This document shows, piece after piece, positions 1-64,000 of a stretch of 64,000 bases of DNA (its first letter is position 1; each line of letters begins with the position of its first letter). The translations under genes were made by a program, and so were the position numbers. This stretch comes from Clostridia bacterium (lineage in GTDB: Bacteria > Bacillota > Clostridia > Christensenellales > CAG-138): NCBI GenBank assembly GCA_016292635.1, contig JAEDIC010000002.1:29609-93608 (forward strand). The letters run 5' to 3'. Under the pieces are notes generated by a model, which saw only the letters and a program-made list of their open reading frames with translations, had not been told where the DNA came from and made no database searches.

Positions 1-183
1 TTTATCATGGATTCCAAGGAACCTACTGCAAGCTACAGAGACTTTATTTGCAGCGAGGTCCGTTACGCAGCACTGGAGCGTCAGTTCCCTGAACAGGCTG
101 AGGCATTGTACAAGCAGTCTGAAAACGAGGCTATGGATCGGCTCAGCACATATAAGAAGCTGCCCAGACTGTTTTCTGAATAA
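1..183 (+). CDS. pyruvate:ferredoxin/flavodoxin oxidoreductase (PFOR/NifJ), C-terminal end; 5'-partial at window edge
   Basis: Frame 1 is open from the window edge to TAA at 181-183. The tail FIMDSKEPTASYRDFICSEVRYAALERQFPEQAEALYKQ matches the conserved PFOR C-terminal pattern LDSK.P...F...E.RY..L...FPE.A as I remember it. Confidence 0.65.
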   Translation, partial: FIMDSKEPTASYRDFICSEVRYAALERQFPEQAEALYKQSENEAMDRLSTYKKLPRLFSE

Positions 184-198
184 GGAGGCTGATGCGAA

Positions 199-993
199 AT
201 GGTTAACGAAACAACAAGGAAACTGACAGATGCAATAATGAAGTGCATCCGTCCTCTTACGTATCCGGTAGCTGTTAAGGTAATAACTAAGGATGACGAT
301 ATTCCTCGCCCTGATAGGGCAAGAACCGTTACAGAGCTACTGGGGCATCCAGTGGCGTTTTGCCAGGGATTTGGCTTGGTACGCAGATTTGGTTATACAT
401 TGGTTTTTGATGAAGCGTGCCATGCCTGCCCTCCGGGGCTTATATATACCGGATATTATCCTCCCGATGTGATACATGAGGGCAATAATGCGGTTCCGGG
501 ATATGCAATCGATAAAGCTGCCGGTGCTGCGATGGAAGCACCAAACGCTCTTATCCCTCTTGGCAAGGTAAAGGAGTTTTGGCTGTCGCCCCTTGAAAAG
601 GCGAAATTTGATCCGGATATAGTTGTCGTATACGGCAATCCTGCGCAGATCGCACGTTTGATCCACGCAAACAATTATAGTACCGGCGAAGGTATTGCTA
701 ACTTGGCGTTTGGCAGAGCGGCATGCAGTGGATACATTTCCGCTGTATATAACTCACAAAAGTGTAACTATGTAGTGCCAAGCGGAGGCGAGCGCGTTTT
801 TGCGCTTACTCAGGACGATGAGATGATCTTCTCAATACCATCGGCACAGTTCGAGAAGGTCACCGAAGGACTTGAGAGCACCCATAAAGCCGGACTTGTA
901 CGCTATCCCACTCCTTATCAGGGTATGAAGGCAGAGCCGAAATTCCCGCCATATTATTGGAATAATGTTCCAGAAGAGCGGCGAAAAGGATAG
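199..993 (+). CDS. DUF169 family protein
   Basis: 264-aa ORF with AAGGAGG 11 nt upstream. The N-terminal LTYPVAVKV block and overall size resemble DUF169 (COG2043). Function unknown. Confidence 0.55.
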   Translation: MVNETTRKLTDAIMKCIRPLTYPVAVKVITKDDDIPRPDRARTVTELLGHPVAFCQGFGLVRRFGYTLVFDEACHACPPGLIYTGYYPPDVIHEGNNAVPGYAIDKAAGAAMEAPNALIPLGKVKEFWLSPLEKAKFDPDIVVVYGNPAQIARLIHANNYSTGEGIANLAFGRAACSGYISAVYNSQKCNYVVPSGGERVFALTQDDEMIFSIPSAQFEKVTEGLESTHKAGLVRYPTPYQGMKAEPKFPPYYWNNVPEERRKG

Positions 994-1052
994 GCAAAAG
1001 ATGAAAAAAATGCTACAATATTTATATTAGTGTTTGGGAAAGAGGGATAAGT

Positions 1053-1808
1053 TTGAGACAAGGTGATTCGATTCTGTATGCAATCAAACAGATGATTTAC
1101 AACGACTATAAAATGGGCGAGAAGATTCCCACAGAAGCCGAATTGGAAAAGATGTTTGGTGTAGGCAGATCAACAATCAGAGAGAATCTTAAGGTTCTTT
1201 CGGCAATGGGTTTGATAGAAAGGCGCAACAAAGGTACTTTTATTACAGATAATACCAGAGGTTGCCTAATTGAACCCTTCAATATGATTGTTAGCTTGCG
1301 CAAGGATAATTTCCAGTATTTGCAAGAACTTCGCGAAATATTGGAAATAAACATAATCGTGCTTGCGATGGAACGAATCACTCCCGAGGATATTCGCGTT
1401 CTGGAGAGGCTGCATTGGGAGATGCAGAACCCGGATTTTACATCAGAGTATTTTCTCCAGCATGATGCGGCATTCCATAATGCTATTGCACAGGCTACTG
1501 GCAATGATATTCTTATTGAATTGCTTTCTGCGGTTCGGTGGGTGATTATGCAAAACATGAAAAAGGCCAGCATGGATCCTGCCATACAGCGGATAACCAT
1601 TCAGGAGCACAGAAATATTATCGATGCTCTGAAAGAAAAAAATCTTACGAGCGGACTTAGTTATATGAAGTCTCATCTTAAGACATCCCAAAAGATACAC
1701 GTTCATGCCAGCGAGCAAGAATGCGGTGAAGACTTTGATAAGGTTGAAAACGGAGACGCCGTGTCAAATGTTTTCCCTCTCGCTCTCATTAAAAACAGCA
1801 CCCCTTAA
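1053..1808 (+). CDS. GntR family transcriptional regulator (FadR/FCD subfamily)
   Basis: N-terminal winged HTH KIPTEAELEKMFGVGRSTIRENLKVLSAMGLIERRNKGTFI followed by an all-helical FCD-like C-domain. A TTG start is preceded by AGAGGGA. Confidence 0.85.
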   Translation: MRQGDSILYAIKQMIYNDYKMGEKIPTEAELEKMFGVGRSTIRENLKVLSAMGLIERRNKGTFITDNTRGCLIEPFNMIVSLRKDNFQYLQELREILEINIIVLAMERITPEDIRVLERLHWEMQNPDFTSEYFLQHDAAFHNAIAQATGNDILIELLSAVRWVIMQNMKKASMDPAIQRITIQEHRNIIDALKEKNLTSGLSYMKSHLKTSQKIHVHASEQECGEDFDKVENGDAVSNVFPLALIKNSTP

Positions 1809-1988
1809 TACTTTCGTTTTAACATGATTTCCTCTGATTTTTAGAGGAAATCATGTTAAACAAGTAGTACTGGACGCGATTCTGATATGTGCCTGTTAGC
1901 ATTTTAACTCATGATGACCTATTTTGACATTACTCAAGAGATATAACTAAAAATAGCAATGCATTTTTCACACTAAAAAATAAATTTG

Positions 1989-2017
1989 TTGACAAGTAAT
2001 TTGTATACAAATATAAT
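1989..2017 (+). promoter_or_regulatory. sigma-A type promoter of the acyl-CoA dehydrogenase/etfBA operon
   Basis: TTGACA (1989-1994), exactly 17 nt, then TATAAT (2012-2017). It lies 34 nt upstream of the ATG at 2051. Confidence 0.7.
1999..2012. promoter_or_regulatory. 14-bp perfect palindrome ATTTGTATACAAAT, candidate GntR-family operator inside the promoter spacer
   Basis: The palindrome is read directly. The GT-n-TA-n-AC core is typical of GntR-family operators. It is adjacent to the GntR gene at 1053-1808. Confidence 0.5.
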
Positions 2018-2050
2018 GTCAGAAAGATATTAGTATAGAGAGGAATAGCT

Positions 2051-3193
2051 ATGGATTTTAAGCTCAGTAAAACTCATCTGTTGCAGCAGGAGCTTTATCG
2101 CAAGTTTGCGGAAGAAGAAATAAAGCCTCTGGCCCGGGATATGGACGAAAATGAAGTCTATGACATGGAGCTTCTCGAAAAGATGAAGAAGCTTGGATTC
2201 TTTGGAATACCCTACTCCAGAAATTATGGCGGAGAAGGCGGAGACAATTTGTCATATGTATTGTGCATGGAAGAGGTATCCAAACAGGATGCCAGTACCG
2301 GAATTACCATTTCTGTACATACCTCTCTATGCTGTTCCTGCATCAATGATTTTGGTACTGAAGAGCAGAAGCAAAAGTATCTGCGCCCCCTAATAGACGG
2401 TAGCAAAATTGGATGCTTTGGTCTGACTGAGCCCAATGCTGGTAGTGATGCTGCGGGACAGCAGACAAAGGCTTATAAGGATGGAGACGAGTATGTAATT
2501 AACGGATCCAAGATTTTTACCACCAATTCAGGATTTGCGGATACATTTGTTGTATTTGCTCTTACTGATCCTGCGGCAGGTACAAGGGGTATCAGTGCTT
2601 TTATTGTAGAAAGGGGTATGCCCGGTCTGTCCGTAAATGCCAATATCCCCCGCATGGGTATTCGGGCGGCTTCCAATTGTGTTGTTAATTACGATAATGT
2701 ACGCGTGCCTGCAGAGAATCTGTTGGGTAAAGAAGGAAGCGGCTTTAAGATTGCTATGAAGGCGCTGGATGGTGGCCGTATCGGCATCGGCGCGCAGTCT
2801 GTTGGTATTGCTCAGGGTGCGCTAAATGAGGCAATCAAATATGTTAAGGAACGCAAACAGTTTGGCAAGCCCATCGCCGCATTCCAAAATACTCAGTTTA
2901 AGCTCGCTGAGATGCAGACCAAGATAGATGCTGCAAGGCTACTTGTATGGCGTGCAGCCGTAGCAAAGGACAATAAAGAGAATTACAGCGTATATGCCGC
3001 AATGTGCAAGCTGATGGCTTCTGAAGTCGCTAATGAGGTTACCCGGGAGTGCGTACAGCTTCTGGGTGGCTATGGGTATTCCCGCGAATATCCCATTGAG
3101 CGCATGATGCGCGATGCAAAGATAACCGAGATATATGAGGGCACTTCTGAAGTAATGAAGATGGTCATATCCGGTTCAATGAAGCTGAAATAA
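2051..3193 (+). CDS. acyl-CoA dehydrogenase (butyryl-CoA dehydrogenase-like)
   Basis: 380 aa with FGLTEPNAGSDA, the C-terminal catalytic-Glu context ITEIYEGTSEVM, and an etfBA pair immediately downstream. Confidence 0.9.
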   Translation: MDFKLSKTHLLQQELYRKFAEEEIKPLARDMDENEVYDMELLEKMKKLGFFGIPYSRNYGGEGGDNLSYVLCMEEVSKQDASTGITISVHTSLCCSCINDFGTEEQKQKYLRPLIDGSKIGCFGLTEPNAGSDAAGQQTKAYKDGDEYVINGSKIFTTNSGFADTFVVFALTDPAAGTRGISAFIVERGMPGLSVNANIPRMGIRAASNCVVNYDNVRVPAENLLGKEGSGFKIAMKALDGGRIGIGAQSVGIAQGALNEAIKYVKERKQFGKPIAAFQNTQFKLAEMQTKIDAARLLVWRAAVAKDNKENYSVYAAMCKLMASEVANEVTRECVQLLGGYGYSREYPIERMMRDAKITEIYEGTSEVMKMVISGSMKLK

Positions 3194-3212
3194 TGTAAAG
3201 GAGATCCGAGGA

Positions 3213-4004
3213 ATGAAAATTGCTGTATGTATTAAACAGGTTCCAGATACAACAGAAGTACGCCTTGACCCGAAGACAAATACCTTGATCCGTGATGGAG
3301 TACCCAGCATTATTAACCCTGATGACAAATCCGGTATAGAATCCGCACTGAGAATAAAAGAAGAAAATCCGGGAACTTCTGTAACCGTGGTTTGCATGGG
3401 ACCTCCACAGGCCGATGTTGCGCTTCGCGAGGCGCTGGCAATGGGGTGTGATGATGCAGTTCTCCTTTCCGGACGCGAGTTTGGAGGCTCTGATACTTAC
3501 GCTACGGCTACCATAATTGCAGCCGGCCTAAAGAAACTGGGGTTTGACCTTATCATTACCGGACGTCAGGCAATAGATGGTGATACTGCTCAGGTTGGAC
3601 CGCAGATTGCTGAGCAAATGAAGATACCCCAGGTCAGCTACGCTGAGGAACTGAGAGTGGAAGGCGACAGCGTGATAGTCAAGCGTCAGTTTGAAGATTG
3701 CTATCATATTGTAAAGGTGAAGATGCCCTGCTTGATAACTGCTCTTTCCGAGATGGCAAAGCCTCGCTATATGACGGTTCGCGGTATTATTGACGCATAT
3801 AATAAGGATATTACTGTATTGGGATTTGAAGATCTTAAAGATCTGTTTAACCCAGAATGGATCGGTTTGAACGGTTCACCCACCAATGTTATGCATTCCT
3901 TTACCAAGCAGGCAAAGGCAAAGGGCACAAAGCTGACCGGCTTAACCGATGACGAAGCTGTTAAAGTTATCGTCGCAAAGTTGGATGAGCTTCACTTGAT
4001 TTAA
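3213..4004 (+). CDS. etfB: electron transfer flavoprotein subunit beta
   Basis: MKIAVCIKQVPD N-terminus and the DGDTAQVGP motif associated with bifurcating group-2 Etf proteins. Confidence 0.9.
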   Translation: MKIAVCIKQVPDTTEVRLDPKTNTLIRDGVPSIINPDDKSGIESALRIKEENPGTSVTVVCMGPPQADVALREALAMGCDDAVLLSGREFGGSDTYATATIIAAGLKKLGFDLIITGRQAIDGDTAQVGPQIAEQMKIPQVSYAEELRVEGDSVIVKRQFEDCYHIVKVKMPCLITALSEMAKPRYMTVRGIIDAYNKDITVLGFEDLKDLFNPEWIGLNGSPTNVMHSFTKQAKAKGTKLTGLTDDEAVKVIVAKLDELHLI

Positions 4005-4019
4005 GAAGGGAGCAGAACA

Positions 4020-5030
4020 ATGAGCAAAGATGTATTTGTTGTAATAGAACAGCGTGAAGGCCACGTACAGAAAGTCGGTCTGGAATTGTTGGGCGAAGCG
4101 CAAAAGCTGGCAGCCGTACTGGGAGAGAAAGTTGTGGCAGTCTTGCTTGGCAGTAATATTGCCGGTAAGGCAAAGATGCTTTACGAGTATGGCGCGGACA
4201 AAGTTCTCGTAGTTGATGATCCGATGTTGCAGCATTATGTAACAGAGCCTTATGCAAAGGCACTTACCACTATAATAAACATATATGATCCAAATGTAGT
4301 CCTCTTTGGAGCCAGTTCAATAGGCCGTGATTTAGCGCCTCGTGTAGCCGGTCGCGTTCATACGGGACTTACTGCAGACTGTACCAAGCTGGACATTGAT
4401 CCTGAAACCAAACTGCTGCTTATGACGCGTCCTGCATTTGGTGGAAATATTATGGCAACCATAGTTTGCAAAAACTATCGTCCTCAGATGGCAACCGTGC
4501 GCCCCGGCGTTATGAAAATGCCTGAGCGCAAGGAGGTGGCCGAGTATGAGCCCGAAATTGTCAGAGTAGCCTTTGAACCTTCTGATATGAATGTTGCTAT
4601 ACTGGATGTACTCCCTAAAACAACCAAGAGCGTGGATATTACAGAAGCCAAGGTTCTGGTATCCGGCGGACGTGCAACCGGTGGCAGCGAGGGATATGAA
4701 CCGCTGCGTAAGCTGGCTGAAGTGCTGGGCGGAGAAGTTGCGTCTTCTCGAGTCGGTATTGACAGCGGTTGGATAGAGAAGGACCGTCAGGTTGGGCAGA
4801 CGGGTAAGACTGTACGTCCTAATTTGTACATCGCATGCGGTATCTCCGGCGCAATACAGCATTTGGCTGGTATGGAAGATTCCGAATTCATTCTTGCGAT
4901 CAACAAAGACGCTTCCTGTCCCATGATGGAAATTGCGGACCTGGGCATTGAAGGTGACATTAAGAAGATAATTCCCAAGCTCACTGAGGAGATTATCAAG
5001 TTTAAGGCATCAAAGGCCGTTGATAAATAG
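4020..5030 (+). CDS. etfA: electron transfer flavoprotein subunit alpha
   Basis: 336 aa with the C-terminal FAD-binding region SRVGIDSGW...QVGQTGKTVRPNLYIACGISGAIQHLAGM. Confidence 0.9.
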   Translation: MSKDVFVVIEQREGHVQKVGLELLGEAQKLAAVLGEKVVAVLLGSNIAGKAKMLYEYGADKVLVVDDPMLQHYVTEPYAKALTTIINIYDPNVVLFGASSIGRDLAPRVAGRVHTGLTADCTKLDIDPETKLLLMTRPAFGGNIMATIVCKNYRPQMATVRPGVMKMPERKEVAEYEPEIVRVAFEPSDMNVAILDVLPKTTKSVDITEAKVLVSGGRATGGSEGYEPLRKLAEVLGGEVASSRVGIDSGWIEKDRQVGQTGKTVRPNLYIACGISGAIQHLAGMEDSEFILAINKDASCPMMEIADLGIEGDIKKIIPKLTEEIIKFKASKAVDK

Positions 5031-5421
5031 AGAATAGACATAGTTATAAATAATTAAAGGCGGTCGTTCAATTTTGGGCGGCTGCCTTTAATTAGCATGA
5101 TTTAAGAAGATCCATCGCGTTATGTATTATAAAAATCTATCGCCAAAATGAAGGGCGCAAATGTTGTTTATGCAAAATACGATGCTGTAATACATTAAAT
5201 GGCGGATGACTCAAAAACAAAACAATATGTAAAACAAAAGAAGAGTAAATGCACGCCCGCCCACAGCCGCCTTTGACATGCCAGCCGGCTTCGGCTAAGA
5301 TGCAACAATAATAATGATCCCTCCCCCCCCCGCTATGCGGGGGGTATTTCAGTTTCGGGCATAGCCCTAATACAACTAGCGGCGCACAAGTGCGCATAAA
5401 GTGCCTGCCAGCTTGCGCTTG

Positions 5422-5724
5422 TTACCTGCCACCCTTAAAAGGGTCTTGCGGGTCAAATATACTCAGCTGGTCCGTTTCTCTGTCTCTCTTTAATTGTTCT
5501 GCTATGTATTCCTTAATAGCTTTTGTGTTCTTCCCTACTGTATCTACATAATACCCCTTACACCAGAATTCCCGGTTTCTATATGCAAATTTCATGTTAC
5601 CATACTTCTGGAATATCATTAAGCTGCTTTTGCCCTTTAAGTATCCCATAAAGCCCGATACACTTATCTTTGGTGGTATACTCAGCAGCAGGTGGATGTG
5701 ATATGCACCCCAAAAGTTAGACAC
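5422..5724 (-). pseudogene. IS200/IS605-family TnpA (Y1 HUH transposase), 5'-truncated remnant
   Basis: The translation YHIHLLLSIPPKISVSGFMGYLKGKSSLMIFQKY...NREFWCKGYYVDTVG is a typical IS200 TnpA but begins at the HUH motif. The first codons (SNFWGA) are read from the inserted IS3-like end. An IS200-style subterminal hairpin CCCCCCGC-TAT-GCGGGGGG lies at 5326-5344. Confidence 0.8.
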
Positions 5725-5939
5725 TCAAGGAGGTGCATATTTAAATGGGAAAAACAGGACGAAAGAATAAAAGGTATACAGGAGAATTCAAGATAGGGGT
5801 TATAATGGATATGAGAGATAACCATATGGGTTATCGGGAAACAATAAGGAAATACTTTCCGGAATTAAAAGCAAAGAACTATGCATTCGTAAAGAAGTGG
5901 GAACGCATAAGTTATGCCATCAATCAGCGTCCATTTTAA
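5704..5939 (+). mobile_element. IS3-family element fragment (left end plus first 64 codons of orfA)
   Basis: TGCACCCCAAAAGTTAGACA (5704-5723) is 19/20 identical to the left end of the IS3 element at 18670-18689. ORF 5745-5939 (KRYTGEFKIGVI...VKKWERI) parallels OrfA of that element (KKYTPEFKKQVV...IMTWERI) and then breaks off. Confidence 0.6.
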
Positions 5940-6720
5940 CCAGTTTCACAGTTTCATATTATTTAACAAAATACCTGCCACAAAAGCCTCAGCATGTGGT
6001 AAGACCTATATGTGGTAAGTTCAGGGGGATTTGACTGCAACATACCCAACAGTTCAGTAATTATATTTGTGCATTCTTTGTGTGGGTTAATTAAATATAA
6101 TTACTATTCAATATTAAGTTATGCGCCCCCCCGCCTCTCTCGTTTCCGAAAAAAACAAAAAGGGAGCTTACCAAGCGCCCGATACCACTAAAAGCCCCTC
6201 GGAGCTCATGTCCGAAACCGAGCTTGGATTCACTCCTTTAAAATATACCCTTGCCCGGGATGAATGGCGATAAGTCACCAGGTTATCCTTATATAAATAA
6301 AAGACATGACATCGGATATCTCACACGGACTCCATCAATACATTATTGGCACGTTAAATACACTAAAAAAGCGTTTTTCAGTAATAAACCCGTTTTTTCT
6401 ACCAGTGAAAACGTCGTGACCCCATTCCTTTTGCCAGTAAAGATTATTTTGCTCAAATCTCACCCGCGCACTTACATGCTATTTAGTTTTTATTGGTAAT
6501 ATAAACGAGGTGCTGCTCAGATGGATCTGAGCATTTTCTTTTTGTGGTGAGATTAATGATAAACAATTTAAGGATACCCCCTTATATAATAGCGCGGTCA
6601 TTGCGTATCGGGCGGAATGATTAAACAAATGGCGAACAGCAGCTGCCTACGCTGCGTGAGGATGTTTTGAGGATAAAAATGCTGAGTGCCTGCGTATGCG
6701 TGGCGGAAACAAATAGATCG

Positions 6721-6960
6721 AAATAGGACTTCGGATATAAAAATGTGATTGAATAAACCCGAAAAGAAAGCGTGATATTATTATACGGAAACAAATATAG
6801 AAACAAAAAAACAAATGTGATTAATGCCAATTTCCCCCACAAAATAGGAATATTTTAGAATCGCAAAGAAACCGATAAAATTTATATTCGAGAAAATAAT
6901 ATAGAAACAAATATAGAAACTAATGGAAAAGTATTGCAATGATGTATCTATGTGATTATA
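6721..6960. repeat. degenerate ~120-bp tandem duplication in the AT-rich region upstream of the TRAP locus
   Basis: An exact 17-bp direct repeat GAAACAAATATAGAAAC occurs at 6788-6804 and 6904-6920. AAATAGGA occurs at 6721 and 6842. ATGTGATT occurs at 6743, 6815 and 6950. The block order is the same in both units. Confidence 0.8.
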
Positions 6961-6962
6961 AT
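6934..6962 (+). promoter_or_regulatory. candidate promoter of the SDR-TRAP operon
   Basis: TTGCAA (6934-6939), 17 nt, then TATAAT (6957-6962). Confidence 0.5.
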
Positions 6963-7040
6963 GACAAATATAATAAAAACTCTAACCCACAACACATCAA
7001 TCCAATTAACCAAAATTTTGCTTAGGAGTGGATGTTCCCA

Positions 7041-7856
7041 ATGAAACATATGTTTGATATCAGTGAAAAGATAGCTGCCATTACCGGCGGCGGAGGCGTT
7101 ATCTGCGGTACTCTTGCCAAAAAGATGGCGGAATGCGGCGCAAGAATAGCAGTGCTGGATTTATCGCTTGAAGGTGCTCAGCGCACGGTGGATGCAATAA
7201 CCGAAGCCGGAGGGGATGCGATTGCTGTTGCTTGCGACGTTCTCAACAGAGAAAGCATTGAGCAGGCAGCCGGCAAGGTAATAGAGCGCTACGGACGGAT
7301 AGATATACTTATAAACGGAGCCGGTGGAAATCATCCAAAGGCAACCACCGGCCCGGATCACAGCTTTTTTGATTTGCCCCCTGAGTCTATAAGATGGGTA
7401 TTCGACCTGAACTGCCTCGGTTCTATAATGCCTACTCAGGTATTTGGCAAGTATATGGCAGAGCAGGATGGCGGCAGTATAGTAAACATCGCCTCCATGT
7501 CCAGCTTCAGGCCGCTGACGAAAACGCTGGCTTACAGCTCCGCAAAGAGCGCAGTAGCAAACTTTACGGAATGGGCAGCTACCCATTTTGCTCAGGAGTA
7601 CTCCTCAAATATAAGAGTAAATGCCATTGCTCCCGGATTTCTCCTCACCACTCAGAATTATTATCTTCTCAAAAATGAGGACGGCACCGATACTGCACGA
7701 GGAGAAGCTATCATGGCAAACACTCCGATGCGCCGCTACGGCGAACCCCAAGAGCTTGCCGGTGCAGTAATATTCCTCTGCTCTGAGGCAGCAAAGTTCA
7801 TTACCGGCGTAGTGTTGCCTGTAGACGGTGGCTTTAACGCATACAGCGGAGTATAA
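7041..7856 (+). CDS. SDR family oxidoreductase (sugar-acid dehydrogenase/reductase-like)
   Basis: ITGGGGVICG Rossmann motif, NGAGGNHPKATT and YSSAK catalytic motif. The ORF opens at 7032, but the ATG at 7041 has better spacing from AGGAG at 7024. Confidence 0.85.
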   Translation: MKHMFDISEKIAAITGGGGVICGTLAKKMAECGARIAVLDLSLEGAQRTVDAITEAGGDAIAVACDVLNRESIEQAAGKVIERYGRIDILINGAGGNHPKATTGPDHSFFDLPPESIRWVFDLNCLGSIMPTQVFGKYMAEQDGGSIVNIASMSSFRPLTKTLAYSSAKSAVANFTEWAATHFAQEYSSNIRVNAIAPGFLLTTQNYYLLKNEDGTDTARGEAIMANTPMRRYGEPQELAGAVIFLCSEAAKFITGVVLPVDGGFNAYSGV

Positions 7857-7936
7857 CTCAAATACAGTGTAATTAATTTGAAAGCCGACTGAAAACACAG
7901 ACAGCTTTCGCAAAATAAAACAAAGGGAGAAAGAAA

Positions 7937-8998
7937 ATGAAAAAATTAATCAGCATCCTCATGGTACTGGCTATGGCTCTCAGCCTGGTAGCTTGCGCTG
8001 CTCCCGCAGCAGAAGAAGCTCCTGTGACCGAAGAAACCTCTGTAGCTGAGACCGAAAACGCCGAAGAAGAACCTGCCGAAAAGTACGTTCTTAAGTTCAA
8101 TCACGTTCTCACCGATAAAGATCCTTATCATGAGGCATATCTGAAGTGGGCAGATGCCGTTGCCGAGAGGACCAATGGCGGCCTGACCATCGAAGTATTC
8201 CATAGCGGTCAGCTGGGTGTTGAAGAAGACATCATCGAACAGATCCGTGCCGGCGCCAACGTAGGCCAGAACACCGACTCCGCTCGTCTGGGCAACTATG
8301 TTCCCGACATCGCCGTTATGAATGCTCCTTACTTTGTAGAGAGCGTTGAAGAAGTACAGCAGCTCGCTGAGCTGGACACCGTAAAGGGCTGGATGGATCA
8401 GCTCGGTCAGGAATCCGGCATTAAGGTTCTGTCCTTCATGTGGATCCAGGGCTTCCGTCACATGGTAACCAACAAGCCCATTTACTCTCCTGAAGATCTG
8501 GCTGGTCAGCTTATCCGTACCCCCGGCGCTCCCATCTGGCAGGAGTCCATACGCGCTCTGGGCGCTGAGCCTGTTGCTCTGAACTTCTCCGAACTCTACA
8601 CCGGCGTTCAGACCAAGGTTGTTGACGGCGTTGAGAACGTTTACACCTCCACCTACAGTTCCAAGCTCTACGAAGTACTGTCTTACCTGAGCGAGACCGG
8701 TCACATCCTGCTGATCAACTTCGCAGTATGCTCTCAGGAATGGTTTGACAATCTGCCCGAAGAGTATCAGGTAATCCTTGAGGAAGAGTGCATGAAGGCT
8801 GGTCTGGAGTGCTCTCTCAAGCTCATGAACGAGGACGCTGCCGCTGCTAAGCAGGGCCTCCTCGATGCCGGCATGACCATCCTTGAGCCCGAAGATATCG
8901 ACATGGACGCTTTCCGCGCCGCTGGCGAAAAAGCTTACGAAGTACTGGGCCTCACTGAGGTTCGTGACGCAGTATGGGCAGAAATGGGCAAGAAATAA
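7937..8998 (+). CDS. TRAP transporter substrate-binding protein (DctP family), lipoprotein
   Basis: Signal peptide with lipobox LSLVAC. The DctP-like core starts KFNHVLTDKDPYHEAYLKWAD. DctQ and DctM genes follow. Confidence 0.9.
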   Translation: MKKLISILMVLAMALSLVACAAPAAEEAPVTEETSVAETENAEEEPAEKYVLKFNHVLTDKDPYHEAYLKWADAVAERTNGGLTIEVFHSGQLGVEEDIIEQIRAGANVGQNTDSARLGNYVPDIAVMNAPYFVESVEEVQQLAELDTVKGWMDQLGQESGIKVLSFMWIQGFRHMVTNKPIYSPEDLAGQLIRTPGAPIWQESIRALGAEPVALNFSELYTGVQTKVVDGVENVYTSTYSSKLYEVLSYLSETGHILLINFAVCSQEWFDNLPEEYQVILEEECMKAGLECSLKLMNEDAAAAKQGLLDAGMTILEPEDIDMDAFRAAGEKAYEVLGLTEVRDAVWAEMGKK

Positions 8999-9090
8999 TC
9001 CTTTAAAAAACTAATCAGAGTTACTCAATGCGGTGCGGCATTTATACGCCGCACCGCGTGTATAACGGCTGCAAGATAGTCAAAAGGGGA

Positions 9091-9636
9091 ATGAATCAAG
9101 TGAAAAAGTTCTATGAGCGGTTTTGCCAGATAGAAAATATTCTGGCTGTTACCTGCCTGGTTGCAATGATGTTGATAGTATTTGCCTCGGCGGTATTGCG
9201 CGCCTGCGGTCATCCATTGAACTGGGCAACTGATATTGCGTTGTTCCTAACTGCATGGGGCACTTTTCTGGGTGCTGACGTCGCATTCCGAGGCGGTAAG
9301 CTGGTTCGCGTAGATATGCTTACCAATGCTTTCCCTGAAAAATTTCAGAAGTGGCTCGCTGCCGCAATGTATGTGCTCATTTTGGGTTTCCTGTGCATGC
9401 TTATTTTCTACGGTATTGATCTTTCTATAACTACAAAGATGCGTACTTTTCAGGGTATTCCTGGATTCAGTTACACCTGGGTCACCATTGCTGTGCCAAT
9501 CAGCGCACTGTTTATGAGCATAACCGCAGTGCGGCATATCGTGGCAAATGTACGCAGAGCTCTGGGCAAAAATGCTGACGAATCAATTCAGGAGGAAAGT
9601 ATACTCTCCCTTGCTCAGAAAGAGGACAGCGAATAA
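9091..9636 (+). CDS. TRAP transporter small permease (DctQ family)
   Basis: Four predicted TM helices. The ATG at 9091 is preceded by AAAGGGGA. The ORF-track start at 9028 is probably too far upstream. Confidence 0.85.
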   Translation: MNQVKKFYERFCQIENILAVTCLVAMMLIVFASAVLRACGHPLNWATDIALFLTAWGTFLGADVAFRGGKLVRVDMLTNAFPEKFQKWLAAAMYVLILGFLCMLIFYGIDLSITTKMRTFQGIPGFSYTWVTIAVPISALFMSITAVRHIVANVRRALGKNADESIQEESILSLAQKEDSE

Positions 9637-9686
9637 AACGGATTTATATACATTATCTGAAAAAATTGATTATGAGGAAATAACAA

Positions 9687-10967
9687 ATGGGTACAGTAAT
9701 AATTGTGTTTCTCGCATTGCTGTTCTTGGGAATGCCGGTGGCCTTCTCTATTGCCATAGCGGGCGTTACTTTCTTCTTTCAGCATCCCGAGCTACCGATG
9801 ACTATGATCGTACAGCAACCTATATCCCAGACGCAGAATAGCGCAATGCTGGCTATTCCCCTGTTCATTTTGGCAGGTAATATAATGAATGCAGGCGGTA
9901 TTACCGCTAGGCTGGTAAAGTTCGCTGCTGTACTTACTAAAAATATGCGCGGCGGATTGGCCCAGTCCAGCGTTGTACTGAGCGCACTGATGGGCGGCGT
10001 ATCCGGCTCCGCCACTGCGGACGCCGCAATGGAAGCCCGTCTTCTCGGCCCCAGCATGGAGAAGGGAGGCTATGCAAGAGGATATTCCTCCAACGTTATA
10101 GCATGGACTTCTCTTATCACCGCCACCATTCCCCCGGGAATAGGCATCATAATTTACGGTACCGTAGGTGAAGTATCCATAGGCCGTCTGTTCATGTGCG
10201 GTCTGTTCATGGGACTGCTGATGATGGTCATATTGATGGTAACAGTGGCCATAACTTCCAAAAAGTACGGTTTTCAGAGCGAAAAGGGCGGACGTGCCAC
10301 AGGAAAGGAACTGTGGGAGAGCTTTAAAGAATGTATATGGGCGCTGTTTTTCCCCATCCTGCTGCTGGTAGGTATACGTCTTGGCCTGTTTACTCCTTCT
10401 GAGGTAGGCTCTTTTGCCTGCGTATACGGCTTGCTGGTCGGTGCGTTTATTTACAAGGAGCTTAACTGGGAGACTCTCAAGCATGCTCTGAACGTAAGCA
10501 TGATAGACATTGGCGCCATCATGCTGATAATCGCCATGAGCGGTTCTTTTGGATATGGTATCCCCTTTGAGCAGGTTCCCCAGAAGCTGACTTCGTTCAT
10601 GCTTAACATATCTTCCAACAAGTATATCGTAATGATTCTCATCGTGTTTGTGCTTACCATACTGGGCATGTTCATGGAAGGTTCTGTTACTATACTGCTC
10701 CTCACTCCCATATTCCTGCCCTTGGTAAGGTCTCTGGGCGTAGACCCCGTCCACTTCGGCCTTATTATGTGCACTACGGTCACCATGGGCCTGAACACGC
10801 CGCCTGTTGGTATATCCATGTACGCCACAAATCAGATACTGGATACGGATATGAAGTCCTATATAAAGTATATGTGGCCCTTCCTTTTTGCGGTTTTGTT
10901 GGAAATAGCGGCAATGATATTTGCCCCCAACCTTATGCTGTTCCTGCCTAACTTACTGTATAGCTAA
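9687..10967 (+). CDS. TRAP transporter large permease (DctM family)
   Basis: 426-aa polytopic membrane protein with a typical DctM N-terminus MGTVIIVFLALLFLGMPVAFSIA. Confidence 0.9.
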   Translation: MGTVIIVFLALLFLGMPVAFSIAIAGVTFFFQHPELPMTMIVQQPISQTQNSAMLAIPLFILAGNIMNAGGITARLVKFAAVLTKNMRGGLAQSSVVLSALMGGVSGSATADAAMEARLLGPSMEKGGYARGYSSNVIAWTSLITATIPPGIGIIIYGTVGEVSIGRLFMCGLFMGLLMMVILMVTVAITSKKYGFQSEKGGRATGKELWESFKECIWALFFPILLLVGIRLGLFTPSEVGSFACVYGLLVGAFIYKELNWETLKHALNVSMIDIGAIMLIIAMSGSFGYGIPFEQVPQKLTSFMLNISSNKYIVMILIVFVLTILGMFMEGSVTILLLTPIFLPLVRSLGVDPVHFGLIMCTTVTMGLNTPPVGISMYATNQILDTDMKSYIKYMWPFLFAVLLEIAAMIFAPNLMLFLPNLLYS

Positions 10968-10985
10968 AGAAAGGACTTACCGCTA

Positions 10986-11744
10986 ATGAAACGTTTTGAT
11001 AATAAGGTCGTGCTGGTCACCGGCGCAGGTGCCGGCATAGGCCGCGCCGCCGCAGAAAAATTTGCTGCCGAGGGCGCAAAGGTGGTATGCAATTCCGTTG
11101 ATGAATCCGCAAGGCCCACCGCTGAACAGCTTGCCGCTGCAGAGGCGGAAGCGATATTCATACAGGGCAACATCGCAAACGAGGATGATGTGCGCCGTAT
11201 GGTGGATATGGCTGTGGATACCTATGGCCGCATAGATGTATTGATAAACAATGCGGGCATAGTTCGCGGCGGCACCGTTGAAAATACCACCGTAAGCGAT
11301 TTCAGGCTCACCATGGATATAAATGTTATTGGCACATTCCTAATGAGCCAGTATACCGTTCCCTATATGCTTAAGCAGGGCGGCGGCGTAATAGTAAACA
11401 CCGCTTCCGTGGCAGGCCTTAAGGGACATACCAATCGAATATCCTATGCTGCCAGCAAGGGCGCGGTTATTGCCCTCACCAAGTCTATGGCTACGGAGCT
11501 GTGTGGGAAGAATATCCGCGTGAACTGCGTGTGTCCCGGCACTACGCTCACACCTTCACTGAAGGATCGCATCAATGCATCGCCGGATCCTGAGGCTACC
11601 ATGGCTGAGTTCTGCGCTCGCCAGCCCATAGGCAGGTTGGGAGACCCCAGTGAGATTGCGGAGGCCATTTTGTTTGCCGCCTGTGATCAGGCAGCGTATA
11701 TGACAGGCGCTTCTATAATCATCGATGGCGGAATGACCATGTAA
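10986..11744 (+). CDS. SDR family NAD(P)-dependent oxidoreductase
   Basis: VTGAGAGIGRA, NNAG and YAASKGA motifs. 252 aa, classical SDR. Confidence 0.85.
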   Translation: MKRFDNKVVLVTGAGAGIGRAAAEKFAAEGAKVVCNSVDESARPTAEQLAAAEAEAIFIQGNIANEDDVRRMVDMAVDTYGRIDVLINNAGIVRGGTVENTTVSDFRLTMDINVIGTFLMSQYTVPYMLKQGGGVIVNTASVAGLKGHTNRISYAASKGAVIALTKSMATELCGKNIRVNCVCPGTTLTPSLKDRINASPDPEATMAEFCARQPIGRLGDPSEIAEAILFAACDQAAYMTGASIIIDGGMTM

Positions 11745-11893
11745 ATATTGTCATCGACGGTGTGGCGGCAGATTTCGTTGGTGAAGAGCTTGGTTTATTT
11801 GAAATTTGACCTTAGTATGATATACTGATTTATTAGAAAAAAATAACTGTACCAAGGTGTAAAACTGATAAATTAAGGAGTGCAGGCCGACAT

Positions 11894-12967
11894 ATGCCAA
11901 TGATAAAAAACGGTGCGACAATCAGAGATGTTGCGAAACTTGCGGGAACTTCTCCCGCCACGGTTTCCAGAGTACTGCGGGATGAGGGCTATCCTGTTAC
12001 GGACAGCCTGCGTCAACGGGTGAAGGAAGCTGTGGAAAGGCTTGAGTATCACGCCAGGCCGGTCAGTGCGGCTAATTTGGCTAATGTAAATGCCGGTCCT
12101 TTTTCCGACACGGTGGGCGTTATCTTGCCCAATACGTCAAACCCTTTTTATCAGCAGGCTATGCTTGGTATAGAGCGTACAGCACAGGCCAAGGGATATT
12201 TTGTGTTTGTATGCAATACTATGCGCGACATAAATCGGGAAGCCGAGTATCTTGAAGCCATGTATCGTCAGGGGATACATAACGTTGTAATATCTCCGGT
12301 ATCATCAAATGACCCTACGAATATCCTTTCGTACAGGCAAAAGGGAATGAACTTTGTGCTCCTCGAACAGAAGGTCGAGGGGCTGGAGGCTTCCCGTATA
12401 CACTTTGATATGCTGAAGGGCGCGATAATGGCAACAAATTATCTGCTGGATAATGGACACAGAAGAATTGCTCTTGCCACCACACCTTTGACGCGATGGA
12501 CGCGTATTCAGGTATTTAATGGATATCGTACCGCCCTTGAACGGGCAGGCATAGAGCTGGATGAAAAACTGATATTTATATCCAACGACGAGGAAGAAGA
12601 AAACGTCGAAGAAGGCTATGATTTCCGTGCGGGTGGCGAGCTGGGTGATATGCTGGCTAATCATATAGGCGAGTTCACTGGCGTTGTATGCGTTAATGAT
12701 ATAACTGCGGCCGGCGTCATGAGCGCCCTTAAAAAGGCTCAGGTATCCGTGCCGCAGGATGTATCGCTGGTAAGCTTTGACGATATTTCCCTCGCATCTA
12801 TGCTTCTGCCAGCCCTTACTACGGTGCGGTTCCCTACATATGACGCAGGTATGCTTGCGGTCAACCTGATGGTGGATCTTATGGAAGGCATAACACGCTT
12901 TCCTATGGCCGTTAAGCTGGAGCCCACGCTCATAATACGCGACACAGTAGAATCAATTAAGTCATAA
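11894..12967 (+). CDS. LacI family transcriptional regulator
   Basis: N-terminal HTH ATIRDVAKLAGTSPATVSRVLRD plus a periplasmic-binding-protein-like sugar-binding core. Confidence 0.9.
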   Translation: MPMIKNGATIRDVAKLAGTSPATVSRVLRDEGYPVTDSLRQRVKEAVERLEYHARPVSAANLANVNAGPFSDTVGVILPNTSNPFYQQAMLGIERTAQAKGYFVFVCNTMRDINREAEYLEAMYRQGIHNVVISPVSSNDPTNILSYRQKGMNFVLLEQKVEGLEASRIHFDMLKGAIMATNYLLDNGHRRIALATTPLTRWTRIQVFNGYRTALERAGIELDEKLIFISNDEEEENVEEGYDFRAGGELGDMLANHIGEFTGVVCVNDITAAGVMSALKKAQVSVPQDVSLVSFDDISLASMLLPALTTVRFPTYDAGMLAVNLMVDLMEGITRFPMAVKLEPTLIIRDTVESIKS

Positions 12968-13069
12968 TATTTCCCAACTAAAAGGTTTATGAAAAAATGC
13001 TGTCCGATCTCTGGAAAAGAGGATAGCGTAATTTCGTGTTGCAAATTTGAGTAATTTCTGAGGTTTATT

Positions 13070-14125
13070 ATGAAAAAAATTAATCTTTCCGAATTAGAAA
13101 CATTCTGTGAAAAGTCACTGGTTGCAGCAGGCATGAGCCAGAGCGACGCGAAGATTACCGCCGAGGTATTGGTGGGTACAGACGCGTTTGGAACTCATTC
13201 ACATGGCACCAAGAATCTGTTTGGATATATTAAAAAGGCCGTGGCTGGCGGCGTAAGCCTGACTGCTCAGCCTGAAATAGTAAGAGAAGGCCCCGCCTAT
13301 GCGCTGATCGATGCGCACAACTGTATTGGCATGGTATCTTCCTATAAGGCAATGGAGCTTGCTATAGAAAAGGCACGTGAATGCGGCATTGCGCTGGTTA
13401 CGGTAAAGAACGGCACCCACTTCGGAGCAGCCGGGTTCTATTCCAATATGGCCGTCGGCAAGGGTATGCTCGGCATTGCCATGAGCAACGTTGACCCCAA
13501 CATGACTATTCCCGGGGCGCGCGGCATGATACTTGGCAACAATCCCATTTCTTACGCTTCTCCCCTTGAGAGCGCTCCCAGCTGCTTCCTCGATATAGCA
13601 ATGAGCAACGTGGCGTCCCTAAAGGTCGTCCAGGCACGCAAGGATGGCAAGTCCATACCCGATACCTGGATAGTCGATAAAAACGGACTGCCCACAACCG
13701 ATCCCAGCCATTATCCCGAGGAGGGCGCTATGCAACCCATGGCAGCCCATAAGGGCTACGGCATAGCGGTGCTGGTAGAGCTGCTGACCGGCGTATTGTC
13801 CGGCGGAAACATCAGCAGCCTAGGCGAGATACCTTCCTGGTGCTTCGTTCCCGAAAAGCCAAATGGCGTAAGCAATACTTTTATTGCCATCGATGTGGAC
13901 AAATTTGCTGGCAGGGATAACTATATCGCCCGCTCCGAGGCATTCATGGGCGCATTGCACAATACCGATAAGGCCCAGAATGCGGAGCGCATCTTTGTTC
14001 CTGGCGAGATTGAATGGGAAAAGTATAATAAAGCTAAGGAAGCCTTGGAGCTGCCCGATGCCGTTGCGGATTCCCTCTGTGAGCTTTCCACATATAACGG
14101 CATAAGCATTCCCTGGATAGACTAA
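13070..14125 (+). CDS. Ldh_2 family (malate/L-lactate/2,3-diketo-L-gulonate-type) oxidoreductase
   Basis: 351 aa with GTHSHGT, NGTHFGAAG and AAHKGYG blocks characteristic of the type-2 malate/L-lactate dehydrogenase family. Confidence 0.8.
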   Translation: MKKINLSELETFCEKSLVAAGMSQSDAKITAEVLVGTDAFGTHSHGTKNLFGYIKKAVAGGVSLTAQPEIVREGPAYALIDAHNCIGMVSSYKAMELAIEKARECGIALVTVKNGTHFGAAGFYSNMAVGKGMLGIAMSNVDPNMTIPGARGMILGNNPISYASPLESAPSCFLDIAMSNVASLKVVQARKDGKSIPDTWIVDKNGLPTTDPSHYPEEGAMQPMAAHKGYGIAVLVELLTGVLSGGNISSLGEIPSWCFVPEKPNGVSNTFIAIDVDKFAGRDNYIARSEAFMGALHNTDKAQNAERIFVPGEIEWEKYNKAKEALELPDAVADSLCELSTYNGISIPWID

Positions 14126-14142
14126 CGGGAGGTAAACGGATC

Positions 14143-15099
14143 ATGGATGTATTGAAAAGACTAAGCAATGCTGGCGTAGTTCCTGTAGTGGTGATAGATG
14201 ATGCTGCAAATGCCGTGCCTACCGCAAAGGCGCTGGCTGCCGGCGGCATAGACGTTATGGAGATCACACTTAGGACCGCTGCCGGGTTGGATTCAATAAG
14301 GGCGGTTGCTGATGAATGCCCTGAGGTTCTGGTGGGCGCGGGCACGGTCCTCTCTGTGGAGCAAGCAAAGGAAGCCGTTAAAGCAGGGGCGAAGTTCATA
14401 GTCTCCCCCGGCTTTGACGAGAACGTTGTAAAGTATTGCCTCGAAGCCGGGGTGGGCATAACCCCCGGATGCGTTACCCCCACCGAAATCACTAAGGCTC
14501 TTTCATATGGCCTTAAGGTGCTGAAGTTTTTTCCTGCCAATGTTTATGGCGGACTTTCTGCCATGAAGGCGCTGGCAGCTCCCTTCGGATCGGTAAAATT
14601 TATACCTACCGGCGGGGTTTCCGGTGCCAATCTTCACGAATATATCGCAGCCCCGTTTATCCATGCGGTGGGCGGAAGCTGGCTGTGCCAGAAAGCGGAC
14701 ATCGCGGCTGGCAATTATGATAAGATAACCGCTCTGTGCAGGGAAGCCCGTCAGACAGTGCTGGGATATGAGTTTGCCCATCTGGGCATCAATATGCCGG
14801 ATAAGGATACCTCATTTGAGGTGTGCAGGCAGATGAACGATGCATTCGGCCTCGTTACCAAGGAAGGAAGCAGTTCCAATTTTGCCGGCGGATCTATCGA
14901 GGTGATGAATTCCCAGTATCTTGGCAGATATGGCCATATTGCAATGCGTACAAATTCTATAATCCGTGCCATAGCAGACCTTGGGGCTAAGGGTTATGAA
15001 GTGGAGATGTCCACTGCAAAATATAAGGGCGACAGCATGATAGCGGTATACCTAAAGAACGAGATAGGCGGCTTTGCCGTACATCTTCTGCAAAAGTAA
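14143..15099 (+). CDS. eda: KDPG/KHG aldolase (Eda) fused to a ~110-aa C-terminal VOC/glyoxalase-like domain
   Basis: Residues 1-~208 are a complete Eda (VVPVVVIDD, GAGTVLS, Schiff-base context LKVLKFFPA). They are followed by YEFAHLGINMP...GRYGHIAMRTN...GGFAVHLLQ, a betaalphabetabetabeta-type pattern. Confidence 0.8.
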   Translation: MDVLKRLSNAGVVPVVVIDDAANAVPTAKALAAGGIDVMEITLRTAAGLDSIRAVADECPEVLVGAGTVLSVEQAKEAVKAGAKFIVSPGFDENVVKYCLEAGVGITPGCVTPTEITKALSYGLKVLKFFPANVYGGLSAMKALAAPFGSVKFIPTGGVSGANLHEYIAAPFIHAVGGSWLCQKADIAAGNYDKITALCREARQTVLGYEFAHLGINMPDKDTSFEVCRQMNDAFGLVTKEGSSSNFAGGSIEVMNSQYLGRYGHIAMRTNSIIRAIADLGAKGYEVEMSTAKYKGDSMIAVYLKNEIGGFAVHLLQK

Positions 15100-15111
15100 G
15101 GGAGGCTTATT

Positions 15112-16137
15112 ATGAAGTACTTGACCTTTGGCGAAATAATGCTGCGGCTTAAGGCTCCGGGATACGAGAGGTTTTTCCAGAGCCCCATGCTGGAGGCCAC
15201 CTTTGGCGGCGGCGAGGCCAACGTTGCGGTATCTCTTGCCAACTATGGCATGGATGCTGGCTTTATTACCGTTTTGCCTAGAAATCCCTTGGGCGATGCC
15301 TGTATGGGAGAGCTACGCAGGTTTAATGTGGATGTGAGCCGTGTACAGCGGGGCAAGGGTCGCATGGGCATTTATTTCCTTGAGGGCGGCGCAAATCAGC
15401 TCCCCAGCAAGGTGGTATATGACCGTGAGGGTTCCGCGGTAGCAATAGCGAAGAGCGGTGATATAGACTGGGAGGCTGCGTTTGATGGAGTGGAGTGGTT
15501 CCATATAACCGGTATAACTCCGGCCATATCCGAGAGCGCAATGGAACTGTCCCTCGAAAGCGTACGCATAGCAAAGCAAAAGGGCATCACGGTATCCTGC
15601 GACCTTAATTTCCGCAAGAATCTGTGGAAGTATGGCAAAAAGGCTCCCGAGGTAATGTGCGAGCTGACAAAGTACGTTGACGTTGCCATTGCCAATGAGG
15701 AGGACTGTCAGAAATCGCTTGGCATTGAAGTTGACATTAAGGTAGAGGACGGCAAGCTGGACAGGGCAAAGTACAAAGCACTTTCCAACGCTGTTCTTGC
15801 GGCCTATCCCAATATGAAGATGATAGCCATAACCCTGAGGGAAAGCCAGAGCGCCGACAGCAACGGCTGGGCGGCCTGCCTTAACGACCGTACCGATTTC
15901 TATGTCAGCCGCAGATATGCCATAAACGACATAGTTGACAGAGTAGGCGGAGGGGACTCCTTTGCGGGCGGCCTTATATACGGCCTCAATACCTATGACA
16001 GCCATCAGCAGGCGCTGGAATTCGCGGTTGCAGCAAGCTGTCTGAAGCATTCCATAATCGGCGACTTCAACAGGATCGGCGTGGAGGATGTGGAAAAGCT
16101 TATGGGCGGAGATGGTACAGGACGCGTACAGCGGTAA
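15112..16137 (+). CDS. kdgK: 2-dehydro-3-deoxygluconokinase (PfkB family)
   Basis: KdgK-like N-terminus [10 protein letters not shown] and the PfkB signature [16 protein letters not shown]. It lies directly after eda. Confidence 0.85.
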
Positions 16138-16152
16138 CTAATTTGACCAATA

Positions 16153-16190
16153 GCGATTCCGGTGCCGCAGCGGTACCGGAATCGCATTTT
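16153..16190 (+). terminator. Rho-independent terminator of the sugar-acid operon
   Basis: GCGATTCCGGT...ACCGGAATCGC stem followed by ATTTTATATTT. Confidence 0.8.
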
Positions 16191-16489
16191 ATATTTGATG
16201 AAGATATTTATTCATCATATCATGCTGGAAAGAAGTGACCTCTACCCTTGAGCAGTTTGACAAAGAATTCCGTGAAACCTTCGCCGAATACTACGAAAAT
16301 CATGGTGGGAAAAAGCAAAGCAACCTTGAAATAACAGGCAGGACAAATAAGGAATTGGATGATTTAATGGGGCAGCTGTTGGCAGGTGCGTGATTCAACC
16401 CTGCTTTTTCTTTTGTCGCCCACCGCGCGACCACTCCCCCTACCCTATTCATTATAATTAAGGTACAATGAATGAGGAGGTAATCAATT

Positions 16490-17284
16490 ATGTTCGGAGC
16501 GATACTTGGAGATATTATCGGCAGTCCCTATGAGTTTGACAGGGGCAATAAGAGCAAGGAGTTTCCCCTGTTCTCCCCCGATTCCTGCTTTACCGACGAC
16601 ACCGTAATGACCATCGCAGTGGCGGAGGCGTTTATGAGTTCCGCTCCTGACAGCACGGATGATGAGATGCGGCATAACCTCATCACATCTATGCGCAAGT
16701 ACGGCAAACTGTACCCAAATGCGGGATATGGCGGTCGATTCATGGTATGGCTGAACAGCGATCCCAAGCCCTACAACAGCTTTGGCAACGGCTCCGCGAT
16801 GCGGGTATCCTCCGTGGCTTGGCTGTATAACGATATAGATACGGTACGCCGCATGGCACGGCTATCCGCCGATGTGACCCACAACCATCCCGAGGGGATA
16901 AAGGGTGCGGAAGCTACGGCTTCGGCAATATTCCTCGCCCGCACAGGGCACGGCAAAGCTGAGATAAAGACCTATATTGAGCAGGAGTTTTGTTATTCGC
17001 TGAACCGTACCTGCGATGAGATACGCCCCGCATACTTCCATGTGGAAAGCTGTCAGGAGACGGTTCCTGAGGCCACCACGGCGTTTCTTGAGGGCAATAA
17101 CTTCGAAGATGTTATACGCACGGCGGTATCTCTGGGCGGCGATTGCGACACCCTTACAGCCATAGCCGGCAGTATCGCCGAAGGCTTCTACGGTGTGAGC
17201 GATGAGCTTAAGGCAGAGTGCAAAAACCGCCTTAGCCCCGACCTTCTAAGCGTACTTGAAAGGTATGAAGAGCGCATAGGCTAA
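16490..17284 (+). CDS. ADP-ribosylglycohydrolase family protein
   Basis: N-terminus MFGAILGDIIGSPYEFD, FTDDTVMT and C-terminal GGDCDTLTAIAGSIAE are family hallmarks. Confidence 0.85.
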   Translation: MFGAILGDIIGSPYEFDRGNKSKEFPLFSPDSCFTDDTVMTIAVAEAFMSSAPDSTDDEMRHNLITSMRKYGKLYPNAGYGGRFMVWLNSDPKPYNSFGNGSAMRVSSVAWLYNDIDTVRRMARLSADVTHNHPEGIKGAEATASAIFLARTGHGKAEIKTYIEQEFCYSLNRTCDEIRPAYFHVESCQETVPEATTAFLEGNNFEDVIRTAVSLGGDCDTLTAIAGSIAEGFYGVSDELKAECKNRLSPDLLSVLERYEERIG

Positions 17285-17393
17285 TCCAGCATAACAGTAT
17301 TTTTGCAATATTGTCGGCATGTATTGCGGTTTACATGGCAAAAGATTGAATGCATAATGATGCTGAAACATGATTCAGAAAGGGGTCCGACAA

Positions 17394-18629
17394 ATGAAAT
17401 CATTCTTCAAGAATAACTGGTTCCTCTGCACCATGATCCTTGGCATCGTGGCAGGCTGCGTTGTTGGCTTTGTGTGGCCCAATGCAACCGTACTTGAGCC
17501 TCTGGGAACCATCTTTACCAATCTGATGTTCTGTGTGGTGGTTCCGATGGTCTTCTGCTCCATCTCTTCAGCCATTGCAAATATGACCTCCATCAAAAAG
17601 GCCGGCAAAATTATGGGGGTCACCGTGACCACCTTCCTCATCACCGCTGCCATCGCCGCAGTCATTATGTACATAATTGTGCGTATTATCCCCGTATACA
17701 ATGTAGCTCCCGCCTATGAGGAGGCCGCTGATATCGCCAAGGTGGACATTGCCTCGCTGATTGTAAACTTCTTCACCAAGCCTGACTTCACCGAACTGTT
17801 CAGCCGCAGGGCTATCCTTCCCCTTATCATTGCAGGAATTTTCTTCGGCTTCGGCGTGCAGATGGCCGGTGGCCCCGAGACTATGACCGCCAAGATTCTG
17901 GCTGATGTGAACAGGGTGTTGATGAATGTGGTAAAGATCATCACATATTACGCCCCCATCGGTTTCTTCGGTTTCTTCGCATCTCTGGTCGCCACTCACG
18001 GCGCAGACTTTGTCTCCAACTACGCCCGCGCCGTCATCATGTACTACGTCATCTCCTTTGCATACTTCTTTCTCTCATCCCCTGTATACGCCCGGTTTGG
18101 CGGCGGCAAGGGAGCAGCAAAGGTCATGTTCAGCCATCTGTTCCGTCCCGCAGCCACCGCTTTCGGTACCTGCTCCTCTGTAGCAACTATTCCCACCAAT
18201 ATGAAAGTCTCTGAGGAGACAGGCATCTCCACTGAGGTCACCGAGATCGTTCTGCCCATGGGCGCTACCATGCACATGGACGGTTCTGCAATGAGCGCAA
18301 TCATCAAGGTCGCCTTCCTGTTCGGTATGTTCGGCATGGACTTCGGCACCGGCCAGGCAATTCTGGCTATCATTGTAGCCGTATTCTCCTCCGTTGCAAT
18401 GAGCGGCATTCCCGGCGGCGGCGGTACCGGTGAGCTGGTACTCTGCGCCATGTTCTTCCCGGAACATATGGCCATAGCTTATCCCATTGCTCTGGCTATC
18501 GGCGAGCTGGTGGATCCCCCCGCCACCATGGTTAATGCCGGCGGCGACTATGTTGTCTCCTTCATCGTCTCCAGGTATGTGAACGGCAAGGATTGGCTGC
18601 AGAAGCAGCTCAAGGCCAAAACAGAATAA
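17394..18629 (+). CDS. dicarboxylate/amino acid:cation symporter (DAACS family)
   Basis: Polytopic protein with SSVATIP and GIPGGGG reentrant-loop-like motifs. The ATG at 17394 follows AGAAAGGGG. Confidence 0.85.
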   Translation: MKSFFKNNWFLCTMILGIVAGCVVGFVWPNATVLEPLGTIFTNLMFCVVVPMVFCSISSAIANMTSIKKAGKIMGVTVTTFLITAAIAAVIMYIIVRIIPVYNVAPAYEEAADIAKVDIASLIVNFFTKPDFTELFSRRAILPLIIAGIFFGFGVQMAGGPETMTAKILADVNRVLMNVVKIITYYAPIGFFGFFASLVATHGADFVSNYARAVIMYYVISFAYFFLSSPVYARFGGGKGAAKVMFSHLFRPAATAFGTCSSVATIPTNMKVSEETGISTEVTEIVLPMGATMHMDGSAMSAIIKVAFLFGMFGMDFGTGQAILAIIVAVFSSVAMSGIPGGGGTGELVLCAMFFPEHMAIAYPIALAIGELVDPPATMVNAGGDYVVSFIVSRYVNGKDWLQKQLKAKTE

Positions 18630-18664
18630 TATACCTATACATAAAAAACCCCGAAAAACCTTTT

Positions 18665-19703
18665 TGAACTGCACCCCAAATGTTAGACAGTATGATATAC
18701 TAACTAACAAGTGGGGTGTTTAATTATGCCAAGAGGAGTACCGAACAAAAAATATACGCCAGAGTTCAAAAAACAGGTAGTAGAAACCATGCAACAAGAA
18801 AAGTTAAGCTACAGCGAAACGGCAAGACGTTATGAAATCAACGATCACAAAAGAATTATGACGTGGGAGCGAATTTACATAACAGAAGGACCGGACGGCT
18901 TTTCTGTTGAACGCCGTGGTCGTGGCAGTACAGGCCGTCCGCGGAAATTGCCTAAAGAGATAAAAGAAGATTTGCTTGCGGAGGTACAGCGACTGAGAGC
19001 GGAGAATGACTACTTAAAAAACTTGCAAGCCTTGGTTTTGGAAGACGAGCGACGCCGGCACAAAAAATGCAGGTAGTTCAAAATCTGAGGCAACAGCACT
19101 CTTTGGAGATTCTCCTTTCAATCGCTCAACTACCACGAGCTACCTTTTACTACCACCTGAAGAAATCTGACCAAGCAGATAAGTACAAGGAAGCTAAGGA
19201 TGCAATAACAGACATCTATTGTGAGAACAAAGGAAGATATGGATATCGCCGAATCACAGCAGAGCTGCACAACCGCAATATGCCCTTGAATCACAAGACA
19301 GTACAGCGGCTTATGAAAGAACTGGGATTGGTCTGCCGTGTCAGAATGAAGAAATATCGTTCCTACAAAGGAGAGGTTGGCAAGATAGCGCCCAATCTGT
19401 TAAACAGAGATTTCAACGCCAACAGACCGAATGAGAAATGGGTAACCGATGTAACCGAGTTCAACTTATTTGGAGAAAAACTGTACCTTTCTCCTATTCT
19501 GGATCTGCACAGCAGCGACCTGGTTTGTTACACCATTTCGGATCGTCCGGTTTTGAGCATGGTAACTACCATGTTGGGTAAAGCATTTGAAACATTACCG
19601 GATAATACAAATCTCATTCTCCATTCAGACCAAGGATGGCAATACCAACATAAGCAATATCAAAGGATGCTCGCCCGAAAAGGAATACGGCAGAGTATGA
19701 GTG
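18665..19703 (+). mobile_element. IS3-family (IS150-like) insertion sequence, 3'-truncated
   Basis: The left end is TGAACTGCACCCCAAATGTTAGACA. orfA and orfB overlap at an A6 run (19062-19067) suitable for -1 frameshifting. OrfB ends abnormally after ...GIRQSMS, before the DDE glutamate region, and no right inverted repeat is present. Confidence 0.8.
18726..19076 (+). CDS. IS3-family transposase OrfA (HTH)
   Basis: MPRGVPNKKYTPEFKKQVVETMQQEKLSYSETARRYEI... with a C-terminal leucine-zipper-like LRAENDYLKNLQAL. Confidence 0.8.
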   Translation: MPRGVPNKKYTPEFKKQVVETMQQEKLSYSETARRYEINDHKRIMTWERIYITEGPDGFSVERRGRGSTGRPRKLPKEIKEDLLAEVQRLRAENDYLKNLQALVLEDERRRHKKCR

Positions 19704-19726
19704 GCTCAATCCCAAATTCTGTGTAA
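19067..19726 (+). pseudogene. IS3-family transposase OrfB (DDE integrase core), C-terminally truncated
   Basis: NEKWVTDVTEF (first D) and LILHSDQGWQY (second D) are present. The segment carrying the catalytic E is missing, and the frame runs into unrelated sequence (GSIPNSV stop). Confidence 0.75.
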
Positions 19727-19744
19727 ACACCAAAATGACGTAAA

Positions 19745-20154
19745 ATAGAGCAAATATTTATTGGGCGGGAAGGCCGGAAAACGGTATTCCCGCCTTGTAT
19801 GCATTGTAGCCGGAGCCTGGCGGCATGTCAAGGACAGCCGTAAGGCCGTTCATTTTATCCTTGACGGGGCGGCGGGATACGGCTATCCGGGAATTCTGTC
19901 TGCGAAAAATATCTCCGGTTGGGAATGGATTGCGCCCCAGTCCTGTTGTTCCGGTAGTCGTACCTGCTGTAGCCGAGCTCTTCTTCCAGCTCCGCTTCCA
20001 GGCCGCCTTCCAGCGTCATAGCCACAAAGTCCTTGAACAGTTCCTGTACATCCTCAAACGTCTTTAATTCGATCCCCTGTTCCTGCGTCCATTCCCGCAG
20101 CCTTGCTCGGTCTGCTCGCCTCTGTTGTGGTGTACGTGTGTCCTTCTTACCCAT
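19745..20154 (-). pseudogene. IS256-family (mutator-type) transposase, N-terminal fragment, frameshifted
   Basis: The translation ...FEDVQELFKDFVAMTLEGGLEAELEEELGYSRYDYRNNRTG matches the conserved IS256 transposase N-terminal region. Similarity then continues only in another frame and stops about 19745. Confidence 0.6.
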
Positions 20155-20376
20155 GTTTAAAGCCTCCGTTCGGGTGCTTCTATCTTACACTCTTCCGGAG
20201 GTTTACACAATTTATGGGATGATCTCTGCGTTTGTTTTTTACTCTCCATATAAGTTTCCCCCAATGAAACAATTAACAGATCAAAAGTTACTATCACTTT
20301 CTCTTTAAGGGAAATGTATTTTTCCCTGTGCGTATATGTGGTACAATGAATCAAATAAAATACGGAGAAGCTATAA

Positions 20377-21162
20377 ATGAAAGAATTTTTGACCTATTTC
20401 TTCGGTGTGGGGACCGAACCGGAATTCGCCATATTTACCCCTGCACATTTTGCCCCCATACTGCTGCTGTTTGTTGCGCTGTTTCTGCTGCATAGATATC
20501 GTGAACCCCTGAGAAACTCCCGCTATGAGACAAACATACGCTATATTTTGGGATTCATGCTCATCATATGCGACATGTCCTACTATTGGCGCCTGGCAGC
20601 CTGCCCCTGGCTTTCCGAGGGACCTATATCCAATCTGCCCATAGGAGTATGCGGCTGGGCGGTGATCTTTTGCTCATTCATGATAATAGGCAAAAGCCAG
20701 AAGCTGTTTGACATCGCATATTTCTGGCTGCTGTCAGGCTCCCTGTTTGCCCTGCTTACCCCCACCCCTCTGACCTACTGTGGCCCTACACGCTTCCGCT
20801 ATTATCAGTTCTGGCTGGAGCACACGCTGGGCTATGTTGCGATTTTTTATATGATATTTGTTCACAAAATGAGGCCAAATATACGCTCTATGATTCGCTC
20901 ATACTGTGCGCTGTGGGTAATGGCGGGACTTGCAACATGGGTAAATTTCATGATTCCCGGAGCAAACTATCTCTATATGGCCCGGCCCGAAAGCGCCCCC
21001 TCCGTGCTGGATATTCTGCCTCCCAGCTATGGGCTGCGCATTGCCATCATCGTCGCTGTAATTACAGTTATGTTCGGCCTTGCATATCTCCCCTGGTACT
21101 TGAAGGATAAAAAATCCGCAGTCGGTAATGGACAAACCCCGGAAATCGCCTCCGCTGTTTAA
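20377..21162 (+). CDS. integral membrane protein (YwaF/TIGR02206-like)
   Basis: 261 aa with about 7 TM helices. The N-terminal F..F...H pattern resembles the TIGR02206 family. The assignment is tentative. Confidence 0.45.
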   Translation: MKEFLTYFFGVGTEPEFAIFTPAHFAPILLLFVALFLLHRYREPLRNSRYETNIRYILGFMLIICDMSYYWRLAACPWLSEGPISNLPIGVCGWAVIFCSFMIIGKSQKLFDIAYFWLLSGSLFALLTPTPLTYCGPTRFRYYQFWLEHTLGYVAIFYMIFVHKMRPNIRSMIRSYCALWVMAGLATWVNFMIPGANYLYMARPESAPSVLDILPPSYGLRIAIIVAVITVMFGLAYLPWYLKDKKSAVGNGQTPEIASAV

Positions 21163-21238
21163 TCGTATACGAATCGCTGATAAAGAATCGACAAGTTTCT
21201 AATGAGACCTGTCGATTCTTGCTGTTTTGCAAAATCTT

Positions 21239-21300
21239 CAGTGCAGATTCTGCACTACTTGATTATGTGCTGGATAAAATTTGCAGTGCAGATTCTGCAC
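21239..21300. repeat. two copies of CAGTGCAGATTCTGCAC, each containing the 15-bp perfect palindrome GTGCAGATTCTGCAC
   Basis: Exact copies at 21239-21255 and 21284-21300 (45-bp spacing). Each is followed by a-n-TTGATT. Confidence 0.9.
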
Positions 21301-21582
21301 AAATTGATTTTCCGCCATTCACTATCACCATTTAGTAATCATACCAAACCCATATACAGGATTTACACCGCAATATAATCACTATTTCCCTTTTTGCTTT
21401 TCAAAAAGCCGTTGGACCAAAATGTCAAAAATCCCCGTTTTGTGGGATAAACGCCTACCAGCAGAGCCTCAGCATGGGAGGACGACAAAACGCCCTTCAT
21501 ACTGGAAACCCTTGTTATTTCAAAACATACCACAATAACCCCCAGGATGCAATACAGCTCTATCCGTATCGCCATACCGGTA

Positions 21583-21611
21583 TTGACTTAGGTGATTCTA
21601 TAAACTAGAAT
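21583..21611 (+). promoter_or_regulatory. candidate promoter of the MATE gene
   Basis: TTGACT (21583-21588), 17 nt, then TAGAAT (21606-21611). Confidence 0.5.
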
Positions 21612-21671
21612 AACTTATCGCGAAAGCCCTTTTGAGCTTTGCGTTTATCCGCAATATACCGGAAGGATCTG

Positions 21672-23045
21672 ATGGAAACCATGAATAAGGATAACAGTTT
21701 TCTCGGAACAGCGCCCGTAGGCGGGCTGCTCTTTAAGCTGGCGCTGCCCACCATAACGGCCCAGCTTATTAATATGCTTTACAATATAGTGGACAGGATA
21801 TACATAGGCCATATGCCAGGAGACGGCGACCTTGCCCTTACCGGCGTTGGCGTATGTATGCCCCTCATTATGATGGTATCCGCCTTTGCGGCGCTGGTAA
21901 GCTCCGGCGGCGCGCCCCGGGCTTCCATATTTATGGGCAAGGGCGATATAGATACGGCGGAAAAGACCATGGGCAGCTGCTTTACCATGCAGCTGATAGT
22001 CTCTGCCGCGCTTACCGCCGCACTGCTCATCTGGAACAGAGACCTTCTCCTTGCCTTCGGCGCAAGCGAGAATACCATTGAGTACGCCTCGGCATATATG
22101 AACGTATACGCCATTGGAACGGTATTCGTGCAGCTTACTCTGGGCATGAACGCCTACATAACCGCTCAGGGTTTTGCAAAGTACGGCATGCTCACCGTAT
22201 CGCTGGGCGCCGTATGCAACATCATTCTTGACCCTATCTGCATATTCACCCTGGACATGGGCGTGCGTGGCGCCGCATTGGCCACCGTTACTTCCCAGGG
22301 CCTGTCTTGCATATGGGTGCTGAGCTTCCTTAAAGGCAAAAGGACTCTGCTTCGCCTAAAAAAGGAAATCCTTGCCATACGGCCCAAGATGCTGTTTCCC
22401 TGTATTGCCCTGGGGCTTGCTCCATTTATAATGCAGTCCAGCGAAAGCGTAATATCCGTATGCTTTAACTCTTCCCTGCTGCGCTACGGTGGAGATATTG
22501 CCGTTGGCGCCATGGCGATACTTACAAGCGTAATGCAGTTTGCCATGCTGCCCTTGCAGGGCCTTGCCCAGGGTGCTCAGCCCATCACCAGCTATAACTT
22601 TGGAGCAGGCAACGAAGAGAGAGTACGGCGCACATTCCGGCTGCTTCTTACCGCCAGTCTTACCTATTCCGTAGTCCTCTGGGCCGCCATAATGCTTTTC
22701 CCCCGGGTATTTGCTGGGATATTCACGCCGGATCCGGCGCTGCTGGCCTTTACGGGGAATGCCCTGCGCATATACTGCGGCGTGCTGTGCATATTCGGCA
22801 TACAGATAGCCTGCCAGATGACCTTTGTTTCCTTGGGCAACGCCAAGTCCTCCATTATCGTTGCGGTAATGCGGAAGTTTGTGCTGCTTCTTCCCCTCAT
22901 ATACATAATGCCTGCGCTTATGACCGATAAGACAATGGCAGTATACGCCGCAGAACCCGTTGCGGATCTGCTGGCGGTAACATTCACTGCGCTGCTGTTC
23001 CGTTCCCAGTTTAAAAAGGCGCTGAAAAGCATATCCCCTGCTTAG
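21672..23045 (+). CDS. MATE family efflux transporter
   Basis: 12-TM protein with a typical MATE N-terminus LFKLALPTITAQLINMLYNIVDRIYIGH. The start is ambiguous (21639, 21672 or 21681). Confidence 0.85.
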   Translation: METMNKDNSFLGTAPVGGLLFKLALPTITAQLINMLYNIVDRIYIGHMPGDGDLALTGVGVCMPLIMMVSAFAALVSSGGAPRASIFMGKGDIDTAEKTMGSCFTMQLIVSAALTAALLIWNRDLLLAFGASENTIEYASAYMNVYAIGTVFVQLTLGMNAYITAQGFAKYGMLTVSLGAVCNIILDPICIFTLDMGVRGAALATVTSQGLSCIWVLSFLKGKRTLLRLKKEILAIRPKMLFPCIALGLAPFIMQSSESVISVCFNSSLLRYGGDIAVGAMAILTSVMQFAMLPLQGLAQGAQPITSYNFGAGNEERVRRTFRLLLTASLTYSVVLWAAIMLFPRVFAGIFTPDPALLAFTGNALRIYCGVLCIFGIQIACQMTFVSLGNAKSSIIVAVMRKFVLLLPLIYIMPALMTDKTMAVYAAEPVADLLAVTFTALLFRSQFKKALKSISPA

Positions 23046-23103
23046 GGGTAAAGCAACAAAAATCACAACGGCGCTCCAATAGGAGCGCTGTTATGCGGTA
23101 ACC

Positions 23104-24294
23104 TTAAAAAATTTTAAACAGCCTTATTACCTTGCTTGCGATCTTGTATATCGGCCCTTCCAGCTCCTTCCGGGCGTTTTGCAGTTCCTCCCGTATGTTT
23201 ATATTCTGGGGACAATGCAGCTCGCACTTGCCGCACTGTATACAGTTTGACGCGGAAGTCTGGGTTCTTCTGAATGCGGTACACATCATGTACTCTATAA
23301 ATGCCCGAGACTTGCCTTCGGTATATCTGCGGTTGTATGCGGCAAAAGTGCCGGGGATGTCCACGCTTTGCGGGCAGGGCATACAATAGCCGCAGCCGGT
23401 ACAGCCCACCTTCATCTTTTCATTTATGGCCTGCACCACCTTTTCCAGCATTTCTTCCTCCGCCGCTCCAAGCTCTCCAGCGTATGCGGAGGATGCTGTC
23501 TGGATATTGTCCCGTACCATCTCCATGGAGTTCATGCCGGACAAAACACAGGTTACCTCGCTCTGATTCCACAGCCAGCGGAATGCCCACTGAGCCGGGG
23601 TATGCCTTATATGATATTCCCGGAATATACGCTCTGCCTTCTCCGGCAGCAGCCTGACAAGCTTGCCCCCTCTCAGTGGCTCCATTATTATGACGGGCAG
23701 GCCCTTATCACTGGCATACATAAGCCCTCGCCGCCCGGCCTGAGAATGCTCATCCATATAGTTATACTGTATCTGGCAGAAATCCCAGTCATACGCGTCT
23801 ATCAGCCGGCAGAACATATCGGAATTGCCATGATATGAAAAGCCCACCTGGCCTATGGCTCCGCTACGCTTTTTTTCCTCAAGCCATTGGTCTACGCCTA
23901 GCCCCTTCAGCCGCTCCCATGTTTCCACATCCCCAAGCATATGCATGAGATAATAGTCGATATGGTCAGTTCGCAGCCGCTTCAGCTGCTCATTGAACAG
24001 GTTTTCCATTGCCGCGGCGCTCCTAATAAGATAATGGGGCAGCTTGGTAGCGATATACACCCTATCCCTTATACCGTTTCGCTCCAGTATTTCACCCAGA
24101 GCCGCCTCGCTGCCGGGATATACATAGGCGGTATCGTAATAATTTACCCCGCCATCATAGGCGGCCATTATTTCACGCTCGGCTTCTTTTATGTCTATGG
24201 CGCCCATTGTCTTTTGAAAGCGCATACAGCCAAAACCCAGTATGGATATCCTGTTTCCGTATTTATCCGGCCTGTAATTCATAATATCCTCCAA
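23104..24294 (-). CDS. aldo/keto reductase with C-terminal 4Fe-4S ferredoxin-type domain (COG1453-like)
   Basis: AKR core (GFGCMRF, DTAYVYPGSE, DYYLMH) plus two Cys clusters, CTGCGYCMPCP and CIQCGKCELHCP. Confidence 0.85.
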   Translation of the reverse strand: MEDIMNYRPDKYGNRISILGFGCMRFQKTMGAIDIKEAEREIMAAYDGGVNYYDTAYVYPGSEAALGEILERNGIRDRVYIATKLPHYLIRSAAAMENLFNEQLKRLRTDHIDYYLMHMLGDVETWERLKGLGVDQWLEEKKRSGAIGQVGFSYHGNSDMFCRLIDAYDWDFCQIQYNYMDEHSQAGRRGLMYASDKGLPVIIMEPLRGGKLVRLLPEKAERIFREYHIRHTPAQWAFRWLWNQSEVTCVLSGMNSMEMVRDNIQTASSAYAGELGAAEEEMLEKVVQAINEKMKVGCTGCGYCMPCPQSVDIPGTFAAYNRRYTEGKSRAFIEYMMCTAFRRTQTSASNCIQCGKCELHCPQNINIREELQNARKELEGPIYKIASKVIRLFKIF

Positions 24295-24490
24295 ATAAAC
24301 CAGCAGTCTTTTTTACAAATGGATTTTAGCATATTTCCATATGCGCAGCAAACGAAACACATTCTCTTCGCATGGCATTCTCTGCTTTTTATTAAAGATA
24401 GTGTTAAATATAGTGTTTTTTATCTGTTTTTGTGCTCGCAATAATTTGTTATGTGTATTAGAATAATATTAATAATAAAGTTTCAAGCGC

Positions 24491-24769
24491 ATGGAAGGTT
24501 ACAACTCAATGCCAGATTTCAAGACCATCGGCAGAATCATGCGGCACATTCGTGAAGAGAAAAGCCTATCGCAGGAAGTGGTAAGCGGTTTCGCCGTTAT
24601 CGCCCGCTCCCATCTGTGCGATATTGAATGCGGCAGAAAGCGGCCAACAATGAAAACATATTTCAGAATATGCCGCGCCCTTAATGTACACCCCGGCGAT
24701 GTTATGCGCATGGCGGAAGCGGAATGGGAAAAGCAGGCTCAAAATAGTTGCAAATCAGAAGCAAAATAA
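24491..24769 (+). CDS. XRE-family helix-turn-helix transcriptional regulator
   Basis: The pattern IGRIMRHIREEKSLSQEVVSGFAVIARSHLCDIECGRKRPTMKTYFRICRAL is an HTH_3-type pattern. Confidence 0.8.
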   Translation: MEGYNSMPDFKTIGRIMRHIREEKSLSQEVVSGFAVIARSHLCDIECGRKRPTMKTYFRICRALNVHPGDVMRMAEAEWEKQAQNSCKSEAK

Positions 24770-24905
24770 ACAAGGGCGGCAGTATGCCGTCTAAAATCAT
24801 CAGTTGAATTTATCCTTATTATCCCCCTGAATCCTTGAACTGCATTGGCAAGGGTGCTATGCTGAGAATATACATTTCTTTAAAAATCAATAAGGGAGGA
24901 GCAAC

Positions 24906-26420
24906 ATGGACAACAAATACGACGTTATAGTGGTTGGCGCTGGAAACGGCGGACTTGCCGCTGCAGCGAATACCGCCAAAGCAGGCCTGAAGACGCTACT
25001 GCTGGAAAAGCATAATCTGCCCGGCGGCTGCGCCACCAGCTTCCGCAGGGGACGGTTTGAGTTTGAGCCGTCGCTCCATGAACTGTGCAGCGTTGGCACA
25101 GCGGAAAAGCCAAACACCGTATACAAGGTGCTGGACGAGCTTGGCGCCAAGATAAACTGGGAATATGAGCATGACATCTTCCGAGTAATAAACAAGGCGA
25201 AAAACTACGATCTGGTGCTCAAGGCAGGCATTGAGGAATTCTGTCAAAGCGTGGATGATGCCGTGCCCGGCTGTAAGGAAAACGTACGGGCCTTCTTCGC
25301 CCTTAAGCCCAAAATAGACGCGGCAATCGCCTATATATACGCTATGAAGGGCAAACCCAATGGCCTCACAATGCTGACCAAACACGCCGACTTTATGCGG
25401 GTGGCCGGCCACTCCGTTGAGCAGGTGATGACCGCTCTCGGCATACCCAAGGCTGCCCAGGACATAATCAACACCTATTGGGGCTATCTTGGAGTGCCCA
25501 CTGACGAGCTGAACGCAATGCACTTCCTTAACATGGTGCATGATTACGTTGTGGACGGCGCCGCAATGCCCCGCCATCGCTCCCATGAGCTTTCGCTGGC
25601 CCTTGTTGATGTGATAATCAAAAACGGCGGAGAAGTGCGCTTCAACAGCGAAGTAACAAAATTCCTCTATAATGAGGACGGCAGCGTTGCAGGCGTTGTG
25701 GCCAACGGCGAGGAGTTGTATTCCACCGAGGTCATATCCAACGTTATACCCCACAACGTATTCAATATGAGCGACCAGAGCGTTATACCGGAGCAGAACC
25801 TTAAGCTGGCTAACGCCCGTGATTTCGGCATCTCCGTGGCTACCATATACCTTGGACTGGACTGCACGGCGGAAGAACTGGGCCTCAAGGACTATACCGT
25901 ATTCATTCAGAACCATCCTGACCCCAGGGTACAGAACGACACCCGCACAGATGGCGGCCTGTACATAGTAAACTGTCTGAATAATGTAATACCCGACAGT
26001 TCCCCCGAAGGCACCTGCACGCTGTTCTTCACCATGCCCATTTACGGAGGAGACCTTCCCAAGGACCTTAATCCCCAGGACTACAAGAAATACAAAAACG
26101 CTCTTGCAAAGAGATACATCGAGGATGCGGAAAAGGTCCTCAATATCTCCATTATGCCTCATATCGAGGAGATCAGCATAGCCACCCCCGTCACCTTCGC
26201 CCGGTATCTTGGCACCCCTGAGGGCACCATATACGGCTATCGCCTGTCCGGCTGGGATAACCTTATGGCTCGCACCGCAGGCGAAAAGAACGACTACGCC
26301 ATCCCCGGCCTCAGCTTCTGCGGCGGCCATTACATCCGTGGTGACGGCTACAGCTGCTCCTATATAATGGGCGATACCATCGGCAAGCGTGTGGCAAAGA
26401 GAATTAAGGGAGGTGCTTGA
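24906..26420 (+). CDS. NAD(P)/FAD-dependent oxidoreductase, phytoene desaturase (CrtI)/RetSat-like family
   Basis: N-terminal dinucleotide fold YDVIVVGAGNGGLAAAANTAKAGLKTLLLEKHNLPGG, ~500 aa, with a C-terminal GG...GDG pattern typical of the CrtI superfamily. Confidence 0.8.
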   Translation: MDNKYDVIVVGAGNGGLAAAANTAKAGLKTLLLEKHNLPGGCATSFRRGRFEFEPSLHELCSVGTAEKPNTVYKVLDELGAKINWEYEHDIFRVINKAKNYDLVLKAGIEEFCQSVDDAVPGCKENVRAFFALKPKIDAAIAYIYAMKGKPNGLTMLTKHADFMRVAGHSVEQVMTALGIPKAAQDIINTYWGYLGVPTDELNAMHFLNMVHDYVVDGAAMPRHRSHELSLALVDVIIKNGGEVRFNSEVTKFLYNEDGSVAGVVANGEELYSTEVISNVIPHNVFNMSDQSVIPEQNLKLANARDFGISVATIYLGLDCTAEELGLKDYTVFIQNHPDPRVQNDTRTDGGLYIVNCLNNVIPDSSPEGTCTLFFTMPIYGGDLPKDLNPQDYKKYKNALAKRYIEDAEKVLNISIMPHIEEISIATPVTFARYLGTPEGTIYGYRLSGWDNLMARTAGEKNDYAIPGLSFCGGHYIRGDGYSCSYIMGDTIGKRVAKRIKGGA

Positions 26421-26421
26421 T

Positions 26422-27627
26422 ATGGCAAGACCCAAGCTTTGGAAACTTAACCCCATGGACTTTACAAAGATGACCCCCGCCCGCAATGAAAAAATTGCGG
26501 CAGCCCCCGCACAAAAGCTGCCCGAGGCGGATTCATATCACCCCAATCGCATCGCCAACGCCCTGCACCCCAAGGTACAGTATCTTAAGGTTGCGAAGAT
26601 AGTTGAGCGGGACGAATTCACAAAGTCCTTTTATCTTTCGGCCGACCCGGACAGGGGTACTGAATCCCTTGCATGGTTCAATGCGGGACAGTATCTTTCC
26701 ATCCGCCTGAAGATTGGCAATATGAACATTTCCAGGCCATACTCTCTGGCTTCCTCCCCCAGGGAGGCGCTGGAAGGTCACTATATGCTTACTATCCGCC
26801 GGGTGGATGACGGTATCGCTTCCCAGTTTATGCTGGATAACTGGCAGGTGGGCACCGAGGTCATCGCATCCGAACCCCTTGGCGTATTCACCTATGAGCC
26901 GCTCAGGGACGCAAAAACCATACTCTGCCTTTCCGGCGGCAGCGGTGTTACTCCCTTCCGCTCCCTGGCAAAGGCCGTTGCGGACGGCGATGAGGACGCC
27001 AATATGATACTGCTCTATGGCAGCCGCTCGGTAGAGGAGGCCCTGTTTAACGATGAATTTGAAGAACTGGACCGCACCTGTCCCAATTTCAAGTATGTGA
27101 ATGTATTGAGCGATGTACCGGCAGAGGGCAAGGAATCCGGCTTCATCACCGCCGACCTTATCCGCAAATACGCCCCCGAGGGAGAGTACTCCATATTCAT
27201 CTGCGGCCCCGCTGCCATGTACGAATTTGTGGATAAGGAGATAGCCACTCTTGGCCTTCGCAGGAAGTTCATCCGTCACGAGATGTTCGGCGAATACTTC
27301 AACCCCGCTAAGGAAGCGGATTATCCCGCCGATGTAGCCCCCGCATACAGGCTCACCGTACGCATGGCGGGCAAGGAATATTCCCTTACCGCCCCCGCAA
27401 ACGAATCTCTTCTGCGCACAATGGAAAAGAACGGCATAGCCGCTCCCGCCCATTGTCGAAGCGGCGAATGCGGCTGGTGCCATTCCCGTCTTGTAAGCGG
27501 CGAGGTATATACCCCCAAATCCGCCGACGGACGCCGGGAAGCAGACCTTATCTACGGCTACATCCACCCCTGCTGCGCCTTCCCGCTAAGCGATGTGGTG
27601 ATAGATGTGCCGCCCGTGGTGGATTAA
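26422..27627 (+). CDS. ferredoxin-NAD(P)+ reductase-like flavoprotein with C-terminal plant-type [2Fe-2S] domain
   Basis: RPYSLAS (FAD), LSGGSGVTPF (NAD(P)H), and CRSGECGWCHSRLVSG...HPCC (2Fe-2S). The ATG at 26422 follows AAGGGAGG and lies 1 nt after the upstream stop codon. Confidence 0.8.
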   Translation: MARPKLWKLNPMDFTKMTPARNEKIAAAPAQKLPEADSYHPNRIANALHPKVQYLKVAKIVERDEFTKSFYLSADPDRGTESLAWFNAGQYLSIRLKIGNMNISRPYSLASSPREALEGHYMLTIRRVDDGIASQFMLDNWQVGTEVIASEPLGVFTYEPLRDAKTILCLSGGSGVTPFRSLAKAVADGDEDANMILLYGSRSVEEALFNDEFEELDRTCPNFKYVNVLSDVPAEGKESGFITADLIRKYAPEGEYSIFICGPAAMYEFVDKEIATLGLRRKFIRHEMFGEYFNPAKEADYPADVAPAYRLTVRMAGKEYSLTAPANESLLRTMEKNGIAAPAHCRSGECGWCHSRLVSGEVYTPKSADGRREADLIYGYIHPCCAFPLSDVVIDVPPVVD

Positions 27628-27647
27628 ACAGCAAAACATTTCCAGAT

Positions 27648-27671
27648 AAAAGCCCGCATATGCGGGCTTTT
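27648..27671 (+). terminator. Rho-independent terminator
   Basis: AAAGCCCGCATATGCGGGCTTTT. Confidence 0.8.
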
Positions 27672-28020
27672 GGATTGGGTTAGTTTACTTTGAATGCGCT
27701 GTTCTCAGCACGGCTATATAGTCCTCAACAGCCATGGGGCGTGGATTGCTTTCCACGGGAGATGTTCCGGGCGGATATCCATGCAATGCGCTGATAGCTC
27801 TCTTCCGGCACATTCAGCGCTGAAGGAGGAACTGAAGTTCTTATTGTTTTGCATAGCATTATCTCCCTTGGGCATTATTGGGCTTTTTATTGTGATGTGC
27901 GGATAAAAAATTCTGCCTGTATTCAATCAGGCAGGAAATATCGGCATATTTATACGCCGCTTTACAAAACCCTTGTGATGATATATTATTTATCAGGATA
28001 AACTTTTTGGAGCAGCTGAA

Positions 28021-28887
28021 ATGGCCTCAAGAAAATACGAGCTGCTGCTGGCCTCGGTAATAGCGGCCCGCTCAACCTCATTTATATTCACAAAGATGTC
28101 CCTGGGCAGCCTGGATACGTTTAATCTGCTGGCCCTTAGGTTTATTGCGGCATTTATACTGCTGGCGCTTTTGTTTTCCAAACGCATAGCCAATATGAAA
28201 AAGCACGAGCTGCTTTCCGGCTGCATTGTGGGTTTGATGTATTTTCTGGTGATGACCTGCGAGCTTACCGCCCTGCATACCGCCGATACCGCCACCGTAT
28301 CCATGCTGGAAAACTGCTCGATTATATTCGTGCCTATGTTTAGCGCTTTTATCAGCAGGAAAATGCCCACTGCGTTAACAATATGCAGCGCAATCATGGC
28401 ACTTATGGGCGTATTCTGTTTGGGTGCGCAGATAGGCAGCTTCTCCGTAGGTATACTGTTTGGGCTGCTGTCCGCAGTGATGTATGCGGTGGCTATACTT
28501 ATAACCGACAAAGTATCCACAGAGCAGTGCGACTCCCTCTGCATAGGAATCGCTCAGGTGGGCAGCATAGGTGTTTTCGCCCTTATCGCATCCATTATAT
28601 TTGAAACGCCCCGCATCCCCACGGACTGGCCCACCATACTTATGACACTGGAGCTTGCCGTGGTATGCACAGGCTTCGGCTTTACCCTTCAGCCCGTGGC
28701 TCAAAGCCGGGTATCAGCCGACAGGGCAGGTCTGTTCTGCGCAATTAACCCCGCCATAGCCACCCTTCTTGGCGCCTTTGTGCTTCATGAACAACTTGGA
28801 TGGCTCAGCATAATCGGCCTTGCGCTGATATTATCCAGCATTGCCCTGCCTTATTTGCAAATCTCATGGGCTTCGCCGCATAATTAA
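28021..28887 (+). CDS. DMT superfamily transporter (EamA domains)
   Basis: 288 aa with 10 TM helices in two EamA-like halves. Confidence 0.85.
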   Translation: MASRKYELLLASVIAARSTSFIFTKMSLGSLDTFNLLALRFIAAFILLALLFSKRIANMKKHELLSGCIVGLMYFLVMTCELTALHTADTATVSMLENCSIIFVPMFSAFISRKMPTALTICSAIMALMGVFCLGAQIGSFSVGILFGLLSAVMYAVAILITDKVSTEQCDSLCIGIAQVGSIGVFALIASIIFETPRIPTDWPTILMTLELAVVCTGFGFTLQPVAQSRVSADRAGLFCAINPAIATLLGAFVLHEQLGWLSIIGLALILSSIALPYLQISWASPHN

Positions 28888-28923
28888 TACAATTAAAAGT
28901 AAAAATAAATTATTTATGCACTG

Positions 28924-28953
28924 TTGACAAAATGATTCTATATAATATATAAT
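28924..28953 (+). promoter_or_regulatory. promoter of the T-box leader
   Basis: TTGACA (28924-28929), 18 nt, then TATAAT (28948-28953). Confidence 0.7.
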
Positions 28954-28974
28954 ACGTTTCAGTTGGAAATGAAA

Positions 28975-29256
28975 AGGCCATGACGGCGAAATAGTACCAT
29001 GAACGGAGCCTTCAGAGAGTTGACGGACGGTGCAAGTCAACAGGCGGCCGCTTGGGAATACACGCTATCAGCCTCCCCCCGAAAGGAAACCGGTAGGCGG
29101 GGACGGGCTTCACCCGTTACAGTGATAGAGTATAGGGCGGCTATGCCGCATTGGGGTACTCGAAAAGGTCCGGTATCGCGAGAACCGGATGAATTGAGGT
29201 GGTAACACGGGATTTGGCGCTCGTCCTCTGCAAGGCAGGGGACGGGCCTTTTTGTT
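28975..29256 (+). promoter_or_regulatory. T-box riboswitch leader, probable Tyr (UAC) specifier
   Basis: AGTA (28993-28996), AGAGAG (29014-29019), distal-loop GGTGCAA (29029-29035), specifier context GAA-TAC-A (29056-29062), T-box sequence AATTGAGGTGGTAACACGG (29192-29210), and terminator stem plus TTTTT (29216-29253). Confidence 0.8.
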
Positions 29257-29339
29257 CCCGGCAAAGATATTTCGGCTGGCATCGCCGCCAAAAGATGCCT
29301 CCGAAAAATCAAATATTATTTTTCAGGAGGAAACACAAA

Positions 29340-30785
29340 ATGAGCAAAGTAAAACTTTTCAGCGGCGAAAACATACCCCTTGAGATGCACAAGGTGCGTA
29401 TAGTTCAGAAGCTTAATCTGCCCCCGGTGGAGGACCGGCTTGCCGCCATGAAAGAGGCTGGCAACAATACCTTCCTTCTTCATAACCGTGATGTATTCAT
29501 GGATATGCTTACCGACAGCGGCGTAAACGCCATGAGCGACAATCAGCTTGCCGCCATGATGATGGCGGATGACGCATACGCCGGCAGCGAGACCTTCAAC
29601 CGCCTCCATTCAAAGCTTAAGGAGATATTCGGCATGGAATTCTTTCTGCCCGCCCATCAGGGCCGTGCGGCGGAGCATATAATTGCCAAAACATTCGTAA
29701 AGCCCGGGGACGTGGTTGCCATGAATTTCCACTTTACCACCACCAAGGCACATATAACCGAATGCGGCGGCAGAGTTGAGGAGCTTGTAAGCGACGAGGG
29801 TATCAACACCACCAGCCGCTGCCTTTTCAAAGGAAATATGGATCTCAATAAGCTTACTGACTGCATCGCCCGCAATCAGGGCCATATGGCCTTCATCCGG
29901 ATGGAAGCCGGCACCAACCTTATCGGCGGTCAGCCTGTATCCCTCCAGAACTTCAGGGATGTAACAAAGATTGCCAAGGATAACGGCATACTGACCGTGC
30001 TGGACGCAAGCCTCCTCCAGGACAATCTGCACTTTATAAAGACCCGTGAGGAGGCCTGTGCGGATATGAGCATACGGGAGATAACCCGAGCCATAGCCGA
30101 CTGCTTTGATATAGTATACTTCTCCGCCCGCAAGCTGGGCTTTGCCCGGGGCGGCGGCATATGCACACGGGACGCCGCGCTCTCGGAGAGCATGAAGGAG
30201 CTTGTGCCCATGTTTGAGGGTTTCCTTACATACGGCGGCATGAGCGTAAGGGAGATGGAAGCCATCACCGTTGGCCTTGAGGAGACTATGGATGAGGATA
30301 TCATCAACCAGGGCCCAATGTTTATTGAATTTATGACCAATGAGCTGGTAAAGCGCGGCATACCCGTGGTAACTCCCGCAGGCGGCCTTGGCTGCCATCT
30401 GAACGCTCGTGAGTTCCTGCCCCAGCTCAACGACCATCAGTACCCCGCAGGGGCACTTGCTGCCGCAATATACATCGCAAGCGGCGTAAGGGGCATGGAG
30501 CGCGGAACCCTTTCGGAGCAGCGTGAGCCTGACGGCACCGAACCCATCGCCGCGATGGAGCTTGTGCGTCTTGCACTGCCGCGCCGTGTATTCACCCTGT
30601 CTCAGGTCATGTACGCCGTTGACCGCATAGACTGGCTGTTCAGGAACCGCCATCTCATCGGCGGCCTCCGCTGGGTGGAAGAGCCCAAGGTGCTGCGTTT
30701 CTTCTTTGGCAGATTGGAAGCCGATGGCGATTGGCAGGAGCGGCTTGCCTCAGCCTTCCGCCGGGATTTCGGCGACAGCTTATAA
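29340..30785 (+). CDS. beta-eliminating lyase family PLP enzyme, tyrosine phenol-lyase-like
   Basis: Strong similarity to TPL/TnaA throughout (NTFLL..D.F.D.LTDSG.NAMSD.Q.A.MM..D.AYAGS). The PLP-Lys context is FSARK. The TPL-type discriminators FTTT, GMERG and LRFFF are present. The ATG at 29340 follows AGGAGG, so the ORF-track start at 29199 lies inside the leader. Confidence 0.85.
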   Translation: MSKVKLFSGENIPLEMHKVRIVQKLNLPPVEDRLAAMKEAGNNTFLLHNRDVFMDMLTDSGVNAMSDNQLAAMMMADDAYAGSETFNRLHSKLKEIFGMEFFLPAHQGRAAEHIIAKTFVKPGDVVAMNFHFTTTKAHITECGGRVEELVSDEGINTTSRCLFKGNMDLNKLTDCIARNQGHMAFIRMEAGTNLIGGQPVSLQNFRDVTKIAKDNGILTVLDASLLQDNLHFIKTREEACADMSIREITRAIADCFDIVYFSARKLGFARGGGICTRDAALSESMKELVPMFEGFLTYGGMSVREMEAITVGLEETMDEDIINQGPMFIEFMTNELVKRGIPVVTPAGGLGCHLNAREFLPQLNDHQYPAGALAAAIYIASGVRGMERGTLSEQREPDGTEPIAAMELVRLALPRRVFTLSQVMYAVDRIDWLFRNRHLIGGLRWVEEPKVLRFFFGRLEADGDWQERLASAFRRDFGDSL

Positions 30786-30871
30786 TAAAACAGTTTTTTT
30801 CATTAATTTCCCCTATACGAAAACCCGGCGCAGAATTTATGACGCCGAGTTTTTGTGTAATTGAGTATTGT

Positions 30872-32083
30872 TTATGCCTCCCCTTTCTTCCATTCCTTAA
30901 TGCCGATGGTTATGGCTATGCCTATAACCGCAAAGGCCATTATAACGAGGAACGTGCCGCTGTAGGACAAACTGCCGCAGGCAGGTCCAAGGTAGGATGC
31001 GATAATAAGGTTAAGGTTTACAAGGCTAAAATTAAAGGCGTAGTTCTTACTTCCGAAGAAATAAGAGGCGTATGCGGAATTGGTAGGAGTAACGCCGCCA
31101 TAGGCGAGGCCAAGGAATATAAAGCCCGCTGCAAGCACGGGTATACTCATTGTGCCGTTTGCGGCAAGGAGGGCTGCGGATGCGCATATAAACATGGCGC
31201 AGACGGCAATCATAGTTTTGCGGTAGCCAATTTTATCAAAAAGCTGGCCGAATATTATGCGGCCAACGCCGTTTGCAATGGACACCATTCCCGCAAGGGC
31301 TGCGGCACGGGCAAGATTATCCCCAACGAAGCACTGGGCAAAGGACGCCGCCTCGTTCATTATCGCGAGACCTGCGGCGGAAAGTATGATGGCCCATATA
31401 AAATACAGCCAGAACTGCTTTTGCCGTATCATTTCCTTCCAATTCATATCGCGCAAGGAAGCCTTCGCCTTGCCGCCCGCAGACATTTTTGCGGCAAACT
31501 CACCGGGGGCTATCTTAAGTATAAAGGCACCTATGAGTATGACGGCGAAGAACACAAGGCCGAATATCAAAAATGTCTTTCGCCAGCCTATTGAGCCTAT
31601 AAGATTTGCGCTGAGCGTACCGAACACCATGCCACCAAATCCAAATCCCATAAGGGCGATGCCGGACACAAGGCCCTTTTTATCCGGAAACCATGACATA
31701 ACCACGCTGAGGCAGGCATTGTAACCCAAACCAACGCCAAGGCCGCACAGCAGGCTATATGTGCAGCATATGCCCACAAGACCCTTTGCCATGGAGGCGG
31801 CGGAAAAGCCTGCCAGCATACACACGGCGCTGCATATAACGGTGACGCGTATGCTGAACCTTTTCTGCATCATGCCGGAAACGAGACCCCCAAGGCAGAA
31901 AAGCATCATGCTTACGGAAAACACCAGCGATGCCTGGGAGGGAGCCCAGCCGAACTCGGTTTCCAACGGTATTCTGAATACTGACCAGGCGTATATGAGC
32001 CCAAGAAACAGCAGCAGAAGCGTGCAGAGGGTAAGGTATCCCCAACGCAGCGCGGAAAGTTCAACAGCGTTTTTCTTTTCCAT
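30872..32083 (-). CDS. MFS transporter (oxalate/formate antiporter-like)
   Basis: 12-TM MFS. The N-terminus after M at 32083 (MEKKNAVELSALRWGYL...) resembles the OFA family. Confidence 0.75.
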   Translation of the reverse strand: MEKKNAVELSALRWGYLTLCTLLLLFLGLIYAWSVFRIPLETEFGWAPSQASLVFSVSMMLFCLGGLVSGMMQKRFSIRVTVICSAVCMLAGFSAASMAKGLVGICCTYSLLCGLGVGLGYNACLSVVMSWFPDKKGLVSGIALMGFGFGGMVFGTLSANLIGSIGWRKTFLIFGLVFFAVILIGAFILKIAPGEFAAKMSAGGKAKASLRDMNWKEMIRQKQFWLYFIWAIILSAAGLAIMNEAASFAQCFVGDNLARAAALAGMVSIANGVGRIIFGQLFDKIGYRKTMIAVCAMFICASAALLAANGTMSIPVLAAGFIFLGLAYGGVTPTNSAYASYFFGSKNYAFNFSLVNLNLIIASYLGPACGSLSYSGTFLVIMAFAVIGIAITIGIKEWKKGEA

Positions 32084-32261
32084 ATTAATGATATTTCCTC
32101 TGTGATAAAAGATATGTTCAATTATATAATACATTCCGCCGTTTGTCTCGCAAATTCATTCCAATATACTATCCATAAACCCAATTATGTTATCCAATAT
32201 CCAGTTGTTATATGGTAAAATGAATTATCAGGATATACCATTGCTCCAAGGAGGTCATCAT

Positions 32262-32795
32262 ATGGCAAAGAAAGTCCTTATATTATCCGGCAGTCCCCGA
32301 AAAAACGGCAACTCCGACACCCTCTGCAATGAATTCCTGCGGGGCGCCCTTGAGGCGGGGCACGATGCGGAGAAAATACGTGTGGCTGAAAAGAACATAA
32401 GCCCCTGTCGCGGATGCTACGCCTGCGAGCATGGATCCTGTGCAATCCAGGACGACATGGCGGACATACTGCAAAAAATGATAGACGCGGACGTGCTAGT
32501 CCTTGCAAGTCCCGTATACTTTTACTCCATTTCTGCCCAGCTTAAGGCCGTGATAGACCGCTCGGTAGCCCGCTGGACAGAGGTAAAGGATAAGGAGTTT
32601 TACTATATCATGACCGCCGCCGATGAAGACCGTAAGTCCATGGATACCCCCTTAGCCTGCTTACGGGGATATGCGGACTGCGTTGACGGGGCAAAGGAAA
32701 TGGGCGTAATATACGGTGCCGGCGTATATGAAGCCGGCAAAATACTTTCCTCCCCAGCCATGCAGGAAGCCTACGAAATGGGCAAAAGCGTCTGA
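32262..32795 (+). CDS. flavodoxin-like fold NAD(P)H-dependent FMN reductase / iron-sulfur flavoprotein-like
   Basis: KKVLILSGSPRKNGNSD FMN-binding N-terminus and Cys cluster CRGCYACEHGSC. The ATG at 32262 follows AAGGAGG. Confidence 0.8.
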   Translation: MAKKVLILSGSPRKNGNSDTLCNEFLRGALEAGHDAEKIRVAEKNISPCRGCYACEHGSCAIQDDMADILQKMIDADVLVLASPVYFYSISAQLKAVIDRSVARWTEVKDKEFYYIMTAADEDRKSMDTPLACLRGYADCVDGAKEMGVIYGAGVYEAGKILSSPAMQEAYEMGKSV

Positions 32796-32824
32796 TAAAA
32801 CATTCAACATTCATACAAAAATCC

Positions 32825-33024
32825 CTGCCTGTGGAAAAACCTCTTGGAGGTTAGGAGGCCGCGCCCCCCGGAGGCTTCAATCGGATTTGGCGGCCTGTGG
32901 GACAAATCCGCAAAAGCCTCGCACAGCAAGGTTTTTTTACATGGCTCCCTGGCCGTGTTGTAGGCGCAGGTGAGCCATGTAAACGAAAAAGTGGCGCAAT
33001 GTCACTTTTTCCACAGCCTGAGCC
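32825..33024 (+). repeat. multi-hairpin intergenic repeat, copy A (full length)
   Basis: About 80% identical to 46192-46387. Terminal inverted repeats are CTGTGGAAAAA (32829-32839) and TTTTTCCACAG (33006-33016). It lies between the flavodoxin-like stop codon and its terminator hairpin (33022-33050). Confidence 0.85.
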
Positions 33025-33071
33025 TTTCGAACGCTCGGAAGGATTTTTTTATATTGATTTAATATATGCTG

Positions 33072-33827
33072 CTATTCACGCATAGCCCTGGATATTTCGT
33101 ACATGAGTATGCCCGCTGCCACCGAGGCATTGAGGCTTTCAGCCCTGCCAAACATTGGCAGACGGTACTTTTCGCATATATCCCCTATCTCATCCGACAC
33201 GCCGCTGCCTTCGTTGCCGATTACCAGCACGCAGTTTTTTCCGGGTGCGGGAAGTGTTTCGCCCCCTTCAAGATGTCCGCATATCAGCGTATATCCTGCG
33301 GCCGCAAGGCAGGAAAGCTCATCGATAAGCTCGCCCTGCCAAAGTGGAATGTGATATACACTGCCCATGGTAGAACGCAGCACTTTGGGGCTGAATGGGT
33401 CGGCGCAGCCTTTGCTCAAAAGCAGACCTGATGCTCCCATTGCATCCGCGGTGCGGAGTATGGTACCAAGGTTTCCGGGGTCCTGTACCCTGTCCAGCGC
33501 CACAATAAACCCTTCGGGGTAACTTTCGGGCGGGATGGTATCCGGCGTATGCACGGAAGCGCAAACCCACTGGGGGGTTCCGGTATCCGTCATGCTTTCA
33601 AGTACCCTGCGTGTAACGGTATATACCCTTTGGGCAGATCGTGCCATATCCTCCGCTTCCCTGCCCTCTTCCATGAATAGCTCAGCAATTTGAGCGCCGG
33701 AGGCAATGGCTTCCCGCACCAGTCGCTCACCTTCTATAAGGTGCAGCCCGGTCTCCTGTCTGCCTTTTTTGGCGGCAAGGGAGCGCGTCCGCTTTACGGT
33801 ATCGTTTTGCGTGCTTTGGATAAGCAT
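33072..33827 (-). CDS. TrmH/SpoU family RNA 2'-O-methyltransferase
   Basis: SpoU motifs DRVQDPGNLGTILRTA, LVIGNEGSGVS and ESLNASVAAGI. The M at 33827 follows GGAGGGA. Confidence 0.85.
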   Translation of the reverse strand: MLIQSTQNDTVKRTRSLAAKKGRQETGLHLIEGERLVREAIASGAQIAELFMEEGREAEDMARSAQRVYTVTRRVLESMTDTGTPQWVCASVHTPDTIPPESYPEGFIVALDRVQDPGNLGTILRTADAMGASGLLLSKGCADPFSPKVLRSTMGSVYHIPLWQGELIDELSCLAAAGYTLICGHLEGGETLPAPGKNCVLVIGNEGSGVSDEIGDICEKYRLPMFGRAESLNASVAAGILMYEISRAMRE

Positions 33828-33898
33828 GATAAATCCCTCCGGTAAAAGTATGAAAAGGGCGCAGCCGTACAATTCGGCTGCGCCTTGGTTGCTGTTGC

Positions 33899-34255
33899 TT
33901 ATGCGCGGGCCTCGACAGCGATATCAGCCAGCTTCTTGAAGGCGGCCATATCGTTTACTGCCAGGTCGGCAAGAACCTTGCGGTTCACATCTACGCCGGC
34001 CTTCTTCAGACCGTCGATCATGCGGCTGTAGGTGGTGCCGCAGATGCGGGCGCCTGCGTTGATACGGGCAATCCACAGCTTGCGATACTCACGCTTCTTC
34101 AGCTTGCGGCCAACATAGGCGTAAGCCATGGAGCGCATAACCTGCTGGGAAGCGGAACGATACTGCTTGCTCTTGGCGCCATAATAGCCCTTGGCAAGCT
34201 TAAAAACCTTGCGGCGTTTCTTAACGGCATTGACTGCTCTCTTGATACGTGCCAT
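33899..34255 (-). CDS. rplT: 50S ribosomal protein L20
   Basis: [33 protein letters not shown]. Confidence 0.95.
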
Positions 34256-34268
34256 GATTCATTTCCTC

Positions 34269-34466
34269 CTACTTATAAGGTATCAGCTCGCGAACCTTCT
34301 TGGCTTCGCACTCGGCAATGTAGCCGGTCTGACGCAGTCTGCGGCCGCGCTTGGTGGTCTTCTTGGTAAGAATGTGGCTCTTGTAGGCCTTTGCTCTCTT
34401 GATCTTGCCGGACTTGGTGAGGCTGAAACGCTTTGCCGCACCCCTGTGAGTCTTGATTTTCGGCAT
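34269..34466 (-). CDS. rpmI: 50S ribosomal protein L35
   Basis: MPKIKTHRGAAKRFSLTKSGKIKR. Confidence 0.95.
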   Translation of the reverse strand: MPKIKTHRGAAKRFSLTKSGKIKRAKAYKSHILTKKTTKRGRRLRQTGYIAECEAKKVRELIPYK

Positions 34467-34482
34467 GGGGATTCCTCCTGTA

Positions 34483-34998
34483 TTAATTGGTTTTAGGTGT
34501 TAATATCATGAACATATTGCGTCCTTCCTGCTTAGCAGGACGGTCTATCGCAGCACTGTCCTTGACCATCTCATAGAAAGCGCCCATTACATCCAGGCCC
34601 AGATCGCCGTGCTTTATCTGACGGCCCCTGAAGCGAATGGTCACCTTTACTTTGTCCCCGTTTTTCAGGAACTTTTCGGTAGCCTTGGCTTTAACTTCCA
34701 TATCGTGGGTATCGATGGTTGCAGAAAGGCGAATTTCCTTTACCTCGATAACCTTCTGGTTCTTACGGGCTTCCTTTTCCCTCTTGCCCTGCTCAAACTT
34801 GTACTTACCGTAGTCCATTATCTTGCATACGGGGGGAACGGCCTGAGGAGCGATCTTGACCAAATCCAGTCCTGCTTCATCGGCCATGCGGAACGCCACA
34901 TCCAGCTGAACTACTCCCTGCTGGTTTCCTTCTTCGTCAATAAGGCGCACCTCCTTATCGCGAATTTCTTCATTGATCTGAAGTTCTTCCTTGGCTAT
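34483..34998 (-). CDS. infC: translation initiation factor IF-3, probable non-canonical ATA start
   Basis: The INEEIRDKEVRLIDEEGNQQGVV core is present. The ATG at 35013 has no room for an RBS, because the terminator U-run abuts it, and it is itself part of GGAGGTG. The ATA at 34998-34996 lies 8 nt after that GGAGG. Confidence 0.85.
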   Translation of the reverse strand: MAKEELQINEEIRDKEVRLIDEEGNQQGVVQLDVAFRMADEAGLDLVKIAPQAVPPVCKIMDYGKYKFEQGKREKEARKNQKVIEVKEIRLSATIDTHDMEVKAKATEKFLKNGDKVKVTIRFRGRQIKHGDLGLDVMGAFYEMVKDSAAIDRPAKQEGRNMFMILTPKTN

Positions 34999-35013
34999 GG
35001 TGGACACCTCCAT

Positions 35014-35139
35014 AAAATAAAATTCAGCGGGTCAGAAACTACCCGCTGAACGCACAAAACCATAGGTTTATTATTGCCTTGATACCACGCCTAACTGTAT
35101 CGCCGGCGGGTGAGAAGCGGGCTGCTTCTGCTTTTACCG
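35014..35139 (-). promoter_or_regulatory. infC-rpmI-rplT leader with intrinsic attenuator (L20-leader-like)
   Basis: A ~125-nt leader ends in the hairpin TTCAGCGGGT-n8-ACCCGCTGAA plus TTTTATTTT (35014-35050, minus strand), immediately before the infC RBS. The operon is L20-autoregulated by attenuation in Bacillus. Structural homology was not verified. Confidence 0.4.
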
Positions 35140-35145
35140 TGGGTT

Positions 35146-35173
35146 ATTATATCACACCACGGGTTTTTGTCAA
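35146..35173 (-). promoter_or_regulatory. promoter of the infC operon
   Basis: On the minus strand: TTGACA (35173-35168), 16 nt, then an extended -10 TGATATAAT (TATAAT = 35151-35146). Confidence 0.65.
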
Positions 35174-35209
35174 TGTTTTTTTTAGAATTCATCTATATAT
35201 TTTGCCTTT

Positions 35210-36424
35210 TTAGCCCTTAAGCACCGCCCGGCAGTAGCTCCTTATCTGCTCAACAGTGCCTTCAACATCGGTAGCCCCGCCAACGGCAGCGCTGCCCTGG
35301 GCAAACTCATCCCGTCCGCCGCCTTTGCCGCCCACCGCGGCGTTTACCGCCTGTATAAGCTCACTCATGCTGTTCTTTACGGCCTTGCCCCTGGCAAGCT
35401 GATACATAAGCGTTTCGCCATTCAGCGAAAAAAGCACCGCCACGGCCTCAGGCTGCTCGGTAAGCTTCTCTGCGAGGGTTTTAAGCTCGTTCATCCGCGC
35501 GCCCTGCTGCAGGCTTACCACAAGCCTTGCCCCGCCTATGCTTTCGGCTCTTTGCAGCAGCTCTGCCGAAATATACTTTTGCAGCTGCTGTGTGCGCTCC
35601 CTAAGCTGATGCTTTGCGGCGTTAAGCTCATCGCCCTGCCGTGTAACCGCTGATACCACGTCCTCCGCCTTTGCGCTGAAGCGCACCGCAAGGGTATCCA
35701 CTATATCCTGATTTTTCAGGGAATCCTCCACCGCCCTCATGCCGCAGGCAAACCATATGCGTACGCCTCCCTTGTACTTTATGTGGGAAGTTATCTTTAT
35801 ATAGCCCACCTCTCCGGAATGGGCCACATGGGTGCCGCAGCAGGTGCAGGAATCCACAGCGCCGTCTTCAAAGTAAACTATGCGTATATCCCCGGTAAGG
35901 CCCTTGGCCTGCTTGCGGAGAGGCATATTCTCCAGCTCCTCCCCCCGCACCACCACGGAAGTGACCGGCACATTGCGCTGAACCGCCCTGTTCGCCTCCC
36001 GCTGAAGCTGTTGGATCTGCTCATGGGTAAGAAAGGTATCCAGATCTATGGTGGCATAGTCCTCCGCCATATGGAAGCCCACATTCACCGCGCCGAACAG
36101 CTTGCTGGCAAGGCCCGAGAGAATATGCTCGCCGCTGTGCTGGCAGGTATGGTCTATACGTGGCTCCTCATCCGCAGTAACGGTAACCACAGCGCCCTTT
36201 TCAAGGGGCCTGTCCGCCATGTGCCATACAAGCTCCCCTTCCTCACGGGCGTGGGAGATCACTGCATCCCCAATTCGTCCCGTATCCGAAAGCTGACCTC
36301 CGCTTTCCGGGAATATGGCGGTAACGTCGGTAAGTATCTCATAGCCGCCCTCTACGGCAACACAGTCCAGCACCATGGCCTGACAACTGAGGGCTCCGTT
36401 ATCATGGTATGCACGCTTTGTCAT
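35210..36424 (-). CDS. alanyl-tRNA editing protein (AlaX-L type, tRNA_SAD + DHHA1)
   Basis: Zinc motifs HTCQHSGEHILSG and CCGTHV, and a C-terminal GGKGGGRDEFAQG (DHHA1). The M at 36424 is the likely start. Confidence 0.8.
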   Translation of the reverse strand: MTKRAYHDNGALSCQAMVLDCVAVEGGYEILTDVTAIFPESGGQLSDTGRIGDAVISHAREEGELVWHMADRPLEKGAVVTVTADEEPRIDHTCQHSGEHILSGLASKLFGAVNVGFHMAEDYATIDLDTFLTHEQIQQLQREANRAVQRNVPVTSVVVRGEELENMPLRKQAKGLTGDIRIVYFEDGAVDSCTCCGTHVAHSGEVGYIKITSHIKYKGGVRIWFACGMRAVEDSLKNQDIVDTLAVRFSAKAEDVVSAVTRQGDELNAAKHQLRERTQQLQKYISAELLQRAESIGGARLVVSLQQGARMNELKTLAEKLTEQPEAVAVLFSLNGETLMYQLARGKAVKNSMSELIQAVNAAVGGKGGGRDEFAQGSAAVGGATDVEGTVEQIRSYCRAVLKG

Positions 36425-36552
36425 TTTCACATTTCTCCATTCAGGGCATTTCATACATTAGCATACAAAACCCCAACAGAAAAAGCAATATAAAAACATC
36501 GCCGTGTACCCTCTGAGGCACACGGCGAAAGCTTATGCTGCTTATTGCAAAA

Positions 36553-37728
36553 TTACTGATTTACGCCAACGTACTGAACACGCTTGTCGTAGGTAACCAC
36601 GTCAAGGCCTTCCCTCCACTCGGCGATCTTGGCTGTGTAAAGCTCATTCTGCAGCTCGCTGAGTATCATGGTCTTGATCTCTTCCTTTACCTCATCCAGA
36701 GCCACGGGCTCGGTGCTTACTTCACCATAGCGCTTGATGATGTGGATACCGTTGGCGCCTTCCACCATTCCGGAAACATCGCCTTCCTTGGTGAGCTCGG
36801 CTGCGGCCAGCTGGAAAGGCTCGTCATAGATGCCGGTAAAATCCGCACCGATGATATAACCCTCGGGATTGGATTCCATTCCCGGGTCTTCGTTGTATTC
36901 CTTGATAAGGGCCTCAAAGTCCTCTCCGGCGTTTACCTTGTCCATAACTTCCTTGGCAAGGGCCTCGTAATCACGCTCTGCATCCTCTTCGCCGGCAGTC
37001 TCAGCGTTCTTGATGAGGATATGTTTTACATAGTAAAGTCCTTCAGGCGCCTGGAGAGGACGAAGATTGCCATAGTAAGCATAGTAGGTGTTGTCGCTAT
37101 GATACTGGCTGGGATTTGCGGTATAGGTCTCGATATCGCTTGCCAGCTCCTCGTCATAGCGTGCCTGTATTTCCTCGTCTGTGGGCTCGGCAATGGTGGC
37201 GTACAGCTCATCCAGCAGCTTTTGACCAATGGCATTGTCAGTGTATTCCTTTTCCATTTCCGCAAGCAGGCCTTCATAGGTATAGCCGGCAGCTTTATAG
37301 GCGGCATCAAAATCCTTTATGGCCTCTGCCTTGCGCTCAGCCTCGTCTTCGATGGTGTCATCCATGTAGGTATCAAGATAACCTTCCATGTCGGCAACGG
37401 CGTCCGCCTTGACGGCCTCGGCCTCCTCAGCGGTAAGGGTGATGCCATTTGCCTTGGCCTGGGCCACGGGAACGGCGGAATCCACCAGCATATCCATAAT
37501 CATATCGCGGCCTTCCTGGGCGGTGATGGCGGTGCTGGTGTCAATGATTCCATACTGGGCATAGGTGCTGAAAGCATTGTAGAAGGTGGAATACTTGATC
37601 TCAACGTCCCCTACCTTGGCGACCACGGGATCGGTGATCACTGCGCTGCAGCCAACAAAAGCGGTCATGACCAGTATCAGAGTCATGGCTGCCGCAACAA
37701 GGCGAAGGGTACGGGTGTTCTTACGCAT
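36553..37728 (-). CDS. peptidylprolyl isomerase lipoprotein (PrsA/SurA-like)
   Basis: Lipobox AFVGC and a parvulin-type segment YYVKHILIKN...GDVSGMVEGANGIHIIKR. Confidence 0.8.
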   Translation of the reverse strand: MRKNTRTLRLVAAAMTLILVMTAFVGCSAVITDPVVAKVGDVEIKYSTFYNAFSTYAQYGIIDTSTAITAQEGRDMIMDMLVDSAVPVAQAKANGITLTAEEAEAVKADAVADMEGYLDTYMDDTIEDEAERKAEAIKDFDAAYKAAGYTYEGLLAEMEKEYTDNAIGQKLLDELYATIAEPTDEEIQARYDEELASDIETYTANPSQYHSDNTYYAYYGNLRPLQAPEGLYYVKHILIKNAETAGEEDAERDYEALAKEVMDKVNAGEDFEALIKEYNEDPGMESNPEGYIIGADFTGIYDEPFQLAAAELTKEGDVSGMVEGANGIHIIKRYGEVSTEPVALDEVKEEIKTMILSELQNELYTAKIAEWREGLDVVTYDKRVQYVGVNQ

Positions 37729-38011
37729 AATTTATCTCCTTACTGTGTGTTTATAACATGGACGGCGCAAAAGCATCGCTGCCCACATTAAACGGATTTT
37801 AACCTTATTTATTTTATCCTTTAGACCCCGCCCTGTCAACGAAAGAACCGGCTGTTTTAAAATTTGTACGGTTTTTGTCATGGTTTTTCCACGCTTTGGC
37901 GAATTTTACAAATCTTTCACCTGAAGCTTATTGATATTCCGGGGTACAAGAGTTATCTTTAAAGCATAATAATGCTATTATGTCGGCTTTGCCAGCATTT
38001 AAGGAGCAGCC

Positions 38012-38551
38012 ATGAGACATCTGCCAAACATACTTACATCTATCCGCATATTCATGGCGGGAGTATTCGCTTATTTTTTCATAAAACACGATTACTCTGC
38101 CTGCACCATATCCTTTGGCGTTTCTATGCTCACGGATATGCTTGACGGTGTGCTCGCCCGCACATACAACTGGGTGTCGGATCTTGGCAAAATACTGGAC
38201 CCCCTTGCCGACAAAATCACTCTTATGGTAATATCCATCTGCTTTTGCTCAGTGGGCTGGATTCCGGAATTTATGCTTATTGCGGTTATAATAAAGGAAG
38301 CCTTCATGCTTATCGGCGGTGTGATAATGCTTCGTTCAAACGCTGTAGCCCATGCCGATGTTTACGGCAAGGCCGCCACCGCCCTGTTCAGTATCAGCAT
38401 AGTAATGGCGCTGCTAAATGAAATGGATGTTTTGCCGCTGCTCACCTCCATAGGCAGCCTAAGCACGCTTGTATTTGGCCTTTCCGTAGTTTTCTCGTTC
38501 GTGGCCTTGGCACACTATGCCAGAACACAATTTGCAAAAAGAAAAGCATAG
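38012..38551 (+). CDS. pgsA: CDP-diacylglycerol--glycerol-3-phosphate 3-phosphatidyltransferase
   Basis: CDP-alcohol phosphatidyltransferase motif DMLDGVLARTYNWVSDLGKILDPLADK. Confidence 0.85.
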   Translation: MRHLPNILTSIRIFMAGVFAYFFIKHDYSACTISFGVSMLTDMLDGVLARTYNWVSDLGKILDPLADKITLMVISICFCSVGWIPEFMLIAVIIKEAFMLIGGVIMLRSNAVAHADVYGKAATALFSISIVMALLNEMDVLPLLTSIGSLSTLVFGLSVVFSFVALAHYARTQFAKRKA

Positions 38552-38682
38552 CCATAATGTTAACGCGCCGCCCGGTTCGGGCGGCATTTTTATTGCGCCC
38601 ACATCATGTCGTTGCTTTCTGCACATTTTCTCTTTTGCCGCAATACTATGGAGCAACAAAACTTTGGAGGATATAGCCTTAT

Positions 38683-39681
38683 ATGAAAAGATTTGTAGCG
38701 GCAGTACTGTGTCTGCTGATGGCGCTGTGCCTTTGCGCCTGCGGCGCCGAAAGCAGTGACCTTCGCACGGTAACACTAAACGAGGTTACACGTTCGGTAT
38801 TTTACGCTCCCCTGTACACCGCCTGTTCCATGGGCTTCTTTGAGGAGGAAGGCCTTGAGGTGGATATCGTTACCGGCGGCGGTAGCGACGCCAGTATGAC
38901 CGCCCTGCTTTCCGGCGAGGCAGACGTTGCGCTGATGGGCCCGGAAACCGGAATATATGTGGTAAATCAGGGTAAGGAAGACCATCCCATGATAGTTGCC
39001 CAGCTGACCAAGCGGGATGGATCCTTTTTGCTGGGGAGAGAGGCGGATAAAGGCTTTGACTTTGAAAAGCTCAGGGGGAAATCAGTGATCGGCGGACGCC
39101 CCGGCGGAATGCCATATATGACCCTGCTATATGTTCTGCGCAATCACGGCCTTGAGCCCGGCAAAGACGTTGAGGTTATCAGCAATATCCAATTCAACCT
39201 TATGGGCGGCGCCTTTGAAAGCGGCACGGGGGATTACGTTACCCTATTTGAACCCACAGCTTCCGCCTTTGAGGCAGAGGGAAAAGGCCATATCGTTACC
39301 AATATGGGCCTTGAAAGCGGCGAAGTGCCCTATACCACCTTTATGGTGCGCCAACAGACCATAGCCGATGAGCCCGAATTCGTAGAATCCTTTGTTCGGG
39401 CCATATACAGGGCGCAAAACTGGGTATGGGCCGCATCCGATGAGGAAGTTGCCGCTGCCATGCAGGACTACTTCCCGGATACCGACCTTGCTACCCTTGC
39501 CTCTGTTGCAAAAAGTTACCGAGCTACAGACTCCTGGACCAAGGTACCGACCATGACGGAAGACGCTTTCACCCGGCTTCAGGATATACTGGAGGGAGCC
39601 GGCGAGCTTTCTGCCCGGATCCAGCTCGACGAGCTGGTGGATAACAGCTTTGGCGAAAATGTTATGGCGGAAGCCAACTGA
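38683..39681 (+). CDS. ABC-type substrate-binding lipoprotein (NMT1/THI5/SsuA-like), no adjacent permease or ATPase
   Basis: Lipobox LCACG and an NMT1-like fold pattern (VTLNEVTRSVFYAPLY...). It is an orphan with respect to transporter partners in this window. Confidence 0.7.
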   Translation: MKRFVAAVLCLLMALCLCACGAESSDLRTVTLNEVTRSVFYAPLYTACSMGFFEEEGLEVDIVTGGGSDASMTALLSGEADVALMGPETGIYVVNQGKEDHPMIVAQLTKRDGSFLLGREADKGFDFEKLRGKSVIGGRPGGMPYMTLLYVLRNHGLEPGKDVEVISNIQFNLMGGAFESGTGDYVTLFEPTASAFEAEGKGHIVTNMGLESGEVPYTTFMVRQQTIADEPEFVESFVRAIYRAQNWVWAASDEEVAAAMQDYFPDTDLATLASVAKSYRATDSWTKVPTMTEDAFTRLQDILEGAGELSARIQLDELVDNSFGENVMAEAN

Positions 39682-39706
39682 CCGCCTAATTCGTTCCACG
39701 CCAAGC

Positions 39707-39733
39707 AGCCCTGCTACGCAGGGCTATTTTTTT
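39707..39733 (+). terminator. Rho-independent terminator
   Basis: AGCCCTG-CTACG-CAGGGCT followed by ATTTTTTT. Confidence 0.75.
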
Positions 39734-39828
39734 GTATGCCGGTCGGTTCGTTTACGCAAAGATAAGCAATACGCCCCATATTAAACTGCCATGATTTCCT
39801 TTTGCTTTTCCCGCCATCCGCTATGCTA

Positions 39829-40452
39829 TCAACTGCAGGCCTTCTCCGCCTCCGCCGCCTGATTGGCCCATGCAATGAAAGTCTTATGGTCTATGCCCAA
39901 GCATCTGCCCGCTTCCCTTGCGGATATCTCGTTATCCATCCACGCCCGCCTGAACATTTCAAACGCGGGAGGCTTGGACATGGGAGGCCGCCCGAAGCGA
40001 ACGCCCTTCGCTCTGGCGGCGGCTATTCCCTCCGCCTGGCGCTGCCGCATAAACTCGCGCTCCGTCTCCGCAACATAGCTGAGTATCTGCAGCACCAGAT
40101 CCGCAATAAATGTTCCGGTAAGATCTTTATCCTTCTGACGTGTATCCAGCAGAGGCATATCCAGCACCACTATGGCTGCGCCCCGTATTTTGGTTATCAT
40201 TCGCCATTGTTCGATTATTTCCTCATAATTTCTGCCAAGCCTGTCTATGCTCTTTATAACCAGAACGTCTCCCGGCTTCAGCAGCCTTGACAGCCGCTTA
40301 TATGACGGGCGGTTAAAATCCTTGCCGGATTGCTTGTCCATAAATATATTCCTGTCGTTTACGCCAAATTCTTTCATGGCGATATACTGTCTGTCCTCGT
40401 TTTGCTCCTTTGTGGATACTCTGATATAACCGTATACGTTTCCTGTTGTCAT
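39829..40452 (-). CDS. small serine recombinase (resolvase/invertase family)
   Basis: Catalytic N-terminus VYGYIRVSTKEQNEDRQ, the DRLGRN motif and a C-terminal HTH. The ATG at 40452 follows GGAGG (208 aa). Confidence 0.9.
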   Translation of the reverse strand: MTTGNVYGYIRVSTKEQNEDRQYIAMKEFGVNDRNIFMDKQSGKDFNRPSYKRLSRLLKPGDVLVIKSIDRLGRNYEEIIEQWRMITKIRGAAIVVLDMPLLDTRQKDKDLTGTFIADLVLQILSYVAETEREFMRQRQAEGIAAARAKGVRFGRPPMSKPPAFEMFRRAWMDNEISAREAGRCLGIDHKTFIAWANQAAEAEKACS

Positions 40453-40770
40453 TACTCTGTTCCTCCGTAAGTATTTCTCCATTGATGTAAATAATGGGCG
40501 GGATAGCAAGGCAGCTCTTTGCTGTATGGAATAAAAATAAGCAGAACAATTATAATTCATTGACTTGCTTACAGGAATCCCATTTTATCAGAAAAACAAA
40601 ACACCGCCTGTCTTTTACGGCGGCACGGCGCTCTGGCTGCAAAAGCCCAGTTCAGTACAAGACCGAACTGGGCTTCACCTAACTATTCTTTTTTCTCTGT
40701 CTCTTTCCCTTGACAGGTTCACCCGTCTTTTACGACAGGCGGCTCTTTATCCGCTCTATCAAGCGAAATA

Positions 40771-41376
40771 TTATACTTTATTTTTCTTGAATACAGGCGC
40801 CTCCTGCCCCTGCGTCAGCCTTACGATATTCTCCTTGTGGCGATATACAACTATGGCAAACAGTATGGCGACGGCAATCTTTTCCCATGGAGAGCTTCCT
40901 GCCACCAGCGCCGCAATAAGATATACGGTGAACCCGATAAGGGACGCGGGGGATATCATGCGGGTAACGACCGCCACGGCTATACCAGAAACCGCCGCCA
41001 GCAACCCCCATAGAGGATTCAGCAGCACTGCCGCCCCCAACGATGACGCCACGCCCTTGCCCCCGCGAAACCTGAAAAGCACGGGCCAGCAATGACCTAT
41101 AACAACGCCGATAGCCGCTCCATATGCGGCGTTCTGACCGCCCATAGCCCTGCCTATAAGCACCGCCGCGGCGCCCTTTATGAAATCTCCTATAAAAGTG
41201 AGTATGCCGGCCTTTATGCCGTATACCCGCAGCATATTGGTACTTCCTGCGTTTCCGCTGCCATGGTGACGCACATCGTCATGATGTATCAAATGGCTGA
41301 ATATAACCGCAAACTGTATATTGCCTATAAGATAGCCCGCTATTGCCGCCCAGCAGCAAATGAGAAATTGATCCAT
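40771..41376 (-). CDS. plsY: glycerol-3-phosphate acyltransferase PlsY
   Basis: HGSGNAGSTNMLR and FRGGKGVA motifs. The M at 41376 follows AAGGGAGG. Confidence 0.9.
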   Translation of the reverse strand: MDQFLICCWAAIAGYLIGNIQFAVIFSHLIHHDDVRHHGSGNAGSTNMLRVYGIKAGILTFIGDFIKGAAAVLIGRAMGGQNAAYGAAIGVVIGHCWPVLFRFRGGKGVASSLGAAVLLNPLWGLLAAVSGIAVAVVTRMISPASLIGFTVYLIAALVAGSSPWEKIAVAILFAIVVYRHKENIVRLTQGQEAPVFKKNKV

Positions 41377-41472
41377 CCATCCTCCCTTTCGTGTTTCTCT
41401 TGTAAAAAGTGCCTGCACGGTGTGCGCAGGCACTTTTATGGTATGATTTAAGCTGTTTCGCAGGAGAGGATA

Positions 41473-41874
41473 TTATTCCTCATCTTCTTCCATAACGGGT
41501 ACCAAAACAGCGTTGCAGTTAGGGCAGAGAAGCTCCTCGCCGCACTCCAGCATAGCCTCGTCAAAGTAGATGGCCTCGCCGCACTCGGGGCACTCCAGCT
41601 CAACGTAATCGTCCTCGTCAAACTCGTCGTCCTCGTCATCATCGTCATCAAAGTCGCCTTCGAGATAATCGTCGATGTCATCCAGCTCGTCGTAAATGTC
41701 ATCCAGACACTCGTCGATCTCAGCCATGGCGGCCTCGTTCTCGTCGATCGCGCCAGCCATTTCGTCCATAGTGGCTATAATGGCGTTCAGCAGCTTGCCC
41801 TGACCCTCGTCGCCGATGTTCATGCCCTCTGCAAGACCCCTCAGGTATGCAACTTTTTCTTTCATGTAACCCAT
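41473..41874 (-). CDS. highly acidic zinc-ribbon protein (CD1247 N-terminal-domain-like)
   Basis: 133 aa with a long D/E tract (DFDDDDDEDDEFDEDD) followed by CPECG...CPNC. Confidence 0.6.
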   Translation of the reverse strand: MGYMKEKVAYLRGLAEGMNIGDEGQGKLLNAIIATMDEMAGAIDENEAAMAEIDECLDDIYDELDDIDDYLEGDFDDDDDEDDEFDEDDYVELECPECGEAIYFDEAMLECGEELLCPNCNAVLVPVMEEDEE

Positions 41875-41906
41875 AGTAGACCTCCTTACTTTTCTGTTAG
41901 GCTTTA

Positions 41907-42464
41907 CTATACGCGCTCCATATATTCGCCGGTACGGGTATCGATGCGAACCTTATCGCCCTCGTTTACAAAGAGGGGAACAGTTATCTTAAGACCGGTT
42001 TCCAGAGTTGCAGGCTTGTTTGCGCCGGTGGCGGTGTCGCCGCGAACGCCAGGCTCGCACTCGGTAATGGTCAGGGTAACGAAGTTGGCGGGCTGTACTG
42101 AGAAAGGATTGCCCTTGTAGAAACGTACGGTCACGTTGTCGTTTTCGATTATGTAGTTGATGGCATCCTCAACCTGAGCATAGTTCAGGGGCAGCTGCTC
42201 ATAGGTCTCGGTGTCCATGAAGTAGTACAGTTCGCCGTCATTGTAAAGATACTGCATTTCCTTGGTCTCGATGTGAGCCTTGGGATATTTATCGGTGGGG
42301 CTGAAGGTGCGCTCCAGCACGGCGCCGGTCATAACGTTTTTAAGACGGGTGCGCACGAAAGCGGCGCCCTTGCCGGGCTTAACATGCTGAAAGTCAGCAA
42401 TGGACCAAACCTGCCCGTCAATCTCCACAGTAACGCCCTTCCTAAAATCGCCAGCCATGATCAT
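41907..42464 (-). CDS. efp: elongation factor P
   Basis: [18 protein letters not shown]. 185 aa. Confidence 0.95.
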
Positions 42465-42580
42465 AAGGATTTACCTCCAAAGTAAATTAGTAAATATTTT
42501 TTCGTTTATCCTATCCACACTTTTATCCGTCAGGTATAATGTGGAGATTATAACCATTTTGTATTTTACCACATATCAGC

Positions 42581-43450
42581 CTATTTCAACAAGCTGTTTA
42601 TGGCGGAAAAATACATATCCTTCATACTTTTTGCATCTTCCGCCATGGTGCCCTTGGATTCACAGATGAAAACCGGCTCGTATCCCCGCTCAGCCACCAG
42701 TTCCGCAAGGGGCATGAATTCCGGGCCGTACTGCACATCCGCAAAGGTGTGGTGCATCTTTTCCCCGCCCTTTGTGTACTCTATGCGGGAAAAATGCACA
42801 TGCATGGTCCTTGTCCGCTCCGTGCCTATGCCGTTTTCCAGCCTGTCCAGTATATCCGCATAGTCCTGCTTTGTGTTTATGGCGCCAAGGCCCCGGCAGT
42901 GGAGATGACCGAAATCTATGGCGGGCCATATACGCTCGTCCACATTGCACAGCTCAATGACCTCATCCAGGCTTCCTAGCTGGTTTATTTTGCCCATTGT
43001 CTCAGCGCAAAGGGTCACGTTCATAAGATTCATATCGTCCAATACGGCGATAATCTCCTTAAAGAATCCCTTTGCCCGCTCAAGTATGGCTCCCCTGTCG
43101 CCGCCGCTGGCGGAACCGGGATGAAACACGGCCCGCTTTGCGCCCAGCGCCTCCGCCACCTTCAGGGAATCCACAAAATAGCCTGTGTTTTTTACCTTTT
43201 TCTCATCCTCTTCCGTGGCAAGGTTGATAAAATACGGCATATGAACGCTGAGCTGTATGCCATATTTCTCCGCCTCGGCCCTGATGGCCTTCGCTCCCTC
43301 CGTACCAAGGCGTATACCCCTGCCGAAGGAGTATTCAAATGCGTCCAATTCTCTTTCATGGAGCCATTTCGGCATATCCACGCTTGCGGAGAAGCCCTCC
43401 TGATAGAAGCTGTCGCTGTTGCCCGCAGGGCCGAATTTTATGTTCAGCAC
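42581..43450 (-). CDS. AP endonuclease family 2 / endonuclease IV-like TIM-barrel protein
   Basis: HMPYFINLA, FHPGS, CAETMG and HVHFS blocks parallel the Nfo metal-binding motifs. Confidence 0.7.
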   Translation of the reverse strand: MLNIKFGPAGNSDSFYQEGFSASVDMPKWLHERELDAFEYSFGRGIRLGTEGAKAIRAEAEKYGIQLSVHMPYFINLATEEDEKKVKNTGYFVDSLKVAEALGAKRAVFHPGSASGGDRGAILERAKGFFKEIIAVLDDMNLMNVTLCAETMGKINQLGSLDEVIELCNVDERIWPAIDFGHLHCRGLGAINTKQDYADILDRLENGIGTERTRTMHVHFSRIEYTKGGEKMHHTFADVQYGPEFMPLAELVAERGYEPVFICESKGTMAEDAKSMKDMYFSAINSLLK

Positions 43451-43484
43451 ATTTACCTCCGTATATGAATATAAGTTGATTTAT

Positions 43485-44174
43485 TTATGTATCCGCAAGC
43501 TCCCTATTGAGCTTGCCCAGTGCCTTTTTCTCTATGCGGGATACATAGCTTCTGGATATTCCAAGCAGCTTTGCCACCTCCCGCTGGGGCGCGGGCCGCC
43601 CGCCGCACAGGCCGTAGCGCAATTCTATCACCTTCCGCTCCCGCTTTGTAAGGACTCGCTCCATGGCGCTGCGCAAGTATTCCCCCGCCACGTTCAGCTC
43701 AACGGCGTTATGTACCTCATCCCCATCCGAGCCCAATACCTCCGAAAGGGATATCTCGTTTCCGTCCTTATCCATCCCTATGGGGTCGGACAGGGATACT
43801 TCCCCCGCCTGCTTCTTTTCCGCCCTGAGGGACATGAGTATCTCGTTTTCTATGCAGCGGGCGGCATATGTGGCAAGAGTGTTCCCCTTCTGTGCGTTAA
43901 ATGTGGATACTGCCTTTATAAGCCCCACTACCCCTATGGAGATAACGTCGTCCGCATCCCGCCGGGAGGTGGTATACTTCTTTGCGATATGAGCCACAAG
44001 GCGCAGGTTGTGCTCAATCAGCAACCGCCGGGCCTCAGCGTCCCCCGCTCCAAGGCGGGCAAGACAGTCCCGCTCTTCTTCGGGCGAAAGGGGCTCCGGA
44101 AAAGACCCATTGCCTCCTATATGTCCAGCAAAGGCAAATATACTGCCGAGAAGTTCAAATATTGCCTCCAGCAT
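43485..44174 (-). CDS. sigK: sporulation sigma factor SigK (pro-sigma-K), uninterrupted
   Basis: Pro-sequence followed by SFPEPLSPEEE, then IEHNLRLVAHIAKKY (region 2) and ISRSYVSRIEKKAL (region 4.2). Confidence 0.8.
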   Translation of the reverse strand: MLEAIFELLGSIFAFAGHIGGNGSFPEPLSPEEERDCLARLGAGDAEARRLLIEHNLRLVAHIAKKYTTSRRDADDVISIGVVGLIKAVSTFNAQKGNTLATYAARCIENEILMSLRAEKKQAGEVSLSDPIGMDKDGNEISLSEVLGSDGDEVHNAVELNVAGEYLRSAMERVLTKRERKVIELRYGLCGGRPAPQREVAKLLGISRSYVSRIEKKALGKLNRELADT

Positions 44175-44345
44175 AGCGCCGGTACACCTCCTGTGGTTAT
44201 TTCCGTTGGTGTATCAGCATATGCGGCAATTTGGCGAAAAATGCCGAAGTGCAGCCCCTGCCATCTTCCTTAAAATAATATACCCCACTTGGCCTCAACG
44301 GTCAAAAAGCCGGCAAAAACGGGCGTTTGCCGTTTCCTGGTTTCG

Positions 44346-44867
44346 CTATGTTTTTATTCTTTCGCAGGATGCTTCTATCGCCCTTTTCAACGCCGGCAGC
44401 AATACCAGCACCGCAGCAAAGTTGCCGGCACAGTGTATAAGGTCAAAGGGTATGCCGCTTATCCAGTATGAAAACGCCGCCGTCCATCCCCCCGCAAAGA
44501 GATAGGGGATGGAGCACAGCGCCCCAAAGCACAACCCGAATACCGCTGCGGCAATTGCCCAGAACAGCCTGCTTTCCGTACCTTTAAACAACATGGTTAT
44601 GCATACCAGCAACGGCCATATGTAAAGATATGATATCCACCATATGCCAAAGCCGTATATCAGCCCCTCCAGCATAACGTATACAGCCACAGCGTACATC
44701 ATTCGCCATCCAAAATACAGCGTTCCCGCTATTATGAACACCGCAACGGGATGTATATTTGGCAGGGCCATCATGGCGGCCTTGAGGGCGAACATCAGCG
44801 CCCCCAGCATTGCCAGCACCGCCATCTCCCTGGCGGAAAGCCTGTTACCAGTCATAGCCGGTGACAA
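44346..44867 (-). CDS. small polytopic membrane protein (ECF S-component-like), downstream of DUF4430
   Basis: 173 aa with ~6 TM helices. It overlaps the stop of the DUF4430 gene and sits under a cobalamin riboswitch. Confidence 0.5.
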   Translation of the reverse strand: MSPAMTGNRLSAREMAVLAMLGALMFALKAAMMALPNIHPVAVFIIAGTLYFGWRMMYAVAVYVMLEGLIYGFGIWWISYLYIWPLLVCITMLFKGTESRLFWAIAAAVFGLCFGALCSIPYLFAGGWTAAFSYWISGIPFDLIHCAGNFAAVLVLLPALKRAIEASCERIKT

Positions 44868-45246
44868 GGGTTATCTCGTATTTGTCCCCATCGCTTATCA
44901 TGGTGTCGTCAACGCCGGTCATAAGCATCTCGCCGTCCATGGTAAAGCACCACCACTCCTCAATGGAACTGTCCGCTTCCTCACCGTCAACAACCGTAAC
45001 AAACATGGTTCCGCTGCTGTCGTCGCCGTCAATAAGCTCTTCCTGTTCCAGTACGCCCCTAAGGTTTTCACTGTCTGTGGCAATATAGAACTCTGCCTCG
45101 CTGCCGTCCCCGTGTATCACCAAAACGGTTATGCTCTTATTCCCATTCTCCGCCTTTGGGCCGAATGCGGCATAACAGGCGATAAACGCCGCTATAAGCA
45201 GTACTGCGATGACTATCGCAATGATGGTTCTCTTTGTGTTTTTCAT
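44845..45246 (-). CDS. DUF4430 domain protein (membrane-anchored/secreted)
   Basis: N-terminal anchor TIIAIVIAVLLIAAFIA. DUF4430-like C-terminal pattern WWCFTMDGEMLMTGVDDTMISDGDKYEITL. The ATG is at 45246. Confidence 0.65.
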   Translation of the reverse strand: MKNTKRTIIAIVIAVLLIAAFIACYAAFGPKAENGNKSITVLVIHGDGSEAEFYIATDSENLRGVLEQEELIDGDDSSGTMFVTVVDGEEADSSIEEWWCFTMDGEMLMTGVDDTMISDGDKYEITLVTGYDW

Positions 45247-45291
45247 TAAAAATCTCTCCTTTTCTTTTTTCGCACAACTTTGCCATGCAAA

Positions 45292-45452
45292 GAAAAAGAG
45301 AGACCGGGCAGATATTTCTGCCATGATAATACAAATCGGCCGGGGTTCCGCAGCTCTTTGCATGGCTCCTTGGGCAGGTATTCTGACTTTGCGGGATGTA
45401 TCCCGGCTTCACAGTGACGGCCTCGCGGAAGAATCTCACTTCCATTCCCCTG
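45292..45452 (-). promoter_or_regulatory. cobalamin riboswitch
   Basis: The minus-strand RNA reads GGGGAAUGGAAGUGAGAUUCUUCC...GCCGUCACUGUGAAGCC...AAGUCAGAAUACCUGCCC, which includes a B12-box-like element. It is followed by the terminator GGCAGAAAUAUCUGCC plus a U-rich run. Confidence 0.75.
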
Positions 45453-45538
45453 TTGACCGCCGAAAAACGGCGGAACCCAAAGATGTGTTATTCGGTTGTG
45501 GTCATATCAATGATACAGCTTTTTTTCGTCCCGGTCAA

Positions 45539-46036
45539 TCACTCATGCTGGCCAAAAAGCTGAGCCGACCTTTTTTTGATAGCCCGATACAGCATAATGC
45601 CCAGCACTCCCGCTGAAAGTATCTCCCCCACCCCAACGGTAATCGCCATATACCATATTGCATCCGGCATACCGTAGCCATAGCGCAGCACAAAGGGCAC
45701 GGCTATGGTATTTGCAAGTATTGGCGAAAATGTGGCAAGAACGGGTTTGTTTCGAAGCGCCCTCGTTCCCAGCGCACCGATAAGGGTTGCAAGGCTGCCT
45801 ACCATCACATCCAACACTATGCATCCTGTAAGGACGTTTGCAAGCATACAGCCTATTGCAAGGCCGGGAACCGCCGCGGGGGTGAACACAGGCAGTATGC
45901 AGAGGGCTTCGCTGAGCCTAAGCTGAATGACACCGGAAGACAGGCCAAGCTGGGCCGCAAGGAATGTCAGCGCCACATACAGCGCGGCTATTGCCCCGCC
46001 CTGTATAAGGCCGCGTACAGAGTAACGGTCTTTCAT
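45539..46036 (-). CDS. queT: queuosine precursor transporter QueT (ECF S component)
   Basis: The sequence LIQGGAIAALYVALTF...IQLRLSEALCILPVFTPAAVPGLAIGCMLANV is typical of QueT. The ATG at 46036 follows AAGGAG. Confidence 0.8.
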   Translation of the reverse strand: MKDRYSVRGLIQGGAIAALYVALTFLAAQLGLSSGVIQLRLSEALCILPVFTPAAVPGLAIGCMLANVLTGCIVLDVMVGSLATLIGALGTRALRNKPVLATFSPILANTIAVPFVLRYGYGMPDAIWYMAITVGVGEILSAGVLGIMLYRAIKKRSAQLFGQHE

Positions 46037-46191
46037 TTTATTATTCTCCTTAGTTTTGTTTTTTCCCCGCATAAACGCGGTTTGGTGAGGATGGTTTCGA
46101 ACTCACCGGGCGTAATGATAGCAGAAAAGACGAAAAAATTCAAGCTTCACAAGGTTTTTCCCACAAAAAGAGCCATCCTTGCGGGATGGCG

Positions 46192-46387
46192 CTGCCTGTC
46201 GAAAAGCCCCTTGGGGGTTCGGGGGGGCGGAGGCTTCAATCGGATTTGGCGACATGTGCGGCAAATCCGCAAAAGCCTTGCGCGGCAAGGCTTTCTTTGC
46301 ATGGCTCCCTGGCCGTGCCGCAGGCACAAGGGAGCCATGTAAACCTCGAAAAAGTGGCATGATGCCACTTTTTCGACAACCTGAGCC
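46192..46387 (+). repeat. multi-hairpin intergenic repeat, copy B (full length)
   Basis: Hairpins at 46206-46218, 46241-46269, 46273-46293, 46300-46339 and 46347-46375. Terminal inverted repeats are TGTCGAAAAG (46197-46206) and CTTTTTCGACA (46368-46378). It is flanked by a 21-bp duplication (46171-46191 and 46384-46404). Confidence 0.85.
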
Positions 46388-46427
46388 ATCCTTGTGGGAT
46401 GGCGTCCATTCGCTTATTCCGTTCTTT

Positions 46428-46631
46428 TTATGGCTGCAGAAGTTTCAGTCCCTCTTCTGAAAGGTTTTCGGGAGCCAGCGCTGTCCGCATATGCACATGG
46501 AGGCGTACGCTGTTTAAATAGGACATAGCCGCATCTTCGGCCTGCTTTGCTTCTTTCACATACAGCGCCAAGAATGCCGGCGCAGGTATAAGGCGGATCG
46601 CTATTCATACGGTAAAGTTTTTGTTTACCAT
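46428..46631 (-). pseudogene. small ORF downstream of the U32 peptidase gene with an in-frame TGA at codon 9
   Basis: AAGGAGGG, then 6 nt, then an ATG (46631). It reads MVNKNFTV-TGA-IAIRLIPAPAFLALYVKEAKQAEDAAMSYLNSVRLHVHMRTALAPENLSEEGLKLLQP-TAA. The post-stop part looks protein-like. Confidence 0.3.
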
Positions 46632-46648
46632 ATGATGCCCTCCTTATG

Positions 46649-47884
46649 CTATTCTGTTTTTTTTCTCAGTATATCCCCCGCCTTAAGGGTCACGTCGCAT
46701 CCTATATACAGCCTTTCCTTGGGATGGGGGGCGTTTTTCACGGTCTCGCCCTCCATATTGATAATGCCTGATACAACAAAGCTTCTGCCGATGTCGCCGG
46801 GGGAAAGAATATGCAGCTCCTCCCCGTCGGTAAATTTATTGCGCTGGGAAACGAGGGTCCTGCCCTCCTTTTGCTCCAGAACCACAGCGGCGATGGCTCC
46901 GTCTGAAATATAGCCTCCGCTCTTTGTTTCCTGGCCCGCAGCACCCGGCGCGCCAAGGGCAAAGCCTGTGGTGTATGGGCGATGGGAGGCAAGCTCCAGC
47001 TCATTCATGACCGGCTCCGGCACCTTGTATGGTATGCCAAGCTCTATGCTGCGTTTGCATTCATCGAGAGCCATGCGATAGGCGTTCACTACCGTTGCCA
47101 CATAGGCGATGGACTTCATCCTGCCCTCTATCTTAAGGCTCATTATGCCTGCGTCAATAACCTCGGGCAGATATTCTATAAGGCACAGATCACGGGAATT
47201 CATGATAAATGTGCCCGCCTCGTCCTGCTCCATAGTAAAGAATTCGCCATCACTGCCCTTTTCACGGAGTTCGTACTTCCAGCGGCAGGGCTGGGCGCAC
47301 TCGCCCCGGTTGGAATCCCTACCGTTTAGGTAATTGCTTAGCAAGCATCTGCCGGAGTATGATATGCACATTGCCCCGTGGACAAACATCTCAAGCTCCA
47401 CGCTGTCCGGCAGAGCCCTTCGCATTTCCTTTATCTCGCAGAGGGAAAGCTCCCGGGCCAGTATTATCCGCTTAACCCCCTGATCATGCCAAAATAGGGC
47501 GGCCTCGGAATTAAGTGTGTTTGCCTGTGTGCTAAGGTGCAGGGGCATATCCGGCACGGTTCGCCTTGCCAGGCGTATAACGCCGGGGTCGTTTACTATA
47601 AGGGCATCCGCCCCTGCCTTCTGTATCTGCTCAAACAATGCGGGCAGACCCTTAAGGTCATTGTCCCTTGCAAAGGCATTGCAGGCCACATATACCCTTC
47701 CACCATGACCATGTGCATAGTCGCAGCCCTCTTTAAGCTGTTCGGGGGTAAAGTTGTCCGCATAGTTTCTGAGGCTCATGCTCTGGGCCCCAAGGTATAC
47801 TGCGTCCGCACCGTAGTCTATGGCGGTCAGCAGCCGCTCCATATTGCCCGCCGGGGCAAGAAGTTCCGGAAGCTTTATACTCAT
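46649..47884 (-). CDS. peptidase U32 family protein
   Basis: MSIKLPELLAPAGN N-terminus and EMFVHGAMCISYSGRCLLSNYL signature. Confidence 0.9.
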   Translation of the reverse strand: MSIKLPELLAPAGNMERLLTAIDYGADAVYLGAQSMSLRNYADNFTPEQLKEGCDYAHGHGGRVYVACNAFARDNDLKGLPALFEQIQKAGADALIVNDPGVIRLARRTVPDMPLHLSTQANTLNSEAALFWHDQGVKRIILARELSLCEIKEMRRALPDSVELEMFVHGAMCISYSGRCLLSNYLNGRDSNRGECAQPCRWKYELREKGSDGEFFTMEQDEAGTFIMNSRDLCLIEYLPEVIDAGIMSLKIEGRMKSIAYVATVVNAYRMALDECKRSIELGIPYKVPEPVMNELELASHRPYTTGFALGAPGAAGQETKSGGYISDGAIAAVVLEQKEGRTLVSQRNKFTDGEELHILSPGDIGRSFVVSGIINMEGETVKNAPHPKERLYIGCDVTLKAGDILRKKTE

Positions 47885-49062
47885 CAGCTGTTCTGATACG
47901 CCTCCTTGTCCTTCAGGAAGTCGTCATAATCCTTGGAGAATACCAGCTCTGTGGAATCTCTCGACTTAAGCACGAAGTAAAGATATCCGTCCTCCATGTA
48001 TTCCTCATCGGGATACAAGGCGGCGTATATGGCATTGTTGCCGGGGTTGTCTATTGAGCCAACGGGCAGACCGTCCACATTATATGTGTTGTAGGGGGAA
48101 TCCACCGCCATCTGCTCGGAGGTGAAATCCAGTACGTTTTCGGTATTGAATATGTATTTCAGGGGGGCATCGCTCTGGAGGCGCATCCCCTGGTTCATAC
48201 GGTTGTGGAATACGGCGGAAACCTTGGCAAAGTCCGCGGTTTTGGCCTCCCTCTCTATTATGGAGGCAAGGGTCACCACATCGTCCACGGACATATTCAG
48301 TTCCTGTGCACGGGCCATATATTCGTCGTTAAATACCTCATTGAACCTTATGAGCATCTTGGCGATTATGCTCTTTGCGGAAGCGCCGACATACACCTCG
48401 TATGTATCCGGGAAGAGATACCCTTCGAGTGCATACCGCCTGTCTCCCGCATCTTCACTTTGCAGTATGGCGTTTATAAAGCTGTACTCAGCGAAGGATT
48501 CGCCGGTTTCGCAGAGAGAGAGGAATTCGTCCTTGCTTTCAAGCACCCCGAGCTCAACCAGCCTGTCCGCAATGTCCGCTATTTCCATGCCCTCGGGTAT
48601 GGTGAACTTCACTGTCTGCCTTGCGGGGTTGCCGGTGCAGATTATATCCACCATCTGGGCAATGTCCATATTGCGGCTGAGCACATATGTGCCCGCCTTA
48701 AGAGTGCTGGATTTGCCTGTAAAGTCAACATATATCTTGAATGCGGCCTTGCTCTTTATAAGGCCCACGTTGCCCTCGCCGCCCGCCTCGTAAAGAAGTT
48801 TGGCAATGGTGGAGGCGCCGCTGCCCTTTTCTATGGTAACGGTAATGGGCGTAGCGTCGGAGCTATCCACAGGGCGCACGTATTCATCCAGAGCATAGTC
48901 AATGGCCGCTCTGGCAATAAAGAAGCATATGGCTATGCTGATGCCGTAAATCAGCACAGGACGCAGCACCCGCATGAGCTTTCTGCGCCTGTATTTTTTT
49001 TGCCTTGCGGCGCTGAGCTTTTCCGCAGCCTGGTTTTCCCGGCTGTTTTCGGTGTTTTCCAT
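47884..49062 (-). CDS. mltG: endolytic transglycosylase MltG (YceG-like)
   Basis: N-terminal TM anchor plus a YceG domain (FHNRMNQGMRLQSDAPLKY, SPYNTYNVDGLPVGSIDNPG). Its stop overlaps the U32 start codon. Confidence 0.9.
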   Translation of the reverse strand: MENTENSRENQAAEKLSAARQKKYRRRKLMRVLRPVLIYGISIAICFFIARAAIDYALDEYVRPVDSSDATPITVTIEKGSGASTIAKLLYEAGGEGNVGLIKSKAAFKIYVDFTGKSSTLKAGTYVLSRNMDIAQMVDIICTGNPARQTVKFTIPEGMEIADIADRLVELGVLESKDEFLSLCETGESFAEYSFINAILQSEDAGDRRYALEGYLFPDTYEVYVGASAKSIIAKMLIRFNEVFNDEYMARAQELNMSVDDVVTLASIIEREAKTADFAKVSAVFHNRMNQGMRLQSDAPLKYIFNTENVLDFTSEQMAVDSPYNTYNVDGLPVGSIDNPGNNAIYAALYPDEEYMEDGYLYFVLKSRDSTELVFSKDYDDFLKDKEAYQNS

Positions 49063-49404
49063 TTATTCCTCCAGCATACCCAGATCCACGTCTATGGCCT
49101 CGGCAAGTATCTTGTAAATATCGCTCACCATACGGTTAAGCCTGTATTCCGCCATAAGGAAAGCAGAGGCGTCGTGATTCATCTGAAGCAGCTCGCCTAC
49201 CTTCTGAAGCCTCTGCAGGGATTCATCATCCTTGTTGCCGGTTACCATAGCGGCCTGTGCGGATATCTGCAGTTTGTGGTATTCCTTTATCAATGACGCC
49301 GTGGTCTTGTTTTCATAGGCCTTTTCCCTGGTGGTCTTAAATTCCCTGTATTCCTCGCTGTCCTTTATGAGCCTTGCCAGCTCGTTCGCCTTGTCGTATA
49401 CCAT
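49063..49404 (-). CDS. YlbF/YmcA family protein
   Basis: 113-aa helical protein, KANELARLIKDSEEYREFKTTRE..., in the UPF0342 style. Confidence 0.7.
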   Translation of the reverse strand: MVYDKANELARLIKDSEEYREFKTTREKAYENKTTASLIKEYHKLQISAQAAMVTGNKDDESLQRLQKVGELLQMNHDASAFLMAEYRLNRMVSDIYKILAEAIDVDLGMLEE

Positions 49405-49425
49405 AGCCGTGCCTCCCTGTGTATT

Positions 49426-51081
49426 TTATATTTCGATTATTATTGGCAGCACCATAGGCCTGCGCCTGGTCTGCTCGTAAAGGTAATTCTTCAGGCTGTT
49501 GCGTATGTCGTTCTTTATTGAAGACCAGTTGCTCTTGTGGTTCTTTTCAAACTGGGTCGCCTTTGAGCTTACCAGCTCACGGGCCTCCTTGAGCAGCTCC
49601 TCTGAGTTTTTCTCGTAAACAAAGCCGCGGGAAAGTATCTCGGGCGCCGCAAGCATTGCGCCGGTCTGCCGGTTCAGCGTTATAACGGCGGTGAATATGC
49701 CGTCTTCGGACAGCAGCTTCCTATCCCTCAGCACCACGTTGCCTATATCGCCTATGCCGCTGCCATCCACCATTACGCTGCCCGCTGTAACGCTGCCCGC
49801 CATGCGGCCCCTGTTTCGGGTAAGCTCAACCACATCGCCAATTTCGGTAATGAAGATATTCTCATTGGATATGCCCAGCTCCTCCGCAAGCTCCGCATGC
49901 TGATAAAGATGGCGCACCTCGCCGTGAACAGGTATGAAGAACCTGGGTTTAACAAGGGTAAGCATCAGCTTAAGCTCTTCCTTGCAGGCGTGTCCGGAAA
50001 CGTGAACATCCGCCATGTGGTCGTATATTACCCTTGCGCCATGCTGATAGAGCTGGTTTATCACCTTTGCAACGCTCTTTTCGTTGCCGGGTATGGATGA
50101 GGCGGATATTATCACCATATCTCCCTTGCCCACGTTTACCCTGTGAGAGGAGTTTGCCATGCGGAAAAGTCCGCTCATGGGCTCGCCCTGTGAGCCGGTG
50201 GTTATTACGCAGATCTGGTCGTCCCGAAGCTTTTTAAGCTGGTTTACGTCAACTATGCTCTCGTCCGGCAGCTGCAGATAGCCAAGATCCCTCGCTATCT
50301 CTGCGATCTTTACCATGCTGCGGCCCTGGAAGCATATCATCCTGCCAAAGGATATTGCCACATCCGCTATTTGCTGTATGCGGTATATATTCGAGGCAAA
50401 GGTGGCAACTATCACCCTGCCCTTGGCCTTGTCGAAATAATGTTCAAATGTTTTGCCTATGCCCCTTTCGGATGGGGTATGGCCGTCGTGTTCAACGTTT
50501 GTGCTGTCGCTCATAAGGGCCAGCACGCCACGGGAACCGTAATATGCAAGGCGGGCGATGTCGATGGGCTCTCCGTCGATGGGGGTATAGTCCACCTTAA
50601 AGTCGCCGGTGTGTATAACGGTACCAACGGGAGTATTTATAGCGAGGGCGCAGGCGCCGGCTATGGAGTGGCTGGTCTTTATGAATTCCACGCTGAAGCA
50701 TCCCAGGCGAATGGTATCCCCGGGGCTTACGCAGTTAAGGTCCGCCTTATCCACCTTTATCTCGGTGAGCTTCTGCTCAATAAGGGCGATGGTAAGCTTT
50801 GTCGCGTACAGCGGCGCGTGCAGCTTCTGCAAAGCGTAGGGCACTGCGCCTATGTGGTCCTCATGCCCGTGGGTTATGAGTATGCCGCGGATGTTCTGGG
50901 CGTTCTTTTCAAGGTAGGTCATGTCCGGGATTACAACGTCAATGCCAGGCATATCGTCATCCGGAAAAGCGAGGCCGCAGTCCACTATGATGATATCGTT
51001 GCCGTATTCTATTACGGTCATGTTCTTTCCTATTTCCCCTACGCCCCCAAGGGGGATTATTTTAAGTTTTTTAGATGCCAA
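49426..51081 (-). CDS. rnj: ribonuclease J
   Basis: LKIIPLGGVGEIGKNMTVIEY N-terminus, metallo-beta-lactamase motif THGHEDHIG, and beta-CASP plus C-terminal domains. Confidence 0.95.
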   Translation of the reverse strand: MASKKLKIIPLGGVGEIGKNMTVIEYGNDIIIVDCGLAFPDDDMPGIDVVIPDMTYLEKNAQNIRGILITHGHEDHIGAVPYALQKLHAPLYATKLTIALIEQKLTEIKVDKADLNCVSPGDTIRLGCFSVEFIKTSHSIAGACALAINTPVGTVIHTGDFKVDYTPIDGEPIDIARLAYYGSRGVLALMSDSTNVEHDGHTPSERGIGKTFEHYFDKAKGRVIVATFASNIYRIQQIADVAISFGRMICFQGRSMVKIAEIARDLGYLQLPDESIVDVNQLKKLRDDQICVITTGSQGEPMSGLFRMANSSHRVNVGKGDMVIISASSIPGNEKSVAKVINQLYQHGARVIYDHMADVHVSGHACKEELKLMLTLVKPRFFIPVHGEVRHLYQHAELAEELGISNENIFITEIGDVVELTRNRGRMAGSVTAGSVMVDGSGIGDIGNVVLRDRKLLSEDGIFTAVITLNRQTGAMLAAPEILSRGFVYEKNSEELLKEARELVSSKATQFEKNHKSNWSSIKNDIRNSLKNYLYEQTRRRPMVLPIIIEI

Positions 51082-51391
51082 ATTATGGTCTTCCTTTCTG
51101 TTTCTTTCTTTTATATGTCGTTATACCTAAAAGGCATATCAATTCCAGTATACCTTAATATTATACTATCCATACCCGTTTACCACAAGCGCACTATTTT
51201 GTAAACAATATTAGGTGAATTTGTAAACGGCGTACCCGCCAGACCATTTTGTTGTATAATGCCCATGGCACTTTTGCCATTCTTTCGCCGGATAATTTTG
51301 CCAGAGGAAAAAGCCCTGAAAAGATGTTGATACCCGGCAAACATTCAGGTATAATGTATTAGTTGTAATATGCACTTACGGAGATAATTTA

Positions 51392-52945
51392 ATGGATACA
51401 AGAAACCGCAGCCGCAGCAGCCGCCCCGTGTCCGCCGACACCTCGGCAGATATGCAGACCGGCAGCCGCAGAAGAAAAAAGAAGAATCCTTACAGGGCGC
51501 TGAACCGCAGGCTTTTTGCATTGGCGGCAATACTTATCGCGGCTCTTGCCGCAGTATTTTTTCTGCGCCTCAGATATACCCATATACCCAGCGAAAAGAA
51601 GCTCCGCTCCTACCTTGACGAAGGCACTTACCTGAGCGGCATAGTCATAAACGGCAAAAACGTATCCGGCATGACGCTGGATGAAGCCCGCAGCGCCATA
51701 TTCCCCATGCTGGAAGAGACCGCGAAGAGCGTAAACATCGGCGTATCCTGCGGCTCCAGCCTGTGGCTCTTCACAGGAGCAGATATGAAAGTATCCACCG
51801 ACCTTGAATACGTTCTTGCCGAAGCAATGCTGTTTGGCCGGGGCGACACCGCCGCCGTAAACAGCAAGGCAAAAAAAGAGCTGAAGGAAAACGGCAAAGA
51901 ATTCGCCGTTACATTATCCCCGGACGCGACCCTCCTTAAAGAGGAGATAGCCGATATTGCGGCTGCTGTGGATACGCCTGCCGTTGAGCCCTTTGCCGAG
52001 GCCAATATATGGTCCGCAACTCCCGCGTTCAACTATTACGAAGGCGTGGACGGCCACGTGCTGGACCAGGAAGCTCTGCTCACCGCCATCACCGACGCCA
52101 TGGCCGCAGGCAATTATCAGGCCCTGCTGAAGCCCGAGCTGGTTACTCAGGCTCCCTCCCATTCCATGGACTGGCTTAAGGAGAACACCAAGCTGCGCTC
52201 CACATGGCAAACCGAATTCGGCGGCAGCTCCAGCTCCCGCAACGCAAACCGCGTAGGCAATATTCAAAAGGCAGCCACCCTTCTCAACGGCTGCGTAGTA
52301 CAGGTCGGCGAAGAATTCAATTTCAACGGCTTCATCGGCCCCCGCACAGAAAGCGGCGGCTGGCCCCTTGCCCCCGGCATAGTAAACGGCAACACCTACG
52401 AAATGCAGGCAGGCGGCGGCATCTGCCAGGTTTCCACCACACTGTACAACGCTCTTCTCTGCTGCGGCAGCGAGATAGAGATAACCGAGCGTTACCATCA
52501 CTCCTGGCCCTCCAGTTACGCCGATATTGGCCTTGATTCCACCGTTACCGGCACGGTTGACAGCGGCAAAAGCCTGAACTTTATCAACAACACCGGCGCT
52601 CCCCTATATATTTTCGCTTACTGCGACCAGAGCGCCTATACCATGACCATTTACATCTACGGCGAACCCCTTCCCGAGGGCATTACCTACAAGACCCGTG
52701 GCGAAGTTACCGAAACCATCGAACCCGCCGAAACCGTAACCGAGGAAAACCCCGAATGGCCCATGGGCTATAAGGAAAACACCGTTACCTCCCGGAAAGG
52801 CTACAAGTCCGATGTATACAGGGATAAGTACATCAACGGCACGCTGGACAGCTCCGAATTCCTCTATGAGGACAGCTATCGTGCAGTACAGGGCAAGATA
52901 ACCATAGGCACAGGCGATCCCAGTCTGCCCAAACCCACTGCGTAA
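51392..52945 (+). CDS. VanW family protein (membrane-anchored)
   Basis: N-terminal basic region plus one TM helix. VanW core GGGICQVSTTLYNALL...ERYHHSWP. Confidence 0.8.
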   Translation: MDTRNRSRSSRPVSADTSADMQTGSRRRKKKNPYRALNRRLFALAAILIAALAAVFFLRLRYTHIPSEKKLRSYLDEGTYLSGIVINGKNVSGMTLDEARSAIFPMLEETAKSVNIGVSCGSSLWLFTGADMKVSTDLEYVLAEAMLFGRGDTAAVNSKAKKELKENGKEFAVTLSPDATLLKEEIADIAAAVDTPAVEPFAEANIWSATPAFNYYEGVDGHVLDQEALLTAITDAMAAGNYQALLKPELVTQAPSHSMDWLKENTKLRSTWQTEFGGSSSSRNANRVGNIQKAATLLNGCVVQVGEEFNFNGFIGPRTESGGWPLAPGIVNGNTYEMQAGGGICQVSTTLYNALLCCGSEIEITERYHHSWPSSYADIGLDSTVTGTVDSGKSLNFINNTGAPLYIFAYCDQSAYTMTIYIYGEPLPEGITYKTRGEVTETIEPAETVTEENPEWPMGYKENTVTSRKGYKSDVYRDKYINGTLDSSEFLYEDSYRAVQGKITIGTGDPSLPKPTA

Positions 52946-52966
52946 AATAACAATAATAAGTACGTT

Positions 52967-52994
52967 AAAATGCCGCCTTGCAGGCGGCATTTTT
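52967..52994. terminator. bidirectional Rho-independent terminator
   Basis: AAAA-TGCCGCCT-TGC-AGGCGGCA-TTTT between convergent genes. Confidence 0.75.
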
Positions 52995-53001
52995 ATTATG
53001 C

Positions 53002-53370
53002 TTATTTCTTCTTCCCCTTGCGCAGGGCAAATTCGTGCGCCATATCCATCCAGCTCAGCAGCTCCGCATCTATCTCGTGAGTATCCTTAACGATAACATG
53101 GTGCGTCCACCTGCCGGGATACGGCTCAGTGGCAACATATATCCTGTCGCCGTCCAACCTGAATGGCAATCCAAATGTGACCAATAGTCCCTTTCCCTTG
53201 CGAGGCAGGGAGGCGCAGCCAAAACAAAAGCCATCGTAAAATGATATCTGGGTTTTCTGAGTTTTAACGGTCATATCGGGATAAGTGTTCAGCAGCCTTT
53301 GTTCCAGGGCGGAATATATGGGCAGGCTGTCCGGCATTTTATCAAAAAACAGCAGAGCTTCGCCTGTCAT
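53002..53370 (-). CDS. hypothetical protein (DUF5655/YdhG-like), translationally coupled to the methyltransferase
   Basis: 122 aa. The start is 1 nt after the MTase stop (TGA-T-ATG). The family assignment is from memory only. Confidence 0.4.
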   Translation of the reverse strand: MTGEALLFFDKMPDSLPIYSALEQRLLNTYPDMTVKTQKTQISFYDGFCFGCASLPRKGKGLLVTFGLPFRLDGDRIYVATEPYPGRWTHHVIVKDTHEIDAELLSWMDMAHEFALRKGKKK

Positions 53371-53371
53371 A

Positions 53372-54544
53372 TCAGTAATCCCAAATGGATATATTTCCGT
53401 AAAGATCGGATACGAGCAAGGTTAGCCCTCCGCCCTTTACCGAAAGCTTTTTCCCCGGAGCAGGGACGGTATCATAGGAATCCGCCACGAATATATCCCC
53501 CTCAATATGACCCGCAGCCAGATAGGACAATGCTTCATTCGGGCATACCACAAAGCCGTCCTTGCTGCGCTCCACGGTAATATCCGGCTTTTTGCCCCAA
53601 TCCGGCTGGGATATGTATTCTATCTCCATATGGTAATCCTCGGAAAACATGGAGGTATCACTGTGGCATTCCAGCAGGCGTTTTCTCAATGTCATCAGCG
53701 CCGCCTGGGAAGCATCCGCCGCTATCCACCTGCGGCCCAGCATTGCCGCTGCGGCAGCCGTGGTTCCGCTGCCGGAAAACAGGTCCGCAACGATATCTCC
53801 CTCGGCGGAGGATGCCAGTATTATCCTTTTCAGCAGTGCCTCGGGCTTTTGGGTGCTGTATCCCGTGCGCTCGGGGTCCCGCTGATGAAGATGCTCTATA
53901 TCCGTCCACACGTCGCTTGGGAACACAAGCGAGTCCTCATAGTATTTATACACCTTGCCGCCGGAGCGAACGGAATAATACACCCGCCCCTGCTCATCCA
54001 CCTGCCGCTTCATGTGGTTACGGCGCTCAGGTCCACGGGGAATGCCCACAGATACCATGTCAAAGTAGTTGCTTGCCCCCTTGCGGTATACAAGGATATT
54101 GTCATGCTTTCTTGAAAAATGCTTTGTGGCCCGTCCGCCGGATTTATACGCCCATATTATTTCGTTTACAAAGTTCTTTTTGCCGAATATATCGTCCAGC
54201 ATAAGCTTAAGATATGCCGCCATTCTGTAATCCACATGAAGATACAGCGTGCCGTCGCCGGCAAGAAGCTCTTTGCTCAGGGACAACACATTTCCCATCA
54301 TTTCCATATATCTATCATGGGAAAGGTTATCCGCATAGGCAGGCACTTTAATGCTATTTCCCTTTGTGCCTGTCTTTATGGCAAACGTATCACCCGTTCC
54401 AAATGGCGGGTCAAGGTATATGAGCCTTACTTTGCCGCTGTGGGTCTGAAGCAGCTTTTGTGCTGCCTCCTCCGCCCTGCCCAGCAGGAACAGGCCCGGA
54501 CCTCCTGCGGAATATACTTCGCCTTTGCATTCAATACGAGCCAT
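53372..54544 (-). CDS. site-specific DNA methyltransferase (N6-adenine/N4-cytosine, beta class), no cognate endonuclease nearby
   Basis: Motif IV IYLDPPFGTG precedes motif I VADLFSGSGTTAAAA (beta permutation). There is an extra ~100-aa C-terminal domain. Confidence 0.85.
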   Translation of the reverse strand: MARIECKGEVYSAGGPGLFLLGRAEEAAQKLLQTHSGKVRLIYLDPPFGTGDTFAIKTGTKGNSIKVPAYADNLSHDRYMEMMGNVLSLSKELLAGDGTLYLHVDYRMAAYLKLMLDDIFGKKNFVNEIIWAYKSGGRATKHFSRKHDNILVYRKGASNYFDMVSVGIPRGPERRNHMKRQVDEQGRVYYSVRSGGKVYKYYEDSLVFPSDVWTDIEHLHQRDPERTGYSTQKPEALLKRIILASSAEGDIVADLFSGSGTTAAAAAMLGRRWIAADASQAALMTLRKRLLECHSDTSMFSEDYHMEIEYISQPDWGKKPDITVERSKDGFVVCPNEALSYLAAGHIEGDIFVADSYDTVPAPGKKLSVKGGGLTLLVSDLYGNISIWDY

Positions 54545-54611
54545 GCTTCCTCCTCATAAGGTAATATCGCCATACAAAAAAAGGGGATGCGTGGCATCTC
54601 CCTGTATAATA

Positions 54612-55253
54612 CTACATAGTGGCGCTGTGGGCATTCTTTACGTGCTTTTCCATTGCATCCTTCGCAGCTTCAGGGTCTCCCGCCTCTATGGCGGCGAATA
54701 CAGCCCTGTGTTCTTTTAATGAATCATTGGGCCGGCTGGGTATGGTAAGGCTGCTGGTACGTGCCCTGCGGGTATTCTGGTGCAGCGATGCCAGAATATG
54801 ACTGAGCATTCTGCTGGCGCAAGCCCTGTAAATAAGTTCGTGAAACTCGTTATCCAGCCTGGAAAGCTGCGCCGCGCCGCCCCTGCCGGTATAAAAGTCC
54901 ATAAGGTCCACCTTTTCAGCAAGGGCATCAAGCTGTTCCTGCGTTCTGCGCTGTGCTGCCCAGTATGCCGCAAGACCTTCCAGCATTTGGCGAATAATGT
55001 AAATATCGTCAATGTCGTTTTCGGATATCGCCTGCACCACCACGCCCCTGTTGGGCATGGAAAGCACAAGTCCCTCCAGCTCAAGCTGCTTAAGCGCTTC
55101 TCTTATGGGCGTACGGCTCACCTGCAGCTTCTCTGCGAGGCGGGTCTCCACAAGATAATCTCCGTCCTTGTAGCTGCCGTCCAGTATACCGTTTCTAATA
55201 TGGTCATATACCTTTGATGTAAGTGACTGCTTATCGCCCGCTTCAAAAAACAC
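54612..55253 (-). CDS. GntR family transcriptional regulator (FCD domain)
   Basis: HTH LVETRLAEKLQVSRTPIREALKQLELEGLV. A GTG start at 55253 lies 9 nt after AGGAGG. Confidence 0.85.
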   Translation of the reverse strand: MFFEAGDKQSLTSKVYDHIRNGILDGSYKDGDYLVETRLAEKLQVSRTPIREALKQLELEGLVLSMPNRGVVVQAISENDIDDIYIIRQMLEGLAAYWAAQRRTQEQLDALAEKVDLMDFYTGRGGAAQLSRLDNEFHELIYRACASRMLSHILASLHQNTRRARTSSLTIPSRPNDSLKEHRAVFAAIEAGDPEAAKDAMEKHVKNAHSATM

Positions 55254-55294
55254 GTTGCTTTTCCTCCTGTTACAAGTACTTCGCCTTGCTATGT

Positions 55295-55320
55295 ATAATT
55301 GTATACTAAAATACAATTAT
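55295..55320. promoter_or_regulatory. candidate GntR operator: perfect 10-bp inverted repeat ATAATTGTAT-n6-ATACAATTAT
   Basis: Read directly in the divergent GntR/VanW intergenic region. A second TGTATACA palindrome lies at 55344-55351. Confidence 0.45.
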
Positions 55321-55434
55321 TTTCAAGCGTATTCAGCATACTTTGTATACATTGTAATTTTTAACACTTTCCCGCTGCATTTTTTTGATTTTTACTGCAG
55401 ATACTACTGCAACAAAAGAAAAAAATGAGGATAT

Positions 55435-56889
55435 TTGCCTATGAAAAATACTGCTGTATGTCTGCTCATCCTGCTGTGCGCCATTATGCTGGCAGGCTGC
55501 GCAAAAGAATACTCCGGAATTGAGGAAGCGGAAAGCTCCGGTGCAACATTGGGAGAGTGCATACTTATCGACAACGTGGACGTATCCGGCATGACCCCAG
55601 CCGGAGCGGTAGCCGCAGTGGAGGCGGCCCATACCGAAACGTTAAAGGGGCTGTATTATACCATAACTGCCGGTGAAGACAGCCTGGATATAAACGCCGC
55701 CCTGCTGCCCATAAGCTTTGACACCAGAGAAACGGTCATGGAAGCCCTTTCCCTTAAAAAGCACTGGCCCTCCGGCATACCGCCCCGCCAGCTATATACC
55801 ACCATGGGCGCCGACCTTGAGCAGCTTAAACAGGCGCTGGAACAGCTATCAGGCGAACTGCAGTATGAACCCACAGACGCCACCGTCTCCTACGATGCCG
55901 AAAAAGGGTTCATCTATACCGACCACAAGGACGGACGCGTGCTGGATATGGATCACCTTGCGGACAGCATGGCAGAGCTTATATCCGTCGGAAAAGGCGG
56001 CTCCATTGCGGCGGTAACCTCCCCCGTGCCCGCCAAGTATACCGCTGACATGGCCCGTCAGGACACCGTCCTTATATCCGAATTTACCACATCCTTCGCC
56101 GGCAGCACATACGGCAGGGCAAACCGTGTATTCAATATAAAAAAGGCCGCATCCCTCATAAACGGCAAAACCATCGCCCCCGGGGAGGAATTCAACACCA
56201 ATGCCGCCCTGGGAGACCGTACTAAGGAAAACGGCTGGAAAACAGCCACAGGTATAAGGGACGGCGCCTACGTTCAGGAATACGGCGGAGGAGTATGCCA
56301 GGTGTCCACCACGCTGTACAATGCGGCGCTTATGGCGGATCTTGAAATCACCGAGCGGCATCATCACTCCTGGCCTCTGGGGTATGTGGACATAGGCAGG
56401 GACGCTACTATATCCACCGGCGGACCCAATCTGAGGTTCGTGAATTCCGGCCCATCCCCTATCACCATATCCGCAGCCGTGGATACGGTGGAAAAGACCG
56501 TTACGGTAAGAATATACGGCAGAGCCCTTGAAAACGGCGTTCGCATAGATGTAACTTCAAAAAAGACCGGCACCCTTTCCTCGCCCGGCACGGAAACGGT
56601 ATACGATCCCTCCCTTGCCCCCGGGGAAAGAGAAACCGTACGCAAGGCACGCCGTGGCAGCGTTTCTGAAACATACAAGCTGTATTACTCAGCCGACGGA
56701 GAACTTATAAACAAGGAGCTGGTAACCGAGGATACATACCGCTCCATATCCGGCATAGTACACGTTGGCCCTAAAAAAGAGGCGGCTTCGGATACATCCT
56801 CCGAAGCTGCCCGGCAAACGCCTGCCCCCGCCCCTGAGCCCACGCCGGTATCCGAGCCATCCCAAACTCCCCAGCAGACCTCACAATAA
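55435..56889 (+). CDS. VanW family lipoprotein
   Basis: Lipobox MLAGC. VanW core GGGVCQVSTTLYNAAL...ERHHHSWP. P/T/S/E-rich C-terminal tail. Confidence 0.8.
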   Translation: MPMKNTAVCLLILLCAIMLAGCAKEYSGIEEAESSGATLGECILIDNVDVSGMTPAGAVAAVEAAHTETLKGLYYTITAGEDSLDINAALLPISFDTRETVMEALSLKKHWPSGIPPRQLYTTMGADLEQLKQALEQLSGELQYEPTDATVSYDAEKGFIYTDHKDGRVLDMDHLADSMAELISVGKGGSIAAVTSPVPAKYTADMARQDTVLISEFTTSFAGSTYGRANRVFNIKKAASLINGKTIAPGEEFNTNAALGDRTKENGWKTATGIRDGAYVQEYGGGVCQVSTTLYNAALMADLEITERHHHSWPLGYVDIGRDATISTGGPNLRFVNSGPSPITISAAVDTVEKTVTVRIYGRALENGVRIDVTSKKTGTLSSPGTETVYDPSLAPGERETVRKARRGSVSETYKLYYSADGELINKELVTEDTYRSISGIVHVGPKKEAASDTSSEAARQTPAPAPEPTPVSEPSQTPQQTSQ

Positions 56890-57198
56890 CATACGCAAAA
56901 AGCCGCCGGAGAAGCGGGTGTCCGTAATACAGTAATTCGATGAATTGTTTATTACGGCATCTATCTTGCAGGGTTGGTAACACGAAAATAAGCGATACTT
57001 GGTCACTTTTGGCTGAGTATCGCTTATTTTTTTGCCCACAATTAGAAAGAATGGATATATTATGCAATTTTGGTTACATTAGATGCGGAGTAAATAAATC
57101 TGCATCCGGGAAATTTTTCATCTCTGACTATCTTTTTGCCGTTCTGCTTCGTTATACTAAGTGAAAGCGCTTTTATTCTACAGGAGAGGAGGAAAAAC

Positions 57199-57717
57199 AT
57201 GGACGGCGATTTCCTGCTCATGCGCAGGATGCAAAATGGCGATGATCAGGCCATCGAATCCTTTGTGCGCAAGTTCTACCCAAAGATTTTGAGATACTGT
57301 CACCTACATATCAAAGATTCCGGTTTCGCGGAAGATCTGACCCAGGAAACCTTTGCCCGGTTTTTCCGCACTCTCTATCAGTATCAGCACTATGGGAAGG
57401 CTGCGAATTACCTGTATGTGATTTCAGGCAATCTGTGCCGGGATTATTACAGAAAGCCGGAAGAACTGCCAATGGAGGAACTCCCGGAACACCCAGCCCG
57501 CCTGATGGAATCCCTGGATTTGCGGATGGACGTCCATATGGCTCTGGAACGTCTTCCACAGGAACTGCAGGAAGTAACCATCCTGTATTTCTTTCAGGAA
57601 GTCAGGCAAAAGGACATTGCCAGAATTTTGGGTATCGGTCTGCCACTGGTGAAGTACCGGATCAAACGTGCAAAAGAATTACTGGCGATTTATTTAGGGA
57701 AGGAGGATTTTGAATGA
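57199..57717 (+). CDS. ECF-type RNA polymerase sigma-70 family factor
   Basis: Region 2 DLTQETFARFF and region 4 QKDIARILGIGLPLVKYRIKRAKELL. The ATG at 57199 follows GGAGAGGAGG. Confidence 0.85.
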   Translation: MDGDFLLMRRMQNGDDQAIESFVRKFYPKILRYCHLHIKDSGFAEDLTQETFARFFRTLYQYQHYGKAANYLYVISGNLCRDYYRKPEELPMEELPEHPARLMESLDLRMDVHMALERLPQELQEVTILYFFQEVRQKDIARILGIGLPLVKYRIKRAKELLAIYLGKEDFE

Positions 57718-58448
57718 AGGAGCTCTTTCGTTTTGATGTTATCTGTAATGAATCCAAAGTTCAGAAAACCATCGATGTTTCCAAGAAAGCGTTTCTTGCC
57801 GGGGAATCGGAACGAACCGTATCCCACATGGAATTTCTGTATCATCAAAGCAAATATATCAAGAAACGTTGGTGGCTGATGCAGGGACTGCTGCTTGCCT
57901 TTGTCTGTTTCCTGCTGCACAATACAGAAACTGATTTCATTACGCGCCGCATTCTTGGGCTTACCGGACCGCTGTTTGTCATTCTGATTTATCCGGAAAT
58001 CTGGAAAAACCGGAGTTTCGATGCCTTGGAGGTCGAATGTACAACATTTTACACCCTTCGTTCCATCTATGCGGCACGGCTGACCCTCTTTGCCGGGGTG
58101 GATGTGGCGCTGCTGTCAGCGTTCTATGCCGGAGCATCCCTGCTGACCAGAATGACGCTCTGGGAAATGCTCACGCAGTTTCTGCTCCCCTTTAATTTGA
58201 CCTGCTGTATCTGCTTCCGAACCCTTTACAGCAAGCGGATCAATTCTCAGGCGCTTTCCCTGCTCCTGTGTGTCCTCTGGGCTGGAGTCTGGTCAATGCT
58301 CATTCTAAATGATGCTGTTTTCCTTGCCATTTCTGTTCCTGTGTGGGTATCTTTGCTGGCTGCATCCGTTTTCTTCATGGGATATACCATCTATCGTGGG
58401 CAGAGGGAATGGCAAAGCATTCTGGAGGTGAAACCTTTATGGATTTGA
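57714..58448 (+). CDS. polytopic membrane protein overlapping the sigma-factor stop (putative anti-sigma/partner)
   Basis: ATGA overlap with the sigma gene. It has a ~60-aa cytoplasmic N-terminus followed by ~6 TM helices. Confidence 0.4.
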   Translation: MKELFRFDVICNESKVQKTIDVSKKAFLAGESERTVSHMEFLYHQSKYIKKRWWLMQGLLLAFVCFLLHNTETDFITRRILGLTGPLFVILIYPEIWKNRSFDALEVECTTFYTLRSIYAARLTLFAGVDVALLSAFYAGASLLTRMTLWEMLTQFLLPFNLTCCICFRTLYSKRINSQALSLLLCVLWAGVWSMLILNDAVFLAISVPVWVSLLAASVFFMGYTIYRGQREWQSILEVKPLWI

Positions 58449-59326
58449 AAATTACCAACTTAACAAAAGAATTTGGCGGCTTCAAAGCCGTTGACCATTT
58501 CAGCTATGAATTAAGCTGCGGTGTCTATGGTCTGCTTGGCGTCAACGGTGCTGGTAAAACCACCCTGATGCGGATGCTGACCACCTTGATGAAACCCACA
58601 TCCGGCTGCATCACCTGGGATGGAGAAGATATTTTTGCCATGGATGGCAGATACCGGAATCTGTTGGGATATCTTCCTCAGGATTTTGGGTACTATCCCG
58701 ACTTTTCCATCTACGACTACCTGATGTACATTGCCAACCTCAAAGGGATCCGCCCTGCGGTGGCAAAGCAGCGGGTCAAGGAACTGCTGAAGCAGGTTGG
58801 TCTGGTGAAAGCCCAGTACAAGAAAATGAAAACCCTCTCTGGCGGCATGAAGCGCCGGGCAGGCATTGCCCAGGCCATGCTGAACGACCCCAAAATTCTA
58901 ATTCTGGACGAGCCTACCGCCGGTCTGGACCCCGGCGAGCGGATCCGTTTTCGGAATCTGATCAGCGAACTTTCGGAGGACCGAATTGTACTGCTGTCCA
59001 CCCATATCGTTTCGGATATTGAGTATATCGCGGATGACATTCTGCTGATAAAGGACGGCTGCCTTGCCATTTCCGGTACGGCTGAGGAGCTCATTGACTC
59101 CATACCGGAACCAGTTTGGAACTGTACTGTGCCAAAAAGCAAGATCGACGCCTGTCTGAAGGCATACAAAGTTGCAAATGTGAAGACTATTCCCGGCGGC
59201 GCGGAGCTGCGAATCGTTTCCAAGGGACGACCCGCAGAAGATGCCGTCAGGGCGGAACCAACTTTGGAGGATGTTTTCCTCTGCTATTTCGGAGAAAGGA
59301 CAGGTGATAGCGATGGTACGGTATGA
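58439..59326 (+). CDS. ABC transporter ATP-binding protein
   Basis: Walker A GVNGAGKTT, signature LSGGMKRR, Walker B ILILDEPTAGLD. Confidence 0.9.
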   Translation: MDLKITNLTKEFGGFKAVDHFSYELSCGVYGLLGVNGAGKTTLMRMLTTLMKPTSGCITWDGEDIFAMDGRYRNLLGYLPQDFGYYPDFSIYDYLMYIANLKGIRPAVAKQRVKELLKQVGLVKAQYKKMKTLSGGMKRRAGIAQAMLNDPKILILDEPTAGLDPGERIRFRNLISELSEDRIVLLSTHIVSDIEYIADDILLIKDGCLAISGTAEELIDSIPEPVWNCTVPKSKIDACLKAYKVANVKTIPGGAELRIVSKGRPAEDAVRAEPTLEDVFLCYFGERTGDSDGTV

Positions 59327-60554
59327 ACTGAAAAAGGTGTTTGGTTCCGTTGGCGGTAAGATCGCCCTGATACTTTATATTGCTGTTTTGGCCCTGTCCT
59401 GTTGGTTATCATCCACAGGCGCAACGAATATCGAGGTAAAGTGGGTCAACGAGCAGGGAAAAAGTGAATATGGGCTAACTGCCGTTCAAAACTTGCGTGA
59501 TGCCCAGAAGGAATGGGAAGGTTGGGTAGACCAGGAAACGTTGACCAGAGTGATTCAGGAAAACCAGAGAATCAATGCGACACCGGAAGCAAATTCAGAT
59601 AGTGTGCAGCAACGCGATATTGCGTATAGCTGGAAACAGGGCTTTATGCCCATCCGGGAAATGGTGAATCATTCCTATGCTGATGATTTTCGGAAGTACG
59701 ATTATTACACCGCTGACAGAATGACTTCCATCGATGTAGATGCGTTTTACGCGAACCGAGAAAAGCTGCTGACCGATTGGCTGTATGACGAAACGGACGC
59801 GGGCTACTCCATGTATTCTGAACCGGAAAAGCAGTACATTATTGGGCAGTATAGGCAATTACAGACACCATTCTATTTTACATACCACGAAGGCTGGCAT
59901 CAGCTTCTGGAAAACGCCGGATATATTCCCTCACTGGGAATTTTGATTCTGGGTTTTCTGTTGGCTGGCATCTTCTCTAACGAATTCAAATGGAAAGCGG
60001 ATGCGATGTATTTTTCCACCCTTTGTGGCAGGAATAAAGCTACCTCTGCCAAGATCAAGGCGGGTTTTCTGCTGGTGACGGTCCTGTACTGGGGAGCCAT
60101 GCTGATCTATAGCCTGTTTACCCTTTGCTATCTCGGCTTCGAGGGCGGAAACTGCGTTATCCAGTGGCTGCTCTGGAAAAGTATCTATAATCTTAATATG
60201 TGGCAAGCCTGGATGCTGGCTCTCGTATCCGGCTACATCGGCAACCTTTTCCTGGCGTTGCTGACCATGTGGATCTCTGCGAAAACCAAGTCTGCCGTTT
60301 TTGCAGTGACCACACCCTTTATCCTGGTTTTTCTGCCGGCATTTCTGGAAGGAATTCCGGGTTGGTTGAGTAAAATTTCAGGGCTCATGCCGTCCCATTT
60401 GCTGGAACTCTATCAGAATCTGGGCTCCTTCAAAATTCTCACCGTCTTTGGTAAGGTTTTCCGTACTTTAGATGTCAGTATTCCGCTATATCTGATGCTG
60501 TCCATCATATTGGTCCCCATGATGTATCGGGAATATCAAAGGAAAAGAGCATAA
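59313..60554 (+). CDS. ABC-2 type transporter permease with large extracytoplasmic loop
   Basis: It overlaps the ATPase gene. There is one N-terminal TM helix, a ~170-aa loop, then 5 TM helices. Confidence 0.7.
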   Translation: MVRYELKKVFGSVGGKIALILYIAVLALSCWLSSTGATNIEVKWVNEQGKSEYGLTAVQNLRDAQKEWEGWVDQETLTRVIQENQRINATPEANSDSVQQRDIAYSWKQGFMPIREMVNHSYADDFRKYDYYTADRMTSIDVDAFYANREKLLTDWLYDETDAGYSMYSEPEKQYIIGQYRQLQTPFYFTYHEGWHQLLENAGYIPSLGILILGFLLAGIFSNEFKWKADAMYFSTLCGRNKATSAKIKAGFLLVTVLYWGAMLIYSLFTLCYLGFEGGNCVIQWLLWKSIYNLNMWQAWMLALVSGYIGNLFLALLTMWISAKTKSAVFAVTTPFILVFLPAFLEGIPGWLSKISGLMPSHLLELYQNLGSFKILTVFGKVFRTLDVSIPLYLMLSIILVPMMYREYQRKRA

Positions 60555-61382
60555 TCATTACAGTACGATATGAATAGCTGCCAAATTGATTCAATATGGA
60601 TTAGCTGCGTGCGAATAGATACGCAAAGATTCCTTGTATTCTTACAGGACTTTTCAAGAGCCTGCATAGTATGATAAGCGTGAAATCAAAAAGGAGGTAT
60701 TACACCATGTGCCGCAGCAATCCTTCTTTCCTACGGTTATTACAGGATGTCCTTCCAATTCGGTGCGGCACAGCCTGGCGTGTAATACAGGATTAGCAAA
60801 AAAGCTCCAAACCAGCCAAATCATGAAACGCAGCCGAAAGAATGAACAGACTATACATCAGGCATGGGGCAGCGGAAATTGCTGCCCTCCCAAGGGCGCA
60901 CCCGTTCATGCTCCTGTTTGATTTCAATTATAGCGCAATTTCATGAATATGGATGTTACGTTGGGAGCCTTATGAAAAGGAATAGAAAACGGATTCAAGA
61001 TTCCCTCGAAAGAGCGTTCCTGTTCCCTTAGTAATTATACTGAGGGCGCACTTCTATACGGGGTAGCCCCCGTATGTGCGCTGGGTGAGACTGAACAGCC
61101 CGGGCACCTGAAGTCCGGGCTGTTTTGCGTCACTTCGTTCCGAACAAGGGGCTGATCTCGCCTGCCGGCTCGGTCAGCGCTTCAAAGCGTTTCACGCTTT
61201 GAGGTCTCCACTGGAGACCCGCGCCCCCTTGCGCCGCGAAAGCGGCTATCTTTGCAGACTTGGTCAGCAGAAACGGTTTTACAAACCATTCCCGCTAATC
61301 AAGTTTTTATATTGTGAGTCTGACCGTCAGTAAATGCTGGCGGTCATTTTATATTCAAATCTTTAAGGAGGTCATTCAAAAA

Positions 61383-61505
61383 ATGCCAAAACAGAAACCT
61401 CTATCCTAACTGGAAGCGGAGAGAGCCGCCTGTGAACAGCGGCTTGCCCAGCTACAACACAAGGCACAGCAGTATGAAAACCGAATTTCAGATTTCGGAA
61501 TTTAA
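61383..61505 (+). pseudogene. small coiled-coil ORF interrupted by TAA at codon 9 (mobile-element-type small gene remnant)
   Basis: AAGGAGG, then 11 nt, then ATG. It reads MPKQKPLS-TAA-LEAERAACEQRLAQLQHKAQQYENRISDFGI. Confidence 0.3.
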
Positions 61506-61562
61506 CTGTCTTACGAACACCCCGCTTAAGTTCCGGCTTTATTATTATGCGTATTTCCCTTA

Positions 61563-62102
61563 CTAGGTAAGCTTACGGCAATACTGGGTATATAGCTTAT
61601 TCGTGCAGTTCGAGCATTCCGGGGTCTCGTTCGAATACTCCCAGAATCTCTCCGAGTACATCAGTATATACAGTTCCCATACCAGCAGCGCCATGAAGAA
61701 CAAGCTCCATGAGTAAAAGTTCTTGGTGATGCAGCAGCGGGCCTTAATCAGCAGCCTTAAAGGACACCATAGCAATACGCAAGTTAGATCGCATACCAAG
61801 AATGCCGCAGTTATCATAAACATGGCGGTATGGTTCAGCGCCTTTGCAAAATACAGTACGGCTATTGCGGCAAGGACCGGCCACAGTACCATGACCTTAT
61901 AGGCGGATCTTGTGGTGGACACCATGTATTCCTTTAGGACAATATTATTTGTCTTATCCACTATGGGCCTGAAATGCGGCGGCAGCCAACTGGAAAAGCG
62001 CTTTCCATACGGGATATCAAACTCCTCCGTCCGCCATATCCGCATACATACGCACATACAAGGCAACGGGCTTCCGCCCTGTTCCCAATAGCCTTGCCCC
62101 AA
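61563..62102 (-). CDS. hypothetical Cys-rich membrane protein
   Basis: ORF with 3-4 TM helices and many Cys residues (CDLTC, WCP, RCC, CSNC). The start is uncertain (62102, 62057 or 62045). No family was recognised. Confidence 0.4.
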   Translation of the reverse strand: MGQGYWEQGGSPLPCMCVCMRIWRTEEFDIPYGKRFSSWLPPHFRPIVDKTNNIVLKEYMVSTTRSAYKVMVLWPVLAAIAVLYFAKALNHTAMFMITAAFLVCDLTCVLLWCPLRLLIKARCCITKNFYSWSLFFMALLVWELYILMYSERFWEYSNETPECSNCTNKLYTQYCRKLT

Positions 62103-62171
62103 AGTTTCTCCGGATTTATGGCTGTTATATTGCGTTATTCCGCTTTTGGGAGATTGGTTTGCGTGAGAGAA

Positions 62172-62918
62172 TCAGGCCAATACCGTAGCCCGCAGTATGG
62201 TGAGCGCTCCGCAGAAACCCACCACGCCGTATATCACCTTGCGCAACGCATCCACGCTTATCTTATTATATACCTTGCCGCCAATATAGTTGGCAAGCAG
62301 CATGGCGGCAATGTTGGGTATCATCAGCCACAGCACCTTTTCGGTGATAAAACCGTTCGCCATGCGTCCCACGGTGGTAACAGCGTTGGATATAACGAAG
62401 AAATATTGTATGTTGACCAGATATTCGTCCTTTGAATGGCTGCAGCTGAGAAAGTATACCACCATTGGCGGCCCGCCCATGGAGAACATTCCCGACAAAA
62501 CGCCGCCTATGCTGCCGGATATCATGGCGTTTTTAGTGTTTGCCTTTATGCTTATCCGTCCGCTGAAGAAGGTGAAGTATATACTCATGGCGCAGAGCGC
62601 TATTCCAAGCAGCAGCATGAGAAGGCTTGGGGCTGCGTTCTTTACGAACACCACCGCAAAGCAGCTTATGATACAATAGGGTATAAGCGGCAGTATAACT
62701 TTTTTCATGCTCTGGCTGCCCCTCATAGTATAAGCCACCACGCAGGAAGCAACCAGCGAGCCAATTCCGGAAAGGGCTGTAGATTCGCCAAATCCCAATA
62801 TCAGCGGATAAAACATCATAACTATCACGCCGTATCCGAAGCCGCTTACCCGCTGAACGAATACCCCGAGAAAAGACGCAAAACCTATTAATGCAAATGT
62901 GGATACCGTCAGGTCCAT
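62172..62918 (-). CDS. TauE/SafE family sulfite/anion exporter
   Basis: 248 aa with 8 TM helices and the typical GFGYGVIVM / GMFSMGGPP patterns. Confidence 0.8.
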   Translation of the reverse strand: MDLTVSTFALIGFASFLGVFVQRVSGFGYGVIVMMFYPLILGFGESTALSGIGSLVASCVVAYTMRGSQSMKKVILPLIPYCIISCFAVVFVKNAAPSLLMLLLGIALCAMSIYFTFFSGRISIKANTKNAMISGSIGGVLSGMFSMGGPPMVVYFLSCSHSKDEYLVNIQYFFVISNAVTTVGRMANGFITEKVLWLMIPNIAAMLLANYIGGKVYNKISVDALRKVIYGVVGFCGALTILRATVLA

Positions 62919-63180
62919 CTAAAACCTCTGAATATAGATATAAGCGTATTATCTCATTTTGCGCCGCCAAGTTCAACGGCTGCGTAAAGTATTTTGTGCC
63001 GCCGCCATCACACCGGGGGTCCGAAATCGCGCCATTTATTTATGCAAAATCTTTTGCCGCACCTTGCCAAATCGCAAATAAAAATGTAGTATTTATATAG
63101 TGCGTAATATGACTATTTGTCCGCTGCGCATCCCTGTATCGGCATTACAGCCAATACTGTAAAAAAATATATCAGGAGGA

Positions 63181-63729
63181 TTGATTATGAAATTCCGCTG
63201 CACCATTTGTGGTTATGTTCACGAGGGCGATGCCGCCCCCGAATTCTGCCCCACCTGCAAAGCCGGCGCCGAAAAGTTTGTTGCCGTTGACGAGACCAAG
63301 CTGAGCTGGGCCGCCGAGCACGTAGTAGGCGTTGCCAAGGGCGTAGATCCCGAGATCATCGAAGGTCTCCGCGCCAACTTCACCGGCGAATGCACCGAAG
63401 TAGGTATGTATCTTGCCATGGCCCGCGTAGCCCATCGCGAGGGCTATCCCGAGATCGGTCTCTACTGGGAAAAGGCCGCCTATGAAGAAGCAGAGCACGC
63501 CGCCAAGTTTGCAGAGCTTTTGGGCGAAGTTATCACCGACAGCACCAAGAAAAACCTTGAGATGCGCGTAGAAGCCGAAAACGGCGCCACCGAAGGCAAG
63601 TTCATGCTGGCAAAGCGCGCCAAGGAGCTCAATCTTGACGCTATCCATGACACTGTTCATGAAATGGCTCGAGACGAAGCCCGCCACGGCAAGGCTTTCG
63701 AGGGCCTGCTGAAGAGATACTTCAACTAA
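63181..63729 (+). CDS. rubrerythrin, reverse domain order (N-terminal rubredoxin-like, C-terminal ferritin-like)
   Basis: [10 protein letters not shown]...CPTCKA at the N-terminus. Di-iron motifs EEAEHAAKF and [11 protein letters not shown] follow. Confidence 0.9.
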
Positions 63730-63741
63730 AATCAGCATAAG

Positions 63742-63767
63742 AAAAGGGAGCGTTCGCTCCCTTTTTT
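63742..63767. terminator. Rho-independent terminator (A-run/stem/T-run, usable on both strands)
   Basis: AAAAGGGAGCG-TT-CGCTCCCTTTTTT. Confidence 0.8.
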
Positions 63768-63768
63768 C

Positions 63769-63857
63769 AGTCTGTCGAAAAAGTGGCATTGAGCTGCTTT
63801 TTCGATGTTTACATGGCTCCCTTGTGCCTACAGCACGGCCGGGGAGCCATTCAAAGC
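63769..63857 (-). repeat. multi-hairpin intergenic repeat, copy C (3' half only, inverted orientation)
   Basis: The reverse complement aligns with the last ~90 nt of copies A and B (ATGGCTCCCC...GGGAGCCATGTAAACATCGAAAAAG...CTTTTTCGACAG). Confidence 0.75.
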
Positions 63858-63881
63858 ATCTGCCATTTATTGTTTCCCGGA

Positions 63882-64000
63882 TCAACGGCTGTAGTGGCTG
63901 AACATGGTGTCGGTGGCCTGCCTTATAGCCTTGGTCACGTCCGCAACCTTATCCTTATCCCACTTATCCGGCTCGCTGCGCAGGAAAGAAGTCTTATCCA
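63882..64000 (-). CDS. unidentified protein, C-terminal end (5'-partial at window edge)
   Basis: The minus-strand frame is open from the window edge to TGA (63884-63882). The tail reads DKTSFLRSEPDKWDKDKVADVTKAIRQATDTMFSHYSR. Confidence 0.45.
   Translation of the reverse strand, partial: DKTSFLRSEPDKWDKDKVADVTKAIRQATDTMFSHYSR

What the first reader, a model, noticed from the sequence alone, without database searches (positions are those of the whole stretch)
28924..30785. Tyr-specifier T-box riboswitch controlling a tyrosine phenol-lyase-type enzyme
A consensus-like promoter is followed by a ~280-nt leader with T-box hallmarks. These are AGTA, the AGAGAG bulge, distal-loop GGTGCAA, specifier context GAA-TAC-A (29056-29062), the T-box sequence AATTGAGGTGGTAACACGG, and a competing terminator (29216-29253). 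By the GAA-codon-purine rule the specifier is UAC (Tyr). The regulated ORF is a TnaA/TPL-family PLP lyase, and its discriminating positions match TPL rather than tryptophanase as I recall the reference sequences:
- FTTT versus TnaA FDTT (TPL Thr124).
- GMERG versus TnaA AVEIG (TPL Met379/Arg381).
- LRFFF versus TnaA LRHFT (TPL Phe448).
T-boxes turn genes on when the cognate tRNA is uncharged, and they normally control aaRS, biosynthesis or uptake genes. A nominally degradative TPL induced by tyrosine starvation implies use in the synthetic direction, either phenol + pyruvate + ammonia to tyrosine or beta-replacement. That would be a phenol-dependent tyrosine salvage route in a phenol-rich anaerobic niche.
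Basis: partly seen in the sequence, partly recalled or inferred. Interest (0 to 1): 0.7.

Follow-up and report, generated by a model that had tools for sequence, protein, structure and literature searches.

The report
Tyrosine T-box controlling phenol-lyase-like enzyme
An RNA switch that senses uncharged tyrosine tRNA turns on an uncharacterised relative of the tyrosine-splitting enzyme tyrosine phenol-lyase when tyrosine runs short, which suggests this widespread enzyme makes tyrosine (probably from phenol) rather than destroying it.

Summary
A perfect sigma-70 promoter at 28924-28953 is followed by a T-box leader at 28971-29231 (Rfam RF00230, 96.9 bits). Its specifier is UAC (Tyr, 29059-29061). 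It has an antiterminator, a competing terminator, and one gene at 29340-30785.

The enzyme is not a canonical tyrosine phenol-lyase (TPL) or tryptophanase. It fails both NCBIfam equivalog cut-offs. It belongs to a compact third clade of 481-482 aa proteins, about 40% identical to TPL. The clade keeps the TPL phenol-pocket residues (T124, M379, R381, F448) but replaces residues conserved in both known enzymes (R217L, K256R, E69D, N262R).

Orthologues are 65-76% identical across many phyla.
- 25 Firmicutes copies carry a T-box, and all have UAC.
- Six other copies carry upstream leader peptides rich in Tyr codons (YYYY, YYSYYY). Five of them have an intrinsic terminator, and in three the switch logic can be read directly.
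- Regulated copies are depleted in Tyr; the window protein has 6 Tyr in 481 residues.

Induction by tyrosine shortage is therefore a recurrent trait of the clade. This is the opposite of catabolic TPL.

An anabolic role, making tyrosine from phenol, is the best inference. It is biochemically untested.

The parts
28924..28953 (+). Sigma-70 promoter, -35 TTGACA (28924-28929), 18-nt spacer, -10 TATAAT (28948-28953)
   Evidence: 12 of 12 consensus matches. The region has 5 promoter-like sites against 1.0 +/- 1.1 in shuffles.
28971..29231 (+). T-box leader RNA: Stem I, the Stem II/IIA-B region, Stem III and the antiterminator
   Evidence: RF00230, 96.9 bits (gathering score 93), E 4.6e-20, model positions 1-219 of 219, not truncated.
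28977..29072 (+). Stem I with the specifier loop (5' side AAAUAGUA 28989-28996, 3' side GAAUACA 29056-29062), the AG bulge (29014-29019) and the distal loop (29025-29035)
   Evidence: On 17 orthologous leaders, 78% of cells pair against 41-49% when partners are slid. 15 of 19 pairs have compensatory changes. 0 of 500 shuffles reach the observed covariation score.
29059..29061 (+). Specifier codon UAC (Tyr), followed by the conserved purine A at 29062
   Evidence: UAC plus a purine sits in the same aligned columns in all 25 leaders upstream of orthologues.
29192..29228 (+). T-box sequence (29192-29210, tRNA acceptor-end binding UGGU at 29200-29203) and the antiterminator helix (29196-29228)
   Evidence: aligned to the conserved GGUGGUACCGCG block. 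(antiterminator fold, -7.9 kcal/mol).
29219..29257 (+). Intrinsic terminator: 13-bp stem GCUCGUCCUCUGC/GCAGGGGACGGGC plus a U-run. Its 5' arm overlaps the 3' arm of the antiterminator.
   Evidence: 13 pairs, 9 G-C, tail CTTTTTGTTC. (-26.8 kcal/mol, z -3.12).
29325..29330 (+). Shine-Dalgarno sequence AGGAGG, 9 nt before the ATG
   Evidence: Read directly from the sequence.
29340..30785 (+). Monocistronic gene for a 481-aa PLP enzyme of a third clade of the tryptophanase/TPL family. It has a TPL-type phenol pocket and only 6 Tyr residues.
   Evidence: family scores and PDB hits; clade and its distribution; residue signature and tree; Tyr content.

Best explanation
A constitutive sigma-70 promoter drives a 5' leader about 380 nt long that is a classical transcription-attenuating T-box riboswitch.

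Stem I presents the codon UAC to the anticodon of tRNA-Tyr(GUA). If that tRNA is uncharged, its free ACCA end pairs with the UGGU bulge. This stabilises the weak antiterminator (29196-29228) against the much stronger terminator (29219-29257). RNA polymerase then reads into the single downstream gene. These RNA elements and their arrangement are shown. tRNA binding itself is inferred from the family.

The gene product is a PLP enzyme of a hitherto undefined, widely distributed third clade of the tryptophanase/tyrosine phenol-lyase family.
- It keeps all catalytic residues (Tyr71, Lys257, Asp214, Asn185, Arg100, Arg404).
- It keeps the full TPL phenol-binding pocket (Thr124, Met379, Arg381, Phe448, Phe449).
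- It has clade-invariant changes next to the cofactor and at the monovalent-cation site (R217L, K256R, E69D, N262R, M288F).
- It has a C-terminal extension of about 22 aa.

The same orthologue group is placed under Tyr-tRNA-sensing control by two kinds of device in different lineages: T-boxes and Tyr-codon leader peptides of at least two unrelated designs. Regulated copies are poor in tyrosine. The enzyme is therefore needed when tyrosine is scarce.

The only tyrosine-yielding reaction known for this chemistry is C-C bond formation between phenol and a PLP-aminoacrylate. The aminoacrylate comes from pyruvate plus ammonium, or from serine or cysteine. I therefore infer that the enzyme works in vivo as a tyrosine synthase that salvages phenol. 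This last step is inference only.

My sub-confidences are:
- Tyr-responsive T-box: 0.95.
- Distinct clade with a TPL-like pocket: 0.9.
- Physiological role in tyrosine supply: 0.7.
- Phenol as the co-substrate: 0.5.
For: T-box:
- RF00230 at 96.9 bits, full length.
- Promoter and terminator.
- Competing antiterminator and terminator folds.
- Stem I covariation.
- A Stem I covariance model finds 25 leaders directly upstream of orthologues, all reading UAC plus a purine.
- 9 of 16 leaders tested pass Rfam's gathering score on their own (94-137 bits).

Enzyme:
- PF01212, and NF009709 at 562 bits.
- The best PDB matches are TPLs, E 1e-104 to 1e-107, against 6e-86 (Proteus-type) to about 1e-68 (E. 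coli) for tryptophanases.
- T/M/R/F at positions 124/379/381/448 in 94 of 94 clade members. TnaA-type representatives have D/V/[ILV]/H.
- The clade is monophyletic on a long branch in a neighbour-joining tree.

Independent regulatory evidence:
- L071 and L074 have a promoter, a leader ORF (MTNNRITKLNSYYYYGLR and MKNLFLTNCYYYYKQHSRT) and a strong terminator. Fold z-scores are -7.2 and -5.8.
- L094, L096 and L098 have the leader M/V-T-F/L-C/F-A-S-Y-(Y/S)-(S/L)-Y-Y-Y. A GGGGC(A/G) segment starts 3 nt after the stop codon. It can pair with the 5' arm of the terminator (A:B -10 to -11 kcal/mol, B:C -10 to -12 kcal/mol).
- Small upstream ORFs with at least 4 Tyr in 6 residues occur in 6 loci on the forward strand and in 0 on the reverse-complement control.

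Tyr depletion:
- The window protein has 6 Tyr in 481 residues, the lowest of 93 orthologues.
- T-box copies average 2.27% Tyr against 3.19% for unregulated copies. The GC-adjusted effect is -0.85 points, t -6.8.
- Within Firmicutes-labelled loci the figures are 2.31% against 3.37%, p 0.0012.
- Erwinia herbicola TPL has 23 Tyr.

Habitat:
- Carrier contigs come from pig gut.
- Record and contig names point to anaerobic-digester, termite-gut and ruminant-gut metagenomes.
Against: - There are no biochemical data for any clade member. The best PDB relatives are only about 40% identical.
- For canonical TPL the thermodynamics favour breakdown. Synthesis is normally run with 1-10 mM substrates (PMC13174591).
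- Nothing in the neighbourhood supplies or imports phenol. No neighbouring gene is conserved.
- The clade also occurs behind plain promoters, without any Tyr-sensing leader, in Bacteroidales, Proteobacteria and others. That includes R. palustris BisB18. There its role could differ.
- R217L and K256R change residues conserved in both characterised enzymes, so the chemistry may not be simple reverse TPL.
- Whether the host lacks prephenate or arogenate dehydrogenase could not be checked.
- The Tyr-depletion statistics are not corrected for phylogeny.
- Equilibrium folding with ribosome masks did not reproduce the switch in the L071 and L074 leaders.
Confidence: 0.55

Rival explanations
1. The enzyme handles a tyrosine-related compound other than phenol or tyrosine. 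For example, it could destroy a tyrosine antimetabolite that blocks TyrRS and so mimics starvation. It could convert a tyrosine derivative or D-tyrosine into usable L-tyrosine. It could run a beta-replacement with another aromatic nucleophile. Tyr-tRNA-sensing control would then switch on a rescue or detoxification enzyme rather than a synthase.
For: Clade-invariant changes at positions conserved in both TPL and TnaA (R217L, K256R, M288F, M18L) allow altered chemistry or an altered pocket. There is no phenol-related gene context. The thermodynamic objection to reverse TPL applies.
Against: The residues that hold the phenolic OH and sandwich the ring (T124, R381, M379, F448, F449) are invariant in 94 of 94 members. 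This argues for an unsubstituted 4-hydroxyphenyl group. Tyr depletion of the protein fits real tyrosine scarcity better than inhibition by an analogue. No candidate compound is indicated by any data.
Confidence: 0.2
2. It is an ordinary catabolic tyrosine phenol-lyase that produces phenol. The T-box is either decayed and constitutive, or it is fortuitously placed.
For: TPL-type pocket residues. One source annotates cluster members as 'tyrosine phenol-lyase'. TPL thermodynamics favour cleavage.
Against: The T-box is intact, with promoter, covarying Stem I, antiterminator and a strong terminator. It is conserved in 25 leaders over a wide GC range (0.32-0.68 for the Stem I matches) with an invariant UAC. 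Other lineages carry Tyr-codon leader peptides instead. Inducing a tyrosine-degrading enzyme during tyrosine starvation would be self-defeating. Phenol-producing gut isolates with a sequenced TPL gene carry TPLs 70-99% identical to Citrobacter TPL (PMC6424909), whereas this clade is about 40% identical to TPL-type proteins.
Confidence: 0.07
3. It is a general beta-eliminating lyase, such as a serine or cysteine deaminase or desulfhydrase. It would be recruited to an amino-acid-starvation response, with tyrosine sensing being incidental.
For: TnaA and TPL enzymes have side activities on Ser, Cys and S-alkylcysteines (established enzymology). The broad subfamily model NF009709 is the only curated model passed.
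Against: Two kinds of tRNA-charge-sensing control, T-boxes and leader peptides of at least two designs, all use tyrosine specifically. There is no other specifier among the 25 T-boxes. The phenol pocket is strictly conserved.
Confidence: 0.08
4. The specifier is mis-assigned and the T-box senses another tRNA.
For: The register rests on alignment to a covariance model and on the GAA-codon-purine rule, not on an experiment.
Against: UAC sits directly between the GAA of the S-turn and the purine that abuts the covarying lower helix in all 25 leaders. In the same columns a neighbouring, unrelated T-box (L018) shows a different triplet. Tyr-codon leader peptides in other lineages point to the same amino acid.
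Confidence: 0.02

Closest known systems
Bacillus subtilis tyrS T-box leader (the founding T-box, specifier UAC; Rfam RF00230)
   Same: It has the same architecture: a Stem I specifier loop with GAA-UAC-purine, the AG bulge and distal loop, the T-box sequence with its UGGN bulge, and mutually exclusive antiterminator and terminator. It is induced by uncharged tRNA-Tyr.
   Different: The regulated gene is not an aminoacyl-tRNA synthetase, a biosynthetic operon or a transporter. It is a member of a family known only for amino-acid degradation. No paper in the searchable library links T-boxes with TPL or tryptophanase.
Tyrosine phenol-lyase of Citrobacter freundii and Erwinia herbicola (EC 4.1.99.2; NCBIfam TIGR02618; PDB 2ez1, 1c7g)
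   Same: Fold-type I PLP enzyme. All catalytic residues are kept, as is the complete phenol pocket (T124, M379, R381, F448, F449). These are the best PDB matches.
   Different: Only about 40% identity. It scores 412 bits against a cut-off of 720.7. It has R217L, K256R, E69D, N262R, M288F, M18L and a C-terminal extension of about 22 aa. Canonical tpl is induced by tyrosine through TyrR (established knowledge, not tested here), whereas this gene is induced by tyrosine shortage.
Tryptophanase TnaA and the tna operon with the TnaC leader peptide (E. coli)
   Same: It belongs to the same protein family. NCBI's annotation pipeline names the clade 'tryptophanase'. The tna operon is also controlled through a leader peptide and transcription termination.
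   Different: The specificity residues are not TnaA-type: T/M/R/F here against D/V/I/H. It scores 314 bits against a cut-off of 825.8. TnaC senses excess tryptophan to induce catabolism (established knowledge). The leaders here sense lack of Tyr-tRNA.
Tryptophan synthase beta-subunit, stand-alone TrpB2 indole salvage, and the laboratory-evolved 'tyrosine synthase' TyrS derived from TrpB
   Same: This is the proposed functional analogue. An aromatic nucleophile (indole or phenol) is condensed with a PLP-aminoacrylate to give the aromatic amino acid, under starvation control.
   Different: TrpB is a fold-type II enzyme and unrelated in sequence. TyrS is an engineered enzyme without lyase activity (PMC13174591). 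I found no report of a natural tyrosine synthase in the searchable library.
Leader-peptide transcription attenuators of amino-acid operons (trp, pheA, his type)
   Same: Orthologue loci L071, L074, L094, L096 and L098 have a short ORF with a run of codons for the regulatory amino acid, followed by an intrinsic terminator. In L094, L096 and L098 an alternative antiterminator hairpin is evident.
   Different: The regulatory codons are Tyr, and the regulated gene is the TPL-like enzyme. In L071 and L074 the alternative pairing scheme is not resolved.

Membership tests
T-box leader (Rfam RF00230) | Covariance-model score at or above the curated gathering score | tested here: met
   96.9 bits against 93, E 4.6e-20, full length.
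T-box leader (Rfam RF00230) | Stem I with a specifier loop (S-turn AGUA...GAA), the codon at the 3' end of the loop followed by a purine, plus the AG bulge and distal loop | tested here: met
   From the alignment: GAA-UAC-A at 29056-29062, AGAGAG at 29014-29019, distal loop at 29025-29035. The helices covary across 17 leaders.
T-box leader (Rfam RF00230) | Conserved T-box sequence forming an antiterminator with a UGGN bulge, mutually exclusive with an intrinsic terminator | tested here: met
   AAUUGAGGUGGUAACACGG at 29192-29210. Antiterminator -7.9 kcal/mol against terminator -26.8 kcal/mol, sharing CUCGUCCUC.
T-box leader (Rfam RF00230) | Binding of the cognate uncharged tRNA, and tRNA-dependent antitermination | not testable with these tools
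   There is no tRNA gene in the window and no tRNA-Tyr in 28 related loci. This needs in vitro transcription.
Tyrosine phenol-lyase (NCBIfam TIGR02618 equivalog, EC 4.1.99.2) | Equivalog HMM score at or above the curated cut-off | tested here: not met
   411.8 bits against 720.7. Clade representatives P0121 and P0128 score 421.5 and 469.8. A canonical TPL (P0137) scores 733.
Tyrosine phenol-lyase (NCBIfam TIGR02618 equivalog, EC 4.1.99.2) | Catalytic and PLP residues: Tyr71, Lys257, Asp214, Asn185, Arg100, Phe123, Arg404 | tested here: met
   All are present in the window protein and invariant in 94 of 94 clade members.
Tyrosine phenol-lyase (NCBIfam TIGR02618 equivalog, EC 4.1.99.2) | Substrate-specificity residues: Thr124, Met379, Arg381, Phe448, Phe449 | tested here: met
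   T/M/R/F/F in 94 of 94 clade members. TnaA-type representatives have D/V/[ILV]/H.
Tyrosine phenol-lyase (NCBIfam TIGR02618 equivalog, EC 4.1.99.2) | Residues conserved in both TPL and TnaA near the cofactor and at the cation site: Arg217, Lys256, Glu69, Asn262 | tested here: not met
   Leu (93 of 94), Arg (94 of 94), Asp (94 of 94) and Arg (91 of 94) in the clade. The roles I assign to these residues are recalled from the TPL structural literature and were not checked here.
Tyrosine phenol-lyase (NCBIfam TIGR02618 equivalog, EC 4.1.99.2) | Reversible cleavage of L-tyrosine to phenol, pyruvate and ammonia | not testable with these tools
   Needs an enzyme assay. No clade member has a solved structure. 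I found no characterisation in the searchable library.
Tryptophanase (NCBIfam TIGR02617 and NF053783 equivalogs, EC 4.1.99.1) | Equivalog HMM score at or above the cut-off | tested here: not met
   313.8 bits against 825.8, and 360.5 against 750.
Tryptophanase (NCBIfam TIGR02617 and NF053783 equivalogs, EC 4.1.99.1) | Indole-pocket residues: Asp at TPL position 124, a small or aliphatic residue at 379 and 381, His at 448 | tested here: not met
   The window protein and the whole clade have T/M/R/F.
Broad tryptophanase/TPL subfamily (NCBIfam NF009709; Pfam PF01212 Beta_elim_lyase) | HMM score at or above the cut-off | tested here: met
   NF009709 at 562.3 bits against 285. PF01212 at 158 bits against 27.
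Leader-peptide transcription attenuator (applies to related loci, not to the window) | Short translated ORF with clustered regulatory codons, an intrinsic terminator, and an alternative antiterminator whose formation depends on ribosome position | tested here: inconclusive
   ORFs with Tyr runs and terminators are present in L071, L074, L094, L096 and L098. Antiterminator logic is evident in L094, L096 and L098. It is not reproduced by equilibrium folds in L071 and L074. Translation of the ORFs is untested.

The most novel reading that the evidence does not exclude
This clade is a natural, dedicated tyrosine synthase. It would be a fold-type I PLP enzyme that condenses environmental phenol with serine, or with pyruvate plus ammonium, to make L-tyrosine when Tyr-tRNA runs short. 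It is spread by horizontal transfer across many bacterial phyla. That would give a shikimate-independent last step to tyrosine and a phenol cross-feeding link in anaerobic communities. It would also mean that thousands of 'tryptophanase' annotations in gut and digester metagenomes name the wrong reaction and the wrong direction.
Probability: 0.45. Interest if true: 0.85.

Novelty: new variant of a known kind. Interest (0 to 1): 0.72.

Why it matters
1. T-boxes are known to control synthetases, biosynthetic operons and transporters. Finding one in front of a member of a family known only for degradation reverses the expected physiological direction of that enzyme. The T-box is conserved in 25 lineages, and other lineages use Tyr-codon leader peptides instead.
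2. If the enzyme makes tyrosine from phenol, it would be a natural counterpart of tryptophan synthase for tyrosine. So far that activity has been obtained only by directed evolution of TrpB. It would also be an attractive biocatalyst, because canonical TPL needs millimolar phenol.
3. The clade is abundant in gut, rumen, termite and digester metagenomes and is named 'tryptophanase' by automatic annotation. Estimates of indole- or phenol-producing capacity from gene counts would be inflated by it.
4. The regulatory pattern gives an immediately testable prediction. The gene should be induced by tyrosine limitation, and phenol should rescue a tyrosine requirement.

Tried and rejected
- **Gene neighbourhood.** I clustered ORFs from 82 loci all against all and ran Pfam on ten tightly linked downstream genes. 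No partner is conserved. The hits were an aminotransferase, a xylose-isomerase-like TIM-barrel protein, GAF, DUF1015 and others, once each. Context therefore says nothing about the pathway.
- **Host tRNA-Tyr.** None is present in the window or in 28 loci. The long tRNA next to the L010 gene is tRNA-Ser.
- **Canonical-TPL control.** I wanted to ask whether ordinary TPL genes of Firmicutes also carry T-boxes. The homologue search with the canonical TPL representative P0137 returned proteins that, where a source named them, were Acidimicrobiia or other Actinomycetota. The control was not obtained.
- **Default RNAalifold on the Stem I alignment.** It gave only 4 pairs. I replaced it with counting on the Rfam-derived structure.
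- **Equilibrium folding of the L071 and L074 leaders with ribosome footprints masked.** The terminator formed in all states, so the switch is not demonstrated that way. For L074 I propose a five-segment relay, by inference only.
- **Rfam at E up to 10 on the UAG-repeat leader of L014.** Only chance hits.
- **Tyr-rich leader ORFs in Proteobacteria, Actinobacteria, Spirochaetes and named Bacteroidales loci.** None found.
- **Literature.** Ten searches found no report of T-box control of TPL or tryptophanase, no natural anabolic TPL, and no description of this clade. Vitreschak et al. 2008 and Almhjell et al. 2024 are not held.
- **Structure prediction.** Not run. The questions of interest are the geometry of the cation site at the dimer interface and of the cofactor site, and the tool's output cannot answer them.


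Full report
**1. The observation**

- The promoter scan finds TTGACA-18-TATAAT at 28924-28953, with 12 of 12 consensus matches.
- Rfam's T-box model RF00230 matches 28971-29231 over its whole length. The score is 96.9 bits against a gathering score of 93, with E 4.6e-20.
- In that alignment the 3' strand of the specifier loop reads GAA-UAC-A (29056-62). It lies between the upper Stem I helix and the lower helix, so the specifier is UAC (29059-29061) followed by the usual purine.
- The AGUA, AGAGAG and GGUGCAA motifs align to the conserved S-turn, AG-bulge and distal-loop positions.
- The T-box sequence AAUUGAGGUGGUAACACGG (29192-29210) folds into a weak antiterminator of -7.9 kcal/mol.
- Its 3' arm, CUCGUCCUC, is also the 5' arm of a 13-bp terminator at 29219-29247 with a U-run. 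That hairpin has -26.8 kcal/mol and z -3.1.
- An AGGAGG site lies 9 nt before the ATG at 29340. The ORF runs to 30785 and encodes 481 aa.
- The next gene downstream is convergent (an MFS transporter, 30872-32134, minus strand). The upstream EamA gene ends before the promoter. The T-box therefore controls a single gene.

**2. The T-box is conserved with the gene, and the specifier never changes**

A scan of one genome per species found 592 stretches encoding relatives. The best 80 were fetched.
- A T-box sequence lies 70-220 nt upstream of the orthologue in 23 of them. All are labelled Clostridia or Bacillota: Oscillospiraceae, Christensenellales, Tissierellaceae, Tepidanaerobacteraceae, Alkaliphilus and others.
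- Nine of 16 leaders tested pass Rfam's high gathering score by themselves, at 94-137 bits.
- I built a covariance model of Stem I from 17 leaders. It finds 25 leaders in about 1 Mb of fetched sequence: the window, those 23 loci, and two leaders on metagenome-derived contigs, L005 and L093. All lie directly upstream of the orthologue.
- In the model alignment every one reads [G/A]A-A-UAC-[A/G] in the same columns. An unrelated T-box elsewhere in L018 reads AAU-G in those columns.
- The helices on both sides of the specifier loop covary. 78% of cells pair against 41-49% when partners are slid. 15 of 19 pairs show changes on both sides. No shuffle out of 500 reaches the observed covariation score.
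- The variable base of the UGGN bulge is U in all the leaders, which matches an A73 discriminator base. I recall that bacterial tRNA-Tyr has A73. This is compatible but does not discriminate.
- No tRNA-Tyr gene lies in the window or in the loci.

**3. What the enzyme is**

Pfam places the protein in Beta_elim_lyase. NCBIfam gives the following scores.

| Model | Score (bits) | Cut-off (bits) | Result |
|---|---|---|---|
| NF009709, broad 'tryptophanase' subfamily | 562 | 285 | passes |
| TIGR02618, TPL equivalog | 411.8 | 720.7 | fails |
| TIGR02617, tryptophanase equivalog | 313.8 | 825.8 | fails |
| NF053783, tryptophanase equivalog | 360.5 | 750 | fails |

- Clade representatives score lower against the TPL model (421.5 and 469.8 bits) than the tryptophanase-like proteins tested do (476-554 bits). 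A canonical TPL scores 733.
- The best solved structures are TPLs, at E 1e-104 to 1e-107 and about 40% identity. Tryptophanases follow at 6e-86 (Proteus-type) to about 1e-68 (E. coli).
- In a library clustered at 50% identity, only two full-length representatives are more than 45% identical to the query (65% and 48%). The next are at 42%.
- In an alignment of 94 clade members, 4 TPL-type and 23 TnaA-type representatives, mean identities are as follows.

| Comparison | Mean identity |
|---|---|
| Within the clade | 66% |
| Clade to TPL-type | 40.4% |
| Clade to TnaA-type | 35.2% |
| TPL-type to TnaA-type | 41.7% |

- A neighbour-joining tree puts the clade on its own long branch. Canonical TPLs sit inside the tryptophanase-like radiation. 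This is a distance tree without support values.
- The clade is therefore a third deep branch of the family.

All 94 members keep the catalytic residues Tyr71, Lys257, Asp214, Asn185, Arg100, Phe123 and Arg404 (TPL numbering). They also keep the whole TPL phenol pocket: Thr124, Met379, Arg381, Phe448 and Phe449. TnaA-type proteins have Asp, Val, Ile/Leu/Val and His at 124, 379, 381 and 448.

The clade also carries its own invariant changes.
- Arg217 to Leu (93 of 94) and Lys256 to Arg (94 of 94). Both positions are conserved in TPL-type and TnaA-type proteins alike.
- Glu69 to Asp (94 of 94) and Asn262 to Arg (91 of 94).
- Met288 to Phe and Met18 to Leu.
- A C-terminal extension of about 22 residues.

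From my memory of the TPL structures, Glu69 and Asn262 belong to the monovalent-cation site at the subunit interface. Arg217 and Lys256 contact the cofactor. A recent tryptophanase survey also calls the K+ site essential for the family (PMC12980246). An arginine at position 262 might replace the cation. This is speculation that needs a structure.

**4. Distribution**

- Orthologues of 481-482 aa are 65-76% identical to the window protein in genomes labelled Clostridia, Bacilli (Bacillus marasmi, Calidifontibacillus), Alphaproteobacteria, Beta- and Gammaproteobacteria, Bacteroidales, Akkermansia, Spirochaetes, Planctomycetes, Acidobacteria, Kiritimatiellota and Actinobacteria.
- The Alphaproteobacteria include Rhodopseudomonas palustris BisB18, Rhodovulum, Rhodobacter viridis and Rhodomicrobium. 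The Beta- and Gammaproteobacteria include Thauera, Thiocapsa and Thiopseudomonas.
- Some MAG labels may reflect mis-binning.
- No neighbouring gene is conserved. The gene is usually alone.
- The window protein's 90% cluster is labelled 'tryptophanase' from Christensenellales and Clostridia MAGs. One of the four contigs shown that carry the identical protein is named as a pig gut metagenome assembly.

**5. Independent evidence that the gene is wanted when tyrosine is scarce**

*(a) Two low-GC Firmicutes orthologue loci lack a T-box.* They have instead a promoter, a ribosome-binding site and a short ORF with four consecutive Tyr codons.
- L071 encodes MTNNRITKLNSYYYYGLR.
- L074 encodes MKNLFLTNCYYYYKQHSRT.
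- In each, two strong hairpins follow, the second being an intrinsic terminator. Fold z-scores are -7.2 and -5.8.

*(b) A metagenome scan with the L074 protein gave further loci.* L094, L096 and L098 carry a different leader: MTLCASYSLYYYYIFE, VTFFASYYSYYYLDKG and MTFCASYYSYYYLDKG.
- In these, a segment GGGGC(A/G) starts 3 nt after the leader's stop codon.
- It is complementary to the 5' arm (UGCCCCUC) of a terminator hairpin that is followed by a U-run.
- The antiterminator pairing has -10 to -11 kcal/mol. The terminator has -10 to -12 kcal/mol.
- A ribosome that reaches the stop codon would cover the first segment and allow termination. A ribosome stalled on the Tyr codons, about 20 nt upstream, would leave it free to form the antiterminator.
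- This logic is inferred from the geometry. Translation of the ORFs is untested.

*(c) L092 has ...CCAICYYYSYSRS.* No clear terminator was resolved in this locus.

*(d) Systematic scan.* Over 91 loci, small upstream ORFs with at least 4 Tyr in a 6-residue window occur in 6 loci on the coding strand. None occur on the reverse-complement control. All six loci lack a T-box.

*(e) Tyr content.* Proteins made during starvation for an amino acid tend to be poor in it.
- The window protein has 6 Tyr in 481 residues (1.25%), the lowest of 93 orthologues. Erwinia herbicola TPL has 23.
- T-box copies average 2.27% Tyr, Tyr-leader copies 2.81% and other copies 3.19%.
- After adjusting for GC the regulated copies are lower by 0.85 points, t -6.8.
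- Among Firmicutes-labelled loci alone, the means are 2.31% and 3.37%, p 0.0012.
- These tests are not corrected for shared ancestry.

**6. Mechanism**

*Shown.* The following are established by the results above:
- the RNA elements and their mutually exclusive pairings;
- the Tyr specifier;
- the linkage of Tyr-tRNA-sensing leaders to this orthologue group;
- the TPL-type pocket.

*Inferred from the T-box family.* Uncharged tRNA-Tyr stabilises the antiterminator and switches the gene on.

*Inferred from the regulation.* The product serves tyrosine supply.
- Canonical tpl is induced by tyrosine through TyrR. The tna operon is induced by excess tryptophan through TnaC. Both statements are established knowledge, and both are the opposite logic.
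- Within the chemistry of this family, the only route to tyrosine is addition of phenol to the PLP-aminoacrylate.
- That intermediate can be formed from pyruvate plus ammonium (reverse TPL) or from serine, cysteine or their derivatives (beta-replacement).
- Both reactions are known for TPL and are used industrially.
- The main objection is thermodynamic and kinetic. For canonical TPL breakdown is favoured, and synthesis is run at 1-10 mM substrate (PMC13174591).
- Three things could overcome this. Mass action helps when free tyrosine is drained and ammonium is high, as in gut or digester habitats. Serine could serve as the donor. The clade-specific changes near the cofactor could also matter. 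None of these was tested.

**7. Rivals**

- An enzyme acting on a tyrosine analogue or derivative remains possible, because cofactor-side and pocket-rim residues differ. The strictly conserved phenol-OH ligands argue for tyrosine and phenol themselves.
- A plain catabolic TPL is hard to reconcile with an intact and widely conserved starvation switch. Phenol-producing gut isolates with a sequenced TPL gene carry TPLs 70-99% identical to the Citrobacter enzyme (PMC6424909). This clade is about 40% identical to TPL-type proteins.
- A generic Ser/Cys lyase does not explain exclusive tyrosine sensing.
- Mis-assignment of the specifier is very unlikely.

**8. Comparison with what is known, and novelty**

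- The riboswitch is a regular member of the T-box family with a Tyr specifier, like B. subtilis tyrS.
- The regulated gene is new for that regulon as far as I could establish. None of ten full-text searches found a link between T-boxes and TPL or tryptophanase, a natural anabolic TPL, or a description of this clade. The main comparative T-box survey, Vitreschak et al. 2008, is not held. Prior mention there or in RegPrecise cannot be excluded.
- The enzyme fails the membership test for TPL and for tryptophanase, but works on the same scaffold with a TPL-like pocket.
- I therefore rate the finding as a new variant of known kinds. It combines a known switch with a new clade of a known enzyme family, and the physiological logic is inverted.

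**9. Limits**

- There is no biochemical or expression evidence.
- Whole genomes could not be inspected for tyrA.
- No control set of canonical TPL genes from Firmicutes was obtained.
- The taxon of the L094, L096 and L098 contigs is unknown. The absence of a Shine-Dalgarno sequence and a TAnnTTTG box hint at Bacteroidota, by inference only.
- The pairing scheme of the L071 and L074 leaders is unresolved.
- A third conserved leader type, with UAG repeats and a terminator, occurs in L014, L022 and L046. It is unexplained.

Noticed in passing
L014:5800-5945, L022:3950-4085, L046:4690-4845: Three Firmicutes orthologue loci have neither a T-box nor a Tyr leader. They share a conserved leader with (U/C)AG triplets repeated every 7-9 nt (for example CAGGACGG CAGGAUGG CAGGGUGG UAG), ending in an intrinsic terminator. 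No Rfam family matches at E up to 10. It may be a binding site for an RNA-binding attenuation protein (HutP- or TRAP-like) whose effector is unknown.
   Followed up: partly
L071:5679-5901 and L074:5610-5831: Leader ORFs with four consecutive Tyr codons lie between a promoter and a strong terminator. The two leaders share an architecture (CGGGUGA..GCUA..ACCCGU hairpin). Simple equilibrium folds with ribosome masks do not show the switch. In L074, AGCACUCAC (5727-5735, inside the ORF) is complementary to GUGAGUGCU (5760-5768). This suggests a five-segment relay.
   Followed up: partly
L018:11572-11824 (minus strand): A second T-box (RF00230, 110.7 bits) lies 5 kb from the orthologue. Its aligned specifier is AAU followed by G (possibly Asn, or AUG in another register). 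It precedes four co-directional ORFs at 6905-11503.
   Followed up: no
window:45356-45495 (minus strand): A cobalamin riboswitch (RF00174, 40.9 bits) lies upstream of a DUF4430 ORF (44845-45363, minus strand) and an unannotated 173-aa ORF (44346-44867, minus strand). This is probably a B12-binding and uptake pair.
   Followed up: partly
window:29340-30785 and clade members P0001-P0120: Sources name these proteins 'tryptophanase' (NCBI) or, in some cases, 'tyrosine phenol-lyase' (JGI). The NCBI name follows from the broad subfamily model NF009709. The pocket residues are not tryptophanase-type, so counts of tnaA in gut metagenomes may include this clade wrongly.
   Followed up: partly
L009-L088 (genome loci): Orthologues stay 65-76% identical across at least eight phyla and sit in unrelated gene contexts. 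This points to strong constraint plus frequent horizontal transfer. Purple phototrophs and anaerobic degraders of aromatic compounds (Rhodopseudomonas, Rhodomicrobium, Rhodovulum, Thauera, Thiocapsa) are conspicuous among the named isolates.
   Followed up: no
P0122-P0136 (representative search): Proteins of 850-930 aa contain two tandem tryptophanase/TPL-like stretches, each 32-37% identical to the query. These are apparently fused duplicates of the family, of unknown origin.
   Followed up: no
window:7032-16137: A cluster for sugar-acid catabolism. It contains a mannonate-oxidoreductase-like SDR, a TRAP transporter (DctP and DctM), a LacI-family regulator, a malate/sulfolactate-type dehydrogenase, KDPG aldolase and KDG kinase. 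It is unrelated to the finding.
   Followed up: no
L065:5854-5947: A weak match to the Stem I model (18.9 bits, E 0.15) elsewhere in a Desulfitobacteriaceae locus. The aligned specifier region reads UUUC, so it may be another T-box of different specificity.
   Followed up: no

Follow-up and report, generated by a model that had tools for sequence, protein, structure and literature searches.

The locus examined here raises the question of what kind of element is represented by a repeat of about 200 bp, folded into a chain of hairpins and closed by terminal inverted repeats (TIRs), that occurs more than once in a 64,000-nt stretch of Clostridia DNA (the window, taken from contig JAEDIC010000002.1). 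The problem has two parts: (i) whether the hairpins are kept by selection on an RNA or belong to a piece of mobile DNA; and (ii) if the DNA is mobile, how it is moved and how its insertion sites are chosen. The first-pass annotation of the window favoured selection on an RNA structure, and listed a MITE-like mobile repeat among several options. The evidence described below answers the first part in favour of DNA. The repeat is a gene-less MITE of an uncultured pig-gut Clostridia species, and it constitutes a new, unnamed MITE family in gut Clostridia, the kind of element being already known.

The window contains two full copies, A and B, and a truncated copy, C (Table 1). The annotation had put the identity of A and B at about 80% and had noted a half copy; both statements hold, because blastn aligns A with B at 79.9% identity over 204 nt (E 5e-48), and C, on the opposite strand, is 87% identical to B. 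The motifs it gave for the individual copies are likewise present as written, namely the terminal repeats (CTGTGGAAAAA/TTTTTCCACAG in A, TGTCGAAAAG/CTTTTTCGACA in B), the first hairpin (ACCTC-TTG-GAGGT in A, GCCCC-TTG-GGGGT in B) and the inner stems of the large hairpin (GTGTT/GGCGC in A, GTGCC/GGCAC in B, GTGCT/GGCAC in C). With the copies from outside the window included, sizes range from 191 to 209 bp, and each copy folds into five or six hairpins. The TIRs are imperfect and about 17 bp long, with the consensus TCAGKCTGTCGAAAAAG when all copies are aligned, and their core, TGTSGAAAA(A)G, is found at both ends of every full copy. The TIR motif has six matches in the 64-kb window, against 0.66 expected; four of these are element ends and two are single-mismatch matches elsewhere. 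Between the TIRs lie the palindromic modules H1, H1b, H2, H3, H4 and H5, of which H1b is precisely missing from B and from one allele (L140) of copy D, a fourth copy described below. H5 includes the 3′ TIR and also, internally, a copy of this TIR in inverted orientation, and it is for this reason that the 3′ TIR has an alternative to pairing with the 5′ end. The copies have no conserved ORF in common. A search aimed at ORFs called within other copies, in which a six-frame pseudo-protein of the element was compared with 5.8 billion proteins, gave no matches.

Table 1. Coordinates of the element copies and of the hairpins beside them in the window
Feature	Position	Strand	Description
Copy A	32825-33021	+	full length, ~197 bp
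Copy A 5′ TIR, CTGCCTGTGGAAAAA	32825-32839	+	
Copy A 3′ TIR, CTTTTTCCACAGCCTGA	33005-33021	+	
Terminator-like hairpin CCTTTCGAACGCTCGGAAGG + T-run	33023-33050 (hairpin 33023-33042)	+	abuts 3′ end of A
Copy B left target-site duplication, GAGCCATCCTTGCGGGATGGCG	46170-46191		minus-strand reading: U32-operon terminator hairpin, then T-run
Copy B	46192-46382	+	full length, 191 bp
Copy B internal hairpins	H1 46206-46218; H2 46241-46269; H3 46272-46294; H4 46300-46339; H5 46346-46376		
Copy B right target-site duplication, GAGCCATCCTTGTGGGATGGCG	46383-46404		minus-strand reading: T-run lost to element
Rubrerythrin terminator hairpin GGGAGCGTTCGCTCCC + T-run	63746-63767	+	adjoins 3′ end of C
Copy C	63767-63860	-	truncated: H4, H5 and 3′ TIR (3′ half) only

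The site of copy B exists in two forms among 12 contigs of the same species. Six are filled (the window, L182, L184, L187, L189 and L190) and six are cleanly empty (L007, L181, L183, L185, L186 and L188); the 12 contigs are ~98-99% identical where measured, and the boundaries are the same in all. The filled allele has a 213-bp insertion after GGATGGCTC, consisting of the 191-bp element and a 22-bp repeat, CGCCATCCCGCAAGGATGGCTC. The duplicated 22-bp unit is the complete terminator stem-loop of the U32-peptidase operon, and the insertion parts the first hairpin copy from the T-run, which the second copy retains. In genus-level relatives, a single homologous terminator follows the U32-peptidase operon and precedes the QueT leader, without the element. 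Because of the presence/absence polymorphism, the exact boundaries and the target-site duplications, the repeat is mobile DNA, and these same observations give strong support to the MITE-like option of the annotation. A loop SNP (A/G), which the empty alleles share with the left hairpin copy of the filled ones, fits either loss of the element by recombination between the hairpin copies or recombination among strains.

Two further features were seen near this site. At 46044-46111 on the minus strand there is a leader upstream of QueT that is conserved across species; its match to the PreQ1 riboswitch model scores 17 bits against a gathering score of 39, and its position and its AAAAAACTAAGGAG tail are compatible with a preQ1-I riboswitch. 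Between the U32-peptidase stop codon and the terminator, a ~250-bp segment (46405-46648) carries short ORFs, one of which would encode a peptide of 47 aa that looks helical. This species has the segment (window, L007, L181-L190), but genus-level relatives lack it.

Duplication of a whole hairpin is also found at other copies. On either side of D stands AAAGGGAGCGAACGCTCCCTT, a complete terminator hairpin, in a 21-bp duplication, and copy E lies between two copies of a 22-bp hairpin, GCGCCTCYGCTGGGCGAAGGCG, the second being followed by TTTTTT. Each of B, D and E is thus bracketed by a direct repeat of ~20-22 bp (about 19-24 bp if the assignment of ambiguous bases at the ends is varied) that contains a complete stem-loop, and a T-run comes after the second copy, as it does in intrinsic terminators. 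At A, C and F the hairpin adjoins the element on one side, that beside the left end of F being GGCCCGGCAACTTGTTGCCGGGCC. The duplication is thus visible at only three of the six loci; no flanking duplication can be seen at A, and C is truncated. Copy A follows the stop codon (32795) of an FMN-reductase/flavodoxin-fold gene, and its hairpin and T-run lie between this gene and a convergent SpoU-methylase gene, so that the annotation was right to place A in the 3′ UTR of the flavodoxin-like gene, upstream of the terminator. The absence of a duplication there could reflect either a replacement event of the kind known for IS1272 (see below) or a later deletion.

The six loci present five different target hairpins of unrelated sequence. 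All six fold as DNA (-4.9 to -14.7 kcal/mol), and those of A and B were scored as terminator-like by a terminator scan. The diversity of sequence among the target hairpins suggests that shape, and not sequence, is what is recognised. Shape-only targeting does not account, however, for a feature shared by C and D: the rubrerythrin hairpin at C has the same sequence as the hairpin duplicated around D, and the flanks of the two copies have an identical 24-nt sequence, AAAGGGAGCGAACGCTCCCTTTTC, whereas their bodies are only ~87% identical. Three explanations are possible: one hairpin copy may now and then be mobilised along with the element, the transposase may prefer a certain sequence, or gene conversion may have acted locally.

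Further copies had been expected by the annotation, and three were found. Copy D lies 7.6 kb past the right end of the window (L139:18181-18374; also in L140) and is 91-94% identical to B. Copy E, which is full but diverged, is in an unrelated contig from human gut (L154), and copy F is cut by a contig end; both came from a second metagenome scan, made with the most conserved 18-mer. The GC content of the E contig is 57%, compared with 50% for the window. E is 83% identical to D, whereas the single gene common to the two hosts is 73% identical. Dispersed copies are thus located at four loci in ~84 kb of the species and at two in other gut organisms, six known loci in all, with alleles taken from metagenome assemblies, in which repeats may be mis-assembled. 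An nhmmer profile run over 1.6 Mb of fetched loci found no copies besides A-F, and none in the genus-level relatives, which are syntenic and have ~82% nucleotide identity. A blastn search of plasmids gave no match to the element, a search of phages gave one short match at chance level (33 nt, E = 0.01), and three viral scans yielded nothing real, the TIR-hairpin pattern being too terminator-like (>120 unrelated matches in the viral scan). An exact-pattern scan for the H4 hairpin, the first metagenome scan, returned nothing, and the scan of genome contigs with the H4 pattern gave a single chance match, in a Ktedonobacterales coding region.

The copies have ordinary chromosomal genes as neighbours, belonging to an uncultured Clostridia bacterium. 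Many contigs of the same species were retrieved by exact-protein look-ups; they are 99.3% identical over 15-20 kb, and their sources are metagenomes of pig gut and of other animal guts and a single NCBI MAG (GCA_051883915.1). Copy A is at the same site in every such contig that spans the site (L131, L138, L201-L205), with no empty site among those that reach it, and C is present in 10 of 10 contigs covering its site (L139-L148). Since A and C are in all contigs covering them, both are older insertions. Five additional Logan contigs of the species (L206-L210) end at one identical base inside A, after GGAGGCTTCAATCGGATTTGGCGGCC. A break point shared by five independent Logan contigs is what a multi-copy repeat is expected to produce in de Bruijn assembly, and it implies that those samples contain more, unseen copies with this k-mer. 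Copy D diverges strongly between L139:18150-18400 and L140:14610-14830, in strains that are otherwise ~99% identical. One of its alleles has a 9-nt hairpin deletion, a change of AAAAA to CCCCC in the 5′ TIR and several substitutions; the divergence is either hypervariability or repeat mis-assembly.

The rival answer to the first question is that the element is primarily a functional structured RNA, a 3′-UTR stability module or an sRNA precursor, whose spread is secondary. This possibility draws on the hairpins themselves: folding of A and B is strong (z = -5.0 to -6.5 against shuffled sequence), but the two strands fold equally well, which does not favour an RNA read from one of them. In a structure count of 58 hand-specified pairs over nine sequences from the six loci, 90.6% of cells were paired, as opposed to 37-49% when partners were slid by 1-3 columns, and so the hairpins are real. 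There are also changes that look compensatory, with T-A replaced by C-G on both sides in the inner stem of H4 and in H5, and C-G replaced by U-A in H1 of copy A, where the C.A mismatch and the restored U-A pair both still segregate in the population. The annotation took such changes as a sign of RNA selection; however, double-sided changes affect only 4 pairs, where 2.1 would be expected, and the observed value is attained in 55 of 500 shuffles, so that covariation is not significantly above the shuffle control. A single compensatory case can, moreover, come from template switching within a quasi-palindrome. The companion argument, from G-U pairs on the sense strand, fares no better. Distinct wobble events comprise 10 G.T (pairing on the plus strand only) and 13 A.C (wobble on the minus strand only), and without a strand bias in the mismatches the case for RNA selection does not hold; the three G-U pairs that A has in its inner stem are peculiar to that copy. 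H2 is a stem-loop unchanged in all copies, but its invariance in E and F was forced by the search pattern that found them. All copies are placed for co-transcription as 3′ UTR, yet the orientation relative to the upstream gene is antisense for B and E and sense for A, C and D, and the position of A within a 3′ UTR follows from the preference of the element for terminators. Half of the strains do without B, and H1b is deleted in B and in the L140 allele of D. Copy A carries 9 of the 146 differences between two strains in its 200 bp, where 1.4 would be expected; it is thus under no strong sequence constraint, although some of the excess could reflect repeat assembly. Rfam has no match to the element at the gathering score in the whole window. 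Relaxed scans of A, B and E gave chance-level matches only, the best being a radC RNA in B (20 bits against a gathering score of 40, E = 0.058), which is absent in A and E and was rejected. Nothing here indicates a strand-specific functional RNA, the evidence gives no support for one, and we regard this alternative as improbable.

Alternatives to a conventional DNA transposon should also be weighed. The element might be the relic of a single-stranded DNA transposon mobilised by an HUH enzyme: a PATE of the IS200/IS605 type, or a REPIN dependent on a RAYT. Such an origin would suit the association with extragenic palindromes and, on the assumption that subterminal hairpins are the recognition sites, the common base (CGAA...TTCG) of H1 at the 5′ end and H5 at the 3′ end. 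It is nevertheless very improbable, because the element has conventional TIRs and duplications of 20-22 bp in flanks without a common motif, whereas the HUH mode involves no duplication and a fixed tetra- or pentanucleotide target; in addition, no Y1/TnpA, TnpB or RAYT is present among the Pfam-annotated genes of the window and the same-species loci. Barely credible is a SINE-like retroelement, the structured transcript of which would be copied by TPRT at nicked terminator hairpins. The length of the duplication (about 19-24 bp) is indeed closer to TPRT than to classical DDE staggers, and the element is always transcribed within a 3′ UTR; the loss of the 5′ half from C would fit 5′ truncation, but this is one case only. 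TIRs are present and an A-tail is lacking, however, insertions are found in both orientations, no reverse transcriptase was seen in any fetched locus, and Rfam detects no group II intron or retron RNA. Bacterial class C group II introns have domains V/VI and insert after terminators without duplication. An intron of this class was rejected as a candidate on the grounds that there is no Rfam intron match, that the element is only ~200 bp long and that a duplication is present.

We consider it likely that the repeat is a non-autonomous DNA transposon (MITE) of ~190-200 bp that is moved in trans by a shape-recognising transposase. The transposase, encoded elsewhere in the genome, would recognise the shape of the terminator palindrome, as a stem-loop or a cruciform, rather than its sequence, and would join the element ends at the two stem feet, which are separated by about two helical turns; gap repair would leave the hairpin duplicated in its entirety. 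The upstream hairpin copy would lose its U-tract, and without it the upstream transcript should run on across the element and end at the second copy, with the result that the transcript of the upstream gene would gain a structured 3′ UTR of ~200 nt. Recombination between the two hairpin copies could restore the empty site. Counting against this MITE model is the duplication of 20-22 bp, which is far longer than those of most DDE transposons; in ISfinder, the direct repeats of the IS1182 family range from 0 to 60 bp. An IS1182-family-like DDE enzyme is our best guess for the mobilising transposase, although a tentative one that may well be wrong. It is unlikely, as a complete account, that the transposase reads an extruded terminator cruciform and cuts both of its feet ~21 bp apart, with insertions rewiring terminators. 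If it were true, each insertion would turn a terminator into a read-through site, a structured 3′ UTR and a new terminator, and the family could serve as a natural means of tuning termination and the 3′ ends of mRNAs throughout gut Clostridia.

Searches of the window, of ~100 kb of same-species sequence and of the fetched loci revealed neither an autonomous element nor a transposase with ends that match those of the repeat. The Pfam-annotated genes of the fetched loci include no IS1182-type transposase, and the element has no linked transposase. The remnants of IS3 and IS256 type at 18.7-20.2 kb were rejected as the mobilising element, their ends being unrelated to the TIRs, as was a conserved resolvase gene, which is syntenic in every genus-level relative while none of these has the element. 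The debris itself spans 18666-20230. The IS3-family (IS150-like) remnant has its left end, TGAACTGCACCCCAAATG, at 18666, followed by orfA (18711-19076) and a truncated orfB (19067-19726; HTH_21 + rve), and a minus-strand N-terminal fragment at 19855-20154 resembles, by eye, an IS256-type transposase. Two contigs of the same species (L196 and L198) instead have an intact IS256-family transposase and TnpV after the ETF genes.

The closest known behaviour is that of IS1272 and TnSha1, members of the IS1182 family in staphylococci. These elements insert in stem-loops, mostly Rho-independent terminators just downstream of genes, without primary-sequence specificity and in both orientations, and they have terminal inverted repeats of ~16-17 bp (PMC5678879, PMC4923244). 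They delete or replace the stem-loop and leave no target duplication, but the model of the IS1272 authors also allows for duplication of the stem-loop, by a pathway with joining at the 5′ feet (PMC5678879, PMC4923244). The Clostridia MITE is similar in targeting terminator hairpins of differing sequence, in both orientations, and in having TIRs of ~17 bp. It differs in that the whole stem-loop is duplicated at B, D and E, although A might fit the replacement mode, and in that it lacks a transposase gene and resides in gut Clostridia; the likeness is one of behaviour. In the literature searched we found no documented case of whole-stem-loop duplication, which is drawn only as the hypothetical IS1272 pathway.

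Comparison with other bacterial MITEs (Correia/NEMIS, ERIC, RUP, BOX, bcr1, Chunjie and QMITE) places the element in familiar company. These are intergenic sequences of ~100-250 bp with TIRs and strong predicted structure; they are co-transcribed with neighbouring genes and variable in size, some copies being truncated (PMC10969869). Their duplications are typically 2-9 bp at short sequence motifs, and the same review describes no MITE that duplicates a terminator hairpin (PMC10969869). The Clostridia repeat shares their size, TIRs and structure and differs by its 20-22 bp terminator-hairpin duplication. Extragenic palindromes serve as targets for other elements as well. The IS3-family elements IS1397 and ISKpn1 target REP palindromes. 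The IS110-family element ISPpu10 is reported to use extragenic REP palindromes as insertion targets, and IS1111 inserts into the QMITE2 palindrome (PMC10969869). IS1397/ISKpn1 and IS110 resemble the Clostridia MITE in this choice of target, but theirs is one specific family of palindromes with tiny or no duplications, whereas that of the MITE consists of five unrelated terminators, duplicated whole.

The MITE family does not open a new class of system. It offers a clean case from nature of structure-directed transposition into intrinsic terminators, in which filled and empty alleles are available and the whole hairpin is duplicated, and it complements staphylococcal IS1272/TnSha1, in which the hairpin is deleted. 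It could help to define how some transposases read the shape of DNA. At a practical level, such repeats break short-read assemblies of gut MAGs, they also make 3′ UTRs longer, and scans for non-coding RNA can misread them as conserved structured RNAs.

Finally, we note several features elsewhere in or near the window. Two regulatory leaders reach the Rfam gathering score: a T-box leader at 28971-29231 on the plus strand, before a gene of the beta-eliminating-lyase family, and a cobalamin riboswitch at 45356-45495 on the minus strand, before a DUF4430 gene. Between an ABC-type operon and a TauE gene there is a strain-variable segment (L139:7426-8987, corresponding to window ~60554-62172), in which the small ORFs differ among contigs of the same species (132 aa; 94 + 111 aa; 179 aa). 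At 21231-21309, upstream of a MatE efflux gene, two tandem 34-nt units with the palindrome TGCAGATTCTGCA look like operator sites.
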